In this document: positions 1 to 62,009 of the stretch, piece after piece | How positions within the stretch are numbered: position 1 is the stretch's first letter | Layout of the letters: each line of letters begins with the position of its first letter | NCBI GenBank assembly: GCA_043825735.1 | Contig: JBDRRP010000040.1 | Location: forward strand, 124,001 to 186,009 | Direction of reading: 5' to 3' | From: Pseudomonadota bacterium | GTDB taxonomy: Bacteria; Desulfobacterota; Desulfobacteria; Desulfobacterales; JBDRRP01 | Length of the DNA: 62,009 nucleotides | Translations under genes and position numbers: made by a program | The notes under the pieces: model-generated | The model's database searches: none | What the model saw: the letters and a program-made list of their open reading frames with translations, nothing else | Told to the model about the DNA's origin: nothing

Positions 1-263
1 GTAAGGAGCACCATCGATTTGATGAGTGCGGCCCACCACCGTGCGTGCGGTTGATGGCCATGCGTGTTTACCGCAACGGCTGCGGCAAAACCGCAAAGAA
101 TCGCTGCCCCAGCGGCGAGAAAGGGCCGAAACCGGGGGTGGAGAAATGCGGTGTCGTGCCCGCCCAGCAGCAGCCACCCCAGTGCCCCCAGCAGCACCAA
201 AAACATCAGTGCGGTGCCGGCGCTGCCGAGAGTGTCATTTCGGTGCTGGTTTAAATGCGTCAT
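1..263 (-). CDS. TIGR03943/DUF1980-type putative permease partner (runs off the window edge)
   Basis: Hand translation from ATG 263 (ATGA overlap with the upstream stop): MTHLNQ...LMFLVLLGALGWLLLGGHDTAFLHPRFRPFLAAGAAILCGF...THGHQPH. Hydrophobic and His-rich, and follows a DUF318 permease as is usual for this pair. Not in the ORF track. Confidence 0.7.
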   Translation of the reverse strand, partial: MTHLNQHRNDTLGSAGTALMFLVLLGALGWLLLGGHDTAFLHPRFRPFLAAGAAILCGFAAAVAVNTHGHQPHARWWAALIKSMVLL

Positions 264-1291
264 CCGGTGAGCCATCCGTAAGCGAGCAGGGTCAGAAAAA
301 CCGCTGAGACGGTAAAGCCCGCCAGAGCGGCGACGGCGCGTTTTCGAAAGACGCTGAGCGCATTCAGAACGAGCTTCATATCGAGCATGGGCCCCAGGAC
401 CATGAAGGCCATTTGGGCCGTCATGGGCAGGGTGGTCCGGAATGCGGCTGCCACAAAGGCATCGGCTTCACTGCACAGGTTGAGCACGACGGCCAGAATC
501 ATCATGGCCGCGATGGACAGTGGCATCGACCCTGCCACAGCGGCAAATGCGTTCCGTGCCACCAGAGCCTGTAGCAATCCAGCGATGAAGGCGCCGAAAA
601 CAAGAAAGCGGCCCATATCCAGAAAGTCGGCGCTGCCATGGCGCAGGGCCTGGATCAGTCGGGCAGACCGGGACGTCGACACGATATGACCCGCTGGGGA
701 TTCGGCTTCGAAGGGCGCCGGAATCACTGCCGCATTTTTCGAAAAGAGCCGGTCCATCACCAGTCCGATGGTTGCCGCGACGCCGTATCCCAAAAGCAGG
801 CGATGGATGGCGATGGTGCTGCTGCCGCCATAGGCGACAGTGGTGGAAATGAATACCAGCGGATTGACGATCGGCGCCCCGAGCAAAAAGGCGACGGCTG
901 CACCCAAGGGCAGGCCCTTGCCCAGCAGACGGCGCACCACGGGCACGATGGCGCATTCGCAGACGGGCAGCAGCAGCCCGGCGGCGGCGGCCAGAAAAAT
1001 CGCCTGCGAGCGCTTCGGCGAAAGGCGGCGCGCCAGCGCTTCCTGGGAGACGAAAACTTCGATGCATCCGCCCAGAAGTGCCCCAAGGAGCATGAAGGGC
1101 AGCGCCTCGAAGAAGATGGAGACAAAGGTGATGCCCAGTGTGATGACGGCCGGTGAGTGACGGTAGCGCGTTGCCAGAAGGATTACGGCGGCCACGAACG
1201 CCAGGTGAGAGAATAAAAACACGGCGTCCGCGACCGCGTGCCGAGGGGGGGCGGCGTGCGCCGGGGAATGCGGCATTTTAAATTCGTTCAT
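260..1291 (-). CDS. DUF318/UPF0718 permease (YcgR-like)
   Basis: Motifs EALPF, LPVCECAIVP, APIVNP, LNLCSEADAFVA, GPMLD; multi-TM; start uncertain (1291 or 1276). Confidence 0.85.
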   Translation of the reverse strand: MNEFKMPHSPAHAAPPRHAVADAVFLFSHLAFVAAVILLATRYRHSPAVITLGITFVSIFFEALPFMLLGALLGGCIEVFVSQEALARRLSPKRSQAIFLAAAAGLLLPVCECAIVPVVRRLLGKGLPLGAAVAFLLGAPIVNPLVFISTTVAYGGSSTIAIHRLLLGYGVAATIGLVMDRLFSKNAAVIPAPFEAESPAGHIVSTSRSARLIQALRHGSADFLDMGRFLVFGAFIAGLLQALVARNAFAAVAGSMPLSIAAMMILAVVLNLCSEADAFVAAAFRTTLPMTAQMAFMVLGPMLDMKLVLNALSVFRKRAVAALAGFTVSAVFLTLLAYGWLTG

Positions 1292-1330
1292 AATACTCAA
1301 TCCGACGTTACTCGCGCCATCGCGCGTAAA

Positions 1331-1419
1331 ACCACGAAGAATACGAAGTGCACGAACAAAAACATGAAAACAACGGGATTAATAAAACCTTCGTGTCCTT
1401 CGTGAACTTCGTGGTGATC
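1331..1419. repeat. 9-nt-periodic inverted repeat (CACGAAG x3 / CTTCGTG x3)
   Basis: Arms at 1331-1356 and 1390-1415; 1384-1419 is identical to 24708-24743. Confidence 0.85.
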
Positions 1420-1455
1420 CAAAATAACATTGAGACAATGCTGTTGAGAGAGCAC

Positions 1456-1884
1456 TCACTTGATACAGTTTTTACAGATGCCGTCCACGCGCACTTCCAC
1501 TTTGTCGATGCGCCCCGGAAAGGTCTTCCACAGGGCGTCGGTATCCACCGGAAGACTTTCCGGGGTCAGACAATCCATCTGCCCGCAGCGGGTGCAGTAG
1601 AAATGCGGGTGAGGACGGTGGTGGGCGTTGGGCGCCAGTCCGTAGTAGAAGGACCTGCCGCCGGTGCTGATGCGGTCTACGACGCCCTTTTCTACCAGCA
1701 GATCGAGGATGCGGTAGACCGTTACCCGGTTGATGGCGCTGCTGCGCGCCATCGTGGCGAAAATATCGGCGGCCGACAGGGGATAGGTGTTGTTGCCGAT
1801 AACTTCCAGAACGCCCCTTCGGTTGTCGGTGGCGTCGATGCCCGATCGCTTGAGAATGTCTTCATAATTGCATCGATGACACAT
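1456..1884 (-). CDS. zur: Fur-family regulator, probably Zur
   Basis: INRVTVYRILDLL, HPHFYCTRCG, C-terminal GICKNC; translationally coupled to znuB. Confidence 0.85.
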   Translation of the reverse strand: MCHRCNYEDILKRSGIDATDNRRGVLEVIGNNTYPLSAADIFATMARSSAINRVTVYRILDLLVEKGVVDRISTGGRSFYYGLAPNAHHRPHPHFYCTRCGQMDCLTPESLPVDTDALWKTFPGRIDKVEVRVDGICKNCIK

Positions 1885-2711
1885 CAGATCCCCCTTGCGG
1901 CGGTTTGCATCGATTTTACCTTTTCTACCAGCAGCGCCAGAAAGAAGGCCGCCCCGGCCACCGCGATGATGGTCGCCCCCGAGGTGAGATCGAAGGCATA
2001 GGAGAGCCACAGGCCGAGCACCGTGAAGGCTGCGCCAAGAAAGATGGCGCCCATCATCATCTGGAGCAGCGAGCGGGCGAATTTTTCCATGATGAACGGT
2101 GGAATGGTCAACAGCGCGATGACCAGGATCAGGCCCACCACCTGGATCACCATGACGATGGTCACCGCCAGGAGCCCTATGAGAGCGAAATACAGGGTCC
2201 TTACCGGCACACCGCGCACCAGGGCGAACTCCTCATCGTAACTCATGGCCAAAATGTCCTTGTAGTAGACGGCGATAAATCCGCAGATCGCAGTGCCCAC
2301 CCCGGCCATGATCCCCAGATCCGATGTGGGGACGCTCAGGATGCTGCCGAACAGATAGCTCATCAGATCGACGTTGTAGCCGGGCGTGAGATCCAGAAGG
2401 ATGATGCCGCAGGCCATCCCCACCGCCCAGATGACGCCGATGATGGTGTCGGCCCGGTGCCGCGCTTTCAGGGTCACGGCCGCCATCACCAACCCTGCTG
2501 CCAGGGCGAAGCCCACGGTGCCCGCCAGAAAGGGGATGCCGAAGAAAACCGCGATGCCGATGCCGCCGTAAGCCGCGTGGGCGATGCCGCCGGAAAGAAA
2601 GACGATGCGGTTGACCACTACCAGGGTGCCCATGATGCCGCAGATGACGCTGGCCATCAGACCCGCCGCCAATGCGTTTCGCATGAATTCGAACTGCAGT
2701 GCTTCAATCAT
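1884..2711 (-). CDS. znuB: Zn/Mn ABC transporter permease
   Basis: GIAHAAYGG, LMSYLFGSIL, QVVGLILVIALLTIP, SGATI. Confidence 0.92.
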   Translation of the reverse strand: MIEALQFEFMRNALAAGLMASVICGIMGTLVVVNRIVFLSGGIAHAAYGGIGIAVFFGIPFLAGTVGFALAAGLVMAAVTLKARHRADTIIGVIWAVGMACGIILLDLTPGYNVDLMSYLFGSILSVPTSDLGIMAGVGTAICGFIAVYYKDILAMSYDEEFALVRGVPVRTLYFALIGLLAVTIVMVIQVVGLILVIALLTIPPFIMEKFARSLLQMMMGAIFLGAAFTVLGLWLSYAFDLTSGATIIAVAGAAFFLALLVEKVKSMQTAARGI

Positions 2712-3495
2712 CCGATTCCTCCCGGTGAGGCATCAATACCCGGTGCGGCAGACCGTGGGCCACCAACTCGACCGGGCAGGTATCCTCCACGGTGCACGGG
2801 TACATGGATTCGAGCATGTCGCCGGTGATTTCCGCCTGGTGGTGGTGGTGGAGCCGCCGGTTCACGCAGGCCACCGACTTGACATAGCTGGAGACCACCA
2901 GCAGATCGTGGCTCACAACAACAATGGTGATATCGGCGTTCAGGGTCTCGAGAAGCCGGTAAAAAGAGGCCTGTCCCTTGGTGTCGATACTGGCGGTGGG
3001 CTCATCGAGCAGCAGCAGGCTGGGGCGTGCCACCAGGGCTCTGGCGATGAACACCCGCTGGCGCTGGCCGCCCGACAGCGCACCGATGCGCTGCTGGGCC
3101 TTCTGGGCCATACCCATGCGCGCCAGCGTGTCCATGGCGTCCCGGCGATCGTCGGCCGTGGTGGGGGTAAACCGCTTTTTAGGGCTCAGTTTGCCCATGA
3201 GCACCACATCCATGACGGTGATGGGAAAACTGGCGTTGATGTGCACATCCTGGGGGACGTATCCGATGCGATGCGATGCTGCTTGAGGGGCGCGCCCCAT
3301 TACCTCGATCAGCCCCTTCCTGGGTTTCAGCAATCCCAGGATCAGCTTGAGCAGCGTCGTTTTCCCGCCGCCGTTGGGTCCGATCATGGCGATAAAGTCC
3401 CCAGGCATCACGGTCAGATTGACGTCCTGAAGGATCGATTGACTGCCGTAGGAGAAGGAGACGTCTGAAATTTCGATGACCGGGGATGCATTCAT
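2704..3495 (-). CDS. znuC: Zn/Mn ABC transporter ATPase
   Basis: Walker A GPNGGGKT, LSGGQRQR, LLLDEP, VSHD; His/Cys-rich tail. Confidence 0.92.
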   Translation of the reverse strand: MNASPVIEISDVSFSYGSQSILQDVNLTVMPGDFIAMIGPNGGGKTTLLKLILGLLKPRKGLIEVMGRAPQAASHRIGYVPQDVHINASFPITVMDVVLMGKLSPKKRFTPTTADDRRDAMDTLARMGMAQKAQQRIGALSGGQRQRVFIARALVARPSLLLLDEPTASIDTKGQASFYRLLETLNADITIVVVSHDLLVVSSYVKSVACVNRRLHHHHQAEITGDMLESMYPCTVEDTCPVELVAHGLPHRVLMPHREESDD

Positions 3496-3505
3496 GGGAC
3501 GCACC

Positions 3506-4396
3506 TCATCTCAGGGCCGCGGCGAAAGCGGCGGCTACCGACTTCAGATTTTGCGGCCAGTCCAGTGCCAGGGGGTCCGCTGCGACCAGCCGTCCGCCGA
3601 TGGCTTTTGCCACCAGCGTGGCGCTCTTGGTTGAAAACTGGGGCTGGACAAAAATGACCCGGATGTCCTCTTTCCGGGCCAGGGTGATGATCTCGGTCAG
3701 TTGGGCCGGTTTGGGGGCCTTGCCTTCCACTTCGATGGGGATCTGGGTCAGGCCGTAAGCCTGGGCGAAGTAGCCCCAGGATGGATGAAATACCATGAAA
3801 CGCCGGCCGCGGTAGGGTTTAAAACCTTGTCCCAGATCCCGGTCGATGGCGGTCAACTCGGAAATGAACCGCTCGCAGTTGGCCTTATAGATGGTGCCGT
3901 GGCCGGGATCTTCCGATACCAGCGCGTCGCAGATGGTACGGGCCTGAATTTTGACCAGCGGCGGCGAGAGCCATATGTGGGGATCAAGGATCCCCCCGGA
4001 GTCTTCTGGATCCGATCGATGCTCCCCTTCGTGGGCGTGGGTCGCCATGGCGTGCTTGGTGATCCCCTGATCGGTGCGGATGACCCTCATGCGGGGATTG
4101 GCAGCGGAGATTTTGTCCAGCCAGGCGCTTTCAAAAGGGACACCGATGGCGAAATAGAGTGCCGATGCCGCGATGGCGGTCATTTGACTGGGTTTGGGTT
4201 CGTAGGTGGCCGGACTCGCACCGGGCTGCACCATGACCTGGACATCCAACAGATCGCCGCCAATTTGTTGCACGAAATATTGCTGGGGCACGATGCTGAC
4301 GAACACCGGCAGGCGCGGGGCGGCGAGGCTGAAAGGGACGCCGAGACTCCATCCCGAAATAATAAAACATATAAGCAGGCTTCCAATCCTTCGCAT
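3506..4396 (-). CDS. znuA: Zn ABC transporter substrate-binding protein
   Basis: Signal peptide, SPATYEP, His-rich loop HAHEGEH, DPHIWLSP, VFHPSWGYF. Confidence 0.92.
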   Translation of the reverse strand: MRRIGSLLICFIISGWSLGVPFSLAAPRLPVFVSIVPQQYFVQQIGGDLLDVQVMVQPGASPATYEPKPSQMTAIAASALYFAIGVPFESAWLDKISAANPRMRVIRTDQGITKHAMATHAHEGEHRSDPEDSGGILDPHIWLSPPLVKIQARTICDALVSEDPGHGTIYKANCERFISELTAIDRDLGQGFKPYRGRRFMVFHPSWGYFAQAYGLTQIPIEVEGKAPKPAQLTEIITLARKEDIRVIFVQPQFSTKSATLVAKAIGGRLVAADPLALDWPQNLKSVAAAFAAALR

Positions 4397-4444
4397 GGGT
4401 TCCGCCCTTCCTGTGATGCGTGTCGATCAAGGGGGTTGAAATAG

Positions 4445-4479
4445 TATGCAACTTTATTGCATAACAGTGGCGTTGGCAA
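4445..4479 (-). promoter_or_regulatory. Zur box overlapping the -10 of a predicted znuA sigma70 promoter
   Basis: Palindrome TATGCAA-CTTTA-TTGCATA (4445-4463) resembles the deltaproteobacterial Zur consensus as I recall it (ATGCAACnnnGTTGCAT); minus strand reads TTGCCA-N17-TAAAGT. Confidence 0.75.
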
Positions 4480-4699
4480 GGGGCCGGGGAGAATTTTCGC
4501 CCTGATTTCCGGTTTGGGGTTTTCGATTGTTGGCAGATGATTGTAGGATGGTCTTGACACCAGCAGCCAGTGTTTGCGCCTTGGAACCTTACACGAAACC
4601 CAGGGATCGCGGGGCAATCAACACCGGCAGGATATCCTGCTGAAAGTTTTGGATGATCCAGTGTCGGCTGACGCCCATGATAAAAGGACGATAGAATAA

Positions 4700-6136
4700 A
4701 TGCCCACGCCGTGCACGTCTCACCCCACGCAACCGGCCCAATGGCAGTGCCACCGCTGTCAGGTGATGTTGTGCCCGCAATGCATCGATCGCCGTGAAAA
4801 GGGCTATCAGTTTCCCAACCAGTTTGTTCACTACTGCCCGAAGTGCAACGTCGAGGTCCGATGGCTGGGGGCCGGCAACATCATCGACCCCTTCTGGAAG
4901 CGCCTTCCCAAGTTTTTTTCCTTTCCGCTGCATCCCCGGCCTCTGGTGCTCATGGCGGTGTTTTGCACCATTGCCGTGATCAGCGCCCGGGACCCTGGGT
5001 TTTTCAGCCTGATCCTCATGGGAGGGAGCTACTGTGTTATGCTCCTTTACTCGTTTGCGGCACTCAGGGGGACGGCCCAGGGGGATCTTTCACCACCGCC
5101 ATTGAGCCAGGCAACACTTTCCGACGGCATTGGCCTGGTGGTGAAGCAGATCGGCATTTATGTCTTGATCGGTTTTGCCTTCTTCATCTCGGCGGCCAAA
5201 TTGGGAATTTTCATCGGTGGCGTCGTTCTGGTCGTGGCGCTGCTGGGGCTGCCGGCCATGGTCATTTTGCTGGTGACCACCGGCAGCCTGATCCAGGCGG
5301 TCAACCCGATGATGTTCCTGCCTCTGGCCACGCGTATCGGATGGGGCTACCTGCTGATGTACCTTTTTCTGATTCTGCTGGGGGGCGCCCCCCAGGCACT
5401 GGCCGGGCGGATTGCCGCCGTGGTTCCGCCGATGGCCATGCCGGTTCTCTCGACTGCCGCCAAGTTTTACTACATGCTCATATCCTATCATTTGATGGGC
5501 TACGTGCTGATGCAGTACCACACGGAGATCGGCTACACCATCGACCAGGAGAATTTCAGGGAATCGGATGCCTCCGCCGCGCTCCCCGCGCTTGTCAGCG
5601 GTGACGCGAAGACGCTCCAGGACGTAGCCCTGCTGCTGCGCAGCGGCGCGGTGGAAGACGCCATTGCCTGCATCCAGGCGCGCGGCGCCTCCGATGCCAT
5701 GCAGTCACTGGTATTATCCGGACTGTACATGAAGATGCTGAAGCTAAAGAAAATGGGTGAACCGCTTGTCCATCATCTTCCCATTCATCTCAAACTGCTG
5801 GTGGCGGGGAACAAGAAAAGCGATGCCATCGCGCTTTACCTGTCGCCGCTGGCGCAGCACACCGAAGGATCCCTGCCGGCGGATATCCGCTTTAAAATCG
5901 CCGGATGGCTCAGCGAGACCGGCAAGAGCCCGGAGGCACTGGCGGCCTTTCAGAGCATCATTGACGACGATGCGGACATGGCTCTCGCTGCCAAGGCCCA
6001 TCTGCGGATGGCGCAGATCTACAACGACCGGATGATGCAGCCCGAAAAGGCCCGCGACATCCTGAACGACGCCCTCGACCGTTTCCCCAACAGCGCCGTC
6101 GCCGATCAGATGCACGCCTACCGCAGCCATCTATAG
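4700..6136 (+). CDS. Membrane protein: N-terminal B-box-like Zn finger, DUF4013-like TM region, C-terminal TPR-like repeats
   Basis: CxxH...CxxC...CxxC...CPKC at the N-terminus, about 6 TM segments, helical TPR-like C-terminus ending RFPNS. Confidence 0.7.
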   Translation: MPTPCTSHPTQPAQWQCHRCQVMLCPQCIDRREKGYQFPNQFVHYCPKCNVEVRWLGAGNIIDPFWKRLPKFFSFPLHPRPLVLMAVFCTIAVISARDPGFFSLILMGGSYCVMLLYSFAALRGTAQGDLSPPPLSQATLSDGIGLVVKQIGIYVLIGFAFFISAAKLGIFIGGVVLVVALLGLPAMVILLVTTGSLIQAVNPMMFLPLATRIGWGYLLMYLFLILLGGAPQALAGRIAAVVPPMAMPVLSTAAKFYYMLISYHLMGYVLMQYHTEIGYTIDQENFRESDASAALPALVSGDAKTLQDVALLLRSGAVEDAIACIQARGASDAMQSLVLSGLYMKMLKLKKMGEPLVHHLPIHLKLLVAGNKKSDAIALYLSPLAQHTEGSLPADIRFKIAGWLSETGKSPEALAAFQSIIDDDADMALAAKAHLRMAQIYNDRMMQPEKARDILNDALDRFPNSAVADQMHAYRSHL

Positions 6137-6159
6137 AGGATCTGTCAGAAAAGATTACA

Positions 6160-6368
6160 TCGCGCAGAGGCGCGGAGGCGCAGAGAACTGCTGAAAAAGG
6201 TGAACTTCCAACTCGCCATTGGCGAGCGAGCACTTGTCCGCCTCTGGCGGATCGAACTCTGAACGCTGAACATCGAATGAAAACAAGTACTCTCGCTAAG
6301 ACGCAAAGCGCGCAAAGAACTGCAAGTTCGACTTTCATTTTACTCTGCGTCTCAGCGCCTCTGCGCGA
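6160..6368. repeat. Composite intergenic repeat with 26-bp periodic terminal inverted repeats
   Basis: TCGCGCAGAGGCGCGGAGGCGCAGAG (6160-6185) matches the reverse complement of 6343-6368 at 24/26; encloses short palindromes and a GAACnnn array. Confidence 0.8.
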
Positions 6369-6378
6369 GAAATGGTGT

Positions 6379-7872
6379 TTAGCTGCCGGCCTGGCGGATT
6401 TCGGCGGCTTCCGGAGATTGGGGAAACCGGCGGACAAGGATCTGCCGGCAGCGCTCCATGCGGTCGGTTTTTCCCATGCGCTGCCAGGTCGCAGCCAGGC
6501 GCAGGCAGGCGGCCGGAAGACCCGGCATGTCGGGTTTGTGTTTGAGCAGCATGGCCAGGATCCGTTCGGCATCGATCGGGCGATCCTTTGCCGTAAAGGC
6601 TCGGCAAAGCCCCAGAAACAACCCCGGCGGCAGCTTCGGGGCCTTCACCGCGGAAATGTAGTAATCGTAGGCCTTGAGCAGGGTATCGCGCTGATCCATG
6701 TCCTGGGAAAGGTGCTTCAGATAGGCCACGGTGGTGGAATGAATTTCCGGGCGCTCGGGGTAGTGCCGATCGATGCTGAAAAGAAGCCTCATGACCTCGT
6801 GGTTCTCCGGATCTTCCTTTTGCAATGTAATCAGGAGACGCCGGGCCGCTGCGAACTCGAGTTTTTCCATATGCGAGAGGGCCTGTTCGAGCACCGGCGA
6901 GACGGTATCCTCGCTGGTATCACCCAGCACTTCCGTATCGACTTCTTTCCAATAGCGCTTGTGAAGGAAGGCGATCCCCGCACCGCCGACGAGGCCGCCG
7001 ATGTGTGCGGTGTAGGCCACTTGGCTGGCGCCGCCGAAAAAGAGCTGGAACACCTCGTTGCCGATCCACAGGGGTAAAAGATAAATGGCCATGATGCGAA
7101 AAGTGTTGAAGTAAAACCCTACGGTAAAAAAGATGCGGATCCGCTCTTTTCCAAAGAGCACGGCCAGGGCGCCCATCAGGGCGGCGATGGACCCGGATGC
7201 CCCCACCAGCGGAATGGCCGAGTTGTGTTCCACGGCATAATAAAGGGCCACGGCCGCAAATCCGCCGAGGATGTAAATGACGAGGTAGGATACCCGTCCG
7301 GCACCGTATTCCAGAATGCATCCCACCAGCCAGAGGAAGATCATGTTGCCGATGAGGTGGCCCACACCGCCATGCAAAAACATGTAGGTGAACCCTGTGG
7401 CCGGTCGGTGGATGATGGGGCGAAACCCCCACCGGACGGAGACCGCCGATTCGAAGTGGATCAGAAACTCGGATCTGAGGGGTTTCCATTTCACGTAGGC
7501 CGGGTCTTCGGGGGTGATAATCTGGTCGGCGTCGAGTGCTATCTGAAATGGCCCGGAGCGGATGGACTGGCCTAGCAGGTGGCCCAGCGCCGCTTCATCC
7601 ATCCCTTTAAGCATTTCCAGGTCGGCATCGGTGTAGGGGCGTGTTTCCTTAAACGCCAGGAACCGTGGCAGTTCCATCTCCACGAGTCCCGATTCGATGT
7701 AAAACCGATGCGCGGCCATGGATGCGGCCTGATCGCCGCCCTGGAGGCCGAAATAGACGATGACATTGATCAGAATCAGTAAAATGGTGACGATCGGCGG
7801 GTTTCGCAGACTGATCTTGCCGATAAGGGGAATGATGAGCATGGGCGCGTTCCTGTTCTTAAGATGGGACAC
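6379..7872 (-). CDS. Rhomboid intramembrane serine protease with C-terminal TPR-like domain
   Basis: FLHGGVGHLIGNM, catalytic GASG, AHIGG; start may be the downstream Met (MLIIP). Confidence 0.9.
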   Translation of the reverse strand: MSHLKNRNAPMLIIPLIGKISLRNPPIVTILLILINVIVYFGLQGGDQAASMAAHRFYIESGLVEMELPRFLAFKETRPYTDADLEMLKGMDEAALGHLLGQSIRSGPFQIALDADQIITPEDPAYVKWKPLRSEFLIHFESAVSVRWGFRPIIHRPATGFTYMFLHGGVGHLIGNMIFLWLVGCILEYGAGRVSYLVIYILGGFAAVALYYAVEHNSAIPLVGASGSIAALMGALAVLFGKERIRIFFTVGFYFNTFRIMAIYLLPLWIGNEVFQLFFGGASQVAYTAHIGGLVGGAGIAFLHKRYWKEVDTEVLGDTSEDTVSPVLEQALSHMEKLEFAAARRLLITLQKEDPENHEVMRLLFSIDRHYPERPEIHSTTVAYLKHLSQDMDQRDTLLKAYDYYISAVKAPKLPPGLFLGLCRAFTAKDRPIDAERILAMLLKHKPDMPGLPAACLRLAATWQRMGKTDRMERCRQILVRRFPQSPEAAEIRQAGS

Positions 7873-7901
7873 CCTAATCCATGAGCGCGTTCCAAGTCAA
7901 T

Positions 7902-8816
7902 TCACGGATTCTGCGTCTTTTTGGCGATATGAAAATCGGGATAATGCTTTTTAGCACATTCCGGACAAATGCCATGGCTGAATTTGGCGTTAGAATGCTT
8001 CTGGATATACCCTTCTATCTGGTCCCAGTATCCCTTGTCATCACGGATTTTTTTGCAGTGTGAGCAAATAGGCAATAATCCGCTCAATGTTTTCACTTCT
8101 GCAACCGCACTTTTCAGTTCAATAATCAGATTGTCTTTTTCAACCTGCGCGCGTTTGCGTTCTTCCATTTCGATATGGATCTCTTCATTGGCTTTTTCGA
8201 TTTCTTTTTTCTGTGCCTGCAGCCGTTGCCTTATATTGGAAACAAACCCACCGAAGAAGGCAAACCATGAGAGTAATATACCGAACAAAATATAAAGAAA
8301 CAGCTGGTATTGAATATTGAACCCCCGGCAATCCTGGAAATACTCAACACACAAGAGTGCTGCGTAAAGTCCCATCACCCAGACATCCACATGAAGATAC
8401 TGCCGAAGCGTCAGACTCAGCACTCCGAAACTGAAAGGGGGCAGGAAAAACAGTAATATAATCGGGCGGGCATCCGGCAAACAGTACATCGCCACAATGC
8501 CATAAATGGAAGCGTAGACGATCTGCTCCCGAGTCAAAGATGGTTCTGGAAAACGTAAATTCGCGCTCGTGGAAAACAGAATTAAGAATAAAGCGATACC
8601 AGACAGGCACAGTCCTATAAGTATTGTCCACTGCGCGATGGTCAACTTACCAATACCAATTTGCGTGATCAGAAATGTCGCCAGAAGCGCGACTGCATAA
8701 GTGGCGACGGACAGGCCGAATACCTTCAACCGCTGGCGCTGTGCCTTTTCAACGGCGCTGTTTGCAGAAACGGCCTTCTCACGCGCCATGCTCTTAAACT
8801 GATAGAGAAACGCCAT
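7902..8816 (-). CDS. Multi-TM sensor-like protein with coiled coil and 4-Cys C-terminal domain
   Basis: About 6 TM segments, coiled coil, then LPICSHCKKIRDDKGYW...FSHGICPEC; visibly AT-richer than neighbours. Confidence 0.75.
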   Translation of the reverse strand: MAFLYQFKSMAREKAVSANSAVEKAQRQRLKVFGLSVATYAVALLATFLITQIGIGKLTIAQWTILIGLCLSGIALFLILFSTSANLRFPEPSLTREQIVYASIYGIVAMYCLPDARPIILLFFLPPFSFGVLSLTLRQYLHVDVWVMGLYAALLCVEYFQDCRGFNIQYQLFLYILFGILLSWFAFFGGFVSNIRQRLQAQKKEIEKANEEIHIEMEERKRAQVEKDNLIIELKSAVAEVKTLSGLLPICSHCKKIRDDKGYWDQIEGYIQKHSNAKFSHGICPECAKKHYPDFHIAKKTQNP

Positions 8817-8926
8817 TAGTCTATCCTATCGTATCAATTCCGGATCCATGATCCGGTTGCGTGATGTCGAAACCAACGGCGATGAGAGGGCAATTCGAAG
8901 TCAGCACAGGCGCGTTAGCGAGCAAA

Positions 8927-9739
8927 TCAATCTTTTCCGAACAGGATGCTTCGCGCCTCGTGCACTCCGGCAACGGCGATGCCGCTGTCTGCCAGCGCTG
9001 TCCTGACGGCATCCACGAGTTCAGCATTGCTCGACGCTGTCCTGCCGGCATAGGTCGCCGAATCCTCGAACCCGACCCGAACGACCGCCGCGCCCTTTCG
9101 GGCGGCCTCCAGATGCCCGGTGAAATCCCGGCTGCCGATAAACAGGGCGCCCCAGCGGCTGTCCGCCGGTACCTTTGAGATCAGGTAGTCCAGCAGCAGG
9201 GGGTGGTAGTGCATGCCCCAGTGCACGTTGAAGATGAAGCTGAAATTGCACGGCGCGGCAATCAGCCCTTCCGCGATCAGGTGAAGCGCCGTGTCCATAT
9301 GGCCGGTGTCGAAGATCTCCAGCGACGGTTTGACACCCGCTGCGGCCATTTGTTCGATCCAGTATCGCACATCGGGCAGTGAATTACAGTAAACATGGTC
9401 ACCGAAGTTGAGGGAGCCCATGTTCAGCGACGCCATGTCCGCCAGCGGGTGTTTGGCCGGCAGGGCGCGCTCGGCGGCACTTAACCCGGAGAGGCCGCCG
9501 GTGGAGGCCTCTAAAAGAATGTCGCAGGCGGCCTTGATATCCGCCACCGTCTGGTTGAAACAGGATAGATCGGCGGTGAGGGCGCCGCCGGCATCGCGGG
9601 CATGGAGATGGACAACGCCGGCGCCGGCCCGGGCGCAGGCAATGACGTCTTCGGCGATGGCCTCCGGCGTGACGGGATTCCCTCGGCCGGCGCCCCACCC
9701 GCCGGTAGGCGCTACAGCGATGATGATCTTTTTATTCAT
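8927..9739 (-). CDS. Beta-keto acid cleavage enzyme (BKACE/DUF849, Kce family)
   Basis: IAVAPTG, HLHARD, STGG, ASLNMGS, EIFD, RVGFED. Confidence 0.9.
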   Translation of the reverse strand: MNKKIIIAVAPTGGWGAGRGNPVTPEAIAEDVIACARAGAGVVHLHARDAGGALTADLSCFNQTVADIKAACDILLEASTGGLSGLSAAERALPAKHPLADMASLNMGSLNFGDHVYCNSLPDVRYWIEQMAAAGVKPSLEIFDTGHMDTALHLIAEGLIAAPCNFSFIFNVHWGMHYHPLLLDYLISKVPADSRWGALFIGSRDFTGHLEAARKGAAVVRVGFEDSATYAGRTASSNAELVDAVRTALADSGIAVAGVHEARSILFGKD

Positions 9740-9793
9740 TGTTTTAATATCCCCGTGTTCTCTGTGATCTCCGTGGTTCAACATCGTTGCGCG

Positions 9794-11122
9794 TCAATTC
9801 GCCAGTGACAGGTAAACACGTTTCAACGCGTCATCTTCGCCCACATTGCCGGGGAAGATGACATAGGGCATGCCGGCCCACCGGTGACCCGGGGGCATGC
9901 GGATCACCGGGACGCCGGGCGCCGCCTGCCCCAGGACACGGGCGCGGGCGATCCCCAGCCCGCTCGTCAGGATATCGTGGGCAGTGATGCCGCCTTTGGC
10001 GATCAGAAATGACGGGGCTGTTTTTGCCGTGGCCACCACCATTGAAAGAAACGCCGAGATCCGTCGGCCCGACTCCAACTGCGCGGCGTTGCCGGTTGAC
10101 TGCCAGAGCGTCCGCGAAGTGAACACCACCGGAGTTGAGCCGGCTTTAAAGGCCTCGTGGAGTGCTTTGCTGGTCGCGGTGGAAAGGGCGTTTTCGTTTT
10201 TCAACAACGCGGAGACATCGATCTTAATCGCTTCGAGCCCGGGCGCCGCCAGCAGTGCATTCAACTGCCGGGTGGTCTTTTCCACGTGTGACCCGACAAC
10301 GATCAGCCCTGGGCCGCCGTGGGGCTTTGCCCCGGATCCCACCGGCGCTGCGACGGGGCACGCCACCAGTGATTTGACAAAGGATGCGGCGCTTTGAAAA
10401 ATGGTGACGGCACAGCCTTCCAGCCGGGTGACGATGGCATCGGAAAACCGGTCCAGCTCCGCATAGCCGGTCGCATTGACGACGACGAAACGCCCGGGCG
10501 GAACGGCATCTAAAAAGAGGGCCAATTCGCTCTGGGCGTCTTTCTGGAGGAGTTTCTGCGATAGCGATATGATCTCATCCCGGTGGATCCGGCCATTGGT
10601 TTTTTCTTCTACGTAACCGGGGAGATGGGCTGTCGCGTACCCAAATGCGGTGTCCCGGGCGAATTCCGTCTCATGGCACGGAATCATTGTTTTACCTTCG
10701 ACAATGTAATGGACATCCCCGGTGGTGACCCGCTTTCCCTCGAAAAACGCGGGGATCAGAAACCGGGCCTCCGGACGGATGCCGGCCGTCTCGATGACGG
10801 TATCCATTTCCAGCGGGAAATGACCCCGCAGGGTGGAGTCCGAGCGGCAGATAAAAACCAGGCGGTAGCCGTAAGCCAGATTGGCCTGCACGACTTGCCG
10901 GGTGATCTCTGCGATGATTTCCCGCGCCTTTTCGGGCGCAAAGGCCCGCGTATTGGTGAGGATGAAAAAATAGGGTTCGTCGTCTTTGAGCGCGGCGACG
11001 ATATTTGGGCCCGACCACTCGGTCAGAACCAGGCAGCCATGAACGGTCTGGATTCCGGTGGGGTCGTCATCCAGGACGACGATCCGAATGCCGGCATTGA
11101 GCAGGCGCGTTTTTCGATTCAT
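9794..11122 (-). CDS. Four-carbon acid-sugar kinase family (DUF1537)
   Basis: VLDDDPTG, RSDSTLRGH, VVGSHV, AKGGIT, FPGNVG. Confidence 0.9.
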   Translation of the reverse strand: MNRKTRLLNAGIRIVVLDDDPTGIQTVHGCLVLTEWSGPNIVAALKDDEPYFFILTNTRAFAPEKAREIIAEITRQVVQANLAYGYRLVFICRSDSTLRGHFPLEMDTVIETAGIRPEARFLIPAFFEGKRVTTGDVHYIVEGKTMIPCHETEFARDTAFGYATAHLPGYVEEKTNGRIHRDEIISLSQKLLQKDAQSELALFLDAVPPGRFVVVNATGYAELDRFSDAIVTRLEGCAVTIFQSAASFVKSLVACPVAAPVGSGAKPHGGPGLIVVGSHVEKTTRQLNALLAAPGLEAIKIDVSALLKNENALSTATSKALHEAFKAGSTPVVFTSRTLWQSTGNAAQLESGRRISAFLSMVVATAKTAPSFLIAKGGITAHDILTSGLGIARARVLGQAAPGVPVIRMPPGHRWAGMPYVIFPGNVGEDDALKRVYLSLAN

Positions 11123-11451
11123 GATGGCACGGTCTCAGTATCCGAATGCGCTACAGGGCGCCCGTCGAGCGGTCGGCGAGCTGAGCTGTATCCAGCGTCA
11201 AAAGCGGCAGGCTGTCAAGACCCAATACAGCGGCCGAAGCAACTGGTTCACCACCGGATGCGCGTATTCCCACGACCCGCCGGGTGGCAGCGGGGGGCGG
11301 CTTTAAAAATATCCAAGCCATCATCCACCCGGGTCAGAAGGGGTGATTTTTGTAAAGAGACTTGCTCGGCAGTCGCCACCGCTTTTTCGAAAAATTACAT
11401 AAATTGTAAGTCAAATTGACAGATAATGTATTTTATGGCATGTTCGGGTGC

Positions 11452-12645
11452 ATGATCAAACGGACGCTGGAAAAAAAGGTGCATGAACTGGCGGGCTATT
11501 ACCCCGTCATCTTAGTTACCGGGCCTCGGCAGTCGGGCAAAACGACCTTGTGCCAGATGGCGTATCCTGACAAAGTTTACGTTTCCCTGGAGGCGATGGA
11601 CACGCGGAACTATGCTATCAGTGATCCGCGGGGGTTTCTGGCCCAGTATGCCGGCGGTGCCATTATCGATGAAATTCAAAACGCGCCCGAGTTGGTCACC
11701 TACCTTCAGAGCGATATCGATGCCAACCCGGATCCGGGGCGGTTTATTCTGACCGGTTCACAGCATTTTTCGCTGTCTCAGTCCATCGCCCAATCTTTGG
11801 CGGGCCGTTGTGGCATCCTGGTTCTGTTGCCGCCGGATCTGGAAGAGTTGCGCGCGTTTCCGTCCGCACCGACCGACCTGATGTCCATGCTCTGGAAAGG
11901 GGCGTATCCCAGAATCTACGACCGCGCAATCCCTGCCCATCAATGGCTGGCTGATTACACCTCGACGTATCTTCAAAGAGATGTGCGCCAGGTCATCAAT
12001 GTCGGCGATCTCCTGGCTTTCTCAGGGTTTTTGAAACTCTGCGCCGGTCGCACGGCTCAGGAAATCAATCTATCGAAACTCGGCAGCGACGCCGGCGTTT
12101 CGCACAATACGGCGCGCTCCTGGCTTTCCGTTTTAGAGACCAGCTACATCATTCATCGCCTTCCGGCATGGCACGTCAACATCCGCAAGCAACTTGTCAA
12201 AGCGCCCAAACTGCATTTCTTCGACAGTGGCCTGGTGTGCTATCTGCTGGGCATTCGGGAACCAGAGCAACTTCGCCTTCACCCGCTGAGGGGTGCCATC
12301 TTTGAAAGCTGGGTCATCTCGGAAATTTACAAGGTCGGTGTTCACAGCGGGTTGCAGCCGGATCTGTTTCACTATCGGGAGGCCCGGGGGCCGGAAATTG
12401 ATCTGATCATCAAGGATGGCGATGCGTTGACGGCTGTCGAGATCAAATCGGGCGCCACGGTAAACATGGATTTTTTTAGAAATCTGGAACGCTTTTCCGA
12501 TCGCATGGCAAACGCCGGCACGCCGTCAATCGTGCGGCGCCGCATTGTGTTCGGCGGCGATGATTCTCAACGGCGCGCCACCGCACAGATACTCTCATGG
12601 CGTCACGTCCATCGTTTGGTGGAGACAGAAGAAGGCAGCACGTAG
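11452..12645 (+). CDS. AAA_14 + DUF4143 ATP-binding protein
   Basis: GPRQSGKTT, IIDEIQ, ILTGS, KAPKLHFFDSG, C-terminal EIDL...AVEIK (PD-(D/E)xK-like). Confidence 0.9.
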   Translation: MIKRTLEKKVHELAGYYPVILVTGPRQSGKTTLCQMAYPDKVYVSLEAMDTRNYAISDPRGFLAQYAGGAIIDEIQNAPELVTYLQSDIDANPDPGRFILTGSQHFSLSQSIAQSLAGRCGILVLLPPDLEELRAFPSAPTDLMSMLWKGAYPRIYDRAIPAHQWLADYTSTYLQRDVRQVINVGDLLAFSGFLKLCAGRTAQEINLSKLGSDAGVSHNTARSWLSVLETSYIIHRLPAWHVNIRKQLVKAPKLHFFDSGLVCYLLGIREPEQLRLHPLRGAIFESWVISEIYKVGVHSGLQPDLFHYREARGPEIDLIIKDGDALTAVEIKSGATVNMDFFRNLERFSDRMANAGTPSIVRRRIVFGGDDSQRRATAQILSWRHVHRLVETEEGST

Positions 12646-12828
12646 AAATGACCTAATGAGGACATCAAGGAGAGATCATGCGCCGCCGTGTTCCGTCCCG
12701 GGCGTTTATGGATGACCGCCATCGAGGCCTCGCAGCACGGCGGCGCCTAAGGCTTTCGACCCTGCAGCGGGCGATCGGCTTCCATCGCGGCACCTTCTTC
12801 CTTCACCCGGCGCTCGGCCGGGCGGGCA

Positions 12829-13659
12829 TCACTTGAGCTGATCGACGCCGATGACGTCCATGTCGCCGAATGCCTGGTTGTCACCGACCATCCCCCAGAT
12901 AAAGGCGTAATGGGATGTCCCGGCGCCGGCGTGGATGGACCAACTCGGCGAGATGACGGCTTGCTCGTTGTGCACCACGATATGGCGCGTGCGCTCCGGC
13001 TCTCCCATCATGTGAAACAGGATGGCATCGGAGGCCAGATCGAAGTAGAAATACACTTCCATGCGACGCGCATGGGTGTGACAGGGCGGCAGGCTGTTCC
13101 AGACATTGCCCGGTGCCACCACGGTCAGGCCCATCACCAGGTTGGCGCTGGGCACGCCGTCGGGATGAATGTATTTGTTGAGCTCGCGCACGTTGCATTG
13201 CTCCGGCTTGCCGAGAAGGGCCTTTTCCGTGGATGCCATCGTGATTTTTCGGGTGGGGTAGGCTTTGTGCGCAGGAGCGCTGAGAACATAGAAGCGCGCC
13301 GGATCAGCGGAATCCCGGCTTGAGAATACCACGTTCTGCGAACCTTGGCCGATATACAGCCCATCGGTTTTGGCCAGCTCAAAGGTTTCGCCGTCCACCG
13401 CAACCGAACCGGCCGGTCCGACGTTGATCACGCCGAGTTCACGGCGCTCCAGGAAGTGCGCCGTGCCCAGCTCTTTGCTGCCTTCCAGCCGCAGGGGCGT
13501 GTCAGGGCAAATGCCGCCCACGATCATCCGGTCGATGTAGCTGTATGTCAGTTTGGCCGAGCCCGGGACAAAGAGGTTCTGGATCAGAAATTCGTCTCTG
13601 ATGCGCTGCGTGGTGTAGGCCTCGAAATCCCTGGGGTTGGCGGGTTGCCGAATATCCAT
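12829..13659 (-). CDS. kduI: 5-dehydro-4-deoxy-D-glucuronate isomerase
   Basis: YSYIDRMIVGG, FLERRELG, WNSLPPCHTHARRMEVY, SPSWSIH, IWGM; AGGAG RBS before ATG 13659. Confidence 0.93.
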   Translation of the reverse strand: MDIRQPANPRDFEAYTTQRIRDEFLIQNLFVPGSAKLTYSYIDRMIVGGICPDTPLRLEGSKELGTAHFLERRELGVINVGPAGSVAVDGETFELAKTDGLYIGQGSQNVVFSSRDSADPARFYVLSAPAHKAYPTRKITMASTEKALLGKPEQCNVRELNKYIHPDGVPSANLVMGLTVVAPGNVWNSLPPCHTHARRMEVYFYFDLASDAILFHMMGEPERTRHIVVHNEQAVISPSWSIHAGAGTSHYAFIWGMVGDNQAFGDMDVIGVDQLK

Positions 13660-13784
13660 GATGCGCTCCTTTGCTCCGGTGCTGGTGCATATTTTCAAGC
13701 CGGCAGCATCCGCCGCGTTACCGGTACGGACGGGGCTCGGTCCGATGCCGTGCGGCGCTGTTTCGTTTGCAGCCTCAAGCGTGA

Positions 13785-14552
13785 CTACATCGCCATATAA
13801 CCGCCATCGATAAAAATGACCTGACCGGTGATGTAGGCCGATGCGTCCGAAGCGAGAAAAACAGCCAGACCGGCCAGGTCGTGCGGCTCTGCCCACCTTC
13901 CCAGCGGGATGCGGCTGGAAATGGCTTTGAACCGTTCCGCGTTGGTCTGAATCGCCGCAGTCATCTCTGTCCTGACCCAGCCGGGTCCGATGGCGTTGAC
14001 GCGAATGCCGTATTGTCCAAGGTCGTTGCACAGGGACTTGGTCAATTGGGTGATCCCCCCTTTGGTGGCGGCGTAAGCCGGCACACCGATGCCGCCGAAC
14101 ACCGCGATCAGGGAAGACGTGTTGACGATGGAACCGCGGATGCCCTGCGTGATCATCTGCCGGGCGACCGCCTGGGAAAGGATAAACGGCCCGGTCAGAT
14201 TGACCTTGATCATTTCTTCCCACTTGTCCAGCGGAAAGTTCTGGGCCGGCGCCCGGTGAATCATGCCGGCATTGTTGAACAGAAAATCAATTCGGCCGAA
14301 GGCGCGTTGGACGGATGCCATCAGGGCGGCAATGCTTTCCGGTTCGGCCATATCCACCTGAAAGGGTTCGGCTTGAAGGCCGGCGGCCACCATTTCGCTG
14401 GCTGCCGCATTCAGCTTTTCAAGGTCGCGTCCGGCCAAGGCGACCTTGGCCCCGGCTTCGGCCAACCCCGTGGCCAGCGCCTTTCCGATGCCAGAACCGG
14501 CGCCGGTCACGATGCCACACTTATTTCTTAAGCTGAAACGATCCAATATCAT
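13785..14552 (-). CDS. kduD: SDR oxidoreductase, KduD/gluconate 5-dehydrogenase-like
   Basis: TGAGSGIG, NNAG, YAATK, RIPLGRW; adjacent to kduI. Confidence 0.8.
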   Translation of the reverse strand: MILDRFSLRNKCGIVTGAGSGIGKALATGLAEAGAKVALAGRDLEKLNAAASEMVAAGLQAEPFQVDMAEPESIAALMASVQRAFGRIDFLFNNAGMIHRAPAQNFPLDKWEEMIKVNLTGPFILSQAVARQMITQGIRGSIVNTSSLIAVFGGIGVPAYAATKGGITQLTKSLCNDLGQYGIRVNAIGPGWVRTEMTAAIQTNAERFKAISSRIPLGRWAEPHDLAGLAVFLASDASAYITGQVIFIDGGYMAM

Positions 14553-15070
14553 GAGGGCCCTCCTCGTCGTTGCTTCCAAAAGGCGGCGGTTTCCACCAGG
14601 ATGTTTCGTATCGAGTAGACGACCATGATGGCGCCTGAAATGGGCATGCAGACGTACACATAGCGCCGCGGTACATTGAATACCGGCGTCCAGTCCCGTG
14701 CCAGCATCGTCAATTTCAGGGAATTATAGAAGAATATAAAGATGAAAAACAGGGATATGATCTCTATTGCCGTGGCGATGAGATGGCCGGCCGGTTTGCC
14801 TTTGAGCTTGTCATTGATCCATTCCAGGCGAAAATGATCGTTGCGTGCCCAGAGCGCTGCCGCACCGAGAAATACCATCCAGGCGAATAGCCCCTCCACC
14901 ACCTCGTCAAACCAATAGAAGGCGGCGACCGGAAAATAGCGGACGAACACGTTGCCTAACAACAGCAGCAACAGCATGCTGAGACAGCAGACGCAGATCG
15001 ATCGCAGGGTGGTGACCAGAATGCGGTCGCATGCGGAAAGGAAACCGAACGTCTTTTGAGTATCTTCCAT
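14549..15070 (-). CDS. TRAP transporter small permease (DctQ)
   Basis: 4 TM segments, NVFVRY, WFDEV, WMVFLGAA. Confidence 0.88.
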   Translation of the reverse strand: MEDTQKTFGFLSACDRILVTTLRSICVCCLSMLLLLLLGNVFVRYFPVAAFYWFDEVVEGLFAWMVFLGAAALWARNDHFRLEWINDKLKGKPAGHLIATAIEIISLFFIFIFFYNSLKLTMLARDWTPVFNVPRRYVYVCMPISGAIMVVYSIRNILVETAAFWKQRRGGPS

Positions 15071-15079
15071 GTTGCGTAC

Positions 15080-16375
15080 CTATGGCCCCTGAGTTCCCAT
15101 AAACAGATTCGGCAAAAAGAGCGACACCTGGGGGATGAAGGCGACGATCAGGAGCACCGCGAAAATGCCGAGCAGGTAGGGCCACATTTCTTTGGTCAGC
15201 TCTCCGATGGAGAGATTCGTGATGCTCGATACCGCATACAGGCACATGCCAACCGGCGGCGTCAACAGGCCGATCATGGACGCAAGGGTCATCACCACGC
15301 CGAACTGCACCGGATCGATGGCGAAATGAACGATGATTTTCTGGAAGATGGGGATGGTGATCAGCAGTACGGCGATGCCTTCCAGGAAACAGCCGAACAC
15401 GATCAGGACCGCGATAATGATGATCATGACCACGGTGGCGTTGCTGCTGAGGGCGGTCAGTCCGGTGATCACCTGTACGGGGATGCGATGCAAAATCAGC
15501 AGCCAGCCGAAGAACCCGGCGGTGGCGATAATGAACATGATGCGCACCGTATGGGTCAGCGTGTTCCAGAATATGGCCGGCAATTCCCTGATGCGGATAC
15601 TTCGGTAGACCACCAGGCCGAGCAGCAACGCGTACAGACAGGCGATGACGGAGGCTTCGGTGGGGGTGAATTGACCGCTGAGGATCCCGCCGACGATGAT
15701 CACCGGGGTGAGCAGCGGCAGGGCGGCGGATTTGCCGCTCAGGTAGATTTCATTCATGGAGGCCCGCGGGTCGCGAGGGTAGTTGCGGTGCCGGGAAACA
15801 AAATAAACCGCAATCATGAGCGAGAGCCCCATGAGGACGCCCGGAATGACCCCGGCCAGGAAAAGACGGCTGACCGACACCTCCGTGAGAAAGCCATAGA
15901 TCACCAGCGGGATGCTGGGCGGAATCACCGGGCCGATGGTGGACGATGCGGCAGTGATGGCTGCGGAAAACCGCCAATCGTACCCATTGTCTTTCATGGC
16001 CTTCATTTCGATCATGCCCAGCCCGGCGGCATCGGCGACAGCGGCGCCGGACATCCCGGAAAAAATCATGCTGGCGATCACGTTGACCTGGCCCAATCCG
16101 CCCCAGATGTGTCCGACCAGCGCCCGGGCGAACCTGAAGATGCGCTCGGTGATGCCACCCGTGTTCATCAGATTTCCGGCCAGAATGAAGAAGGGGATGG
16201 CGAGCAGTGTAAAGGAGGTGGTCGAGGCGTACATCCGCTGCGCCACCATGGTGAGAACGTCGGCCTGCCCCATCGCCATGAAGGTCAGCACCGCCGTCAG
16301 CCCCATGCTCACCGCCACGGGCACACCCAGAAGGATCATCGTGATCAGGACCGCAAAGATGATCAGTGTCGTCAT
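15080..16375 (-). CDS. TRAP transporter large permease (DctM)
   Basis: LLAIPFFILAG, SGMSGAAVAD, IPPSI, TPTEA, TPPVG. Confidence 0.93.
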   Translation of the reverse strand: MTTLIIFAVLITMILLGVPVAVSMGLTAVLTFMAMGQADVLTMVAQRMYASTTSFTLLAIPFFILAGNLMNTGGITERIFRFARALVGHIWGGLGQVNVIASMIFSGMSGAAVADAAGLGMIEMKAMKDNGYDWRFSAAITAASSTIGPVIPPSIPLVIYGFLTEVSVSRLFLAGVIPGVLMGLSLMIAVYFVSRHRNYPRDPRASMNEIYLSGKSAALPLLTPVIIVGGILSGQFTPTEASVIACLYALLLGLVVYRSIRIRELPAIFWNTLTHTVRIMFIIATAGFFGWLLILHRIPVQVITGLTALSSNATVVMIIIIAVLIVFGCFLEGIAVLLITIPIFQKIIVHFAIDPVQFGVVMTLASMIGLLTPPVGMCLYAVSSITNLSIGELTKEMWPYLLGIFAVLLIVAFIPQVSLFLPNLFMGTQGP

Positions 16376-16410
16376 CGCACGCTCACCATGGGAAAACGGG
16401 CATCGACCCA

Positions 16411-16455
16411 AAAGCGCCCACCCGTTTTGACCGACTTCAAAGCGGACGGGCGCTT
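16411..16455 (-). terminator. Intercistronic stem-loop between dctP and dctM
   Basis: Imperfect hairpin AAGCGCCCACCCGTTTTGA ... TCAAAGCGGACGGGCGCTT. Confidence 0.55.
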
Positions 16456-16515
16456 CCGATATCCGTGGAGAATTGACGGGTACCCATCCATTTCCGGATG
16501 GGCACTAACGGACGA

Positions 16516-17499
16516 TTACTTGGATGCCTCGACGATTTTCAAAAAGTAATCCACATTGTCCGCCCCGACGGACGCCTTCATCCGGTCATAGGCGGGGCCC
16601 ATCTTGGCTTTGAAGATCGCGACGTCCGGGCGGGTGACGGCCATGCCCAGTTTCTCGAGCTTGGCAATCTGGTCGGCTTCGGCATCACGCAGGGTCTGAC
16701 GCATGAAATCGCCGGCCTTTTTGCTTTCCTCCCTGACGATCTTCTGCTGCGCGGGAGTCAGCTTGTCCCACGTTTTTTTGCTCATCACGTGGACCATCGA
16801 GTTGTAGGTATGGCCGGTCATCGCCAGATATTTCTGGGTCTCATAGATTTTGAAGGCATAGATAACGCTCACCGGGTTCTCCTGGCCATCGACCACTCCC
16901 TGCTTCAATGCCATGGGCAATTCGGAAAACTGGATGGTCTGGACCGTAGCGCCCAGCGCTTCCATGGCCGCCTGGTTGGAAAGCTCCGGCGGGGTGCGGA
17001 TTTTCAGTCCCTTGACATCAGCCGGCGTGTTGACCGGGCGCACGCTGTTGGTGAGATGGCGAAAGCCCCATTCCCAGTTCGACAAAAACACCAACCCCGC
17101 GTCTTCAAGGTCCTTTTGCGCCCATTGAATAAACGGTCCGTCGAGGACTTTGTAGGCCTGGTCATACCCGGAAAAGGCGAAGGGGAGCATCACGCAGCCG
17201 AACTTCTTGGAATATTTGGCCAGCTGTCCCTGGGTTGGCAGACTCATGTCGATAACGCCCAGAACATTCTGTTCGAGCACTTCGGGTGGGTTGCCCAGTT
17301 CGTTGTTCGGGTAGATTTCCACTGTGACCTCGCCGTTGGTGCGTTTGGCGACGCCTTCGGCAAACATTTTGGCGGCCTGGTTGCCGGCATGCTCGGCATT
17401 GGCATAGTGGCCTATCTTCAATACCATCTTTGCCTGCGAAACCGTGCTCAGACCGAAAACGGCCACCAGCAAAAGGACCGACAACTGAAGTTTTCTCAT
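16516..17499 (-). CDS. TRAP substrate-binding protein (DctP)
   Basis: Signal peptide, EIYPNNELG, GFRH, GLKIR, DGQENP. Confidence 0.93.
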   Translation of the reverse strand: MRKLQLSVLLLVAVFGLSTVSQAKMVLKIGHYANAEHAGNQAAKMFAEGVAKRTNGEVTVEIYPNNELGNPPEVLEQNVLGVIDMSLPTQGQLAKYSKKFGCVMLPFAFSGYDQAYKVLDGPFIQWAQKDLEDAGLVFLSNWEWGFRHLTNSVRPVNTPADVKGLKIRTPPELSNQAAMEALGATVQTIQFSELPMALKQGVVDGQENPVSVIYAFKIYETQKYLAMTGHTYNSMVHVMSKKTWDKLTPAQQKIVREESKKAGDFMRQTLRDAEADQIAKLEKLGMAVTRPDVAIFKAKMGPAYDRMKASVGADNVDYFLKIVEASK

Positions 17500-17537
17500 A
17501 ACCAGCCTCCCTATTGATTTGGATGTTTCAAAACCGC

Positions 17538-18602
17538 TCATCGGACCACCCCGATGCGCCCTCCCTGCAAAACAGTCTCTACTTCATGGATCGTCGCCAT
17601 GGTGGTGTCCCCCGGTGTGGTCATCACCAGGGCGCCATGGACCACGCCGTAATTGACGGCCTCTTGGGGGTTGGCGCCGGTCAGCAGTCCATAAATGACG
17701 CCGGCGGCAAAACCGTCGCCCGCACCCACGCGGTCGTAAATATCAAGGTTTTCGAACCGGAGCCCTTCGACGAATTCTCCTTCGTGCCACAGCAGGCCAC
17801 TCCAGTCATTGCGATTCGCTGAGTTCGTGAAACGCATGCTCGTAGCGATGATCTTCAAGTGCGGGTGATGCTGTGCCGTTGTGGCGATGGCCTCTTGAAA
17901 GCGTTCACTTTCTCTGCCGGAAGAAATGTGATCGAGGGATTCTATCCCGAAGAGGACATCGGCGTGTTCCAGGGCGGCATGGTTCACTTCCTTTGCACGC
18001 TCCTTGCCTCCGGATCGTTTCCACAGCGACGGCCTGTAATTCAGGTCATAGGAGACGACGACGCCATGCTTTCGGGCAGCGGCCATGGCCTCCATCACTA
18101 CCCGGGCAGAATCGGGCGATAGACCGGCCATGATTCCGCCGGTATGAAACCAGCGCACGCCCGTCTGCCCGAACAGGAGGTCCCAGTCGAACTCGCCGGG
18201 CTTGATTCGGGAGATGGCGCTGTGCCCCCTGTCGAAGACGCCCATTGCCGAACGCAGGCCGTAGCCTCTTTCCATAAAGTAGATGCTGTTGTGCATCGAC
18301 TCTCCGATGCCGTCATCGGGCTTCCACTTGATCCAGGTCGTGTCGACGCCGCCCGAGCGCATCCTGTTTCGGATCAGGTGGCCGACGGGGTTGTCCACCA
18401 GTGCTGTGATCATCGCTGCATTCATTTCAAAACAGCGGCTCAAGCCGTGGGCCACGTTGTATTCTCCACCGCCCTCCCACACCTTAAAATGGTCGGCCGT
18501 CGAAATCCGAGAGTCGCCCGGATCGAACCGCAGCATCACCTCCCCAAGCGCGGCGATATCATAGCGGCAGGCACCGGCCGGCTTTACCTTGAGCGCGCTC
18601 AT
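17538..18602 (-). CDS. kdgK: 2-keto-3-deoxygluconate kinase (PfkB family)
   Basis: GEVMLR, GGGEYNVA, YDLNYRPSLW, DRVGAGDGF. Confidence 0.88.
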   Translation of the reverse strand: MSALKVKPAGACRYDIAALGEVMLRFDPGDSRISTADHFKVWEGGGEYNVAHGLSRCFEMNAAMITALVDNPVGHLIRNRMRSGGVDTTWIKWKPDDGIGESMHNSIYFMERGYGLRSAMGVFDRGHSAISRIKPGEFDWDLLFGQTGVRWFHTGGIMAGLSPDSARVVMEAMAAARKHGVVVSYDLNYRPSLWKRSGGKERAKEVNHAALEHADVLFGIESLDHISSGRESERFQEAIATTAQHHPHLKIIATSMRFTNSANRNDWSGLLWHEGEFVEGLRFENLDIYDRVGAGDGFAAGVIYGLLTGANPQEAVNYGVVHGALVMTTPGDTTMATIHEVETVLQGGRIGVVR

Positions 18603-19276
18603 GGCGTACAATCCGCGGTTGAGTGTGAAGGCAAGGCGGCTGCAGGGCCGCATTCAGCGGCGATGTTTACGGCCGCACGCGCATTGTCCCGAATGATATC
18701 GAATCGACCGGAACGGATGATCGTGGTTTCGGCGATCCAGGTCCCGCCGCATGCCAGTACCTTCGAAAACCGCAGATAGCCGGCCAGGTTCCCGGCATTG
18801 ATGCCACCGGTAGGGACAAATCGTGCAGACGCGTACGGCTGACTGATGGCTTTGAGCATCCCGAGGCCGCCGCATGCCTCGGCAGGAAAGAACTTGAGTA
18901 CGCGAAGGCCCGAATCGAGGGCGGCCTCGATTTCGGTTGGCGTGCAGACACCGGGAATGTGGGCGATGCGGCGCCGTTTGCATTCGCCTGCTACTTTCGG
19001 GTTGAAGCCCGGGGAAACAACAAATCGCGCCCCGGCGTCCATCGCGGCCGAAACCTGATCGCAGGTCAACACCGTACCGGCGCCCAACAAGATGTCTTCG
19101 CGGCGGGAGATCATCCGCATCGCCGCGGCTGCAGCAGGCGTGCGAAATGTTATTTCGGCACAAGGAAGTCCGCCTTCAACGAGTGCATCGGCCAGCGGCA
19201 TCACATCTTCCGTGCGCTCGATGGTCACCACCGGAATCACGCGTAGCGCTGCGAGACTAGTTATGATATCTGGCAT
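18599..19276 (-). CDS. eda: KDPG/KHG aldolase
   Basis: AEITFRT, GAGTV, VSPG, TPTE, LKFFPAE, PTGGI. Confidence 0.93.
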   Translation of the reverse strand: MPDIITSLAALRVIPVVTIERTEDVMPLADALVEGGLPCAEITFRTPAAAAAMRMISRREDILLGAGTVLTCDQVSAAMDAGARFVVSPGFNPKVAGECKRRRIAHIPGVCTPTEIEAALDSGLRVLKFFPAEACGGLGMLKAISQPYASARFVPTGGINAGNLAGYLRFSKVLACGGTWIAETTIIRSGRFDIIRDNARAAVNIAAECGPAAALPSHSTADCTP

Positions 19277-19350
19277 AAAGGGCTTCCATTGTTGACGATT
19301 GTCGTCCGGCCGCAACCACGGCTGCGACGTAAAAGCGCCCCGACCGCGAA

Positions 19351-20106
19351 CTATCGGCCGGCCAGAGACCGGGAAATCAACGTGGCATATTTCTTAATGG
19401 CCTCGATCTCACGGTCGATGCCCCGGTCGTTGCTGATATATGACGGAAACGTGATGCTGACAGCCCCGGCCAGCTCCGTATCGAATCCGAATACGGGCGC
19501 CGCCAGGCAAATAATGCCTCGGGTGATCTCTTCGTCGTCGAGAGCGTAGCCGCGCCCCCTGATCAACGCCAATTCTTGTTTCAATTGGTCCGGCGCCGTG
19601 ATGGTTTTTTCCGTAATCGCTACCAGGGGTGTCCGCAGCAGTTGCGTCAAGGTGTCTTCGGGCGAATAGGCCAATAGGACCTTTCCCAAACCGGTGCAGT
19701 GCAATGGAAACGTCTTGCCGATTTCGGAAAACAGTTTGATACCGAAATCCTTGGACTCGATCTTGTCGACGAAAACGCCTTGCAGGCCGTCCACGACGCC
19801 AAAATTGGTTGTATGGTCGGTCTCTCTGTGCAACGCCTGCAGATGCGGTCGGATGTGATCCCTCAAACGAAAATGGCTCATGACCTCGGCGCCGATCGCG
19901 GCTAAACGCAAGCTGCCGAAATATTTTTTAATCTCCGGATTGAAGGTCAAATACCCCAGGTCGGAGAGTTCCTTTACGATGCGGTGGACGGAGGATTTCG
20001 GCAACTCCAGCGACGCCAGTATCTCGGAGTAAGTCAGCCCCGTATCCTGATGGGCCACCACCGTCTCGATAATAGAAAACACTTTATGCAAGGGGCTCTT
20101 ATTCAT
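19351..20106 (-). CDS. IclR-family regulator (KdgR-like)
   Basis: HTH LPKSSVHRI, PLHCTGLGK, GYALDDEE, CLAAPV. Confidence 0.9.
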   Translation of the reverse strand: MNKSPLHKVFSIIETVVAHQDTGLTYSEILASLELPKSSVHRIVKELSDLGYLTFNPEIKKYFGSLRLAAIGAEVMSHFRLRDHIRPHLQALHRETDHTTNFGVVDGLQGVFVDKIESKDFGIKLFSEIGKTFPLHCTGLGKVLLAYSPEDTLTQLLRTPLVAITEKTITAPDQLKQELALIRGRGYALDDEEITRGIICLAAPVFGFDTELAGAVSITFPSYISNDRGIDREIEAIKKYATLISRSLAGR

Positions 20107-20310
20107 GATTTCTGCAGATGGCCACTTTACAGGTTGGCGCGGGAGATTCATTATGGGGCCAAAATATCCATATATGGAGAGTTGTTCAATATGTGGGGAA
20201 ATAGCCCAGGCGGGGTGGATTGTCAAGCGATATCGTTTCCACAGCACCGGTGGTGAGTTTATGGAAGGGGGCGGGAAGCTAACAAGTGAGGGGCCGTTTC
20301 ATGCGCGGCG

Positions 20311-20862
20311 CTAGAACTCGATGCCTTTCTGGGCCATGATTCCGTCGCTGTAGGGGTGCTTGAGGGCCTTCATGTCGGTGACCAGATCTGCCTGGGCGAT
20401 GAGCTCTTCGGAGGCGCCGCGCCCGGTGACGATGATATGGAGGGCGGCGGGTTTTTCTCTGAGCGCCGTTAAAATGGCGCCACTTTCCACAAAGCCGTAG
20501 GTCATGAGGTAGGTGAGCTCATCGAGGATGACCAGCGCATAACGGCCTGAAGCGATCATTTCAACGGCCTTTTCCCATCCTCCCCGGGCCACCTGTCGGT
20601 CCTTTTCCATGTCTTTGCTCTTCCAGGTGAACCCGCGGCCCATGACGTGGATGTCGATGAGGTCTTCAAAGCGTTTGAGGGCATCGAGCTCGCCGTATTT
20701 CCAGGAGCCCTTGATGAACTGCACGATGCCCACCCGCATGCCGTGGCCGGCCGCGCGAAGCGCCGTCCCCAGGGCGGCGGTGGTTTTTCCCTTACCGTTG
20801 CCGGTGTAGACGATGAGCAGGCCTTGTGGGGCCGTTGTACCGACATCAGTCATGGGTGTCAT
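20311..20862 (-). CDS. cobO: Corrinoid adenosyltransferase
   Basis: YTGNGKGKTTAA, QFIKG, ILDE, VTGR, KHP...AQKGIEF. Confidence 0.95.
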   Translation of the reverse strand: MTPMTDVGTTAPQGLLIVYTGNGKGKTTAALGTALRAAGHGMRVGIVQFIKGSWKYGELDALKRFEDLIDIHVMGRGFTWKSKDMEKDRQVARGGWEKAVEMIASGRYALVILDELTYLMTYGFVESGAILTALREKPAALHIIVTGRGASEELIAQADLVTDMKALKHPYSDGIMAQKGIEF

Positions 20863-20904
20863 TTTTGATTGCAAGCCCGTAACCCCGCGGTCACATGTCG
20901 TTCT

Positions 20905-20932
20905 GTAAGGGCGAAAAATTTTTCGCCCCTAC
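20905..20932. repeat. GTAG-type REP palindrome
   Basis: Minus strand reads GTAGGGGCGAAAAATTTTTCGCCCTTAC. Confidence 0.75.
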
Positions 20933-20973
20933 GCTATTGCTGTCATGCCTGCAGGTATCATTCGCGGCAATGC

Positions 20974-21711
20974 CTAGTCTCTGGCCTTGTCCACGAACCG
21001 GATGGCCATGGCAAATGACAGAACCCCCAGCACCAGCAGCAAGAGATAGCCGGTCGCCGCCGGTGTCTGACCCCAGGCGGCCGAGCGGATGATTCTGGCC
21101 GCATGGGTGAGCGGGAGGATCGACAACGCCTGCTGGGCCCATTCCGGAAGGCGGTCCAGGGGAAAGAAGGTTCCCCCTAAAAAGGCCATGGGGGTGATGA
21201 CAAAGCTGTTGAGCAGCGCCTGATCGGCGTGGGACTTGACGATCATGGCCAGCCCCACGGCCAAAGAGGCGAAGACAAAGCTGTTTAACAGCAGCCCCGC
21301 CCAGAAGAAAACGTTCAGAGAGAGAAAGACCCCGAACAGGGCGCCCATAACCAGGATTACGCCGACGGCTAACAGCGCCCGGGTCATGCCGGCAAGCACC
21401 TCGCCGAAGACATAAGCCGTGGCGCTCAGCGGCGCGGCCTGGAATTCTTCGAAGATGTGCCAGTAGAAGCGGGCGATGTTGATCTCGCTGGAGATGGCAA
21501 AGGCCTGGGTCATGCTGCTCATGGCCACCAGACCGGGGATGAGGAACTCCATGTAGGAGTGACCCTCAACGGAGACATGTCGGCCCATGGCATAGCCGAA
21601 GGCGATGAGGTAGAGCAGCGGAGACACGGACCAGGACGGAATCTGGCGGCTCAACCGCCGGCGCAGGATGATCATCTCTCTGAGATAGATGGCGCTCCAT
21701 CCTCTGATCAT
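20974..21711 (-). CDS. ABC-2 type exporter permease
   Basis: YMEFLIPG, PMAFLGGTFFP, LPLTHA. Confidence 0.88.
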   Translation of the reverse strand: MIRGWSAIYLREMIILRRRLSRQIPSWSVSPLLYLIAFGYAMGRHVSVEGHSYMEFLIPGLVAMSSMTQAFAISSEINIARFYWHIFEEFQAAPLSATAYVFGEVLAGMTRALLAVGVILVMGALFGVFLSLNVFFWAGLLLNSFVFASLAVGLAMIVKSHADQALLNSFVITPMAFLGGTFFPLDRLPEWAQQALSILPLTHAARIIRSAAWGQTPAATGYLLLLVLGVLSFAMAIRFVDKARD

Positions 21712-22544
21712 GTCACCTTCTTTCCGGTGAGTGCGATGAACGCATCTTCCAGGTTGACCCGGCGCATCAGATGCACGGCGCCGTTTCCTCCAGGGCTGGC
21801 TGCCGCCGCTTCCCGGGTGGGAAAATAGCTGGTCTCCATGCGGTCGTCTACGATTCTGTCCACGGCCCATTGCCCCAGCCGGTCGATGAGGGCCTGCGGT
21901 GTGTCTACGACGACGATTTTCCCGTGATCGAGAAAAGCCACCCGCTCGGCCAGGAACTCGGCCTCTTCGATATAGTGGGTGGTGAGAAAAATGGTGGTGC
22001 CGCTTTGCTGGATCTTTTTGATAAGCGCCCAGATGCGCCGGCGGATACTGGCGTCGAGGCCCACCGTGGGCTCATCGAGAAAAAGAATCACCGGCTCGTG
22101 GACCAGGGCCCGGGCGATCATCACACGGCGCTTCATGCCGCCGGACAGGTGCTTTACCAGGCTGTCCCGGCGCTCGGTCATCTCCACGTAATCGAGCAGT
22201 TCGGCGACTTTGCGGTCGATGTCTTTTTTGGGCATGTGGTAGAGACGACCGTGGATATTGAGGTTTTCGTAGACGGTGAGTTCACGGTCCAGGTTGATGG
22301 ACTGTGGCACCAGGCCGTACTGGCGTTTGGCGTCCAGCGACTGCGCGCGGATGTCGAAGCCGTTCAAAAAGGCTTGCCCGGCGCTGAGCCGGGTGAGCCC
22401 GGTGAGGATCCGGATGGTGGTGGTCTTCCCTGCGCCGTTGGGGCCGAGATAGGCAAACAGCTCTCCGGGCGTGACCTGGAGCGAAATGCCTCCGAGGGCC
22501 TCGGTCTTTTTATAGCGCTTGGAAAGGTTTTCGATGCGGATCAT
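21708..22544 (-). CDS. ABC exporter ATPase (DrrA/NodI-like)
   Basis: GPNGAGKTT, LSGGMKRR, LDEPT, TTHYIEEAE. Confidence 0.9.
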   Translation of the reverse strand: MIRIENLSKRYKKTEALGGISLQVTPGELFAYLGPNGAGKTTTIRILTGLTRLSAGQAFLNGFDIRAQSLDAKRQYGLVPQSINLDRELTVYENLNIHGRLYHMPKKDIDRKVAELLDYVEMTERRDSLVKHLSGGMKRRVMIARALVHEPVILFLDEPTVGLDASIRRRIWALIKKIQQSGTTIFLTTHYIEEAEFLAERVAFLDHGKIVVVDTPQALIDRLGQWAVDRIVDDRMETSYFPTREAAAASPGGNGAVHLMRRVNLEDAFIALTGKKVT

Positions 22545-22762
22545 GCGCTTATCTCACCTATCTGGTGCCGGCAACTTGTCGCCGAAGGCAGTAGCACATC
22601 CCCCCCGGTGCTTCAAGGTTTCCAACTTCGTGATCATCAATATTCACTCATCCTGGGGGGCAGCTTGACCCGGGATCATTCAGGCTGCTATAGCTTTCGC
22701 GTTTTGCGATGCCCTCTGTTTGTCAGTCGGACCCTTCATTTTCATTACAGGAGCCGCCAGCG

Positions 22763-23518
22763 ATGACGAAAAAAGAGCTATGGCGCCAGTTGGTTTTCTT
22801 TGTCGGCGATATCCGGTTGCTGCGCAGTTTTCCCTATGTGACCTGGTCGGTGCCCAAGCACCGGGTGAGCTATGGTGAAATTCTTGAAGGGTTGCCGCAG
22901 ATCACCTATGGCGATGTGGGGGTGCACCGGGACTGGGGCTACCTGACCAATATCGCCATTCCCGGTTTTATGAAGCATGCCTGGATTCACGTGCGTGACG
23001 GGCTCGCCGCGCCACAGATCGTCGAGGCCATGAGCGAGGGGGTCATCGCGCGAAGCGCCATTTACCCCATGGTTTCCGACTACACCGTGATTTTCAGGCC
23101 GCGAAACGTCACCGAGGCCGAGCGAAAGGGTGCCTGCAAGAAGGCCCGTCAGATCGTCGGTAAAGGCTACGACGTGGACTTTGCCTTCGACATCGAGTAC
23201 GAACTGCAGTACTTCGCCGGTGAGGACACCGCCGATGCCAGTGCGGCCCTCCAGCAGGGGCAGCGCTTTATGCGCAGATACGATCCGGCCTTCACCTGCA
23301 CGGAGGTGGTCAGTTACGCCTGGTGGCACCGGCGGGAAGAACTTCGCCTGATTCGGCGGGAGGTGCGCGGGCAGACGATCATCCTGGCCGACGATTTTTT
23401 CAACGACGGTTGGGAGATCAAGTGGATGAGCCGTTCGGTTACACCGGAAACCGCCCGCCGCCACGGCCTCCACGAGCAGGGCTGCGAGATGATCGCCGAC
23501 TACCGCCGTCGGTGCTGA
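22763..23518 (+). CDS. Permuted papain-like NlpC/P60 (YiiX/YebB-like) hydrolase
   Basis: GDV...HAWI...VEA...GKGYD...CTEVV, with His before Cys; AGGAG RBS. Confidence 0.75.
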   Translation: MTKKELWRQLVFFVGDIRLLRSFPYVTWSVPKHRVSYGEILEGLPQITYGDVGVHRDWGYLTNIAIPGFMKHAWIHVRDGLAAPQIVEAMSEGVIARSAIYPMVSDYTVIFRPRNVTEAERKGACKKARQIVGKGYDVDFAFDIEYELQYFAGEDTADASAALQQGQRFMRRYDPAFTCTEVVSYAWWHRREELRLIRREVRGQTIILADDFFNDGWEIKWMSRSVTPETARRHGLHEQGCEMIADYRRRC

Positions 23519-23599
23519 AGATCGGCGTTACCCATCACGACGTCGACGCGTCGTGATGCCGGGCACTAAGCCCCTGCGGCAGCTCGCCCCGGCGCTGGC

Positions 23600-23623
23600 G
23601 TGGCGACGCGCAAGCGTCGCCAC
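23600..23623. terminator. Perfect 10-bp GCAA-tetraloop hairpin between convergent genes
   Basis: GTGGCGACGC-GCAA-GCGTCGCCAC. Confidence 0.6.
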
Positions 23624-23709
23624 AAGGCGGCCGGGCGGAAAAATACACCGCTTCGATCAGGGCTTGCCGCCACGCGCAATCCACTCCTGCCGATTGCCGA
23701 TCGTGCCTT

Positions 23710-24045
23710 CTATTCATCGGCCTCGGCTGCGGCTGCCGCTTTTTCCTTTTTGGCCTTTTTCTTTACAGGGTCCGGGGCTTGCTTCTTTTTGGGTTGTTTT
23801 TCTTTTGGGGCCGCCAGTTTTTCTGCCTTGATCTCGGCTGCGTGAGCGATCTGCTTCTCCAACTCCGCGATACCGCCCAATTGATTCTTGGCCTGACGGA
23901 TTTTTCCTTTAAAATGCCTGACCTTCGCATCACGTAGAATTTGTGCCGAGGTCATTCCTTGGGCCTTCAGCGTTTCCACGATTACCGCCAACTGCTTTTC
24001 AGCGACGGTTTTGTGTTCCTCAATGTATGTTTTTTTTCTCAGCAT
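23710..24045 (-). CDS. Lys/Ala-rich hypothetical protein
   Basis: 111-aa ORF, coiled-coil with basic tail, AAGGA RBS, promoter-like sequence upstream. Confidence 0.7.
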   Translation of the reverse strand: MLRKKTYIEEHKTVAEKQLAVIVETLKAQGMTSAQILRDAKVRHFKGKIRQAKNQLGGIAELEKQIAHAAEIKAEKLAAPKEKQPKKKQAPDPVKKKAKKEKAAAAAEADE

Positions 24046-24100
24046 GGTTTGGTTTTCCTTCCAAGGGGTTTGTGTATGGATCTGATTTCAGAAGCCGCAT

Positions 24101-24129
24101 AATATAAAGCGAAAACCGTGCCATGTAAA
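24101..24129 (-). promoter_or_regulatory. Overlapping sigma70 and sigma54 promoter candidates
   Basis: TTTACA-N17-TATATT whose spacer is TGGCACGGTTTTCGCTT (GG-N10-GC). Confidence 0.5.
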
Positions 24130-24247
24130 TATTTATTTTAATTCAAGTACGTTAGGAATTTGGCGCTGTGGATTTGAGAACCACAGGTTCCGCATCCGCA
24201 AAATGGGCACTGAGGCAATGGCCATCAGTGGAAGGACACCATTGCAC

Positions 24248-24524
24248 TCAGCCTCGGATGGCGACCAGGGAGGCCATCTTTGCGTCGCCCTGAGCGCACG
24301 TGCGGACGGTCTCGGCGTAGTAGACGATTTTCATGGTTAGGAAGGCGTGGAGGAGTTCGTTTTTCGGCCAGATAGCGGGCATTCTGGCCGGCGCCGGCGG
24401 CGATGTCCAGGGCCCGTCCCGGCTGCACCAGGCGGCAGTATTTGGCCACGATGGGGTCCACCGGTTCCGGGGCGACATCGCGCTGCCGGTATTTGCGGTT
24501 CCATCGCTGGCGGTCGGATTTCAA
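24248..24524 (-). pseudogene. Class I SAM methyltransferase (TehB-like) with internal deletion
   Basis: N-terminal RWNRKY...GRALDIAAGAGQNARYLAEK joined out of frame at about 24360 to C-terminal NELLHAFL...YYAE...ASLVA. Confidence 0.75.
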
Positions 24525-24655
24525 TGCGTATCCCTATGTTCTAAGAGAAACAACAAAACTCCATTCTCACGCAGAGACGCAGCGGAAAACAGATAATACA
24601 TTTAACTGCTTATGCTCAATAATTAAGTTGGCTATGCCCGTAGCGCTGAATGCGA

Positions 24656-24743
24656 ACCACGAAGAACACGAAGCGCCAGAAGAAAGCCCTAAAAACGATT
24701 CGATTTGAAAACCTTCGTGTCCTTCGTGAACTTCGTGGTGATC
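24656..24743. repeat. Second copy of the CACGAAG x3 periodic inverted repeat
   Basis: Left arm ACCACGAAGAACACGAAGCGCCAGAAG; right arm region identical over 36 bp to 1384-1419. Confidence 0.85.
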
Positions 24744-24747
24744 AAAA

Positions 24748-25206
24748 TCAACCGGGACAAGATTCGCCGGCAATGTCAATGAAATGATCTTCGAGAAACC
24801 GGCGGGTGACCGGTGCCATGTCCAACGCGGCCAACTGATCCGGCGGCATCCAGGCGGCCTCTGTGGCATCGTCTCCGGGGCTGGGGACACCGCTCAGGTA
24901 CTCGGCGACCACATCCACGATAACATAGTGAAACCGGACGGCGCCGTCCGGGTCGCGGTGGATCACATCGAAGGTGTAAATGGGCGCGCCGGCCCGAATG
25001 ACGATGCCGGTTTCTTCACTGATTTCCCGCTCGGCGGCGGATTGAAGGGACTCACCCAGCCGGACGCTGCCGCCGGGGATGGCCCACAGACCTTCGGCGG
25101 GTGGTTTGCCGCGCCGGACCAGTAGAACGCGGGCGTCGTGGATGACCAGAGCCCCCACGGCCACACGCGGCATTGATGGGTACTGTGCGGAATCCATTGA
25201 GACCAT
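24748..25206 (-). CDS. NUDIX hydrolase
   Basis: Nudix box GGSVRLGESLQSAAEREISEETG. Confidence 0.92.
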   Translation of the reverse strand: MVSMDSAQYPSMPRVAVGALVIHDARVLLVRRGKPPAEGLWAIPGGSVRLGESLQSAAEREISEETGIVIRAGAPIYTFDVIHRDPDGAVRFHYVIVDVVAEYLSGVPSPGDDATEAAWMPPDQLAALDMAPVTRRFLEDHFIDIAGESCPG

Positions 25207-25397
25207 ATCAATCGCTTTCTTTGCCTTAGAAACCCAGCGCTTCGCTTAGGGTTCCAGGCGAAAACCATTGTTGCTGGCGCAACGAATTTACTCCGGCTGT
25301 GTAGCGATCCCAAAAGGCTATCCGTGTTCTCCGTGGTCCGTGGTAAAAATCGATCTTCGAAATAGTCAATTTGAGTATCGTAGATGACCGCTAAAGA

Positions 25398-26051
25398 CTA
25401 TTGAAAGAAGGCCGTGAAGTCGGCCGGGGAACGTACCAGCATGCCGGCACCGGCGGTCATCAGCTCCTCGGCAGATCGGTATCCCCAGAGGGCGCCTACG
25501 GGAAACATGCCCGCGGCCCGGGCCGTGGCCATGTCCACACCCATGTCTCCCAAAAACAGGCATGCATCGCAGGGCACGCCCAGTTTTCCGGCGGTCAGTT
25601 CGGCGCCGGTGGGGTCCGGTTTCGGGGGGATGGCGCCGACGGCACCGGCGACGTGCGAGAATATGTTGCTGGGAAAAAAGTAGTCCACCATGTCGCGCGT
25701 CGGCTTGTCCGGTTTGTTGGAAAGGATGGCCAGTCGCATGCCACTGCCGGCACAGGCCTGAAGCAGCCCCGACGTGCCGGGGTAAAGGCGGGAGCCCTCG
25801 GCCCACGAGCGCTCGTATTCCATCGCCGTGTCGGCGATGGCCTGGCGAATCATGGTCGATGAAATGATCTCCGGGGGAAGTGCACGCTTGACCATGCACT
25901 CCAAACCGTCACCGATGAAGGACCGGTACCGGTCGGTTTCATGAACCGGCAGCCCTGCATTGGCGAGCACCCGGTTCATGGCGGCGGCGATGCCGGGAAG
26001 GGTGTCCACCAGAGTGCCGTCCAGATCAAAGATAATGGCTTTGAATTTCAT
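25398..26051 (-). CDS. HAD hydrolase (phosphoglycolate phosphatase-like)
   Basis: FDLDGTLVDT, LSNK, PKPDP, GDMGVD. Confidence 0.92.
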   Translation of the reverse strand: MKFKAIIFDLDGTLVDTLPGIAAAMNRVLANAGLPVHETDRYRSFIGDGLECMVKRALPPEIISSTMIRQAIADTAMEYERSWAEGSRLYPGTSGLLQACAGSGMRLAILSNKPDKPTRDMVDYFFPSNIFSHVAGAVGAIPPKPDPTGAELTAGKLGVPCDACLFLGDMGVDMATARAAGMFPVGALWGYRSAEELMTAGAGMLVRSPADFTAFFQ

Positions 26052-26072
26052 TTTTGGTTCCGGTTTCCCGTT

Positions 26073-27545
26073 TTATTTGTCCATATCGGGTGACCAGCGC
26101 CCGATGGCGCGGCAGGCATCGGCTTTCGCCTTCAGGTGGTCGATGGCGGCCGTAGCGGTGTGAAGCCGGCTGCGGCTGCGTGCCAACTCGGCTTCAAGGT
26201 ACCGGGTGATCGTGGCGGACCCGCCGGCATATTGCTGTTTTACCAGTTTAAAGGACTCTTCAGCGCTTTCGATGCTTTTGCGGGAAACCGCCACCCGTGC
26301 CTCGGCTTCCTCGAGTCTCAGATAGGCGGTCTTGACATCGAACTGGACCGACTGGAGTACTTTGCGATCGGCCATGAGCATTTCTTCAAGTCGTGCCTTG
26401 GCCTGCCGTTCTTCGGCTTGGGTCGAAAACCCGGAAAAAAGCGCCCAGTTGAGCATAACACCGGCAGTCCAGTTGTCCTTTGCGATGTCGGAGTCCTGAA
26501 TCTCCGGCGCGTCCACATACCAGCGCGTCTGAAAATCAATCCGCGGCAGGTAGCCGCTTTTAGACAGATCCAGCGCCATGCGCGATTGGATGACCCGCTG
26601 GCGTGCCTGGTGGATTTCAGGGCGATGGGCGAGGGCGTGGGTCAATCCTGCCTGGTATGTCTCAGGAACGGTGTCGTCAAAGGCTTCGGTGGTTGTCAGC
26701 TGGAGTTGGGAGTCAGGATCGATGCCCAGAACGTTGGCCAGCGCCGCGGTGGCAGTCTTGATGCGATTTTCTCCCCGGACCACATCTTCTTCGGCCTCTG
26801 CCAGTCGGACCTCCAGCGACAGAATGTCCGACTTCAATGCGCCGCCGGCGGCGTATCGGACCTTCATGACCCGAAGCTGCTCCTGGACCGTGGACGCGGA
26901 TTCACGGCTGATGGCGAGAAAATCCTCAGCGGCCAGGATGCTGTAGAAGCTTTGAATGACCGATGCCCTCAGCGAATTGTCGATACTCTCACGGTCCAGT
27001 GCGCTGATGTCCAACCCCGTTTCCGCCATGCGCCGCGACAGCAGGTCGCGCCCACCGTTGAACAGGTTCCACCCGAGGGTGCCGCCCGACTCATAATTTT
27101 GAAACCATCCCGGCTGGTTAAAGTCCGTTGCCGGTGCAAGACGCCGCTGATCAATGGTTTTGAACAGGTACGCCGACGGCGCATCCCCCTGAAGGTATTC
27201 AGAGGAGACGGTGACGGTGGGGAAAAAACCGGCGCTCGACTGGGCGATCATGGCTTCGGCCTGCGCGATACGCGCGGCCGCCATCTGCCGGTCCGGGTTG
27301 TTAGCCAGGGAAAACTCGATGGCGGCAGTCAACGATAGGGGAACGGCGTCATCCCATACGGCGGGCTTGGCTGTCGTCATCGGAGCGCCGTCAGGCCGGG
27401 TGTCCATTCGATGCACGGCTCCGGCGTACTCTTTTCGGATGCTGTCATAGTGGTATCGCTTCTGAGGCGCACACCCTGCGGCAGCCAATATCATCACTGC
27501 CGCCACCGCGGTCGAAGTCATGAGGGTTTTGCTGATCGACAACAT
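26073..27545 (-). CDS. TolC-family outer membrane efflux lipoprotein
   Basis: Lipobox AAGC, two OEP repeats (ANNPD...FPTV; HRPE...YLPRI). Confidence 0.88.
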   Translation of the reverse strand: MLSISKTLMTSTAVAAVMILAAAGCAPQKRYHYDSIRKEYAGAVHRMDTRPDGAPMTTAKPAVWDDAVPLSLTAAIEFSLANNPDRQMAAARIAQAEAMIAQSSAGFFPTVTVSSEYLQGDAPSAYLFKTIDQRRLAPATDFNQPGWFQNYESGGTLGWNLFNGGRDLLSRRMAETGLDISALDRESIDNSLRASVIQSFYSILAAEDFLAISRESASTVQEQLRVMKVRYAAGGALKSDILSLEVRLAEAEEDVVRGENRIKTATAALANVLGIDPDSQLQLTTTEAFDDTVPETYQAGLTHALAHRPEIHQARQRVIQSRMALDLSKSGYLPRIDFQTRWYVDAPEIQDSDIAKDNWTAGVMLNWALFSGFSTQAEERQAKARLEEMLMADRKVLQSVQFDVKTAYLRLEEAEARVAVSRKSIESAEESFKLVKQQYAGGSATITRYLEAELARSRSRLHTATAAIDHLKAKADACRAIGRWSPDMDK

Positions 27546-27650
27546 TACGTTTCTCCCATGGATGCTGTTTGCAAACGGAATCAATACCCTCCTTTATGCC
27601 GCAGCTCAAAGGTATGTCAATAATTTCCGGAATCGGTTATAAATGGGTTC

Positions 27651-27669
27651 ACTAGTTACCATTCCTGTC
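27651..27669. promoter_or_regulatory. Weaker PerR/Fur-type box candidate between divergent tolC and ZIP genes
   Basis: ACTAGTTACCATTCCTGTC, 14/19 identical to the palindrome at 51197. Confidence 0.35.
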
Positions 27670-27789
27670 GTGGGGAAATAAGACCCCCACAGAGCAAAAC
27701 GGTTACACGGTGCGACGCATATTTAGCCGAGAGTCGCCCTGATGCGCGAAATGCCGTGGCTGTTCTACGGATTCGGGAGGCGTCTTCCA

Positions 27790-28602
27790 ATGGTCCACTG
27801 GTTCATCGGTTTGTCTCCGGTGGTGCAGGCACTCATGGCGACGTTGTTCACTTGGTTTGTCACCGCGCTGGGTGCCGGGCTGGTTTTCTTCTTTAAAACC
27901 ATCAACCGCAAGCTGCTCGACGCCATGCTGGGATTTGCCGCCGGCGTGATGATCGCAGCCAGCTATTGGTCGCTGCTGGCACCGGCCATTGAGATGGCCG
28001 AGGCTGCCGGCGGAGTTGCCTGGGTGCCGGCCACCAGCGGGTTTCTTGCCGGTGGTGCATTCCTGTGGGGGGTTGATCGTGTCATGCCCCACCTTCATCT
28101 GGGGTTTCCCATGGCCGAGGCCGAGGGAATCAAGACCTCCTGGCACAGAAGCATTCTGCTGGTGCTCGCCATCACGCTCCACAATATCCCTGAAGGATTG
28201 GCCGTCGGCGTGGCCTTCGGCGCGTTGTCCACCGATGCCACTTCAGCCAGCCTGGCCGGTGCCGTAGTGCTGGCTCTGGGCATCGGCATCCAGAACTTTC
28301 CGGAAGGCGCGGCCGTTTCCATCCCCCTGCGCCGTGAGGGATTGAGTCGATTGAAGTGCTTCTGGTATGGCCAGCTTTCGGGCCTGGTGGAACCGGTCGC
28401 CGGCGTCATCGGGGCCCTGGCCGTCATTGTGATGAAGCCCCTGCTTCCTTACGCACTGGCATTTGCTGCCGGCGCCATGATCTATGTCGTCGTCGAAGAG
28501 CTTATACCGGAGTCACAGTTGGAAAAAAACACGGACTTGGCCACCATCGGTACCATGCTCGGGTTTGCCATTATGATGACCCTGGATGTGGCATTAGGAT
28601 GA
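27790..28602 (+). CDS. ZIP-family metal transporter (ZupT/GufA)
   Basis: [37 protein letters not shown]. Confidence 0.92.
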
Positions 28603-28634
28603 ACCATGGCGCTGAGCACCGGTGAGGAGGGTGG

Positions 28635-29561
28635 ATGAGAAAAATAGGGCGGTTCTTTGGAGGATGTCGGGCGGTGCTGCTGGTGATGATGTGCACCCTG
28701 GGTAGCGCGGCAGCCGAAGGCCCCTGCCTTGTCCAGCATCCGCTTCAGCCCCCCCGGGCCGAATTTACCGGACGCTGCCCCAATTGCGGCATGACGCGCG
28801 CCATGTGGGCGCGCACCTGGTATACCTTTACAGACAGCCATGGTCCGCAGCAGGCCTGCTCCATGCACTGCCTGGCAGATCGTGTCGTCAAATCCGGTGA
28901 ACGCGCCGAAGCCGTTCGGGTGGCGTGCTACTTGACGCCGGAAACCATGATCCCGGCGGCGGAGGCGTTTTATGTACTGGGTTCCAGCGCCGCCGGCACC
29001 ATGAGCGCCCAGAGCAAACCGGCCTTTGCCGGCCAGGACCGTGCTGAAAGGTTTGCAGCGACCTGCGGCGGGCGGGTGATGCGGTTTGCCGACGCTTTTG
29101 CCGTGGCTACCGCGGCCCTGCCGACTGAAAACCGAATGATCGCTGAGCGACGTCTCAAAAAGGGGAAAATAGCGGAACCGGTGGACAACGCGGACAGCTG
29201 TTTGGTCTGCGAGATGTTTCCTGCCCGCTACCCCCGGCATCGCGCTCAGATTCGGATGGGCCCGGCGCCACCGCTGCATTTTTGCTCAACACAGTGTCTG
29301 TTTATCTATTTGTCTCGAATGCCGGTCGCCGAGAAAGGCACGGTCATGGTCTGGGTGACCGACACCCCATCGGGAGAATGGATCAGCGGCCTGGTGGCGT
29401 TTTACGTGGTGGGATCAGAAAAGTTAGGCCCCATGGGTTATGAGGCATTCGCCTTTGCAGAGAGGGCGGCGGCCGAGTCATTTGCCGCAGAGGCCGGGAA
29501 AGGCCGCGTGGTGGGTTTTGAGGCGGTGAGCCCCGAGATGATTGGCGGCGGACACCCTTGA
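28635..29561 (+). CDS. Tandem NosL-family metal-binding protein
   Basis: Two repeats: CPNCGM...CSMHC...YVLGS...GTM and CLVCEM...CSTQC...YVVGS...GPMG. Confidence 0.8.
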   Translation: MRKIGRFFGGCRAVLLVMMCTLGSAAAEGPCLVQHPLQPPRAEFTGRCPNCGMTRAMWARTWYTFTDSHGPQQACSMHCLADRVVKSGERAEAVRVACYLTPETMIPAAEAFYVLGSSAAGTMSAQSKPAFAGQDRAERFAATCGGRVMRFADAFAVATAALPTENRMIAERRLKKGKIAEPVDNADSCLVCEMFPARYPRHRAQIRMGPAPPLHFCSTQCLFIYLSRMPVAEKGTVMVWVTDTPSGEWISGLVAFYVVGSEKLGPMGYEAFAFAERAAAESFAAEAGKGRVVGFEAVSPEMIGGGHP

Positions 29562-29693
29562 TGGCCCTTTAAAAAGTCTAAAATCACCACAGAGGACGCA
29601 GAGAGCGCAGAGATAGCTTACTATTTATTCAGTATATTCTCTGCGGCCCGCTGCGGTCTCTGTGGTTCAAAATCACTTTTTACGGTTTCATCA
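29559..29693. repeat. Nested inverted repeat: TGATG-N6-TAAAAAGT / ACTTTTTA-N6-CATCA around a CGCAGAG-periodic hairpin
   Basis: Outer arms 29559-29577 and 29675-29693; inner arms 29586-29613 and 29638-29666. Confidence 0.75.
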
Positions 29694-29758
29694 GTGTTCG
29701 ATGTTCAAAGTTCATCTTTGTGCAGTTTCCTGTCTCCCTTCGCGAGAAAATTGCGATT

Positions 29759-30448
29759 TTACGAGTTTGGTACTACTGAGCTTTCAAGGCGGGCCGCTGC
29801 CGCTGTGGCCATCTCTTTTACCGGCAGGCGGGTCAGCCGGCTGCCGTCAAAGAATTCGAACAACTGATCATCATCTGAAAGACGACGGAGCGTCGGCAGC
29901 AGGGCGGTATCGCCGGCAGCGCCGGCCGCCCAAGCGGCCAGTCCCCGCCGTTGCGGGTCTTCGGCATCAAGATGGGGCAACAGAAGATGGCCCCAGCCGG
30001 CCAACTGTCCCGGACGGCTATGGACGGCACGGCCGACACCCCACAAGAGTCCCTGCTGCAGCATCGGGTGCTCCAGGTAGTTGCGGCAGGGATCAAGATA
30101 GGACACCAGAATGCGGTGATAGGCGTCGGCGATCGACGCATGCCGTGCCACACATTCCCCCAACGCCTCGGGGCATCCCCAACCGATTCCTCCGGATTCA
30201 TCGTTTAGCTGCCACATCATTCGCCGAATGACCACCCGGGCGGATTCCAGCGCCGTGTCGGCCAGCTGCGACACCACCGCGCCCATGGCCACCACGGCAC
30301 GCCAGCGGACCATCGGTTTCGGGTGAAGCAGAAAAGCAAACAAAGGGTTGACGATCCGGCGGCCGGGTATCTGCAGCAGTGCGGGCAGCCGGGTGTCGAA
30401 GGCATCATCGATGAGAACCTGAAGGACCTCGTTTTTTAAGCGTCGCAC
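29759..30448 (-). CDS. DVU0298-family HEAT-repeat protein
   Basis: RRMMWQLNDESGGIGWGCPEALGE motif. Confidence 0.8.
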   Translation of the reverse strand: MRRLKNEVLQVLIDDAFDTRLPALLQIPGRRIVNPLFAFLLHPKPMVRWRAVVAMGAVVSQLADTALESARVVIRRMMWQLNDESGGIGWGCPEALGECVARHASIADAYHRILVSYLDPCRNYLEHPMLQQGLLWGVGRAVHSRPGQLAGWGHLLLPHLDAEDPQRRGLAAWAAGAAGDTALLPTLRRLSDDDQLFEFFDGSRLTRLPVKEMATAAAARLESSVVPNS

Positions 30449-30461
30449 GGCCCCGTACCTG

Positions 30462-30809
30462 TCAGAATGTGATGACGTCGTAGCCGGCCTGACGGTAGGC
30501 GGTCAAGGAGGGATGGCCGGACATATCGTCGAGCAGGGGCAGTCCCATGTCTTCTGCCGCTTTGACCGTTCCCGTCTTGGTGGCACAGGCTCGGCACACC
30601 CCGGCGACCAGTCTGGCGGACAGTACTTTCTTCCACAGCCCGTTGAGCGGGTTTCCGGCAGTGTTCAGCGCCGGTATCAGACCGGTGGCGGCGCCTTCGA
30701 TGACAATCGCCGCCGCGATGCCCCGCTCTTTCATGTCCAGAGCGTTCAGCAGAACATGAATAAAGCACATGGGGTCGCCGTTGAAAACGAAAAGCGCTGC
30801 TTTTTCCAT
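30462..30809 (-). CDS. DsrE-like cytoplasmic protein
   Basis: FNGDPMCFIHVLLNA, VCRACA, GHPS, GYDVITF. Confidence 0.8.
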   Translation of the reverse strand: MEKAALFVFNGDPMCFIHVLLNALDMKERGIAAAIVIEGAATGLIPALNTAGNPLNGLWKKVLSARLVAGVCRACATKTGTVKAAEDMGLPLLDDMSGHPSLTAYRQAGYDVITF

Positions 30810-30827
30810 GGCATGATATCCTTTGCG

Positions 30828-31022
30828 TTACTGGCAAGACCAGACGATGCAGTCTTCCGGGCAGTATTTGATGGCTTCGTCAACGCAAGATTCCGGATAG
30901 GCGTCCATATCGATGACTTCAAGATATCCGGTATCGTTGATACGGAACACTTCCGGACAGGCTGCGATGCATCCTTCGCACAGGGTGCACTGACCGATAT
31001 CGACTTCCGGTGTGCGCTTCAT
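30828..31022 (-). CDS. Single-cluster [4Fe-4S] ferredoxin
   Basis: CTLCEGCIAACPEVF...CPEDCI. Confidence 0.9.
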   Translation of the reverse strand: MKRTPEVDIGQCTLCEGCIAACPEVFRINDTGYLEVIDMDAYPESCVDEAIKYCPEDCIVWSCQ

Positions 31023-31055
31023 GAGGCACTCTCCCGTGGAGCGGCCGTAACCTAT

Positions 31056-31097
31056 TGTCCGTCCAAAAATGGTAGATTAGTGTCCGTCCAGAAATGG
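31056..31097. repeat. Tandem TGTCCGTCCA(A/G)AAATGG repeat
   Basis: Two 17-nt copies; related sequences near 16490-16507 and 37069-37092. Confidence 0.55.
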
Positions 31098-31100
31098 ACG

Positions 31101-32294
31101 CTAACCCAGTTTTTCGATCAACGCCCGGGCCACCGATCGGCCCAGTTCCTCACATTCCGCGATGGCGCCGCTGTCAGGTACGTAGTGGGCGCGCACGCCG
31201 GGTGAGACGATGTCCATATTCATGGATTCCAGCACTTCTGTGACCTGTTTGACCGCTTCTCCGCTCCAGCCGTAGGAACCGAAGGACGCGCCGATCTTGT
31301 TTAGCGGTTTGAGCCCCTTGATGTATGTCAGCACGTCGGCGACCGTGGGAAACAGGTTGTTGTTCAGCGTTGGGGAGCCCACCACCACCGCGCCGGCGTC
31401 CATGACCTCGGTCATGATCTCGCTGCGGTGCGAGCTGCGGATGTGGATGGGCACGGCAGGAACGCCTTCGGCAGCGATGCCCGCCACGACGGCTTCGGCC
31501 ATTTTCTGCGTGCTGTGCCACATGGTGTCGTAGATGACCACCGCTTTTTTCTGCGGCTCCTGGCGGCACCATGTTTCATAGGCGGTGATAATTTTCCCAG
31601 GGTCTTTGCGCCAGATGATGCCGTGGTCGGGACAGATCATGTCGATGGGCAGGCCCATCTCCTTGACCTGTGCGATGAGTTTGCCCAGCTTCGGCGTATA
31701 GAGCAGCAGGATGTTGGCAAAATACTTTTTGGCATGGGTCATGATGGCATCGCCGATTTCATCGTCGAAGCGTTCATGGCCGGCGTAATGCTGACCGAAA
31801 CCGTCGCTGGAAAAGAGGATGCGGTCCTCTTTGAGATAGGTGAACATGCTGTCTGGCCAGTGAAGCATCCGGGTTTCCATAAACACCAGCGTCCGCTCGC
31901 CGATAGGGAGCTCTTCGCCGTGGGCCACCGGTTGATAGTTCCATTTGTGGGTGAAATGAAGGCCCAGCGCCTTTAGCCCCATTTTGGAGCAATACAGCGG
32001 TTTGTCCTCACCAATGCGGTGCATGACCCGGGCAAGACCGCCGGAGTGGTCCATTTCGGTATGGTTGCTGATCACCGCATCGATTTTTCGAGGGTCGATG
32101 ATGCTGGCGATGTTATCGATGAGCTGATCGGCAAAGGGCTGTTTCACGGTGTCGATGAGCACCGTTTTTTCCCCCACGATGAGAAACGCGTTGTAGGTGG
32201 TGCCATTGTGTGTGGAGTATCCGTGAAAATCCCTGATGTTCCAGTCGGTAACGCCGACGCTGAAAACATTTTTTGCAATCTCTACTGGTTTCAT
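31101..32294 (-). CDS. fprA: Flavodiiron protein (FprA / rubredoxin:oxygen oxidoreductase)
   Basis: GTTYNAF, HTEMDHSG, HWPDSM, SSDGFG, PDHG, flavodoxin domain GSYGWSGEA. Confidence 0.95.
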   Translation of the reverse strand: MKPVEIAKNVFSVGVTDWNIRDFHGYSTHNGTTYNAFLIVGEKTVLIDTVKQPFADQLIDNIASIIDPRKIDAVISNHTEMDHSGGLARVMHRIGEDKPLYCSKMGLKALGLHFTHKWNYQPVAHGEELPIGERTLVFMETRMLHWPDSMFTYLKEDRILFSSDGFGQHYAGHERFDDEIGDAIMTHAKKYFANILLLYTPKLGKLIAQVKEMGLPIDMICPDHGIIWRKDPGKIITAYETWCRQEPQKKAVVIYDTMWHSTQKMAEAVVAGIAAEGVPAVPIHIRSSHRSEIMTEVMDAGAVVVGSPTLNNNLFPTVADVLTYIKGLKPLNKIGASFGSYGWSGEAVKQVTEVLESMNMDIVSPGVRAHYVPDSGAIAECEELGRSVARALIEKLG

Positions 32295-32504
32295 GGTTTG
32301 CCTCGATAATTGTTAAAAACGGTTTGTCGTTCGACAAGGATCTTCACTCGAAAGCGACGATGCCGCCGTGCTTTAAAAACGCAACTATACTCCCCCCCGC
32401 AACAGGCGGCGGTATCGTTTTCTCGCGCTCGCCAGGCCTCCGATTCATCCGGGAGGTGACGTGCGACATGCCGTTCAAAAACCGTCCGAGCAGCCGGCGG
32501 TTGT

Positions 32505-32663
32505 CTACTCTTTTTCGAAATCATCCTTGCTGGCGCCGCAGACGGGGCATTCCCAGCTTTCCGGCACGTCTTTCCATGCGGTTCCCGGCGCTACGCCGTT
32601 GTCGGGATCGCCCTGCGCGGGATCGTACACATAGCCGCAAACGGTACATACATACTTGTCCAT
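32505..32663 (-). CDS. rub: Rubredoxin (52 aa)
   Basis: Hand translation [62 protein letters not shown]; below the ORF-track length cutoff. Confidence 0.97.
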
Positions 32664-32765
32664 TTTTTCCTCCTTGTTATTTTGCGTGTCGTAAAAATGT
32701 TCTTTTTCATCTGCAAGACGCTCACAAAGCCCGCACCGGGTGCGCGGAGCACGCCTTCCGCGCCT

Positions 32766-33740
32766 TCACCGTGAGGTGTCGGCGATAAACTGCCGGACCC
32801 GATTTTCAATGGTGTCCCGGTATTGCCGCATCAGCTCCGGTGTTGCAGCGAGGGCGTCGGGGATGCCCCAGGTCTCGACCGATGCCGGGCTGCCGCTCAT
32901 TTCCTGACAGGGGCGGTTTACGGCGATGATCACCTCCGGGGCGTCCTCGGCCAGCGCCTCATCGATGTGTCGTGTCCGCCGGAAGGCCATATCGATGCCT
33001 TTTTCGGCCATAACCGCCGCCATCTGGCCCGATGGCGCCGGTGCCGGCCGGGTGCCGGCACAAGAAGCATCGAACCGATTTCCGGCCAGATGCTGCAGGA
33101 ACGCCGCCGCCATATGACTGCCGTCGATGTGTGCATCCCCAGCAAACAGCACCTTTTGACGGTCGGCCAGTGGCGCCATGATCCGGGCCACGGCCGCTTT
33201 GATGTCGGCATACACCGTGGGGTGAGCGGCCATGTCCCCCGGGTGTTCGATTTCGCGGTACATGAGGCGCTCTTTGAAACGGGCTGCAACGGCATCAAAG
33301 AAATACTGGGCGGTCAAATCCAGACCGTCAAAGAGCTGTTTGCCGCGGGTGGCGCCAACCGCCAGCATCACGCCGGTGCGGGTGGCGTCCAGGGGGTCCC
33401 TGAGCTTGAGTCTGTATTTTCTGGCCCATAAGGCCTGGCTGCGGTCGATGACCGCCTTGAGTTGAGCGGTAACGTTGTAAAAGAACACCGGCGAGGCGGC
33501 CACGACCACTTCCGCTTCGCGCAGCAGCGGGTAGAGGACGGGCGTCATGTCGTCTTTGATGGGGCAAGTGCCTTTTTTCTCGCAGACCACCAATTCCTTG
33601 CATGGCTGGATGTCCATTCGGCAGACTTCGGCCAGATGGGTCCGGGCTCCAAGCCGCCGGGCTTCCGAGAGAAAGGCAGACAGCAGAAAATGGGTGTTGC
33701 TTTTACGCCGCGGGCTGCCCTGAAGTCCGAGAATCAGCAT
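32766..33740 (-). CDS. Iron-sulfur flavoprotein/NADPH-FMN reductase fused to a degenerate ArsC/LMW-PTP domain
   Basis: GSPRRKSNT, ASPVFFY, KAVIDR; C-terminal SHMAAAF...AGTRP...MAEKGID...WGIPD. Confidence 0.8.
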   Translation of the reverse strand: MLILGLQGSPRRKSNTHFLLSAFLSEARRLGARTHLAEVCRMDIQPCKELVVCEKKGTCPIKDDMTPVLYPLLREAEVVVAASPVFFYNVTAQLKAVIDRSQALWARKYRLKLRDPLDATRTGVMLAVGATRGKQLFDGLDLTAQYFFDAVAARFKERLMYREIEHPGDMAAHPTVYADIKAAVARIMAPLADRQKVLFAGDAHIDGSHMAAAFLQHLAGNRFDASCAGTRPAPAPSGQMAAVMAEKGIDMAFRRTRHIDEALAEDAPEVIIAVNRPCQEMSGSPASVETWGIPDALAATPELMRQYRDTIENRVRQFIADTSR

Positions 33741-33747
33741 GATGGTT

Positions 33748-34110
33748 CTACCCTTTAATGCTGTGGCAGTCTTTGCATCCGATGGGGCCGGATTTCTTGC
33801 CATCGTTTTTGTCCTGCCGGTGGCATTTCTGGCACTGCTTCATCACATCTTTTTTCCCAAGCTGCCCTGCGTCCTGAAGCGCCGCTATAGCGCCTTTTTT
33901 CTGAGGGAACAGGTTGTGGCACGCCTCGCAGACCGAGAGGGTGTCCTGATGGGCTTTGTGAGGGAAGGGGACTTTCCCGGTTTTGCCGCCGTCAAGTACG
34001 ATAGCCGCTGCTCCGCGATCGGTTTTCTGGATTGCCCAATTGCCGGCGATGGCCCACCCGGCGGCAGCGCCGATCAAAGCCAGCACTACTGCGCCAATGA
34101 TCACTCTCAT
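33748..34110 (-). CDS. Periplasmic triheme cytochrome c (c3/c7 family)
   Basis: Signal peptide; FPHKAH, CEACH, CQKCH, CKDCH. Confidence 0.88.
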   Translation of the reverse strand: MRVIIGAVVLALIGAAAGWAIAGNWAIQKTDRGAAAIVLDGGKTGKVPFPHKAHQDTLSVCEACHNLFPQKKGAIAALQDAGQLGKKDVMKQCQKCHRQDKNDGKKSGPIGCKDCHSIKG

Positions 34111-34220
34111 GGGGTGCCTCCTGTGTTGAAGTGGCTTTCTGTGGACAGCGCCGCGGGGGCGGCGCCGGGTCTTGCCGCGCCCGCGGGGTGGTTTCAGAAT
34201 TCACCAAAAGCCGCCCATTG

Positions 34221-35249
34221 TCAATACGCGTAGTCTCCTGACAGATCTTCGTCGGTCACCTTGCCCCGGAAGAGGCGGTAAGCCCAGATCTGGTAGGCGA
34301 TCACCACAGGAATGAATACGGCGACCACTGTGAGCATGATTTTGAGGGTCAAGGGGCTGGACGAGGCGTTGTAGGCAGTGAGGGAGAAATAGGGCCGGAT
34401 GGTGGATGGCAGCATATTTGGAAACAGTCCGATGACTCCGAAAAACGTTGCCCCGGCGATGGTTGCCGCTGACGCCAGCCAGGCCTTGAAATAGTCCTGC
34501 CTTGCCAGCAAAAGACGCGTGGCCCCCAGTGCAGCAACGGTCACGGCAATGATGAGAAACAGGGCCGGATGAGCGGTGTAGTTGTCATAGAGTCCGGTGG
34601 CAAATTTGCTGGCGACGAGAAAGATGACCGCCACCACCAGAAGCGCGGGCCACAGCTTTCTAGCGGCGGTAACGGAGCGGGTATGCAGGTCGCCTTCGGT
34701 CTTGATGGCCAGCCACAGGGCGCCGTGAACCAGAAACAGCAGCAGAAACAGGACGCCGCCGATCAGGCCGTAAGGGTTGAGCAGGGTTAACAGGTTCCCG
34801 TGATAGACCCCCTGGGCATCGATGGGAATGCCCTTGAAAATATTTGCGAAGGCCACACCGAACAGGACCGCCGGCAGTGCGCTGCCCACAAAGATGCCCG
34901 TGTCCCACAGCCGGGTCCAGCGCGGGTCATCGATTTTGCCCCGGAACTCGAATGACACGCCTCGGATGATCAGCGCAAAGAGCACCAGCATCAGGGCCGA
35001 GTACAGTGACGAGAACATCACGGCATAGACCTTTGGAAAAGCCGCAAAAGTGACGCCGCCAGCGGTGAGCAGCCAGACCTCATTGCCGTCCCATACCGGG
35101 CCGAGGGAGTTGATCATCACCCGTTTGTCCCGCTCGGATGCACCCAGAAAAGGATAGAGGGCGCCGACACCAAAATCGAATCCGTCGGTGATGAAAAAGA
35201 TCGCCCACAAAAGGCCCCAAAGAAAAAACCAAATCGCCTGTAATTCCAT
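34221..35249 (-). CDS. cydB: Cytochrome bd oxidase subunit II
   Basis: DGFDFG, GPVWDGNEVWL, RGVSFEFR. Confidence 0.96.
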   Translation of the reverse strand: MELQAIWFFLWGLLWAIFFITDGFDFGVGALYPFLGASERDKRVMINSLGPVWDGNEVWLLTAGGVTFAAFPKVYAVMFSSLYSALMLVLFALIIRGVSFEFRGKIDDPRWTRLWDTGIFVGSALPAVLFGVAFANIFKGIPIDAQGVYHGNLLTLLNPYGLIGGVLFLLLFLVHGALWLAIKTEGDLHTRSVTAARKLWPALLVVAVIFLVASKFATGLYDNYTAHPALFLIIAVTVAALGATRLLLARQDYFKAWLASAATIAGATFFGVIGLFPNMLPSTIRPYFSLTAYNASSSPLTLKIMLTVVAVFIPVVIAYQIWAYRLFRGKVTDEDLSGDYAY

Positions 35250-35309
35250 GAAAATATCTCCCTTGTTAAAATCCTATCCGCCGGTTGACGAAGTGCAATC
35301 ACCGGCGGT

Positions 35310-36635
35310 TCAGCGCGACTTTTCCGGTGTCGGTGACATCGCCGGGCCTTTTTTGGCGTGGCTGGCGATGAGATAAAACCCAAGGGCGCCCAGCAGTGTG
35401 TACACCACGAAAAAGCCGCCCAGCGAGGCGATCACCTGTAGCGTGGACACCGGGGATACGCCGCTTGAGGTTTTCATCAGGCCATAGACGATCCAGGGCT
35501 GGCGACCGACTTCAGCTAAAAGCCACCCCATTTGAATGGCCAGATATGGTAGCGGAATCGCCCACAGCATGGTTTTCAGGTAAAGCGGGCTCTGTTCAAG
35601 CGTGTTGCGTTTGAACCAGCCGACAATCATTAGCAGGGGAAACGCGGTGCCCAGTGCCACCATGACGCGGAAAGAAATAAACGTCGGCAGTACCGGCGGC
35701 CGTTCATTCCGGGGGAAGTCTTTGAGTCCGATTACTTCGGCATCGATGTCGTGGTGGCCCAGCAGGCTGAGTCCGCCGGGTATTGATCCGATCTGGACGA
35801 TATTTTTCTCACCGGTTTCGTCCGGGATGGCGAAAAGATGGACCGGTGCGCGGGTGGTTGTTTCCCAGTGGGCCTCCATGGCGGCCAGTTTGGCCGGTTG
35901 TACCTGGGTGACATGAACGGCATGCCAGTCACCGTTGACAGCGGTGAAGACCGAAAAGACCAGTCCAAAGACCAGCGCGATGCGAAACGATGCAGTGAAC
36001 ACTTCGCGATGTTGCTTTTTCAGAAGGTGGTAGGCGCTGACGCCCATCACAAAAAACGCAGCCAGCAGAACAGACGCGCCGATGGTGTGGATGATGGTCA
36101 GCAGGCCGAATTTGTTTAGCACTACCTCGGTGAAGCTGACCAGCTCCGCCCGTCCGTCTCGAAGGGTGAACCCCACGGGTTGCTGCATCCAGCCGTTGGC
36201 GGTAAGAATCCATATGGCCGACACGTTGCTGGCGCCGGCCACCAGCCACATCACCGTGGCATGGGCCTTTTTCGACAACCGTTGCCAGCCGAACACCCAC
36301 ACGCCGATCATGGTCGACTCGAGGAAAAAGGCCAGGGCCGCTTCGATGGCCAGAAGACTGCCGAAGACATCGCCCACATAGGCCGAATATCCGGACCAGT
36401 TGGTACCGAACTGGAATTCGAGCGTAATCCCGGTGACCACGCCGACTGCGAAATTGATCAGAAACAGCTTGCCCCAGAATTTGGTCATGGTGAGGTATTT
36501 TTCTTCCCCGGTTCTCACATACCGGGTTTCCATATAGGCGATGATGATGGACAAGCCCAGCGTCAGAGGCACAAAAAGAAAATGGAACATGGTCGTCGAG
36601 GCAAACTGCAGCCGCGATAGCATTAACGTGTTCAT
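35310..36635 (-). CDS. cydA: Cytochrome bd oxidase subunit I
   Basis: SRLQF...HFLFVP, EFQFGTNW, QPAKLAAME, EVGRQPW. Confidence 0.96.
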   Translation of the reverse strand: MNTLMLSRLQFASTTMFHFLFVPLTLGLSIIIAYMETRYVRTGEEKYLTMTKFWGKLFLINFAVGVVTGITLEFQFGTNWSGYSAYVGDVFGSLLAIEAALAFFLESTMIGVWVFGWQRLSKKAHATVMWLVAGASNVSAIWILTANGWMQQPVGFTLRDGRAELVSFTEVVLNKFGLLTIIHTIGASVLLAAFFVMGVSAYHLLKKQHREVFTASFRIALVFGLVFSVFTAVNGDWHAVHVTQVQPAKLAAMEAHWETTTRAPVHLFAIPDETGEKNIVQIGSIPGGLSLLGHHDIDAEVIGLKDFPRNERPPVLPTFISFRVMVALGTAFPLLMIVGWFKRNTLEQSPLYLKTMLWAIPLPYLAIQMGWLLAEVGRQPWIVYGLMKTSSGVSPVSTLQVIASLGGFFVVYTLLGALGFYLIASHAKKGPAMSPTPEKSR

Positions 36636-36842
36636 TGAAACTCCTTCTTCACATTCGGCCGCTTCATTTTGTGCTGCCGCGGCGTTGTCGTGCCACCGAC
36701 GATGGGACGGGGCTTTCATCCGGGCGCAAATATCCTATCCATTCCCCGGAGGCGATCTCCGGGGCTGGTGCGATCATCATCTGGAGTCGATGGCGCGATG
36801 TGAGATCAGCCGGTCAAACCGGCCGACAGATTCCGCTCGTGA

Positions 36843-37028
36843 TCAGGCGCCGGCATCAAGGGAGCATTGGGTGAAATCGACAGGCTTGCCGCACTTTTTG
36901 CAAGTGTGTTTTTTGTCGAACTCATCTGAGAAGATTTCGATGACCTCGCTGCACGCCGGGCATTTACAGGTGAACGATTGCAGATTTTTAAACTGTTCGT
37001 ATCCAGGGCAGTGTTTGGGTGTGCTCAT
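36843..37028 (-). CDS. Small Cys-rich Zn-ribbon-like protein
   Basis: CPG...CPAC...EIFSDE...CKKC; AAGGAGG RBS. Confidence 0.75.
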   Translation of the reverse strand: MSTPKHCPGYEQFKNLQSFTCKCPACSEVIEIFSDEFDKKHTCKKCGKPVDFTQCSLDAGA

Positions 37029-37105
37029 GGGGACCTCCTTAAAGGTATCGCGCGGTTTGACAGTTTATTGTCCATCCACCGGCGGACGGACAGCCACTGA
37101 TGCAG

Positions 37106-37543
37106 TCATCCTGAGATCTGTTTGGCGATGTCGCGTCCATAATCTTGCGCCATCTTCAGCCCGCCCCCCATCTGGCTGGATTTGAGGCGAAGGGCGGCGC
37201 CGATCATATTCATTTTGAAGATGTGCTTCATGGTGTCGTAAATGCGATCGGGGGCTTCACCACTCCAGCCGAAAGCGCCGAATGCGCCCCCGACGACACC
37301 TTCCAGTTTAGCTTTTTCTGCGAGAAACAGAAGCGTTTTCATGGACTGAAGCATGTCGCCGTGGTAGGTCGCCGCTCCGAGCACGAGGGCGTCATAGCCT
37401 TCCAGATCGCTTTCCTTTTTGATGTCTTTGACATCCATGACGGTGGCTTCGTGTCCGGAAAACCGGATGCCTTCCGCGATCAGGCCGGCAATTTTCTCAG
37501 TCTCGCCCGCACGGCTTGCAAAAATAATGAGTGCTCTGGCCAT
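37106..37543 (-). CDS. Flavodoxin-like protein (FprA-type flavodoxin domain)
   Basis: ASRAGETEKIA, GAATY, GAFGWSGEA; GGAGG RBS. Confidence 0.88.
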   Translation of the reverse strand: MARALIIFASRAGETEKIAGLIAEGIRFSGHEATVMDVKDIKKESDLEGYDALVLGAATYHGDMLQSMKTLLFLAEKAKLEGVVGGAFGAFGWSGEAPDRIYDTMKHIFKMNMIGAALRLKSSQMGGGLKMAQDYGRDIAKQISG

Positions 37544-37751
37544 TGTTTCGCCTCCCGGTGTGCTACTTGATCCGTTTGTCAATGCCGTCCGCCGCGCAGT
37601 CTGGCGTATAGCACGTGTTATCGAGAAATTCGCATTTGACCTTACAAGACGGACACGTGTCCGGGGGCTGATCATTATCGAAGGTGTAACCGCAATTGCT
37701 GCATTTCCAGCTTGCCATGGTGGCCTCCTCTGGTGACCGTGTTCTTTAAAA

Positions 37752-37785
37752 TGGGTGCCGGCGGCGTTGGACGCCGCGGCACCCG
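37752..37785 (-). terminator. Hairpin downstream of dfx
   Basis: GGGTGCCG-GCGGCGT-TGG-ACGCCGC-GGCACCC, followed by ATTTT on the minus strand. Confidence 0.55.
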
Positions 37786-37792
37786 GCTCCGG

Positions 37793-38167
37793 CTACGCTT
37801 TCCACAAACCGTGAAGATTGCAATACTCTCGTGCGGTAACGCTTTTCGCCTCTACGGAGAAGAATGCTTCCGGGGCGTCTCCGGGGTTGAGAAACTGCCG
37901 GTAGACCTTGCCGTCCGCAATGAGTTCGATCCAGACTATCCAGTGTTTTGCTTCCATCGGGTGGGCTACTCCGCCAACCTTGACCTTATAGCCGCCGGCG
38001 GCTTTTTCGATGACCGGCACATGTTTTTCCTTCGCCGCATCGACGGTGTTTTCCGTCATCAGTTTCATCGGTGCGCCGCAGCAGACCAGTTCTCCGGCAC
38101 CGCCAACGAGCACTTCAACGATGTTGCCGCATGCTTCACATTTGTAAACCTGAAGTCTTTCCGCCAT
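37793..38167 (-). CDS. dfx: Desulfoferrodoxin (2Fe superoxide reductase)
   Basis: CEACGN...CCG, EKHVP, HPM...H, YCNLHGLW. Confidence 0.96.
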
Positions 38168-38218
38168 GATTCCTCCTCACGTGTTAAGGGAATAAAAATT
38201 TTCCCGGCCCAGCATCAC

Positions 38219-38794
38219 CTACCAATTTTCTCCAAGCAGTTCGAAATGCGCCTTGGGATGGGCACAGGCCGGGCACATTTCAGGCGCCGACATGCCTTCG
38301 GCCAGGTAGCCGCAGTTGCGGCAACGCCAAACGGCCGATTCGGGGCGTTTGAACACGCGATCGGCCTTGATGTTGCCGGCCAGTTCGACATAGCGCTTTT
38401 CGTGCTGAGCCTCCGCGATACTGATGGCGCCGTAAACCATGGCGACGGCCTCGAACCCTTCTTCTCTGGCCACTTTGGCAAAGCCCGGATACAGTTCCGT
38501 ATGCTCGTGGCGCTCTCCGGCCGCTGCGGCCATCAGATTGTCGTAGGTCGTGCCGATAACGCCTGCGGGAAACGCCGCGACGATTTCTACTTCACCGCCT
38601 TCGAGGAACTTGAAGAACCGTTTGGCGTGCTCTTTCTCCTGGTTGGCAGTTTCCTCAAAAATGTCGGCGATCTGCACGAAACCGTCTTTTTTGGCCTGGC
38701 CGGCGAAATAGGTGTAGCGGTTTCTGGCCTGTGATTCGCCGGCAAACGACGCCAACAGGTTCTTTTCGGTTCGCGATCCTTTCAGGGTTGCCAC
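38219..38794 (-). CDS. rbr: Rubrerythrin
   Basis: FAGESQARNRY, EKEHA, C-terminal CRNCG...CPACAHP; GTG start. Confidence 0.96.
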   Translation of the reverse strand: MATLKGSRTEKNLLASFAGESQARNRYTYFAGQAKKDGFVQIADIFEETANQEKEHAKRFFKFLEGGEVEIVAAFPAGVIGTTYDNLMAAAAGERHEHTELYPGFAKVAREEGFEAVAMVYGAISIAEAQHEKRYVELAGNIKADRVFKRPESAVWRCRNCGYLAEGMSAPEMCPACAHPKAHFELLGENW

Positions 38795-38877
38795 GATAAT
38801 GCCTCCTTTGGTTGTGTGGTTTAAATAGCGATGGCTGCCGCGAGGTGACAGACGCTGCCCGTTTCAGGCGGCGGCGG

Positions 38878-39081
38878 TTACTTTTTCCACCATCCCTTAT
38901 GGATATGGTGCGCCTTTTCCTGTTCAGCCAGTTTTTGGATTTTGAAGGCTGCGTCTCGGAGGGTTCCGTAGAGCACCCCGCAGCCGACATCTTCACGGTC
39001 AATATCGCCCTGGTCGGCGAGTTGCATCATCTGAAGCACAAGATCCAGTGTCTTGCGGATGTTTTTGTCACAGGGTTTCAC
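38878..39081 (-). CDS. Small hypothetical protein upstream of rbr
   Basis: LADQGD.DRED.GCGVLYGTLRD motif; GGAG RBS; GTG start. Confidence 0.7.
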   Translation of the reverse strand: MKPCDKNIRKTLDLVLQMMQLADQGDIDREDVGCGVLYGTLRDAAFKIQKLAEQEKAHHIHKGWWKK

Positions 39082-39506
39082 GCGATTAGAACTCCGGGGG
39101 AATGGGTCATGTTATTACACACGATAGCCAGGAGCAAACACTTTGGCGTGTATTAACCATCTTATCTATCAAAACGCATGCCAAGACGTTCGATGAAGGT
39201 AAAAACGATCGATTACTTACGATTACAGTGGGTTATGGCCATAGCACACGTAAATCGGTTTCAGCCGATGTGTCTCATGAGCGGGAACAGAACGAAGAAA
39301 CTTCAAGCACCATTCGACTGTTTCGGTTGGTATTCATCGGTAACTAACAAATATTACATGATATTATCCGCTACTCCCAGCGCCCTTATGCTGAGACACA
39401 AGTGTCTCTTCGGACAATTTCTCATTTCTGCTGGCATTGACGATCTCCGAGTAAGATTTATGATGTATCTAATTCATACCATCGAACCCGAGATAGGGAG
39501 GTCTTC

Positions 39507-39863
39507 ATGTTGACCATAGAGTCCATCCATGCCGACAGCCGATTGCTCAATGACATTGACTGGGACATGACGCCCGAAGATGCTGTAACCCGCTATCTGG
39601 AGTGGGGAAACAATCCTGCTCTCGGCAATCACCGGGTGAAGTCAAAATCCGATTACTCGGTTTACTTCGTGGTGAATACGTGGCGGGATCCGGTCATCTA
39701 TCTCATCCGGCGCAATTCAGAGGGCGCCGAAGAGTTGGCCGTGATCGACATCCCCGCGCCGATACGAAAGCGCTATCTCAAAGCCATGGGCGATTTGAAA
39801 GGGGTCTACCCTGTCGATGGCGAGATTCGGGAATGGCTGTACGGCAGACTTTACGACGCCTGA
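39507..39863 (+). CDS. DVU0772-family protein
   Basis: IDWDMTPEDAVTRYLEWGNN...YFVVNTW...LIRRNSE. Confidence 0.8.
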   Translation: MLTIESIHADSRLLNDIDWDMTPEDAVTRYLEWGNNPALGNHRVKSKSDYSVYFVVNTWRDPVIYLIRRNSEGAEELAVIDIPAPIRKRYLKAMGDLKGVYPVDGEIREWLYGRLYDA

Positions 39864-39928
39864 TTGCGGCGCACCCAGGCCGGGATGCCCATCGTCCCTG
39901 CCTAGTCGCCGCTCGCCACTATTTCATT

Positions 39929-40026
39929 ATCGGTATCGAAATCGATCTGCTGCGTACCCGAAGCGTTTCGTATTTCGGTCCAACGTTTTTGCGATTTCGA
40001 TAGCGATCCCGACCCCGATTTCGATT
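39929..40026. repeat. 6-nt-periodic inverted repeat (ATCGnn / nnCGAT)
   Basis: ATCGGTATCGAAATCG opposite CGATTTCGATAGCGATCCCGACCCCGATTTCGAT, between convergent genes. Confidence 0.7.
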
Positions 40027-40030
40027 TGGA

Positions 40031-41215
40031 CTATTTGCGTTCATCGATAGGGACAAACGCACATTCTTCGGGCCCGCAGTAGTCGCCGACGTAGTCGGAC
40101 GCCGGTCGATAGAGGGCCGCTTTGGGGGCCGCACCGGCATAGCGCTCTTCGATGACATGAGCGGTCCAGCCGGCAATCCGAGAGATGGCAAACACCGGTG
40201 TGAACAGGTCCACGGCGATGCCCATGGCATAATACAGCGATGCGCTGTAAAAATCGACGTTGACGTAGATGTCGATCCCTTTTCGTTTCTTAAAGGCAGC
40301 CTTGCCCTTTTTTTCCAAAATGGTGGACATCTCATACCACTGGGGCTGACCGATCCGCTGGCCCATGATCTTGCTCATGGGAGCCAGGATGTGGGCGCGG
40401 GGGTCATCGGTTTGATACACGGCGTGTCCGAGGCCGAAAATCACGCGGCCGGCATCCAGCTCCGTGGCGATATAGTCGTCCACGTTGGCCGCAGAGCCGA
40501 TTTTCAGGAGCATTTCCATCACGCGGACATTAGCGCCCCCGTGCAGTTCACCGGAAAGCGACCCGATGGCCCCGGCGATGGCCGCGTACATGTGCGCCCG
40601 TGTGGATGCGATCTGCCGGGCGGAGAAGGTCGATGCGTTAAAGGAATGCTCCGCATGCAGGATGAGGCAGACATCGAAAAAGTGCGCCACATCATCTTCC
40701 GGCATGTTTCCCGTCAGCATGTAAAGGAAATTGGCGGCGTGAGAGAGCGACGCATCCGGCGCCACAGGCTCCTTGCCGTTGCGGATGCGCTCCCAGGCGG
40801 CTAAAACGGTGGCCAGTCGGGCCACCAGGCGGTTCGCCATGCGCAAAGCGCCTTCCCGGGTGGTATCACCGGTATCCGGATCGAACTGGGCCAGTATGCA
40901 GACGCATGCCTGCAAAACATCCATGGGCATGGCGTCTGCGGGCATCAACTTCATCATATCAACGATCGCTTGGGGGATGGCGCGCTGGCTGGCCAGGTCA
41001 TTTCGAAATGAGATCAACTCATCGGCAGTGGGCAGTTTCTCATAAAAGAGCAGAAACACGATTTCCTCAAACGAAGCACTTTTTGCAAGGTCTTTGGCAA
41101 GATAGCCGCGATAGATCAACTTGCCGGCGGCACCGTCCACATCGCTGATCTTGGTTGTCGCTACCGTAACGCCTCTGAGGCCCGTATTGACGGTTGGGGT
41201 GCATTCTTCCACCAT
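40031..41215 (-). CDS. gltA: Citrate / 2-methylcitrate synthase
   Basis: GLRGV, LIYRGY, HAEHSFNAST, LHGGAN, GHAVY..DPR, NVDFYS. Confidence 0.88.
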   Translation of the reverse strand: MVEECTPTVNTGLRGVTVATTKISDVDGAAGKLIYRGYLAKDLAKSASFEEIVFLLFYEKLPTADELISFRNDLASQRAIPQAIVDMMKLMPADAMPMDVLQACVCILAQFDPDTGDTTREGALRMANRLVARLATVLAAWERIRNGKEPVAPDASLSHAANFLYMLTGNMPEDDVAHFFDVCLILHAEHSFNASTFSARQIASTRAHMYAAIAGAIGSLSGELHGGANVRVMEMLLKIGSAANVDDYIATELDAGRVIFGLGHAVYQTDDPRAHILAPMSKIMGQRIGQPQWYEMSTILEKKGKAAFKKRKGIDIYVNVDFYSASLYYAMGIAVDLFTPVFAISRIAGWTAHVIEERYAGAAPKAALYRPASDYVGDYCGPEECAFVPIDERK

Positions 41216-41408
41216 GATCGCTCTCCTTAAAGTGTGCAGTTGGCTTTAGAAGCTAAAATGGAATGCAGTGCACCAATTGTCAAGCCCGATATGGGACCCT
41301 GGCCCCGATCACAGTCCGGGGGCAAGTTGAAAAACCCCGTCAGCCGTGTTAGTTTTCACACCCAATATCAGTGCACTGCCGTCGCCACCGAAATCAGCAA
41401 GGATACTG

Positions 41409-42752
41409 ATGCTGCGCATTCACGCTAAAAACGGTTATGACCTACGGGTGTCGGGAGCACCGACCGATCAAATAGTGGCGGCCAAAGCGCCCCGGCGTGT
41501 GGCCGTAGTGCCCGAGCGCATTCCTTTCATCAAGCCGAGGCTTGTTGTTCGCAGTGGAGACACGGTGCGCATCGGTTCGCCACTGTTCTTCGACAAGCGC
41601 CACCCGGCACTGCACTACCGCTCACCCGGGGCGGGCACGATCAGCGATATCCGTTTCGGTCCCCGGCGTGTCATCTCTCAGATCATTATCGATCTGGATG
41701 ACTCCGAAGCGGCTGAACCACTGCTCCAGGCAAGACTCGATCCAACCGCCACGCTGAACCGGCAGGCCGTTACCACGGCCTTGGTGAACGGCGGATTGTG
41801 GCCGCTGATCCGGGCGCTGCCATACAGGGATATGGCCCCTGTCGACGGTCCGCAGCCACCGGCGCTCATCGTTTCGCTGTCGGATCGCGAACCGTTTCAC
41901 CCTCATCCGGATATCTATCTGGATGGCGCTGCCGATCTCTTCACGCAAGGCCTTGCCTTTCTAAAACCACTGGCGTCCAAACTCATGGTGACGGTGGACG
42001 AGGGCGCAGCAAAGACCATCGCCATGCTGGGCGGCGCCGTTACCCATTGCCACCGGGGGGTGTATCCGGCCGGCGATCCCGGGGTGACACTCTACCATAC
42101 CCGCCGCTCGTCCGCAGACAACCCGTCATGGTTTATCCGCGGACAGGATGTGTTGCTGGTGGCCTCCCTGCTGAGCACCGGCGTCTATCCGACCGATCGC
42201 CTGGTCGCTGTCGGCGGGCCCGCCGCCCCCCATGCCGTTCACGTCAAAACACGTTTGGGTGCGCCACTGTCAACACTGGTGGATCTTCCGAAGGATGCCG
42301 CCATTCGGACCATTAGTGGTGGTCTGTTTACGGGGGCACGGGCATCTGTTGATGATTACCTCGGGTTTTTCGAGACGGCGATCACAGTGCTTGGCGAGGG
42401 CGCGGCCGAAGAGTTTTTGGCCTTGATCATGCCGGGGCGCCGGCGGCCGAGTTATTCCCGGGTGTTTTTGTCGACCCTCACCGGCGGCGATATGAACGTC
42501 GATTGCAACATGCACGGAGATCTGCGGGCGTGCGTGGCATGCAGCTACTGCAATCGGGTCTGCCCGGTGGAGATGCTTCCACAGTTGGCGTTCAAGAGCC
42601 TTCTTGCGGAAGAGATCGAGGAGGCCCTGGCTCACGGCCTTTTGGACTGCGTCGAATGCGGTTTGTGTTCCTATGTCTGCCCGTCAAAGATCGATATCAG
42701 CGGCATTCTCACCCAGGGCAAGCGCAATTACTACAAGGAGCAGCAGCAATGA
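41409..42752 (+). CDS. nqrA: Na+-NQR subunit A with intact 2x[4Fe-4S] domain
   Basis: NqrA-type N-terminus (GYDLRVSGAP, LFFDK, SPGAG, YPAG, TRLGA, ISGG); C-terminal CVACSYCNRVCP and CVECGLCSYVCP. Confidence 0.85.
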   Translation: MLRIHAKNGYDLRVSGAPTDQIVAAKAPRRVAVVPERIPFIKPRLVVRSGDTVRIGSPLFFDKRHPALHYRSPGAGTISDIRFGPRRVISQIIIDLDDSEAAEPLLQARLDPTATLNRQAVTTALVNGGLWPLIRALPYRDMAPVDGPQPPALIVSLSDREPFHPHPDIYLDGAADLFTQGLAFLKPLASKLMVTVDEGAAKTIAMLGGAVTHCHRGVYPAGDPGVTLYHTRRSSADNPSWFIRGQDVLLVASLLSTGVYPTDRLVAVGGPAAPHAVHVKTRLGAPLSTLVDLPKDAAIRTISGGLFTGARASVDDYLGFFETAITVLGEGAAEEFLALIMPGRRRPSYSRVFLSTLTGGDMNVDCNMHGDLRACVACSYCNRVCPVEMLPQLAFKSLLAEEIEEALAHGLLDCVECGLCSYVCPSKIDISGILTQGKRNYYKEQQQ

Positions 42753-43939
42753 CGCCGAATCCAGTCAAACGCATTTTTGACCGGTATCGTCCCCATTTCA
42801 GCCGTGGCGGGCGATTGGCGCGGCTGCATGCCTTTTTCGAAGCCATCGAGACCGTTTTTTTCCTGCCGGGCCGTAAAACCGAAAGCGCTCCGCATGTGCG
42901 CGACGGGCTCGATGTGAAGCGGTTCATGTTCTATGTGATTGTGGCCCTGCTGCCGTGCCTTTTCTTCGGTATCTACAATACCGGGGTGCAGTCCCGGCTG
43001 GCCTCCGGTCTTCAGCCGGTGTTTGTGTCCGCCGTCATCGACGGACTGTGGATTGTTGTGCCCATGGTGATCGTGACTTATGCGGTGGGATTTTTCTGGG
43101 AGATCGTGTTTGCCGTGGTGCGCGGACACGCGATCAGCGAAGGGCTGTTTGTCAGCTGCATGCTGCTGCCCCTGAGCCTGCCGCCAACGACACCGCTGTG
43201 GCAGGTCGCGCTGGGTATCAGCTTTGGCATCGTGGTGGGCAAAGAAATTTTCGGTGGCACGGGGCGTAACTTTCTCAATCCCGCCCTGGCCGGCCGCGCC
43301 TTTCTTTATTTTGCCTATCCTGTTCAGATGTCCGGTGACCATGTCTGGACGGTGCTTCAGGGGGCGCGGGAGACCGCCGTAGATGCCTTCACCGCTGCCA
43401 CGCCGCTGGCCATCTCGGCAGGGGCCCAGATGAACGCGTCGGTGGAAAGCCTGCTCTCCGGCGCCGGTTATTCCTTCGGCCGCCTCTTCTGGGGGCTGTA
43501 TCCCGGCAGCATCGGCGCCACTAGTGCGGCATTGTGCCTGCTGGGCGCGGTGTTTCTCGTATTGACCCGGATCGCCAGCCACCGCATCATTTTCGGCGGG
43601 ATCGCCGGCGTACTGGCGACCGGCACCCTGCTCAATTGGCTGGCCTCGCCCCAGAGTCTTCCGTTTTTATCGCTCAACCCGTTTTATCACCTGGTCATGG
43701 GCGGATTTGCTTTTGCGCTGGCCTTCATGGCGACGGAACCGGTGACAGCGCCGGACACCGATGCGGCCCGATGGCTCTACGGCTTTCTCATCGGCGCGCT
43801 GACCGTTGTCATCCGCGTTTTCAACCCGGCCTTCCCCGAGGGGGTCATGCTGGCGATTTTGTTCATGAATGTGTTTGCCCCGTTGATGGACCAGATCGTT
43901 GTGATGGTCCGGCTCAAGAAAAGGATCCCCAATGTCTGA
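42749..43939 (+). CDS. nqrB: Na+-NQR subunit B
   Basis: APHVRDG.D.KR, KEIFGGTGRN, AYP.QMSGD, flavinylation site TAAT, PEGVMLAILF. Confidence 0.92.
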   Translation: MTPNPVKRIFDRYRPHFSRGGRLARLHAFFEAIETVFFLPGRKTESAPHVRDGLDVKRFMFYVIVALLPCLFFGIYNTGVQSRLASGLQPVFVSAVIDGLWIVVPMVIVTYAVGFFWEIVFAVVRGHAISEGLFVSCMLLPLSLPPTTPLWQVALGISFGIVVGKEIFGGTGRNFLNPALAGRAFLYFAYPVQMSGDHVWTVLQGARETAVDAFTAATPLAISAGAQMNASVESLLSGAGYSFGRLFWGLYPGSIGATSAALCLLGAVFLVLTRIASHRIIFGGIAGVLATGTLLNWLASPQSLPFLSLNPFYHLVMGGFAFALAFMATEPVTAPDTDAARWLYGFLIGALTVVIRVFNPAFPEGVMLAILFMNVFAPLMDQIVVMVRLKKRIPNV

Positions 43940-44663
43940 TACCATGCGCTCACTGCTTTTTGCTGTCGCATTGTGTCTGGTGTGCAGTCTGCTGCTGACT
44001 GCCGCCGCTACCGGACTGAAGGGCTACCAGAGGGAAAATATCGAACTGGACCGTCGCCGGAATCTACTCAAATCCGTCAATCTGCTCTCGCCCGACGGGG
44101 GCAATACGGCCCAGGAGATCCGCAGCATTTATGAGGCCAACATCACGGAGATCGCCGTGGATCGAGCAGGGCGCGTGGTGCCGGCGGGCGAGCGTTCTCC
44201 CGGCGACCTGCCGGTGTATCTTTACCGCACGGACGGCGCGATTCGCGCCTATATCATCCCCATCGACACGCGTGGACTCTGGGGAAAGATCAAGGGCTAC
44301 CTGGCCCTCGACAGCGACGGGGCCACCGTGGCCGGGTTTACCGTCTACCAGCATTCCGAGACACCCGGTCTGGGCGGTGAAATCGAGCAGCGATGGTTTC
44401 AGAAAAATTTCGTAGGGAAAAAAATTGTCGGCCGGTCGGGGGATTTCGTGTCCATTTCCGTTGCCAAAGGGGCGGCCGCCGCTGTTCCGGCAGACAAGCA
44501 GCTCAACTATGTGGACGGGATCAGCGGGGCGACGCTGACGGGACGGTTTCTGACGGCCGGACTCAAGAACATCCTCGAAGAATACGAGCCGGTATCGGTG
44601 CAGTTCCGGGGACACCGGATGCTCCGGATGCCGGCGGCCGAGACGGAAAAGGCCAAGCCGTAG
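43932..44663 (+). CDS. nqrC: Na+-NQR subunit C
   Basis: LCLVCS, GLWG, ETPGLG, VDGISGATLT (FMN-Thr). Confidence 0.92.
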   Translation: MSDTMRSLLFAVALCLVCSLLLTAAATGLKGYQRENIELDRRRNLLKSVNLLSPDGGNTAQEIRSIYEANITEIAVDRAGRVVPAGERSPGDLPVYLYRTDGAIRAYIIPIDTRGLWGKIKGYLALDSDGATVAGFTVYQHSETPGLGGEIEQRWFQKNFVGKKIVGRSGDFVSISVAKGAAAAVPADKQLNYVDGISGATLTGRFLTAGLKNILEEYEPVSVQFRGHRMLRMPAAETEKAKP

Positions 44664-44732
44664 CGCGGCATCAATGGTACCGACCCAACGCCCCCGGGGA
44701 GTTTGGGACGGGCACGAGTTAAGGAGATGACA

Positions 44733-45347
44733 ATGGCGGGCAAACGCGCCAGTGCGATGAAGACGCTGTCGGATCCGCTGATCGAGAATAATCCCGTCAG
44801 CATCCAGATGCTCGGTATCTGTTCGGCCCTGGCTGTTACCGTACAGATGAAAACCGCGGTTGTAATGGGGATCAGCCTCACCCTCGTGGTGGCGTTTTCC
44901 AGCCTCATTATTTCGCTGATGCGTACCATCATTCCTCGAAACATCCGCATCATTGTCGAGTTGACCGTCATTGCCTCCCTGGTCATTCTTGCCGATGAAC
45001 TGATCCGGGCGTTTCTCTTTGACATCAGCAAGCAGCTCAGCGTTTTTGTGGGACTCATTATCACCAACTGCATCGTCATGGGCCGCGCCGAGACTTTCGC
45101 ACTCAATAACCCGCCGCACCTGGCCTTCCTGGACGGACTGGGAAACGGCATGGGATACGGGGCCGTCCTGCTGACGGTGGCCTTCATTCGTGAACTGCTG
45201 GGGGCCGGCAAGCTGTTCGGATACCAGGTCGTTCCGGATGCCGTTTACGCCGCCGGCTACGAGAACATGGGCTTCATGCTCCTGGCACCGGCGGCCTTCA
45301 TCATTATCGGATTCATGGCATGGATCCAAAAGAGCCTTCGCCGGTAA
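44733..45347 (+). CDS. nqrD: Na+-NQR subunit D
   Basis: NNP...[32 protein letters not shown]. Confidence 0.94.
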
Positions 45348-45373
45348 ACACCGCTTCCTGGGGCTGACGCATC

Positions 45374-45982
45374 ATGGAAAATTATCTCAGCATTTTTCTC
45401 AATTCGGTTTTCGTAGGCAACATCCTGCTGGCCTATTTTTTAGGGATGTGCAGCTTTGTAGCCGTTTCCGGCAACCTTCGCACCGCCTCCGGTCTTGGAT
45501 TCGCGGTAGTCTTTGTTCTGGCCATCACCGCACCGGTCAACTGGCTGGTATACTACTACCTGTTGGCGCCGGGGGCGCTTGCCTGGGCGGGCCTGCCGAC
45601 CGTAGACCTTAGCTTCCTTAAACTCATCACTTTTATCGCGGTCATCGCCGCCATCGTGCAGATTGTCGAGATGGTGATCGATCGATATTCCCAGGCACTG
45701 TACAACGCACTGGGAGTATTTTTGCCTCTCATTGCCGTCAACTGTGCCATCCTTGGAGCTGCGCTGTTCATGGTTGAGCGGCAATACGGTTTCTGGGAAT
45801 CGGTTGTTTTCGGTATCGGATCCGGTACGGGGTGGGCCATGGCCATTATTTCGATGGCGGCCATCCGCAACAAACTGAAATATGCCAACCCGCCGGAAGG
45901 GCTGCGCGGCTATGGCCTGACCATGATCGTTACCGGATTGATGGCCATGGGGTTTATGATGTTTTCGGGAATCGTTCTGTGA
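45374..45982 (+). CDS. nqrE: Na+-NQR subunit E
   Basis: [29 protein letters not shown]. Confidence 0.94.
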
Positions 45983-46031
45983 GATGCCGGCCGGTGGCGG
46001 CCTTGCATTCTTTTTGCTTGGAGAAAGAACC

Positions 46032-47252
46032 GTGATCTATTTCATCAGCGCCGGCGTTTTCTCGGCGGTCATCGTCTCTCTGGTCATCACCCTTCTGGTG
46101 GTGGAGTCGCGCCTGGTGAAAAAGGGAGACAGTCGCCTGGTGATCAATGGCGATGTCGACAACAGCCTGACCGCCGCTACCGGCAAGACATTGCTCTCGG
46201 CGCTGCTGGGCGAAGGAATCCTGCTGGCCAGCGCCTGTGGCGGCAAGGGCACCTGTGGCACCTGCAAATGCGTCGTGGAGGACGGTGGCGGTGATGTGCT
46301 GCCCACCGAGTTGAGCCATCTCAACCGCCGGGAGAAGGCGGAAAATGTTCGCCTGGCCTGCCAGCTCAAGGTCAAGCAGGATCTTGCGATCCGAATCCCG
46401 GAATCGATTTTCAGCATTAAAAAATACACCGCAACGGTGGTCAGCAACCGCAATGTGGCCACCTTCATCAAGGAGTTGGTCATGGAACTCGGCCCGGGGG
46501 AATCCCTCGATTTCAAGGCCGGGGCCTATATCCAGATCGACATCCCTGAGTACTCGGTGAGCTACAAGACATTCGACGTGGCCGACCGGTACCGGTCGGC
46601 ATGGGAGCAGTTCAAGCTGTGGGATTTGACCGCGGCCAGCACCGAAGTGGTCAACCGGGCCTATTCGCTGGCCAACCCGCCGTCCGACAACCGGCGGCTC
46701 AGGCTCACCATCCGAATCGCCACCCCGCCGCCCGGGCATCCGGAATTGCCGACGGGTGTGGGCTCTTCCTATGCCTTCAGCCTGAAACCCGGCGACACCG
46801 TGTCGCTGAGCGGGCCTTACGGTGATTTTTTCGTCAAGGACACCGATCGGGAGATGTGCTTCATCGGCGGCGGCGCCGGCATGGCGCCCATGCGCTGCCA
46901 CATTTTACACCAGCTGCGGTCGGTGAACACGACCCGGCCGATGACCTTCTGGTATGGTGCGCGTTCGCGGCAGGAAATGTTCTATGACGAGGAATTCAGC
47001 GATCTTGCGGCGCGTTTTGAAAACTTCTCCTATCACGTGGCGCTTTCCGAGCCCCAGCCGGAGGATCACTGGGACGGCCCGGTGGGGTTCATCCACCAGG
47101 TGGCCCACGATCTCTACCTCAGTGAGCATGAGGACCCCACCGAGATCGAATACTATCTATGCGGCCCACCGATGATGATTTCCTCCGTGAAGCGGATGCT
47201 CGACAGTCTCGGCGTGGATCCGGAGATGATCGCCTTCGACGATTTCGGATAA
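46032..47252 (+). CDS. nqrF: Na+-NQR subunit F
   Basis: [2Fe-2S] SACGGKGTCGTC...RLACQ, RAYS, GGGAGMAP, YLCGPP, DDFG; GTG start. Confidence 0.95.
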   Translation: MIYFISAGVFSAVIVSLVITLLVVESRLVKKGDSRLVINGDVDNSLTAATGKTLLSALLGEGILLASACGGKGTCGTCKCVVEDGGGDVLPTELSHLNRREKAENVRLACQLKVKQDLAIRIPESIFSIKKYTATVVSNRNVATFIKELVMELGPGESLDFKAGAYIQIDIPEYSVSYKTFDVADRYRSAWEQFKLWDLTAASTEVVNRAYSLANPPSDNRRLRLTIRIATPPPGHPELPTGVGSSYAFSLKPGDTVSLSGPYGDFFVKDTDREMCFIGGGAGMAPMRCHILHQLRSVNTTRPMTFWYGARSRQEMFYDEEFSDLAARFENFSYHVALSEPQPEDHWDGPVGFIHQVAHDLYLSEHEDPTEIEYYLCGPPMMISSVKRMLDSLGVDPEMIAFDDFG

Positions 47253-47518
47253 CAACCCCCTCCCCAAAAAAAGAAAGAAAGCGCTTCTCTACGGGTCCAC
47301 CGATGATTATGGCCCTGTCTTCCGTCGTCGCTGCGCTATGGCGGACAAGTCGGCGGACAAGCAGGCACAGTCAGGCGGTTGGGCCAAGAGCTGCCCGAAG
47401 GGCACGGCGCTCTTTGTTCGAATCGTGAGCCGGGAGGCATTTTTCCCGGCGACCCGATTCGGACAAAACTTCGCGTCCTTCGCGCACTTTGCGGTTCAAT
47501 GTTTTTGCTTTTGGCGCG

Positions 47519-47851
47519 CTAAAAGGCCATTTTTTCCGGCGGCCGCCGCTCAGGGACGTACTCGTGGGGGATCTTGCCGGCGTTCCATGCCTCGGTGACG
47601 TACAGGTTGCAGTAGCAGGAGCCGAATTCGGCCACATCGGGTGTGCGGTACACGCAGGGGCAGATGATGTCCTTGTCGGCGTCACGATCGCCGGAGGCGA
47701 GGCGACACGGACAGACCATGTACCCGTATCGCGCTTTGTTGGTCAGCAGTGCTTCGAGAAGATCGAATACCCGCTCTTTGTCCGTGCTGAAGAAATACCC
47801 CTTGGGTTCCTGCGCCTTTTTAAGCATGGCGTGAAGTTGCTCTGCGTCCAT
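47519..47851 (-). CDS. Ferredoxin:thioredoxin reductase catalytic subunit-like protein
   Basis: CPCR...ICPC...CYC motifs. Confidence 0.9.
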   Translation of the reverse strand: MDAEQLHAMLKKAQEPKGYFFSTDKERVFDLLEALLTNKARYGYMVCPCRLASGDRDADKDIICPCVYRTPDVAEFGSCYCNLYVTEAWNAGKIPHEYVPERRPPEKMAF

Positions 47852-48114
47852 TACAGGCCCAGCGCCTCCTTGATCTCTTTTTCCTTGTAACCGACGATGA
47901 CGGTGTTGCCGATGATGACGGTCGGAAAGGAGCATTTGGGATTGAATTTTTTTACGTCTTCGAGGATGGCCTTGCGCTCTTCGCCTTCCAGCAGATCCAC
48001 ATCGACGAAATCATACTGGATGGTGCAGTCGGCCAACAGTTTCTTTGTGGATTTGCAGTGGCTGCAAGTGCTCAGTGAGAAGATTTTTACGGGTTTCATG
48101 GTGTTATCACTCAT
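47851..48114 (-). CDS. Glutaredoxin/NrdH-like redoxin
   Basis: CSHC, SFPT, IVGY; translationally coupled to the FTR-like gene. Confidence 0.9.
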   Translation of the reverse strand: MSDNTMKPVKIFSLSTCSHCKSTKKLLADCTIQYDFVDVDLLEGEERKAILEDVKKFNPKCSFPTVIIGNTVIVGYKEKEIKEALGL

Positions 48115-48271
48115 GCCAGAATCCTTTCTTCTGTGCCACCGGTACAGTGACGTGTGCGCCTCGTGCTGGCTTTCGGGTGTGGAAGTCAATAAGGGGTTTT
48201 CCCGGCGCCAAGTTGTCCAGCTTTTTGATCCGCTGCCTGCTAGTAAACCATTCCCCGGTATCATTCAATAG

Positions 48272-48964
48272 CTATTCCAGGTGTATGCCGGACATGAACG
48301 CCCGCGTGCGCTGGAGTGTGTGACCGCCGCTGCGGATGCGCGACTGAAGTGTTTTCAGATCGGAGGGGGTGTCGATATCGTGCAGCGGCGGCAGTGTTTC
48401 CACCTGCAGACCGGCTGCGCGAAGGCGGCCGACCGTGATGTCGATGACACCGGCGGTGCCCCAGGGGATATCATCGGCGAAGACCTGCGACGGCAGGCAA
48501 CCGGCGGCAAATCCGATCATGTAGTACCCCCCGTCGACGGCGGGCCCCACGGTGCACCCGTTTTGCCGGACACCCTCAAAAGCCTCGGCCACGATGCCCG
48601 GGTGAATCTCGGGGATATCGGTTCCAATGCACAGCGCCTGGTCGTATCCGCTGGCAAAGGCCCACGCGAAGGCGCTGTGCATGCGGGCCCCGAGGCTGCC
48701 GCCTTGCTGGGCGACGATTGCCCATTGAGTGCTCAGCCAAGCGCGTATCACGGGTTCGGCATCCGGCGGGTGGAAAAAGACGGCAACGTCGGTGCGGCAG
48801 GCCGCGAGCATTTCCAGGGTGTCCTCAACAAAGCATCGGTATAGGGCCGCAATCGCCTCGGAATCGAGACGGGCGGCAAGGCGGGTTTTCACCGTTCCGG
48901 CAATGGGCGCCCTTACGAACACAAGCACACACCGGCGCAGGGTGGGAGAAGGGGATAGCGGCAT
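48272..48964 (-). CDS. TIGR04282/DUF2064 glycosyltransferase-like protein
   Basis: VKTRL, LGARM, IGTDIP, GPAVDGGYY, DIDT. Confidence 0.88.
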   Translation of the reverse strand: MPLSPSPTLRRCVLVFVRAPIAGTVKTRLAARLDSEAIAALYRCFVEDTLEMLAACRTDVAVFFHPPDAEPVIRAWLSTQWAIVAQQGGSLGARMHSAFAWAFASGYDQALCIGTDIPEIHPGIVAEAFEGVRQNGCTVGPAVDGGYYMIGFAAGCLPSQVFADDIPWGTAGVIDITVGRLRAAGLQVETLPPLHDIDTPSDLKTLQSRIRSGGHTLQRTRAFMSGIHLE

Positions 48965-48973
48965 GTTGCCAGT

Positions 48974-51136
48974 TTACCTGCCGGGCGCATTCCGGGTCAA
49001 CAGGTCCGCGACTTTTTCGGGCCGGTTTTCCGGGGCCATGCAATTGGTGCCGATGCAAACATAGGCGGTGGCCTTGCCGGATACCGTGACCATGTGCTCG
49101 ACGGCAGGCAGATGGCGGCTCAGCAGTGCCCGCACCTCCGGTGGCGCCACGACGACGATCTCGGCGTCGGGGCCGGCGTGCCGGCGTGCCGTAGACAGCA
49201 TGCGGGCGGTATCCGGTGCGCTGCTGCTGCCGGCGATAAATATCGTGACCGGCTCGGATGCCGCTACCGCCATCAAGGATACCATCCGCGGCGCGCTGGT
49301 GGGGTAGGCTGCGATCCGGGGCCCCAGGGCTGCAAACGTTTTTTCGGCCGCATCCGTAAAGCGGGTCTCGTGGAGCAACCGGCCCAGGCGCAGCAGCGCC
49401 GAGGCGGCGGCGGCGTTGGCCGAGGGCATAACCCCGTCGGTGATCTCCACGGCGTTGACAATGAGCTCCGGCGCAAGATTGGCGTCGGCCATGCGGAACC
49501 CGCCGGCCTCTGCATCGAAAAATCGCGATAGCAGCACTTCGGCCAGATCGACGGCCCACGTCAACCACGCCGCTTCCGGGCTGCCGCTGAACAGGTCCAG
49601 CAGAGCGTTCAGAAGATGGGCGTAATCGGCAGCCATACCGGGAATCTGTCGATCGTTCTGGCGCCAGCGCCGATAGAGCTGCCGATTTCCGGCATCGTAG
49701 AGGTGGCGGTGCAGAAAACCGGCGCCGCGGGCGGCTTCCCGGTGCAAGGCGGGCGCATTCAGGTGGATCGCCGCCTGGGCCAGTGCCGAAATCATCAGTG
49801 CGTTCCACTCGGTCAATATCTTATCGTCCAGTTGAGGCCGAGGCCTGTTGCAGCGCACCTGGAACAGTTTTTCCCGTGCATTCCTGAGATGTGTCGCCGC
49901 CACCGGCACCGGTATTCCCTGTCGGGCGGCCACCGAAGCGACGGTACGGGCTGTGTAAAGGATGTTTTTGCCGGTAAAATCGCCGTGGGGATCGGCCGAA
50001 ACGTTACCGCCCGGCAGGACCCCGTAGCGGTTCATAAACACCGCGGCTTCCTCGGGGGCCAATCGCCTCTGGATGTCATCCATTGTCCATATGTAAAAGG
50101 CGCCTTCGAGGCTGCTGGACGCAGGGGCCTCCGGCGGGGGGCTGTCGGCATCTTCGGCAGAGTAAAAACCGCCATCCGTGTGAGCGAGATCCCTGAGTAC
50201 GTAGCCGATGGTGCCCTCGGCGACGCGCCGGTAGCGCGGGTCTTTGGTCAGGGCAAAGGCCCGGGTGTAGATGGCGACCAGCTGCGCATTGTCATAGAGC
50301 ATTTTTTCAAAATGGGGCACGTGCCACTGCCGGTCTGTGGCATACCGATGGAAGCCCCCGCCGATGTGGTCGTGGATACCGCCGCTGGCGATGGCGTTGA
50401 GCGTCGCCAGGCTCATGTCGCGCGCACTGGGGCCTTCACTGTCTGCCGCTGGCTGCGCCAGCAGAAAATCGATGAGCGGGGGCATGGGGAATTTGGGGGC
50501 GCTGCCGAAACCGGCCCACTCGCCGTCAAAAGTTTTCTTCAGATGGGCCACCGCGGTGGTGGCCATGAGCGCGGGCGACGGTGCGCCGCTATTTGCGGGG
50601 GCTGTCGCCTGCTGCTGCAGGGCCGCGGTCAGGCGCTCGGCCGAATCATCGATGCGGCGGCGCTGGTGGGCGGATTGCCACAACTCGGCAATGCGGCCCA
50701 GCAGATCGCGCCAGGAAATGATGCCATGCCGGGTGGCTGGCGGAAAGTAGGTGCCACCAAAAAACGGCTTTCTATCCGGCGTCAGAAAAACGTTCAGCGG
50801 CCACCCCCCCGCACCGGTCAGCACACTCACCGCGCTCATGTAGACGGCGTCGATATCGGGACGCTCCTCCCGGTCCACCTTGATGCTGACAAAATGCCGG
50901 TTCATGACGTCGGCGACCGATTGATCCTCGAAGGATTCCTTTTCCATGACGTGGCACCAGTGACAGGTGGCGTAGCCGATGGACACCAGAATGGGGCAGT
51001 CCCGGCGCCGGGATTCATCAAAGGCTTCCTGACCCCAGGGATACCAGTCCACCGGGTTGTGGGCGTGCTGGAGCAGATAAGGGCTTTTTTCAGCGGCCAG
51101 CCGATTGGTGGCGGGCGCCGGAATGTTTTCGACCAT
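48974..51136 (-). CDS. YyaL/SSP411 (DUF255) thioredoxin-domain protein
   Basis: [36 protein letters not shown]. Confidence 0.94.
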
Positions 51137-51196
51137 GAGGCACCTCTAAAAAAATGATATTTAAATCCTTGACACTCGATAGGGATTAAAATAGAA

Positions 51197-51215
51197 AATA
51201 GTAACCATTACTATT
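51197..51215. promoter_or_regulatory. Perfect 8-3-8 palindrome, PerR/Fur-type box candidate
   Basis: AATAGTAA-CCA-TTACTATT between divergent yyaL and cooS, just downstream of TTGACA (51169-51174). Confidence 0.6.
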
Positions 51216-51379
51216 AGCATGCTTTTAGGTGCGTCAATTTATGGATCCTGAAAGCAGGCGGCAACAGCCAGGCGGTGCGTCTGCTAAAGTACTGATACCG
51301 GATTATGACGGCGTCATCGAGAATTGCAGTCAAACCAACGGCAACACATAACCCAAGCCTTTCCATGAAGGGAGGACAC

Positions 51380-53347
51380 ATGCCAGAAGGAAAAGAGATC
51401 AAATCCAAGTTGCTCGACCCAAAAGACGTCACTATTTGTGATGCTACTGCACAAATGCTGGTGAAAGCCAGAAAGGACGGCGTTGAATTGACCTTTGACC
51501 GGGCTGCGGCCATGAAGCCCTGTCCCATCGGTGCCGACTCGGCCTGCTGCAAGCATTGCGCCATGGGCCCCTGCCGCCTCAATGCGAAATCACCCTATGA
51601 TAAAGTCGGTGTCTGCGGCGCCACCATCGATACCATCCAGGCCAGGAATTTTGCTCGCATGGTGGCTTCGGGCTGTGCCGCCCACACCGACCACGGCATG
51701 TCCATGCTGGACCTGTTTCGGGAGGTGGTTACCGGAAAGGTCACCGATTACACCATCAAGGACCCCATCAAATTGGAAAAGGTGGCCGCCAGTATCGGTA
51801 TCGAGACCGAAGGCAAATCAACCAAAGAGATAGCGCTGGAGCTCTATGATGAACTCGAACGCACCTATACCCAGGTCAATGGCGAGATTCCCTTTGCCAA
51901 ACGGGTTCCGGCAAAGACATTGGAAGTGTGGCGCAAGCACGGCGTCGTCCCGAGAGGCGCCATGCGCGAAATCATGGAACTGATGCACCGCACCCACATG
52001 GGTGTGGACCAAGATTATAACAATCTCATGAAGCAGTGCAGCCGTACGGCGTTGGCGGACGGTTGGGGCGGATCCATGGTTGCCACTGAGATCTCCGACA
52101 TCCTGTTTGGCACGCCTTCACCGGTGGCAATCGAAGTCAATATGGGGGTGCTCAAGGAAGATCAGGTCAACATCATTATTCATGGTCATGAGCCAAACCT
52201 GTTCGAATCCATGATCGCATCGGTGAACGAACCGACCCTGTTGCAGGCGGCCAAAGAAGCCGGCGCTAAGGGCATCAACCTGGTAGGAATGTGCTGCAGC
52301 GGTGCGGAAATGATGTCCCGCCACGGGATTCCCCATGCGGGCAATTTCATGTCTACTGAGGCGGTACTGGTAACGGGTGCCGTTGACGCGATGGCGGTGG
52401 ATGTCCAGTGCATCAAGCAGGGACTGGTCAAGGTGGCCGATTGTTACAAGACGGTGCTGCTCACCACCAACCCGCGATGCCACATCGAAGGCGCTCAGCA
52501 TGTCGAGTTCCACGAGAACAAACCCAAGGAATGCACGGACGAAATCGTCATCCGTGCCATCGGGCGCTTCAAAAACCGCAGTGTCACCATTGAGATACCC
52601 AAAATCGTCAACACCGGTGTTCACGGGTTCAGCCACGAATATATCCAGTATATGCTGGGCGGTACCTTCCGCGGCGGCTACAATCCCTTGAACGACAATA
52701 TCATCAACGGCCGCATCCGCGGCGTGGCCGGTGTGGTGGGGTGCACCAACCCGCGTATGAAGCAGGATTGGGTGCATGTGGAACTCGTTAAGGAACTGAT
52801 CAAAAACGATGTGCTCGTGCTCCAGACCGGGTGCAGCCAGATCGCGCTGGCCAAGGCCGGTCTAACGACACCGGAAGCGGCCCACCTGGCGGGTCCCGGG
52901 CTTCAGGAAGTCTGTGAAACGGTCGGCATGCCACCGGTGCTGGGTCTCGGCTCCTGCGTGGACAACAGCCGTATTCTCATCGCAGCATCCGAGATGGTGG
53001 CTAACGGCGGATTGGGCAACAGTCTTGCCGATCTGCCGGCTGCCGGTGCCGCTCCCGAGTGGATGAGCGAAAAGGCCATTTCCATCGGTCAATATTTTGT
53101 CGCTTCAGGAGTTTACACGGTATTTGGAACGACCTTCCCCATCGTTGAAGGCACCAAATGGCACAAACTGCTCTTTGAAGGCCTTGAGGAAATGGGATTC
53201 GGAAAATGGGGATTTGCGAAGGATCCTCACGAAATGGCGCAGCTCATGATCGGTCATATCGACAAGAAACGCAAACAGCTGGGCATCGACAAAGCCAGAG
53301 ACCGCGTGCTGATGGATATGGCGGATCGCAGGGAGATGTCGGCTTAA
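51380..53347 (+). CDS. cooS: Anaerobic Ni-CO dehydrogenase catalytic subunit
   Basis: C-x7-CCKHCAMGPC, GVCGA, AAHTDH, HGHEP, GMCCSG, DVQC, GCTN, TGC, GSCVDN, EWMSEKA. Confidence 0.96.
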   Translation: MPEGKEIKSKLLDPKDVTICDATAQMLVKARKDGVELTFDRAAAMKPCPIGADSACCKHCAMGPCRLNAKSPYDKVGVCGATIDTIQARNFARMVASGCAAHTDHGMSMLDLFREVVTGKVTDYTIKDPIKLEKVAASIGIETEGKSTKEIALELYDELERTYTQVNGEIPFAKRVPAKTLEVWRKHGVVPRGAMREIMELMHRTHMGVDQDYNNLMKQCSRTALADGWGGSMVATEISDILFGTPSPVAIEVNMGVLKEDQVNIIIHGHEPNLFESMIASVNEPTLLQAAKEAGAKGINLVGMCCSGAEMMSRHGIPHAGNFMSTEAVLVTGAVDAMAVDVQCIKQGLVKVADCYKTVLLTTNPRCHIEGAQHVEFHENKPKECTDEIVIRAIGRFKNRSVTIEIPKIVNTGVHGFSHEYIQYMLGGTFRGGYNPLNDNIINGRIRGVAGVVGCTNPRMKQDWVHVELVKELIKNDVLVLQTGCSQIALAKAGLTTPEAAHLAGPGLQEVCETVGMPPVLGLGSCVDNSRILIAASEMVANGGLGNSLADLPAAGAAPEWMSEKAISIGQYFVASGVYTVFGTTFPIVEGTKWHKLLFEGLEEMGFGKWGFAKDPHEMAQLMIGHIDKKRKQLGIDKARDRVLMDMADRREMSA

Positions 53348-53371
53348 ACTGACACCAAATCACAACACTTA

Positions 53372-53409
53372 GAACGGGGTGCCGGCTTGCCGGCGCCCCG
53401 TTTTGTTTT
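53372..53409 (+). terminator. Rho-independent terminator after cooS
   Basis: AACGGGGTGCCGGC-TT-GCCGGCGCCCCGTT followed by TTGTTTT. Confidence 0.85.
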
Positions 53410-53440
53410 GGATCATCTCTCAAAAAGTTGGTTGATGAAT

Positions 53441-53690
53441 AGGGTTCAAGGGGCCGAGGGTTGCGCCTATACGGCTTAACAGCGACAAGGGGTCAAGTGA
53501 AAAACAACTGAGAAAACATCAAAATGCGTCTGCGGACCGAAAGACTAAGGGCCACCTGTATTGAGTGTATGTTTTGATCTGACCGCTAATATATCGCTGG
53601 GATCGGCTGCCGGTCGCAAAAGTACTGGATAAGCGCAATGCCGTTACTTGACTCCTCAGCCCAACAATGGCGGGCAAACCCTTGAACCCT
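53441..53690 (+). repeat. 250-bp element with two nested pairs of inverted repeats
   Basis: AGGGTTCAAGGG / CCCTTGAACCCT (perfect 12 bp) and AGGGGTCAAGTGA / TTACTTGACTCCT (two G.U pairs). Confidence 0.65.
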
Positions 53691-53725
53691 TTTCCCCCAA
53701 TTAGTTGGAGAAAACCCCTCATATT

Positions 53726-55066
53726 TTAATCGATGGCGATATCCGGGTGTGCGGACAAGAAGCGGTAAAGGGTGGCGCGCCCGACATCCAATATCCGGGC
53801 CGCCTTGGCTTTGTTGCCACCGGCCTGTTTCAGGGCGGCGGCGACCAGATCATGATCCAGCTTCACTTGCGGTACCTTGACGGGCGTGCAGCTCAAGCGG
53901 AAATCGCGGATTTCCTGCGGCAGATCCGCGGGCAAGATATTTTTGCCGCGATGTTTGACGATGGCAAACTGAATGGCGTTTTGGAGTTCGCGCACGTTGC
54001 CGGGCCACGGATACTCCAGCAAAACGGAAAGGGCCTCGCTGGATACGGTCAAGGACGATTTCTGGTAGCGCTCACCGGCTTCCTTGAGAAAATGGCCCAC
54101 CAGCAGGGGAATGTCGTTTTTGCGCTCTTTCAGCGGAGGGATGTGGATCGGGATCACGTTGAGACGGTAATAAAGATCGTCTCGGAAATGACCTGCGGCC
54201 ACTTCTTTTTTCAGGTCCCGATTGGTGGCGCTGATGAGCCGGGCACTCACCGACACGGTGCTTTCCCCGCCGACCCGTTCGAAGGTGCCCTCCTGGAGAA
54301 ATCGCAGCAGGCGCACCTGCATGTGTTTGGACAGCTCGGCCACTTCGTCAAGGAAAACCGTGCCGCCATGCGCCAGCTCGAACCGGCCCTTTTTGTCCCG
54401 CACGGCCCCCGAAAAAGCCCCCTTCACGTGTCCGAAGAGTTCGCTTTCGATGAGGCTTTCCGGCAGCGCGCCGCAGTTGATGGTGACAAATGGGGCGCCG
54501 CCCCGGGGGCTTTCGTTATGAATGGCGGTGGCCACGAGTTCCTTGCCGGTGCCGGTTTCCCCGGAGATGTGGACCGGATAGTCATAGCCGGCCACATCGG
54601 TGATTTGCTGAAACAACTGCAGCATTTTGATGTCTTGGCCGATGATGTTGGCGAAGCTTTTCAGTTTGCCGGCGCTGAGCTGCAATTTGATCAGGTCGGT
54701 GATGTCTTTGAAACTGGCCAGAACACCCAAGGGGTGCCCCTGGTCGTCTTTCATCATGGTGACGGTCATTTCGAGCCGCCGCTGTTCACCGGTGCGGGTG
54801 GTCACGTTCAGGGTTCGCTCGTCGGTGTCTGTAAGCTGCAGATCGTCGCTGCAAAAAGAGCACCGCTGGCCGCAGAAGGGCAGGCCGAAGGCGTCGTGGC
54901 AGTCCTTGCCGAGGATATCGCTGCGATCGTAACCGGTGATGGTTTCGGCTTCTTTGTTGAAGAAGAATATCCTCCGGTTCAGGTCATGGGCGATGATCCC
55001 TTCTTTGAGATTGTCGAGTATGCGCTCAAGATTGCGGGTGTTGGTGGCGAGGGTTTTGAAAATCAC
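53726..55066 (-). CDS. PAS-domain sigma54-dependent Fis-family activator (OrpR-like)
   Basis: PAS with C-x8-C-x3-C-x2-C, GETGTGKE, GAFSGA, FLDEV, WPGNVREL, HTH. Confidence 0.9.
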   Translation of the reverse strand: MIFKTLATNTRNLERILDNLKEGIIAHDLNRRIFFFNKEAETITGYDRSDILGKDCHDAFGLPFCGQRCSFCSDDLQLTDTDERTLNVTTRTGEQRRLEMTVTMMKDDQGHPLGVLASFKDITDLIKLQLSAGKLKSFANIIGQDIKMLQLFQQITDVAGYDYPVHISGETGTGKELVATAIHNESPRGGAPFVTINCGALPESLIESELFGHVKGAFSGAVRDKKGRFELAHGGTVFLDEVAELSKHMQVRLLRFLQEGTFERVGGESTVSVSARLISATNRDLKKEVAAGHFRDDLYYRLNVIPIHIPPLKERKNDIPLLVGHFLKEAGERYQKSSLTVSSEALSVLLEYPWPGNVRELQNAIQFAIVKHRGKNILPADLPQEIRDFRLSCTPVKVPQVKLDHDLVAAALKQAGGNKAKAARILDVGRATLYRFLSAHPDIAID

Positions 55067-55433
55067 AAGCGGCAGCCCTTCCCCTGAAGACCGGTGAAAT
55101 TTACCGCACGTCTATAATAATACGGTGTAAAAGTCAATCGGCCGAGCTACGGATCGCGGCGGCCCAGAATCGGTTCCGAGATTGAAAAATCGGCTCAGGA
55201 AGCGCTTCTGAAGGGTTCGCCGGGGGGAGCGGTGATGGCGGATGCTAAAGGATGGGGCGGGCTTCGATCGCGGCTGAAAACGCACCCGATCGCCCTTTCT
55301 GAAATGCACAGAATTTTTTGAGCGGCGAATGAGGCCGCCACCGCCTGAAGCCAGACACAGCTTGACACCCCCGCGCCGATTCCCTATATCTTGCCAGATT
55401 TCTACCGATGCAACACTCCCGGAGGCGCAGAAG

Positions 55434-56231
55434 GTGAAAACACCCGCCGTTGCAGTCCCGTTTCAGATTATCGGCCAGCAGGTCGTCGATGTCATTCAGG
55501 CCCTGGGCCGGGTGGTTCTCTTTTTCGGCCGGGCGTTTGTGATGATGTTCGCCTATCCCTTTCAGGTGTCCAAAATCGTTTATCAGGTTCATTTCATCGG
55601 TATGAAGTCCGTGCTGGTGATCTGCCTCACCGGTGCGTTCACGGGTATGGTGTTGGGGCTTCAGGGGTACTACAGTCTTGTCAAATTCGGCTCAGAGGGG
55701 TTTCTTGGATCTGCGGTGGCGCTGTCATTGGTGCGAGAGCTGGGGCCGGTGATGGCGGCCATCATGGTGACCGCCCGGGCCGGTTCGGCCATGGCGGCAG
55801 AAGTCGGTATCATGCGGATCTCCGAGCAGATCGATGCGCTGGAGACCATGGGCATTGCTCCCATTCGGTTCCTCGTCAGCCCCAAGCTGGCGGCGGCGCT
55901 GATCAGTTTCCCGTTGCTGACGGCGATTTTCGATGTCATCGGCCTTTACGGCGGCTATCTCACCGGATCGTTGCTGCTGGGCGCAAACCCGGTCGTCTAT
56001 TTTACCCGGGCCCAGTCCGCGGTGTTGATCGCGGATGTGAGCGGCGGTTTTTTAAAGTCCGTCGTGTTTGCCGCCATTGTTACCACGATCTGTTGCTACC
56101 ATGGCTATTTTACCCATCTCCGGCGCGAATTCGGTGCCAAGGGGGTCAGCCTTTCCACCACGACGGCGGTGGTGCAGTCCTGCGTGCTGATCCTGGTCTC
56201 CGATTACGTAATGACATCATTTCTTATGTGA
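55434..56231 (+). CDS. mlaE: Mla/Mce ABC permease
   Basis: RELGPV, RAGSAMAAE.G.M.ISEQIDAL; GTG start with GGAGG RBS. Confidence 0.92.
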   Translation: MKTPAVAVPFQIIGQQVVDVIQALGRVVLFFGRAFVMMFAYPFQVSKIVYQVHFIGMKSVLVICLTGAFTGMVLGLQGYYSLVKFGSEGFLGSAVALSLVRELGPVMAAIMVTARAGSAMAAEVGIMRISEQIDALETMGIAPIRFLVSPKLAAALISFPLLTAIFDVIGLYGGYLTGSLLLGANPVVYFTRAQSAVLIADVSGGFLKSVVFAAIVTTICCYHGYFTHLRREFGAKGVSLSTTTAVVQSCVLILVSDYVMTSFLM

Positions 56232-56234
56232 GCT

Positions 56235-57020
56235 ATGGAATCAGCGCTGATCGCATTCGAGAACGTTTATAAAGCCTTCGGCGCGCATGTCGTGCTGGGC
56301 GGCGTTGACCTGCGGGTTTACCGGGGGCAGGTGACGGCCATCATCGGCAAAAGCGGTGAAGGCAAAAGTGTGCTGCTAAAGCACATTATCGGCCTGCTCC
56401 GGCAGGACTCCGGCCGGATTCTTTTTGAAGGCCGGTCCATGGACGATTACAAGAAGGCTGATCGCAAAGCATTGAAACGCAAATTCAGCTACATGTTTCA
56501 GGGAACGGCCCTGTTTGATTCCATGACGGTGTGGGAAAACATCGCGCTGCCCCTGAAGGAATGCTACCGGCTGCCCGCGGGAGAGATTCGCTCCCGCGTG
56601 CGCGATAAAATGTCCCAGCTGGATCTCGACGGGATCGATGCCCAGTATCCTTCACAGTTGTCCGGGGGGATGCAAAAGCGGGTGGCGCTGGCGCGCGCAC
56701 TGGTGACGGACCCGGAAATCGTGCTTTTTGACGAACCCACGACCGGGCTCGATCCGGTTCGAAAAAACGCGGTACACCGGATGATTTCGGACTACCAGCG
56801 GCAGTTTGGATTTACGGCCGTGGTGGTGAGCCACGACATCCCCGGTATTTTTGACATCGCTCAGCGCGTGGCCATGCTCGACGGGGGACGAATCTGTTTC
56901 GAAGGCACGCCGGATGAGATCCGGCAATCGACGTATCCCGCCATTTCTGCGTTCATTCGGGGAGAAGCATGGGAGCCACCGCAAGAAGACGGTACGGGTG
57001 CATCTGGAGAGCGGACATGA
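56235..57020 (+). CDS. mlaF: Mla ABC ATPase
   Basis: GKSGEGKS, ALFDSMTV, LSGGMQKRVALARA, DEPTTGLDP. Confidence 0.92.
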   Translation: MESALIAFENVYKAFGAHVVLGGVDLRVYRGQVTAIIGKSGEGKSVLLKHIIGLLRQDSGRILFEGRSMDDYKKADRKALKRKFSYMFQGTALFDSMTVWENIALPLKECYRLPAGEIRSRVRDKMSQLDLDGIDAQYPSQLSGGMQKRVALARALVTDPEIVLFDEPTTGLDPVRKNAVHRMISDYQRQFGFTAVVVSHDIPGIFDIAQRVAMLDGGRICFEGTPDEIRQSTYPAISAFIRGEAWEPPQEDGTGASGERT

Positions 57021-57463
57021 GACGATCATCAGTGGAAATCGCCGTTGGCGTGTTTGTGGTTATCGGGATCTTCTGTGTCGGGTATCTGACCATCCAATTG
57101 GGAGAGGTCAAGTGGTTCGGCGACAACACCTATTCCATATTCGGGCGGTTCGAATCGGTTTCCGGATTAAAAATCGGCGCTTCGGTGGAAATCGCCGGTA
57201 TCCCCGTCGGATCCATTCATGCCATCACATTGGATCATGAACGGCAAATGGCCGTGGTTGAAATGAAGATCGACAAGGACGTGGGCATCACCGACGATGT
57301 CATCGCTTCGGTGAAAACATCCGGACTGATCGGTGATAAATTCGTTAAACTCACACCCGGTGGTTCCCCGGACATGCTGGGACCCGGAGATATGATCGTT
57401 GATACCGAGTCGGCGCTGGACATCGAGGAGTTGGTCAGCAAGTACGTTTTCGGCAAGGTGTGA
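57017..57463 (+). CDS. mlaD: MCE-domain protein
   Basis: SGLKIGASVEIAG, TSGLIGDKF, TESA. Confidence 0.92.
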   Translation: MRRSSVEIAVGVFVVIGIFCVGYLTIQLGEVKWFGDNTYSIFGRFESVSGLKIGASVEIAGIPVGSIHAITLDHERQMAVVEMKIDKDVGITDDVIASVKTSGLIGDKFVKLTPGGSPDMLGPGDMIVDTESALDIEELVSKYVFGKV

Positions 57464-57502
57464 TCAGCGGCCGCGGTGATGCTGGGAGGAGGCTGGATCG
57501 TG

Positions 57503-58108
57503 ATGAAAAAACTGTGCCTGATCGTTGGATTTCTGCTGTTGCCGGCGGCGGTATGGGCAGGGACGCCGACCGAGGCGTTGAAAAGACCGGTGCAGGAGGG
57601 GATCGACCTGCTGCGGGACCCGGCGTATGCGGATGCTTCGAAAAAAGTGGAGCAGCGCGATCATATGTGGGCGATCATTCGCGAAGCGTTCGATTTCCGG
57701 CTGATCAGCGCCAGTGCGCTGGGCCGAAACTGGAAGCGTTTCAGTCCGGAAGAACAATCTGAATTTACATCCGTGTTTTCCCAATTGCTGGGCAGAACCT
57801 ACATCAGTAAAATTCAGGGACAATACAGTGACGAGCAGGTGGCTTTTATCGGTGAGGAGCTGGTCTCGGAGCAAAAGGCCGTGGTCCAGACCGAAATCGT
57901 CAGAAAAGACACCCGCATTCCGGTAGACTATTACATGAGGCAAAAAAACGGCGAATGGCGGGTCTACGATGTGAAGGTGGAAGGTGTCGGCCTGGTCCTC
58001 AATTACCGGCGCCAGTTCAACACCTTTATGGCCAGTGATGAAACCAAGCCGGAGGCGCTGATCCAGAAGCTCAAAGACAAGCTTGAAAAAAATGAGCCCA
58101 TCGAATAA
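57503..58108 (+). CDS. mlaC: Periplasmic phospholipid-binding protein
   Basis: FDF...LGRNW, WRVYDVKVEGV.LV.NYR.QF. Confidence 0.9.
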   Translation: MKKLCLIVGFLLLPAAVWAGTPTEALKRPVQEGIDLLRDPAYADASKKVEQRDHMWAIIREAFDFRLISASALGRNWKRFSPEEQSEFTSVFSQLLGRTYISKIQGQYSDEQVAFIGEELVSEQKAVVQTEIVRKDTRIPVDYYMRQKNGEWRVYDVKVEGVGLVLNYRRQFNTFMASDETKPEALIQKLKDKLEKNEPIE

Positions 58109-58189
58109 CCGCAGCACGCTGCGATCTCCTGAACGGAGTGCCAGGACCCAAAGCCGTTTTGTTCATCGCCACCGAAAAACGACACCCAG

Positions 58190-58978
58190 ATGATATCCAA
58201 AAACCTGCTACGGGCCATTGTGTGGGGCGGACTGTGTCTCGGCCTGATTTGGCCCATTTTCCCGGCGTCCGCGCCGCCGCTTTACGCCGCCGAGTCGAAA
58301 GCCGCGGAGGGCGCCCTGGATGAAGATGACCTGGCGTTTTTAGAGAAGGAACTGCCTGCCGAAGAAATCGTCTCGGTTTCCGATCCGCTGGAATCGTTCA
58401 ACCGCGACATGTTCGCCTTCAATGATACCTTCTATTTCGCCATCCTCAAACCGGTCACCCGGGCCTATCGCTTTGTGGTGCCTTCAGATGTCCGCATTCC
58501 CCTGCGCAACTTTTTCGACAATCTGATGGCACCGGTACGAATCGTCAACTGCCTGCTTCAGGCGAAATGGAAAGCCGGGGCAGGAGAGTTGGGCGGTTTT
58601 TTCATCAATACCACAGCGGGGGTTTTCGGTTTCGGCGATCCGGCGCAGCGATACCCCGGACTCAATCCGCCCGAGGAAGACCTTGGGCAGACCCTTGCGG
58701 TCTGGGGCGTTGCCAACGGTCCATACCTGGTACTGCCACTGATAGGGTTTTCCACCGTCCGGGACGCCGCCGGGTGGCTGGGGGATACGTATTTGGATCC
58801 GTTGTTTTACACGGCAGTGGATTGGCAAGTCCTCATGGCGCGTCTGGCGGTGAAAACCGTCAACAGCACCTCTTTCCGGCTGGGTGACTATGAAACGGTA
58901 AAGGCCGCGGCCATCGACCCATACGTGGCATTCCGAAACGGTTACCTACAGTTCCGCCAAAAGAAAGTGCTGGAGTGA
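58190..58978 (+). CDS. mlaA: VacJ/MlaA family protein
   Basis: DPLESFNR, FINTT.G..G, EEDLGQTL, GPYLVLP, DPY...R..Y.Q.R. Confidence 0.92.
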   Translation: MISKNLLRAIVWGGLCLGLIWPIFPASAPPLYAAESKAAEGALDEDDLAFLEKELPAEEIVSVSDPLESFNRDMFAFNDTFYFAILKPVTRAYRFVVPSDVRIPLRNFFDNLMAPVRIVNCLLQAKWKAGAGELGGFFINTTAGVFGFGDPAQRYPGLNPPEEDLGQTLAVWGVANGPYLVLPLIGFSTVRDAAGWLGDTYLDPLFYTAVDWQVLMARLAVKTVNSTSFRLGDYETVKAAAIDPYVAFRNGYLQFRQKKVLE

Positions 58979-59197
58979 AGACCGCCCGGCGGTTGCGTTT
59001 GGAAGCCTTGACAAACCGGGCGTATTGAATAAGGTAATCCACTTTGAGGAAACGACCACCGGCAAGGCCGGCGGCGATAAATTGCGGCCCAGGGCCGCGG
59101 CTGAGTTCGTTTGGCCAGCAACGGGCGCTTTTGCCTGGACCACACCGCGAAGGGTTTTAGGGCAATCAACTGTTACACGTGATTAGGAGATCAGGGG

Positions 59198-60784
59198 ATG
59201 AAGAAGGTACTGGTGAGCGACAACCTCGGGCAGATCGGTGTTGACATGTTCCAGCAGGCGGACGGCATTTCCGTCGACGTTAAGACAGGGCTGGCACCTG
59301 AAGCGCTGAAAGCGATTATCGGCGATTACGATGCACTGGTCATCCGCAGCGCCACCAAGGTGACCGAAGACCTGCTGCGCGCGGCAACCCGGCTGAAGGT
59401 GATCGGGCGCGCCGGCATCGGTCTGGATAACGTGGACATACCGGCCGCCACCAAACGCGGTATCGTTGTGATGAACACCCCGGGGGGAAACGTCATCACC
59501 ACGGCCGAGCACGCCATCGCCATGATGCTCTCGCTTTCCCGCAATATCCCTGCCGGCACAGCCACCATGAAGGCCGGGCAGTGGGAGAAGAAAAAACTTC
59601 AGGGCCGGGAGATCTACAATAAGGTGCTGGGGGTCGTGGGGTTCGGCAAGATCGGATCCATCGTCGCTGACAGAGCCCGGGGACTGAAGATGCAGGTCAT
59701 CATCTATGACCCCTATGTGACGTCCGAACAGATCCAGAAGGCCGGTTTTGACGCTGTCACGCTCGACGAGCTCTTTGCCAGGGCTGATTATATCACGATT
59801 CATGTCCCCAAACTCAAGGACACGATGGGCTTCATCAACGCCGACGCTTTCGCAAAGATGAAGGACGGGGTCATGCTGATCAATTGTGCCCGGGGGGGGA
59901 TCGTCGATGAGGATGCCCTCTACGCGGCCATCACATCGGGCAAAGTGGCTGGAGCGGCCCTTGACGTGTTCGCCACGGAGCCGCCGGCCAAGGAGCATCC
60001 GCTGCTGACGCTGGACAACGTCATCTGCACGCCGCATCTGGGTGCCTCAACGGCGGAAGCCCAGGCCAACGTCGCCTCGGCCATTGCCGAGCAGATTATC
60101 GACCACCTCCAGAACGGCACGATCATGAACGCGGTCAATGTGCCGTCGGTGACCGGAGAGCTGCTTGAAAAACTGCGGCCCTATCTTAATCTGGCTGAAA
60201 AGTTGGGCAGCCTCCAGGCCCAGCTCAATAAGGGCGCATTAAAGGAAGTGGTCATCGAGTACCGTGGCGATTTTCAGGGACTGGATGTCAACCCGGTCAC
60301 TACTGCCACCTTGCGGGCGCTGCTGTCGCCGGAGGTCAAGGACGATGTCAATTTTATCAATGCCGGCGTCATCGCAAAGGAGCGCGGCATCAAGGTCACC
60401 GAAACAGCCTATTCCGACAGCGAGGAATATCTGATCATGATCACGGTAAAAGTGGTCACCACGGAGATGTCCACCACCGTGTCGGGCACGCTTTTCGGTA
60501 AGAACGATCCGCGTATCGTGCGGATCAACACCTTCCGATTGGAGATGGTTCCCAAGGGGCACCTGGCCCTCATCTACAACCTTGATCGTCCCGGATCCAT
60601 CGGTGAAATCGGTACTACGCTCGGGATTCACCGGATCAACATTGGGAAAATGCAGGTCGGCCAAGACAAGGAAGGGGAGCGCAACATCATTTTCCTGTGC
60701 ACAGACACCCCCATCCCCGATGCGGTTTATGAGGAACTCCGAGAGTTGAAATCCGTTAGAACGGTAATACCACTGGAGTTCTAG
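59198..60784 (+). CDS. serA: D-3-phosphoglycerate dehydrogenase (long form with ACT domain)
   Basis: RSATKV, GRAGIGLDN, GFGKIG, NCARGG, TPHLGAST, ACT domain DRPG. Confidence 0.96.
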   Translation: MKKVLVSDNLGQIGVDMFQQADGISVDVKTGLAPEALKAIIGDYDALVIRSATKVTEDLLRAATRLKVIGRAGIGLDNVDIPAATKRGIVVMNTPGGNVITTAEHAIAMMLSLSRNIPAGTATMKAGQWEKKKLQGREIYNKVLGVVGFGKIGSIVADRARGLKMQVIIYDPYVTSEQIQKAGFDAVTLDELFARADYITIHVPKLKDTMGFINADAFAKMKDGVMLINCARGGIVDEDALYAAITSGKVAGAALDVFATEPPAKEHPLLTLDNVICTPHLGASTAEAQANVASAIAEQIIDHLQNGTIMNAVNVPSVTGELLEKLRPYLNLAEKLGSLQAQLNKGALKEVVIEYRGDFQGLDVNPVTTATLRALLSPEVKDDVNFINAGVIAKERGIKVTETAYSDSEEYLIMITVKVVTTEMSTTVSGTLFGKNDPRIVRINTFRLEMVPKGHLALIYNLDRPGSIGEIGTTLGIHRINIGKMQVGQDKEGERNIIFLCTDTPIPDAVYEELRELKSVRTVIPLEF

Positions 60785-60844
60785 CTCATGGGAGCCGGTG
60801 ATGACGGCCGTCAGGGACGGCCACGCGATAGGAGGGAGCAGCAA

Positions 60845-61174
60845 ATGCCGGAAGAAAAGGGATTTGTCATTAAAGACACAGGAGAAGGACCGAAAAAGAC
60901 CGAATCGAGTAAAGGCGCGGCGGCCATACTGCCGGGGGTCAATTTTTCGACTTTCGTGCTCTCACTCAATGCTTCGGCGCTGATGCATCTGGGTATCATC
61001 GAAGACCCGACAACAGGCTCGCGGAGCAAACACATGCCGATGGCCAAACAGGCCATTGACACCTTGGCCATGCTTCAGGAAAAGACCGCTGGGAACCTGA
61101 CCAGTGATGAGACCAACATGCTGCGGAATCTGCTCGCCGATCTTCGGATAATGTACGTTCGAGAAAAAGATTGA
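60845..61174 (+). CDS. DUF1844 domain protein
   Basis: FSTFVLSL...LG...AKQAID.L.ML..KT.GNL. Confidence 0.85.
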   Translation: MPEEKGFVIKDTGEGPKKTESSKGAAAILPGVNFSTFVLSLNASALMHLGIIEDPTTGSRSKHMPMAKQAIDTLAMLQEKTAGNLTSDETNMLRNLLADLRIMYVREKD

Positions 61175-61247
61175 CCGTTGGCAGCAGCGCCCTGTGCCTT
61201 CACCCCGGTCATCGGGTGAAGGGGCAGCGCGATTGGACAGGTGGCAT

Positions 61248-62009
61248 ATGGTATCGCCGCTTTCCTTAAAATCTCCAGCCAAGATCAATCTTACGCTGGA
61301 TATCGTATCCCGACGGGAAGACGGATATCATGAGTTGGTGTCTCTGGTCTGCCCCATTGGGCTCTATGACGAGGTGTGCCTGTCGCCTGCGACGCGGCTC
61401 GAGGTCGTGTGCCACTATCCGGGGGTGCCCGGTGACGAAACCAATCTGGCGTATCGCGCGGCCCGGCTGTTCCTTGATCGGATCGACCGCGGGGGCGCCT
61501 TTCGCATTGATCTGACCAAGCGAATACCGGTGGGAGCCGGGCTTGGGGGCGGCAGCGGCAATGCCGCTACAGTGCTCGTGGGGTTGAACCGGCTCTATGG
61601 GGAGCCGCTGACTCAGGACGCCCTGGTGATCATGGGGGGGCAACTGGGAGCTGATGTGCCGTTTTTCGTCCTCTGCCGGCCCGTCGTGGCAATGGGCATC
61701 GGCGAGCGGTTGGCCGCAGTGGGCGGCCTGCCCCAACGGTGGGCGGTGGTGGTCTATCCAGGTTTCGGGATCTCGACGCGGCAGGCCTACGAGGGGCTAT
61801 GCCGCAATGTTTCGGATCCCAATTTGGCATTGACAAAAAGTGAAAATCTACATAAATCCCTTCTTTTAAAGGTCAGAAATGGTCCTCCGGAGTGCTATCT
61901 GTCGAACGATCTGGAGGCAGCGATGTTGCCGCGCCACCCCGCGCTCGCCGAAGCGAAACGTGCGCTCGTGCAAAACGGAGCGCTGGGCGCATTGATGACC
62001 GGCAGTGGA
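61248..62009 (+). CDS. ispE: CDP-ME kinase (runs off the window edge)
   Basis: Hand translation: SPAKINL, DGYHEL, KRIPVGAGLGGGSGNAA, LGADVPFF, NDLE, MTGSG. Confidence 0.95.
   Translation, partial: MVSPLSLKSPAKINLTLDIVSRREDGYHELVSLVCPIGLYDEVCLSPATRLEVVCHYPGVPGDETNLAYRAARLFLDRIDRGGAFRIDLTKRIPVGAGLGGGSGNAATVLVGLNRLYGEPLTQDALVIMGGQLGADVPFFVLCRPVVAMGIGERLAAVGGLPQRWAVVVYPGFGISTRQAYEGLCRNVSDPNLALTKSENLHKSLLLKVRNGPPECYLSNDLEAAMLPRHPALAEAKRALVQNGALGALMTGSG

What the first reader, a model, noticed from the sequence alone, without database searches (positions are those of the whole stretch)
41409..42752. NqrA retaining two complete RnfC-type [4Fe-4S] motifs
Seen: the first gene of a complete nqrA-F operon has an NqrA-type N-terminus but ends in two full CxxCxxCxxxCP motifs (CVACSYCNRVCP, CVECGLCSYVCP). 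Known: Vibrio-type NqrA is homologous to RnfC but is regarded as cofactor-less, keeping only remnants of these cysteines, and NQR is thought to derive from Rnf. Inference: this may be an ancestral or hybrid complex with an extra Fe-S wire that couples ion pumping to ferredoxin or another acceptor, not only quinone.
Basis: partly seen in the sequence, partly recalled or inferred. Interest (0 to 1): 0.75.

Follow-up and report, generated by a model that had tools for sequence, protein, structure and literature searches.

The report
NQR pump with iron-sulfur NqrA subunit
This sulfate-reducer genome encodes a complete NADH-driven NQR membrane pump whose A subunit, described in textbooks as cofactor-free, still has both iron-sulfur cluster sites of its Rnf ancestor; the form is widespread and looks like the older state of the enzyme.

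Summary
Window 41409-42752 encodes a 447-aa NqrA, the first gene of nqrABCDEF (41409-47252). It carries two complete CxxCxxCxxxCP motifs.

The protein is an NqrA, not an RnfC. Its fold matches V. cholerae NqrA at TM 0.89-0.91 and RnfC at 0.71-0.73. RnfC's FMN/NAD loop is degenerate.

The eight Cys are conserved in 120 of 120 close homologues and in 79 of 80 related species genomes. They also occur in distant NqrA clades that sit in full nqrA-F operons.

Trees built without the ferredoxin domain place the 8-Cys forms as a basal grade. The cofactor-less Vibrio-type forms are nested inside it, alongside one-cluster forms. An AU test rejects 8-Cys monophyly (p 0.005). The domain is vertically inherited, not swapped in from RnfC.

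"Ancestral" is therefore supported. "Hybrid" and "ferredoxin-coupled" are not.

The likely mechanism is inferred only: two [4Fe-4S] clusters extend the electron chain from the NqrB riboflavin into NqrA. What accepts the electrons is unknown.

No paper I could search describes this form. This scan has reported the same form before on other DNA.

The parts
41409..42752 (+). nqrA, 447 aa: NqrA-type N-terminal three domains plus a C-terminal 2x[4Fe-4S] ferredoxin-like domain
   Evidence: Pfam NQRA_N, NQRA_2nd, NQRA_SLBB and Fer4_7/9/8/17/10. Best NCBIfam hit NF003761 at 395.9 bits, below its 450 cut-off. The AlphaFold model (pLDDT 95.5) matches V. cholerae NqrA at TM 0.89-0.91 and RnfC at 0.71-0.73.
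42531..42566 (+). First cluster motif CVACSYCNRVCP (aa 375-386)
   Evidence: Translation. Cys375/378/381/385 are invariant in alignments A1 (49 sequences) and A3 (97 sequences).
42648..42683 (+). Second cluster motif CVECGLCSYVCP (aa 414-425)
   Evidence: Translation. Cys414/417/420/424 are invariant in A1 and A3.
41790..41831 (+). Degenerate counterpart of RnfC's FMN-binding glycine loop (GGLWPLIRALPYRD, aa 128-141)
   Evidence: It aligns to GLGGAAFPTHVKL of canonical RnfC and is one residue shorter. There is no Complex1_51K hit. It also aligns to V. cholerae NqrA Phe131-Lys138, a segment reported as labelled by ubiquinone photoaffinity probes (Kishikawa 2022, passage read).
42752..43939 (+). 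nqrB; its start overlaps the nqrA stop by one base
   Evidence: NF003756 491.9 bits, cut-off 414. E 1.7e-96 to V. cholerae NqrB 7xk3_B. The FMN-attachment Thr context DAFTAAT aligns to the V. cholerae SGAT segment.
43932..44663 (+). nqrC with FMN_bind domain (GISGATLTG)
   Evidence: TIGR01938 179.3 bits, cut-off 144. Pfam FMN_bind. Sequence.
44703..45347 (+). nqrD
   Evidence: NF006777 301.4 bits, cut-off 235. The two membrane Cys are visible in the sequence; their role as [2Fe-2S] ligands is recalled from the V. cholerae literature.
45374..45982 (+). nqrE
   Evidence: TIGR01940 303 bits, cut-off 247.55.
45984..47252 (+). nqrF: the NADH/FAD/[2Fe-2S] entry subunit that defines NQR as opposed to Rnf
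   Evidence: TIGR01941 581.3 bits, cut-off 295. Pfam Fer2, FAD_binding_6 and NAD_binding_1.
47519..47935 (-). Ferredoxin:thioredoxin-reductase catalytic-subunit-like gene, convergent with nqrF. A positionally linked neighbour, not shown to be a partner.
   Evidence: Pfam FeThRed_B, 1.5e-19. Found with a Grx-like gene downstream of nqrF in 21 of 35 genome loci that hold >=8 kb downstream. It also occurs in 48 of 70 genomes of the order that lack NqrA.
47851..48264 (-). Glutaredoxin-like gene, upstream of the FTR-like gene in the same transcription direction
   Evidence: Pfam Glutaredoxin, 2.9e-11. Synteny.
40031..41215 (-). Citrate synthase, divergent from nqrA. A conserved neighbour.
   Evidence: Pfam Citrate_synt, 1.4e-123. 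Upstream of nqrA in 36 of 56 genome loci that hold >=3 kb upstream.

Best explanation
This is a genuine six-subunit NQR (NADH:quinone oxidoreductase ion pump) of a Desulfobacterales sulfate or sulfite reducer. Its NqrA has lost RnfC's FMN/NAD site, as every NqrA has, but it has kept RnfC's C-terminal ferredoxin domain with all eight cysteines. It therefore most likely binds two [4Fe-4S] clusters. This is the older state of NQR; the cofactor-free NqrA of Vibrio is a later reduction, reached in steps through one-cluster forms.

Proposed mechanism. Shown by sequence: NADH enters at NqrF, and all canonical cofactor motifs of NqrB to NqrF are present. Inferred by homology with Rnf: after the riboflavin of NqrB, electrons can pass to the two clusters of NqrA, as riboflavin passes them to [4Fe-4S]RnfC-2 and then RnfC-1 in Rnf. 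Least certain: from the distal cluster electrons reach an acceptor bound at or near the former FMN pocket of NqrA, most likely the menaquinone head group, so the net reaction would still be NADH:menaquinone reduction coupled to ion pumping.
For: - Operon identity. NqrB to NqrF score above the equivalog cut-offs and no RnfB is present.
- NqrA fold: the pLDDT 95.5 model matches V. cholerae NqrA over its whole length at TM 0.89-0.91 and RnfC at 0.71-0.73. The ferredoxin domain therefore sits where the remnant domain sits on NqrB.
- Cys conservation: 120 of 120 homologues; 79 of 80 species-genome loci; invariant across 97 diverse sequences. Flanking residues P386, P391, K396, G418, L419, P425, S426, K427 and I428 are >=91% conserved among 74 8-Cys NqrAs and less so in cofactor-less forms.
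- Real operons: NqrF is present in 40 of 45 related genome loci with >=4.8 kb downstream. It is also present in 6 of 6 distant 8-Cys loci with >=4.6 kb downstream (L110, L113, L114, L115, L123, L125).
- Ancestry: FastTree (155 rows) and IQ-TREE (95 rows) on N-terminal columns only; AU test p 0.0048 (45 rows); ferredoxin-domain identities.
- Rnf electron path and distances: Vitt 2022, passages read.
- Acceptor site: the ubiquinone head-ring labelling site in V. cholerae NqrA (Phe131-Lys138; Kishikawa 2022, passage read) aligns to the ex-FMN loop.
- Supporting genes in the genome: ApbE flavin transferase and dsrA. The D. autotrophicum genome paper lists a menaquinone pool for such organisms (passage).
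Against: - There is no biochemical, spectroscopic or expression evidence for this enzyme or any 8-Cys NQR.
- Prevotella NQR, which its homology-modelling paper describes without any NqrA cofactor, reduces menaquinone according to the same paper, so the clusters are not needed for that chemistry.
- The clusters were lost several times: 5 changes of 8-Cys versus not on the tree, and 8-Cys rows nested among cofactor-less ones. They are therefore dispensable for the core pump.
- The N-terminal pocket is not more conserved in 8-Cys forms than in cofactor-less forms.
- The 2025 review (passage read) says electrons pass directly from riboflavin to ubiquinone in the membrane, not through NqrA. The passages of Hau 2023 that I read do not bear on this point.
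- NqrA scores below the NCBIfam equivalog cut-offs.
- Tree roots rest on a distant outgroup. The 150 representatives were ranked by similarity to an 8-Cys query, which favours 8-Cys forms.
Confidence: 0.55

Rival explanations
1. Second port. The two clusters make NqrA a cytoplasmic electron exit or entry for a soluble or protein partner, so the pump serves an acceptor other than quinone. Candidates are a thiol/disulfide system such as the neighbouring FTR-like and glutaredoxin-like pair, a sulfate-reduction carrier, or ferredoxin feeding electrons in.
For: The distal cluster has no FMN behind it. FTR-like enzymes take single electrons from Fe-S proteins (established knowledge). The FTR-like/Grx pair lies next to nqr in 21 of 35 genome loci and 7 of 12 metagenome loci with >=8 kb downstream. 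The linkage also survives in a second arrangement, directly upstream and co-directional, in L022 and L185.
Against: In 151 genomes of the order the FTR-like gene is found in 48 of 70 genomes without NqrA and is missing in 9 of 81 with it, so it does not depend on NQR. All linked loci belong to one order, so the synteny may be by descent. No such neighbours were seen at the distant 8-Cys loci L113 and L115. Thioredoxin-level and ferredoxin-level acceptors are too reducing for an NADH-driven pump: Vitt 2022 gives Nqr a span of about -300 to +100 mV.
Confidence: 0.2
2. Structural or vestigial clusters. The clusters bind but only stabilise the C-terminal domain that clamps NqrA to NqrB, or are held by inertia. 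Electrons leave riboflavin directly to quinone in NqrB, as in Vibrio.
For: Repeated, stepwise loss without loss of the operon. The remnant domain keeps the same fold and place in V. cholerae NqrA. NqrA's C-terminal region anchors it to NqrB (Kishikawa 2022, passages read).
Against: The eight Cys and their flanks are strictly conserved across clades that share only about 25-45% identity, and in Desulfobacterales for 120 of 120 homologues. This is stronger than is usual for an inert relic. One-cluster forms keep exactly a complete ligand set for one cluster (5 Cys in the right pattern).
Confidence: 0.2
3. The motifs no longer bind clusters, or the gene product is not part of a working NQR.
For: No direct evidence of metal binding or expression. 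No RNA holder was listed for the operon. 5 of 45 related loci lack nqrF in the DNA held.
Against: The CxxCxxCxxxCP spacing is canonical, twice over. Pfam Fer4 models score above cut-off. The domain is modelled with high confidence. Conservation is total. All other cofactor motifs of the operon are intact.
Confidence: 0.05

Closest known systems
Na+-NQR of Vibrio cholerae (NqrABCDEF; PDB 7XK3, 8A1U, 8A1Y; NqrA alone 4U9O)
   Same: Six genes in the same order. NqrB to NqrF score above the equivalog cut-offs. NqrA has the same fold over its whole length (TM 0.89-0.91; sequence E 4.7e-61). The RnfC FMN/NAD loop is lost in both.
   Different: V. cholerae NqrA has 0 of 4 Cys at motif 1 and 2 of 4 at motif 2 and is described as cofactor-free. 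Here all 8 are present. NqrA scores below the NCBIfam NqrA cut-offs. The host is an anaerobic sulfate or sulfite reducer (dsrA), expected to use menaquinone.
RnfC of the Rnf complex (PDB 7ZC6_C, 9ERI_C, 8AHX_C)
   Same: C-terminal ferredoxin domain with two CxxCxxCxxxCP motifs (E 2.7e-07 over aa 374-441), and the same overall architecture (TM 0.71-0.73). In Rnf these clusters take electrons from the riboflavin of RnfD.
   Different: No Complex1_51K/FMN domain hit and a degenerate glycine loop. The operon has NqrF instead of RnfB. The ferredoxin domain is only 25% identical to RnfC once the Cys columns are masked.
'Nqr' of cultured Desulfobacteraceae as annotated in genome papers (D. autotrophicum HRM2, D. 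phosphitoxidans, D. toluolica)
   Same: Same kind of organism and operon. A named homologue from Desulfonema magnum (P0054) carries both motifs.
   Different: [quoted passage not shown]
Earlier reports of this scan on other genomes
   Same: NqrA with both RnfC-type motifs in nqrABCDEF operons of other lineages. They also report one-cluster forms and that the form is widespread and undescribed.
   Different: Different DNA. New here: a test of the FTR-like neighbour, the RnfC-like-plus-NqrF operons, trees that exclude the ferredoxin domain with an AU test, and a high-confidence model.

Membership tests
Na+-NQR (NqrABCDEF) | Six genes nqrA-F in one operon, with NqrF (2Fe-2S + FAD + NADH) as the entry subunit | tested here: met
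   TIGR01941 581 bits (cut-off 295); Pfam Fer2, FAD_binding_6 and NAD_binding_1.
Na+-NQR (NqrABCDEF) | NqrB, C, D and E reach the curated equivalog scores | tested here: met
   NqrB 491.9/414, NqrC 179.3/144, NqrD 301.4/235, NqrE 303/247.55.
Na+-NQR (NqrABCDEF) | NqrA reaches the curated equivalog score | tested here: not met
   best NF003761 395.9 (cut-off 450); TIGR01936 280 (cut-off 321). The Pfam NqrA domains are all above cut-off and the fold matches at TM 0.9.
Na+-NQR (NqrABCDEF) | NqrA carries no redox cofactor, as described for the V. cholerae enzyme | tested here: not met
   Eight Cys in two complete [4Fe-4S] motifs. Actual binding was not tested.
Na+-NQR (NqrABCDEF) | Covalent-FMN Thr motifs in NqrB and NqrC, and membrane Cys pairs in NqrD/E | tested here: met
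   Sequences. The NqrB alignment to 7xk3_B covers the FMN site. The motif definitions are recalled from the literature.
Na+-NQR (NqrABCDEF) | Maturation factors ApbE and NqrM | tested here: inconclusive
   One ApbE copy elsewhere in the genome. For NqrM nothing rang in the genome or in any control genome.
Na+-NQR (NqrABCDEF) | NADH:quinone activity coupled to Na+ (or H+) export | not testable with these tools
   Needs biochemistry.
Rnf complex (RnfABCDGE) | RnfB polyferredoxin subunit in the operon | tested here: not met
   None among the six genes. A separate Rnf operon with its own RnfB lies on another contig.
Rnf complex (RnfABCDGE) | RnfC with a NuoF-like FMN/NADH domain | tested here: not met
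   No Complex1_51K hit at E<=0.01. The glycine loop and the NGAECEP motif are degenerate.
Rnf complex (RnfABCDGE) | RnfC C-terminal 2x[4Fe-4S] domain | tested here: met
   (TIGR01945 matches aa 372-442).
2x[4Fe-4S] bacterial-type ferredoxin domain | Two CxxCxxCxxxCP motifs in a Fer4 dicluster fold | tested here: met
   Pfam Fer4_7 30.9/27, Fer4_9 30/27, Fer4_8 28.6/27. The domain is modelled at pLDDT 93-98.
2x[4Fe-4S] bacterial-type ferredoxin domain | Clusters actually bound and redox-active | not testable with these tools
   Needs Fe/S analysis, EPR or a structure.

The most novel reading that the evidence does not exclude
The Fe-S wire in NqrA is a working second port. In anaerobes that keep it, NQR is not only an NADH:quinone reductase but also passes pump-coupled electrons to, or takes them from, a cytoplasmic partner through NqrA. 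On this reading the long-debated quinone-binding behaviour and unknown role of Vibrio NqrA are relics of that lost exit site. NQR would then have arisen from Rnf by swapping RnfB for NqrF first, as the RnfC-like-plus-NqrF operons in L166 and L168 suggest, and by stripping NqrA of FMN and then of its clusters only later.
Probability: 0.2. Interest if true: 0.85.

Novelty: new variant of a known kind. Interest (0 to 1): 0.66.

Why it matters
Reviews and structure papers state that NqrA has no cofactor and no assigned function. The standard origin story has RnfC becoming useless and losing its cysteines once RnfB was lost. Here a complete NQR keeps all eight cysteines. The same holds for 81 of 151 sampled genomes of the order that have NqrA, and for clades elsewhere, for example one named Candidatus Riflebacteria.

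Three things follow if the clusters bind:
- The cofactor inventory of NQR is incomplete for much of the family.
- The order of events in the Rnf-to-NQR transition can be read from living intermediates: RnfC-like with NqrF, then 8-Cys NqrA, then one-cluster forms, then none.
- The open question of what NqrA does becomes testable in cultivable sulfate reducers.

It also matters for energy budgets of Desulfobacterales, which are major carbon oxidisers in marine sediments.

Tried and rejected
- First model. A model built from a 49-sequence alignment had pLDDT 31-58 over aa 332-447. I replaced it with the 97-sequence model.
- AU test on the full set. The test on 95 rows under the mixture model did not finish in five runs. 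I reran it with 45 rows under LG+G4. That model is less safe against long branches, and the tested group was chosen after seeing the tree.
- Domain swap from RnfC ('hybrid'). Rejected from the ferredoxin-domain identities and signatures.
- FTR-like/glutaredoxin-like neighbours as an obligate partner. Not supported by the 2x2 profile: both 72, NqrA only 9, FTR-like only 48, neither 22, out of 151 genomes.
- Extra constraint on the ex-FMN pocket in 8-Cys forms. None seen.
- Expression. No RNA holder was listed for the operon; read laying was not used.
- NqrM. Nothing rang anywhere, including the controls.
- Taxon names. Names for the distant clades were mostly unavailable; about 7 of 30 looked-up clusters carried an organism name.
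- Exceptions without nqrF. I looked at two of the five (L015, L084). Unrelated ORFs follow nqrC or nqrD, and I did not resolve why.
- Not run. Complex prediction was not run, because NqrA-NqrB is a textbook pair and the FTR-like idea rests on neighbourhood only.
- Literature searches. Searches found no description of Fe-S in NqrA. Subscription journals are not covered, and I did not open the supplements of Reyes-Prieto 2014 (its Fig. S1 and S8 bear on this).
Full report
WHAT IS THERE

The window has about 58% G+C. Positions 41409-47252 carry six co-directional, tightly packed genes.
- The first gene (41409-42752, 447 aa) has the three Pfam NqrA domains: NQRA_N, NQRA_2nd and NQRA_SLBB.
- It also has a C-terminal 4Fe-4S dicluster domain (aa 371-429), with several Fer4 models above their cut-offs.
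- The next five genes score above the NCBIfam equivalog cut-offs for NqrB, C, D, E and F.
- NqrF has the Fer2, FAD_binding_6 and NAD_binding_1 domains.
- NqrA itself stays below the NqrA equivalog cut-offs. Its best hit is NF003761 at 395.9 bits against a cut-off of 450.
- No RnfB is in the operon.

The genome (6.8 Mb, 160 contigs) also holds:
- a separate Rnf operon on another contig;
- one ApbE gene;
- dsrA.

Its nearest relatives are uncultured Desulfobacterales (72% identity).

IS IT AN NqrA OR AN RnfC?

It is an NqrA.
- Against solved structures, the protein matches V. cholerae NqrA over aa 5-435 (E 4.7e-61). It matches RnfC only over aa 374-441 (E 2.7e-07).
- In that alignment V. cholerae NqrA has no Cys at motif 1 and two at motif 2.
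- A first model from 49 sequences was poor in the C-terminal third.
- A model from 97 diverse sequences (A3) reached pLDDT 95.5 and pTM 0.94, with the ferredoxin domain at 93-98.
- That model superposes on V. cholerae NqrA taken from the whole complex at TM 0.89-0.91 (rmsd 2.6-2.9 A). It superposes on RnfC at 0.71-0.73.
- RnfC's FMN and NAD motifs (GLGGAAFPT and NGAECEP in canonical RnfCs of the same phylum) are replaced by GGLWPL-IRALP and SLSDREP, as in cofactor-less NqrAs.
- Pfam finds no Complex1_51K domain.

So the FMN/NAD site is gone and the two-cluster domain remains.

HOW COMMON AND HOW CONSERVED

- All 120 best homologues (46-100% identity) have both CxxCxxCxxxC motifs. Their names include Desulfobacterales, Desulfobacteraceae and Desulfonema magnum.
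One of its two search patterns can also match cofactor-less forms, so 592 is not a count of 8-Cys forms.
- Of the 80 best loci from that scan, 79 carry both full motifs.
- In 151 sampled genomes of the same order, 81 have an NqrA match at E<=1e-40.
- Among the best 150 cluster representatives from 1.84 billion proteins, 72 have two motifs, 8 have one and 70 have none. This list is ranked by similarity to an 8-Cys query and so favours such forms.

Several one-motif forms keep exactly one full ligand set.
- Four rows (P0158, P0163, P0166, P0192) have '...CCCCC'. Two are named Elusimicrobiota and one Gemmatimonadota.
- Two rows (P0148, P0164) have 'CCCC...C'.

Distant 8-Cys clades (24-46% identity) sit in full nqrA-F operons. 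NqrF was found in 6 of 6 such metagenome loci with enough downstream DNA (L110, L113, L114, L115, L123, L125). One distant 8-Cys representative is named Candidatus Riflebacteria.

ANCESTRAL OR ACQUIRED?

I built trees from the N-terminal 355 residues only, so the trait's own columns were left out.

FastTree run:
- It used 155 rows: the query, 12 close homologues, 129 of the 150 representatives and 13 RnfCs of the phylum. 21 representatives were dropped for length under 400 or over 560 aa.
- Rooted on RnfC, it gives NqrA as one clade (support 99).
- All basal branches are 8-Cys.
- All but one of the 62 other rows fall in one nested clade (support 91). Most of these rows are cofactor-less. The exception, P0156, is cut short after motif 2's second Cys.
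- The basal members of that clade are one-cluster forms.

IQ-TREE run:
- It used 95 rows under LG+C20 PMSF with a quick search, and included metagenome operons.
- The order it gives, from the root, is RnfC; then eight RnfC-like subunits from operons that end in an NqrF-like gene; then four 8-Cys rows (support 100); then a core NqrA clade (support 100).
- Within the core clade, the query's group has 26 rows (support 100), of which 24 are 8-Cys.
- The cofactor-less forms again sit in one clade (support 97) beside one-cluster forms. Two 8-Cys rows are nested among them, which implies several independent losses.

AU test: holding all 8-Cys NqrAs together as one clade costs 55 log-likelihood units and is rejected (p-AU 0.0048). 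This used 45 rows under LG+G4, and the group was chosen after seeing the tree.

The alternative is that the domain was re-acquired from an RnfC. That fails: with the Cys columns masked, the query's ferredoxin domain is 43% identical to other 8-Cys NqrAs, 40-42% to one-cluster forms, 34% to cofactor-less NqrAs and 25% to RnfCs. It also shares the NqrA-type sequence around CPSKI.

Even without the tree, eight homologous Cys in both RnfC and many NqrAs make eight Cys the simplest ancestral state.

HOW IT PROBABLY WORKS

Shown: all parts of an NQR are encoded with intact cofactor motifs, and NqrA has two canonical cluster sites in a confidently modelled ferredoxin fold placed as in V. cholerae NqrA.

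Inferred from Rnf:
- There, electrons go from the riboflavin of RnfD to [4Fe-4S]RnfC-2 (11.7 A), then to RnfC-1, then to FMN and NAD+ (Vitt 2022, passages read).
- By homology, the NqrA clusters here would take electrons from the riboflavin of NqrB.

Behind the distal cluster there is no FMN.
- The loop that bound FMN in RnfC aligns with V. cholerae NqrA Phe131-Lys138.
- That is one of two segments reported as labelled by ubiquinone photoaffinity probes (Kishikawa 2022, passage read).
- I therefore favour a quinone head group, menaquinone in this host, as the acceptor at or near that pocket. This keeps the net reaction at NADH:quinone.

This last step is weak, for four reasons.
- The 2025 review has electrons pass directly from riboflavin to ubiquinone in the membrane.
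- Prevotella NQR, modelled with no cofactor in NqrA, reduces menaquinone.
- The clusters were lost repeatedly.
- The pocket is not more conserved in 8-Cys forms.

RIVALS

Second port for a soluble partner.
- The nqr operon is followed, on the opposite strand, by a unit encoding DUF255, DUF2064, a glutaredoxin-like protein and a ferredoxin:thioredoxin-reductase-like protein.
- The FTR-like/Grx pair is found downstream in 21 of 35 genome loci and 7 of 12 close metagenome loci with >=8 kb downstream. It lies directly upstream and co-directional in L022 and L185.
- The phyletic profile does not tie it to NQR. Of 151 genomes, 72 have both, 9 have NqrA only, 48 have the FTR-like gene only and 22 have neither.
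- Thioredoxin-level or ferredoxin-level acceptors are too reducing for an NADH-driven pump (potential span quoted).

Purely structural role. This fits the repeated losses, but it fits poorly with strict conservation of the eight Cys and their flanks over deep divergence.

No binding at all. This is unlikely.

WHAT IS KNOWN

- Reyes-Prieto 2014 (passages) lists NqrA as cofactor-free and says the critical cysteines were lost. It found Desulfobacteraceae NQR branching 'anomalously' early with Chlorobi/Bacteroidetes and explained this by gene transfer.
- The 2025 RNF/NQR review and Vitt 2022 both say NqrA has no redox cofactor.
- Genome papers on sulfate reducers treat their Nqr as the Vibrio enzyme.
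- Six full-text searches found no description of Fe-S in NqrA. The library lacks most subscription journals, and I did not open supplements.
- This scan has reported the same form on other genomes. My tests agree with those notes.

VERDICT

This is a real NQR with an Fe-S NqrA, one ordinary member of a large variant class that I found in no paper I could search. The class appears to be the ancestral form of NQR. Its function beyond cluster binding is inferred, not shown.

Noticed in passing
L166:8980-15651 and L168:8983-16488 (metagenome loci); also L148, L152, L162, L183, L188, L189: These operons begin with a gene that is still RnfC-like (Pfam RnfC_N + Complex1_51K + Fer4, 8 Cys) and end with an NqrF-like gene (Fer2 + FAD_binding_6 + NAD_binding_1). 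On the tree they branch between RnfC and NqrA. The canonical GxGGAxFP loop is already altered. Source names for three of them are Candidatus Omnitrophica, Dethiobacter sp. and Planctomycetota. L166 is followed by a Fer2 + NuoE-like gene and L168 by a multihaem cytochrome. NqrF-like was seen in 3 of 8 loci; the other five have under 3.3 kb downstream.
   Followed up: partly
Own genome, L009:7583-14360 (contig C16): A second pump operon: cytochrome c3-like gene, rnfC-D-G-E-A, and an RnfB fused to a GltD-like NAD(P)-binding flavoprotein (695 aa). Its RnfC keeps 8 Cys but lacks the FMN glycine loop and scores below the rnfC cut-off. A 2025 paper on Desulfobacteraceae notes an 'Rnf2' with different RnfB/C domains (passage read), so this is probably known.
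   Followed up: partly
window 47519-51136 (-): A transcription unit of a DUF255 thioredoxin-domain protein, DUF2064, a glutaredoxin-like protein and an FTR catalytic-subunit-like protein. It stays next to nqr in many Desulfobacterales in two different arrangements, yet the FTR-like gene is also common in genomes without NqrA.
   Followed up: yes
window 39507-39863 (+) and 40031-41215 (-): A 118-aa ORF with no Pfam family lies beside the citrate synthase that diverges from nqrA. Both recur upstream of nqrA in many related loci.
   Followed up: no
window 34221-36719 (-): Cytochrome bd quinol oxidase genes cydAB lie about 5 kb upstream of nqr. A CydA match also lies within 9 kb of nqrA in some related loci (L018, L031, L042, L077, L153, L174).
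   Followed up: no
window 42752-43939 (NqrB aa ~106): The residue aligned to position 141 of V. cholerae NqrB is Phe here. The best-matching chain (9lrr_B) has Ala there. From memory, Gly140/Gly141 are linked to quinone and korormicin binding. I did not check this in any paper.
   Followed up: no
L015, L019, L059, L062, L084 (genome loci); L127, L128, L169 (metagenome loci): These related loci have an 8-Cys nqrA with nqrB and nqrC (some also nqrD), but no nqrE or nqrF in the DNA held, although enough downstream DNA is present. In L015 and L084 unrelated ORFs follow. The cause could be truncated operons, rearrangements or assembly errors.
   Followed up: partly
G040:C70:14922-15935 (same-order genome): An RnfC-like match with one in-frame TGA. 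It could be selenocysteine, a frameshift or a broken gene.
   Followed up: no
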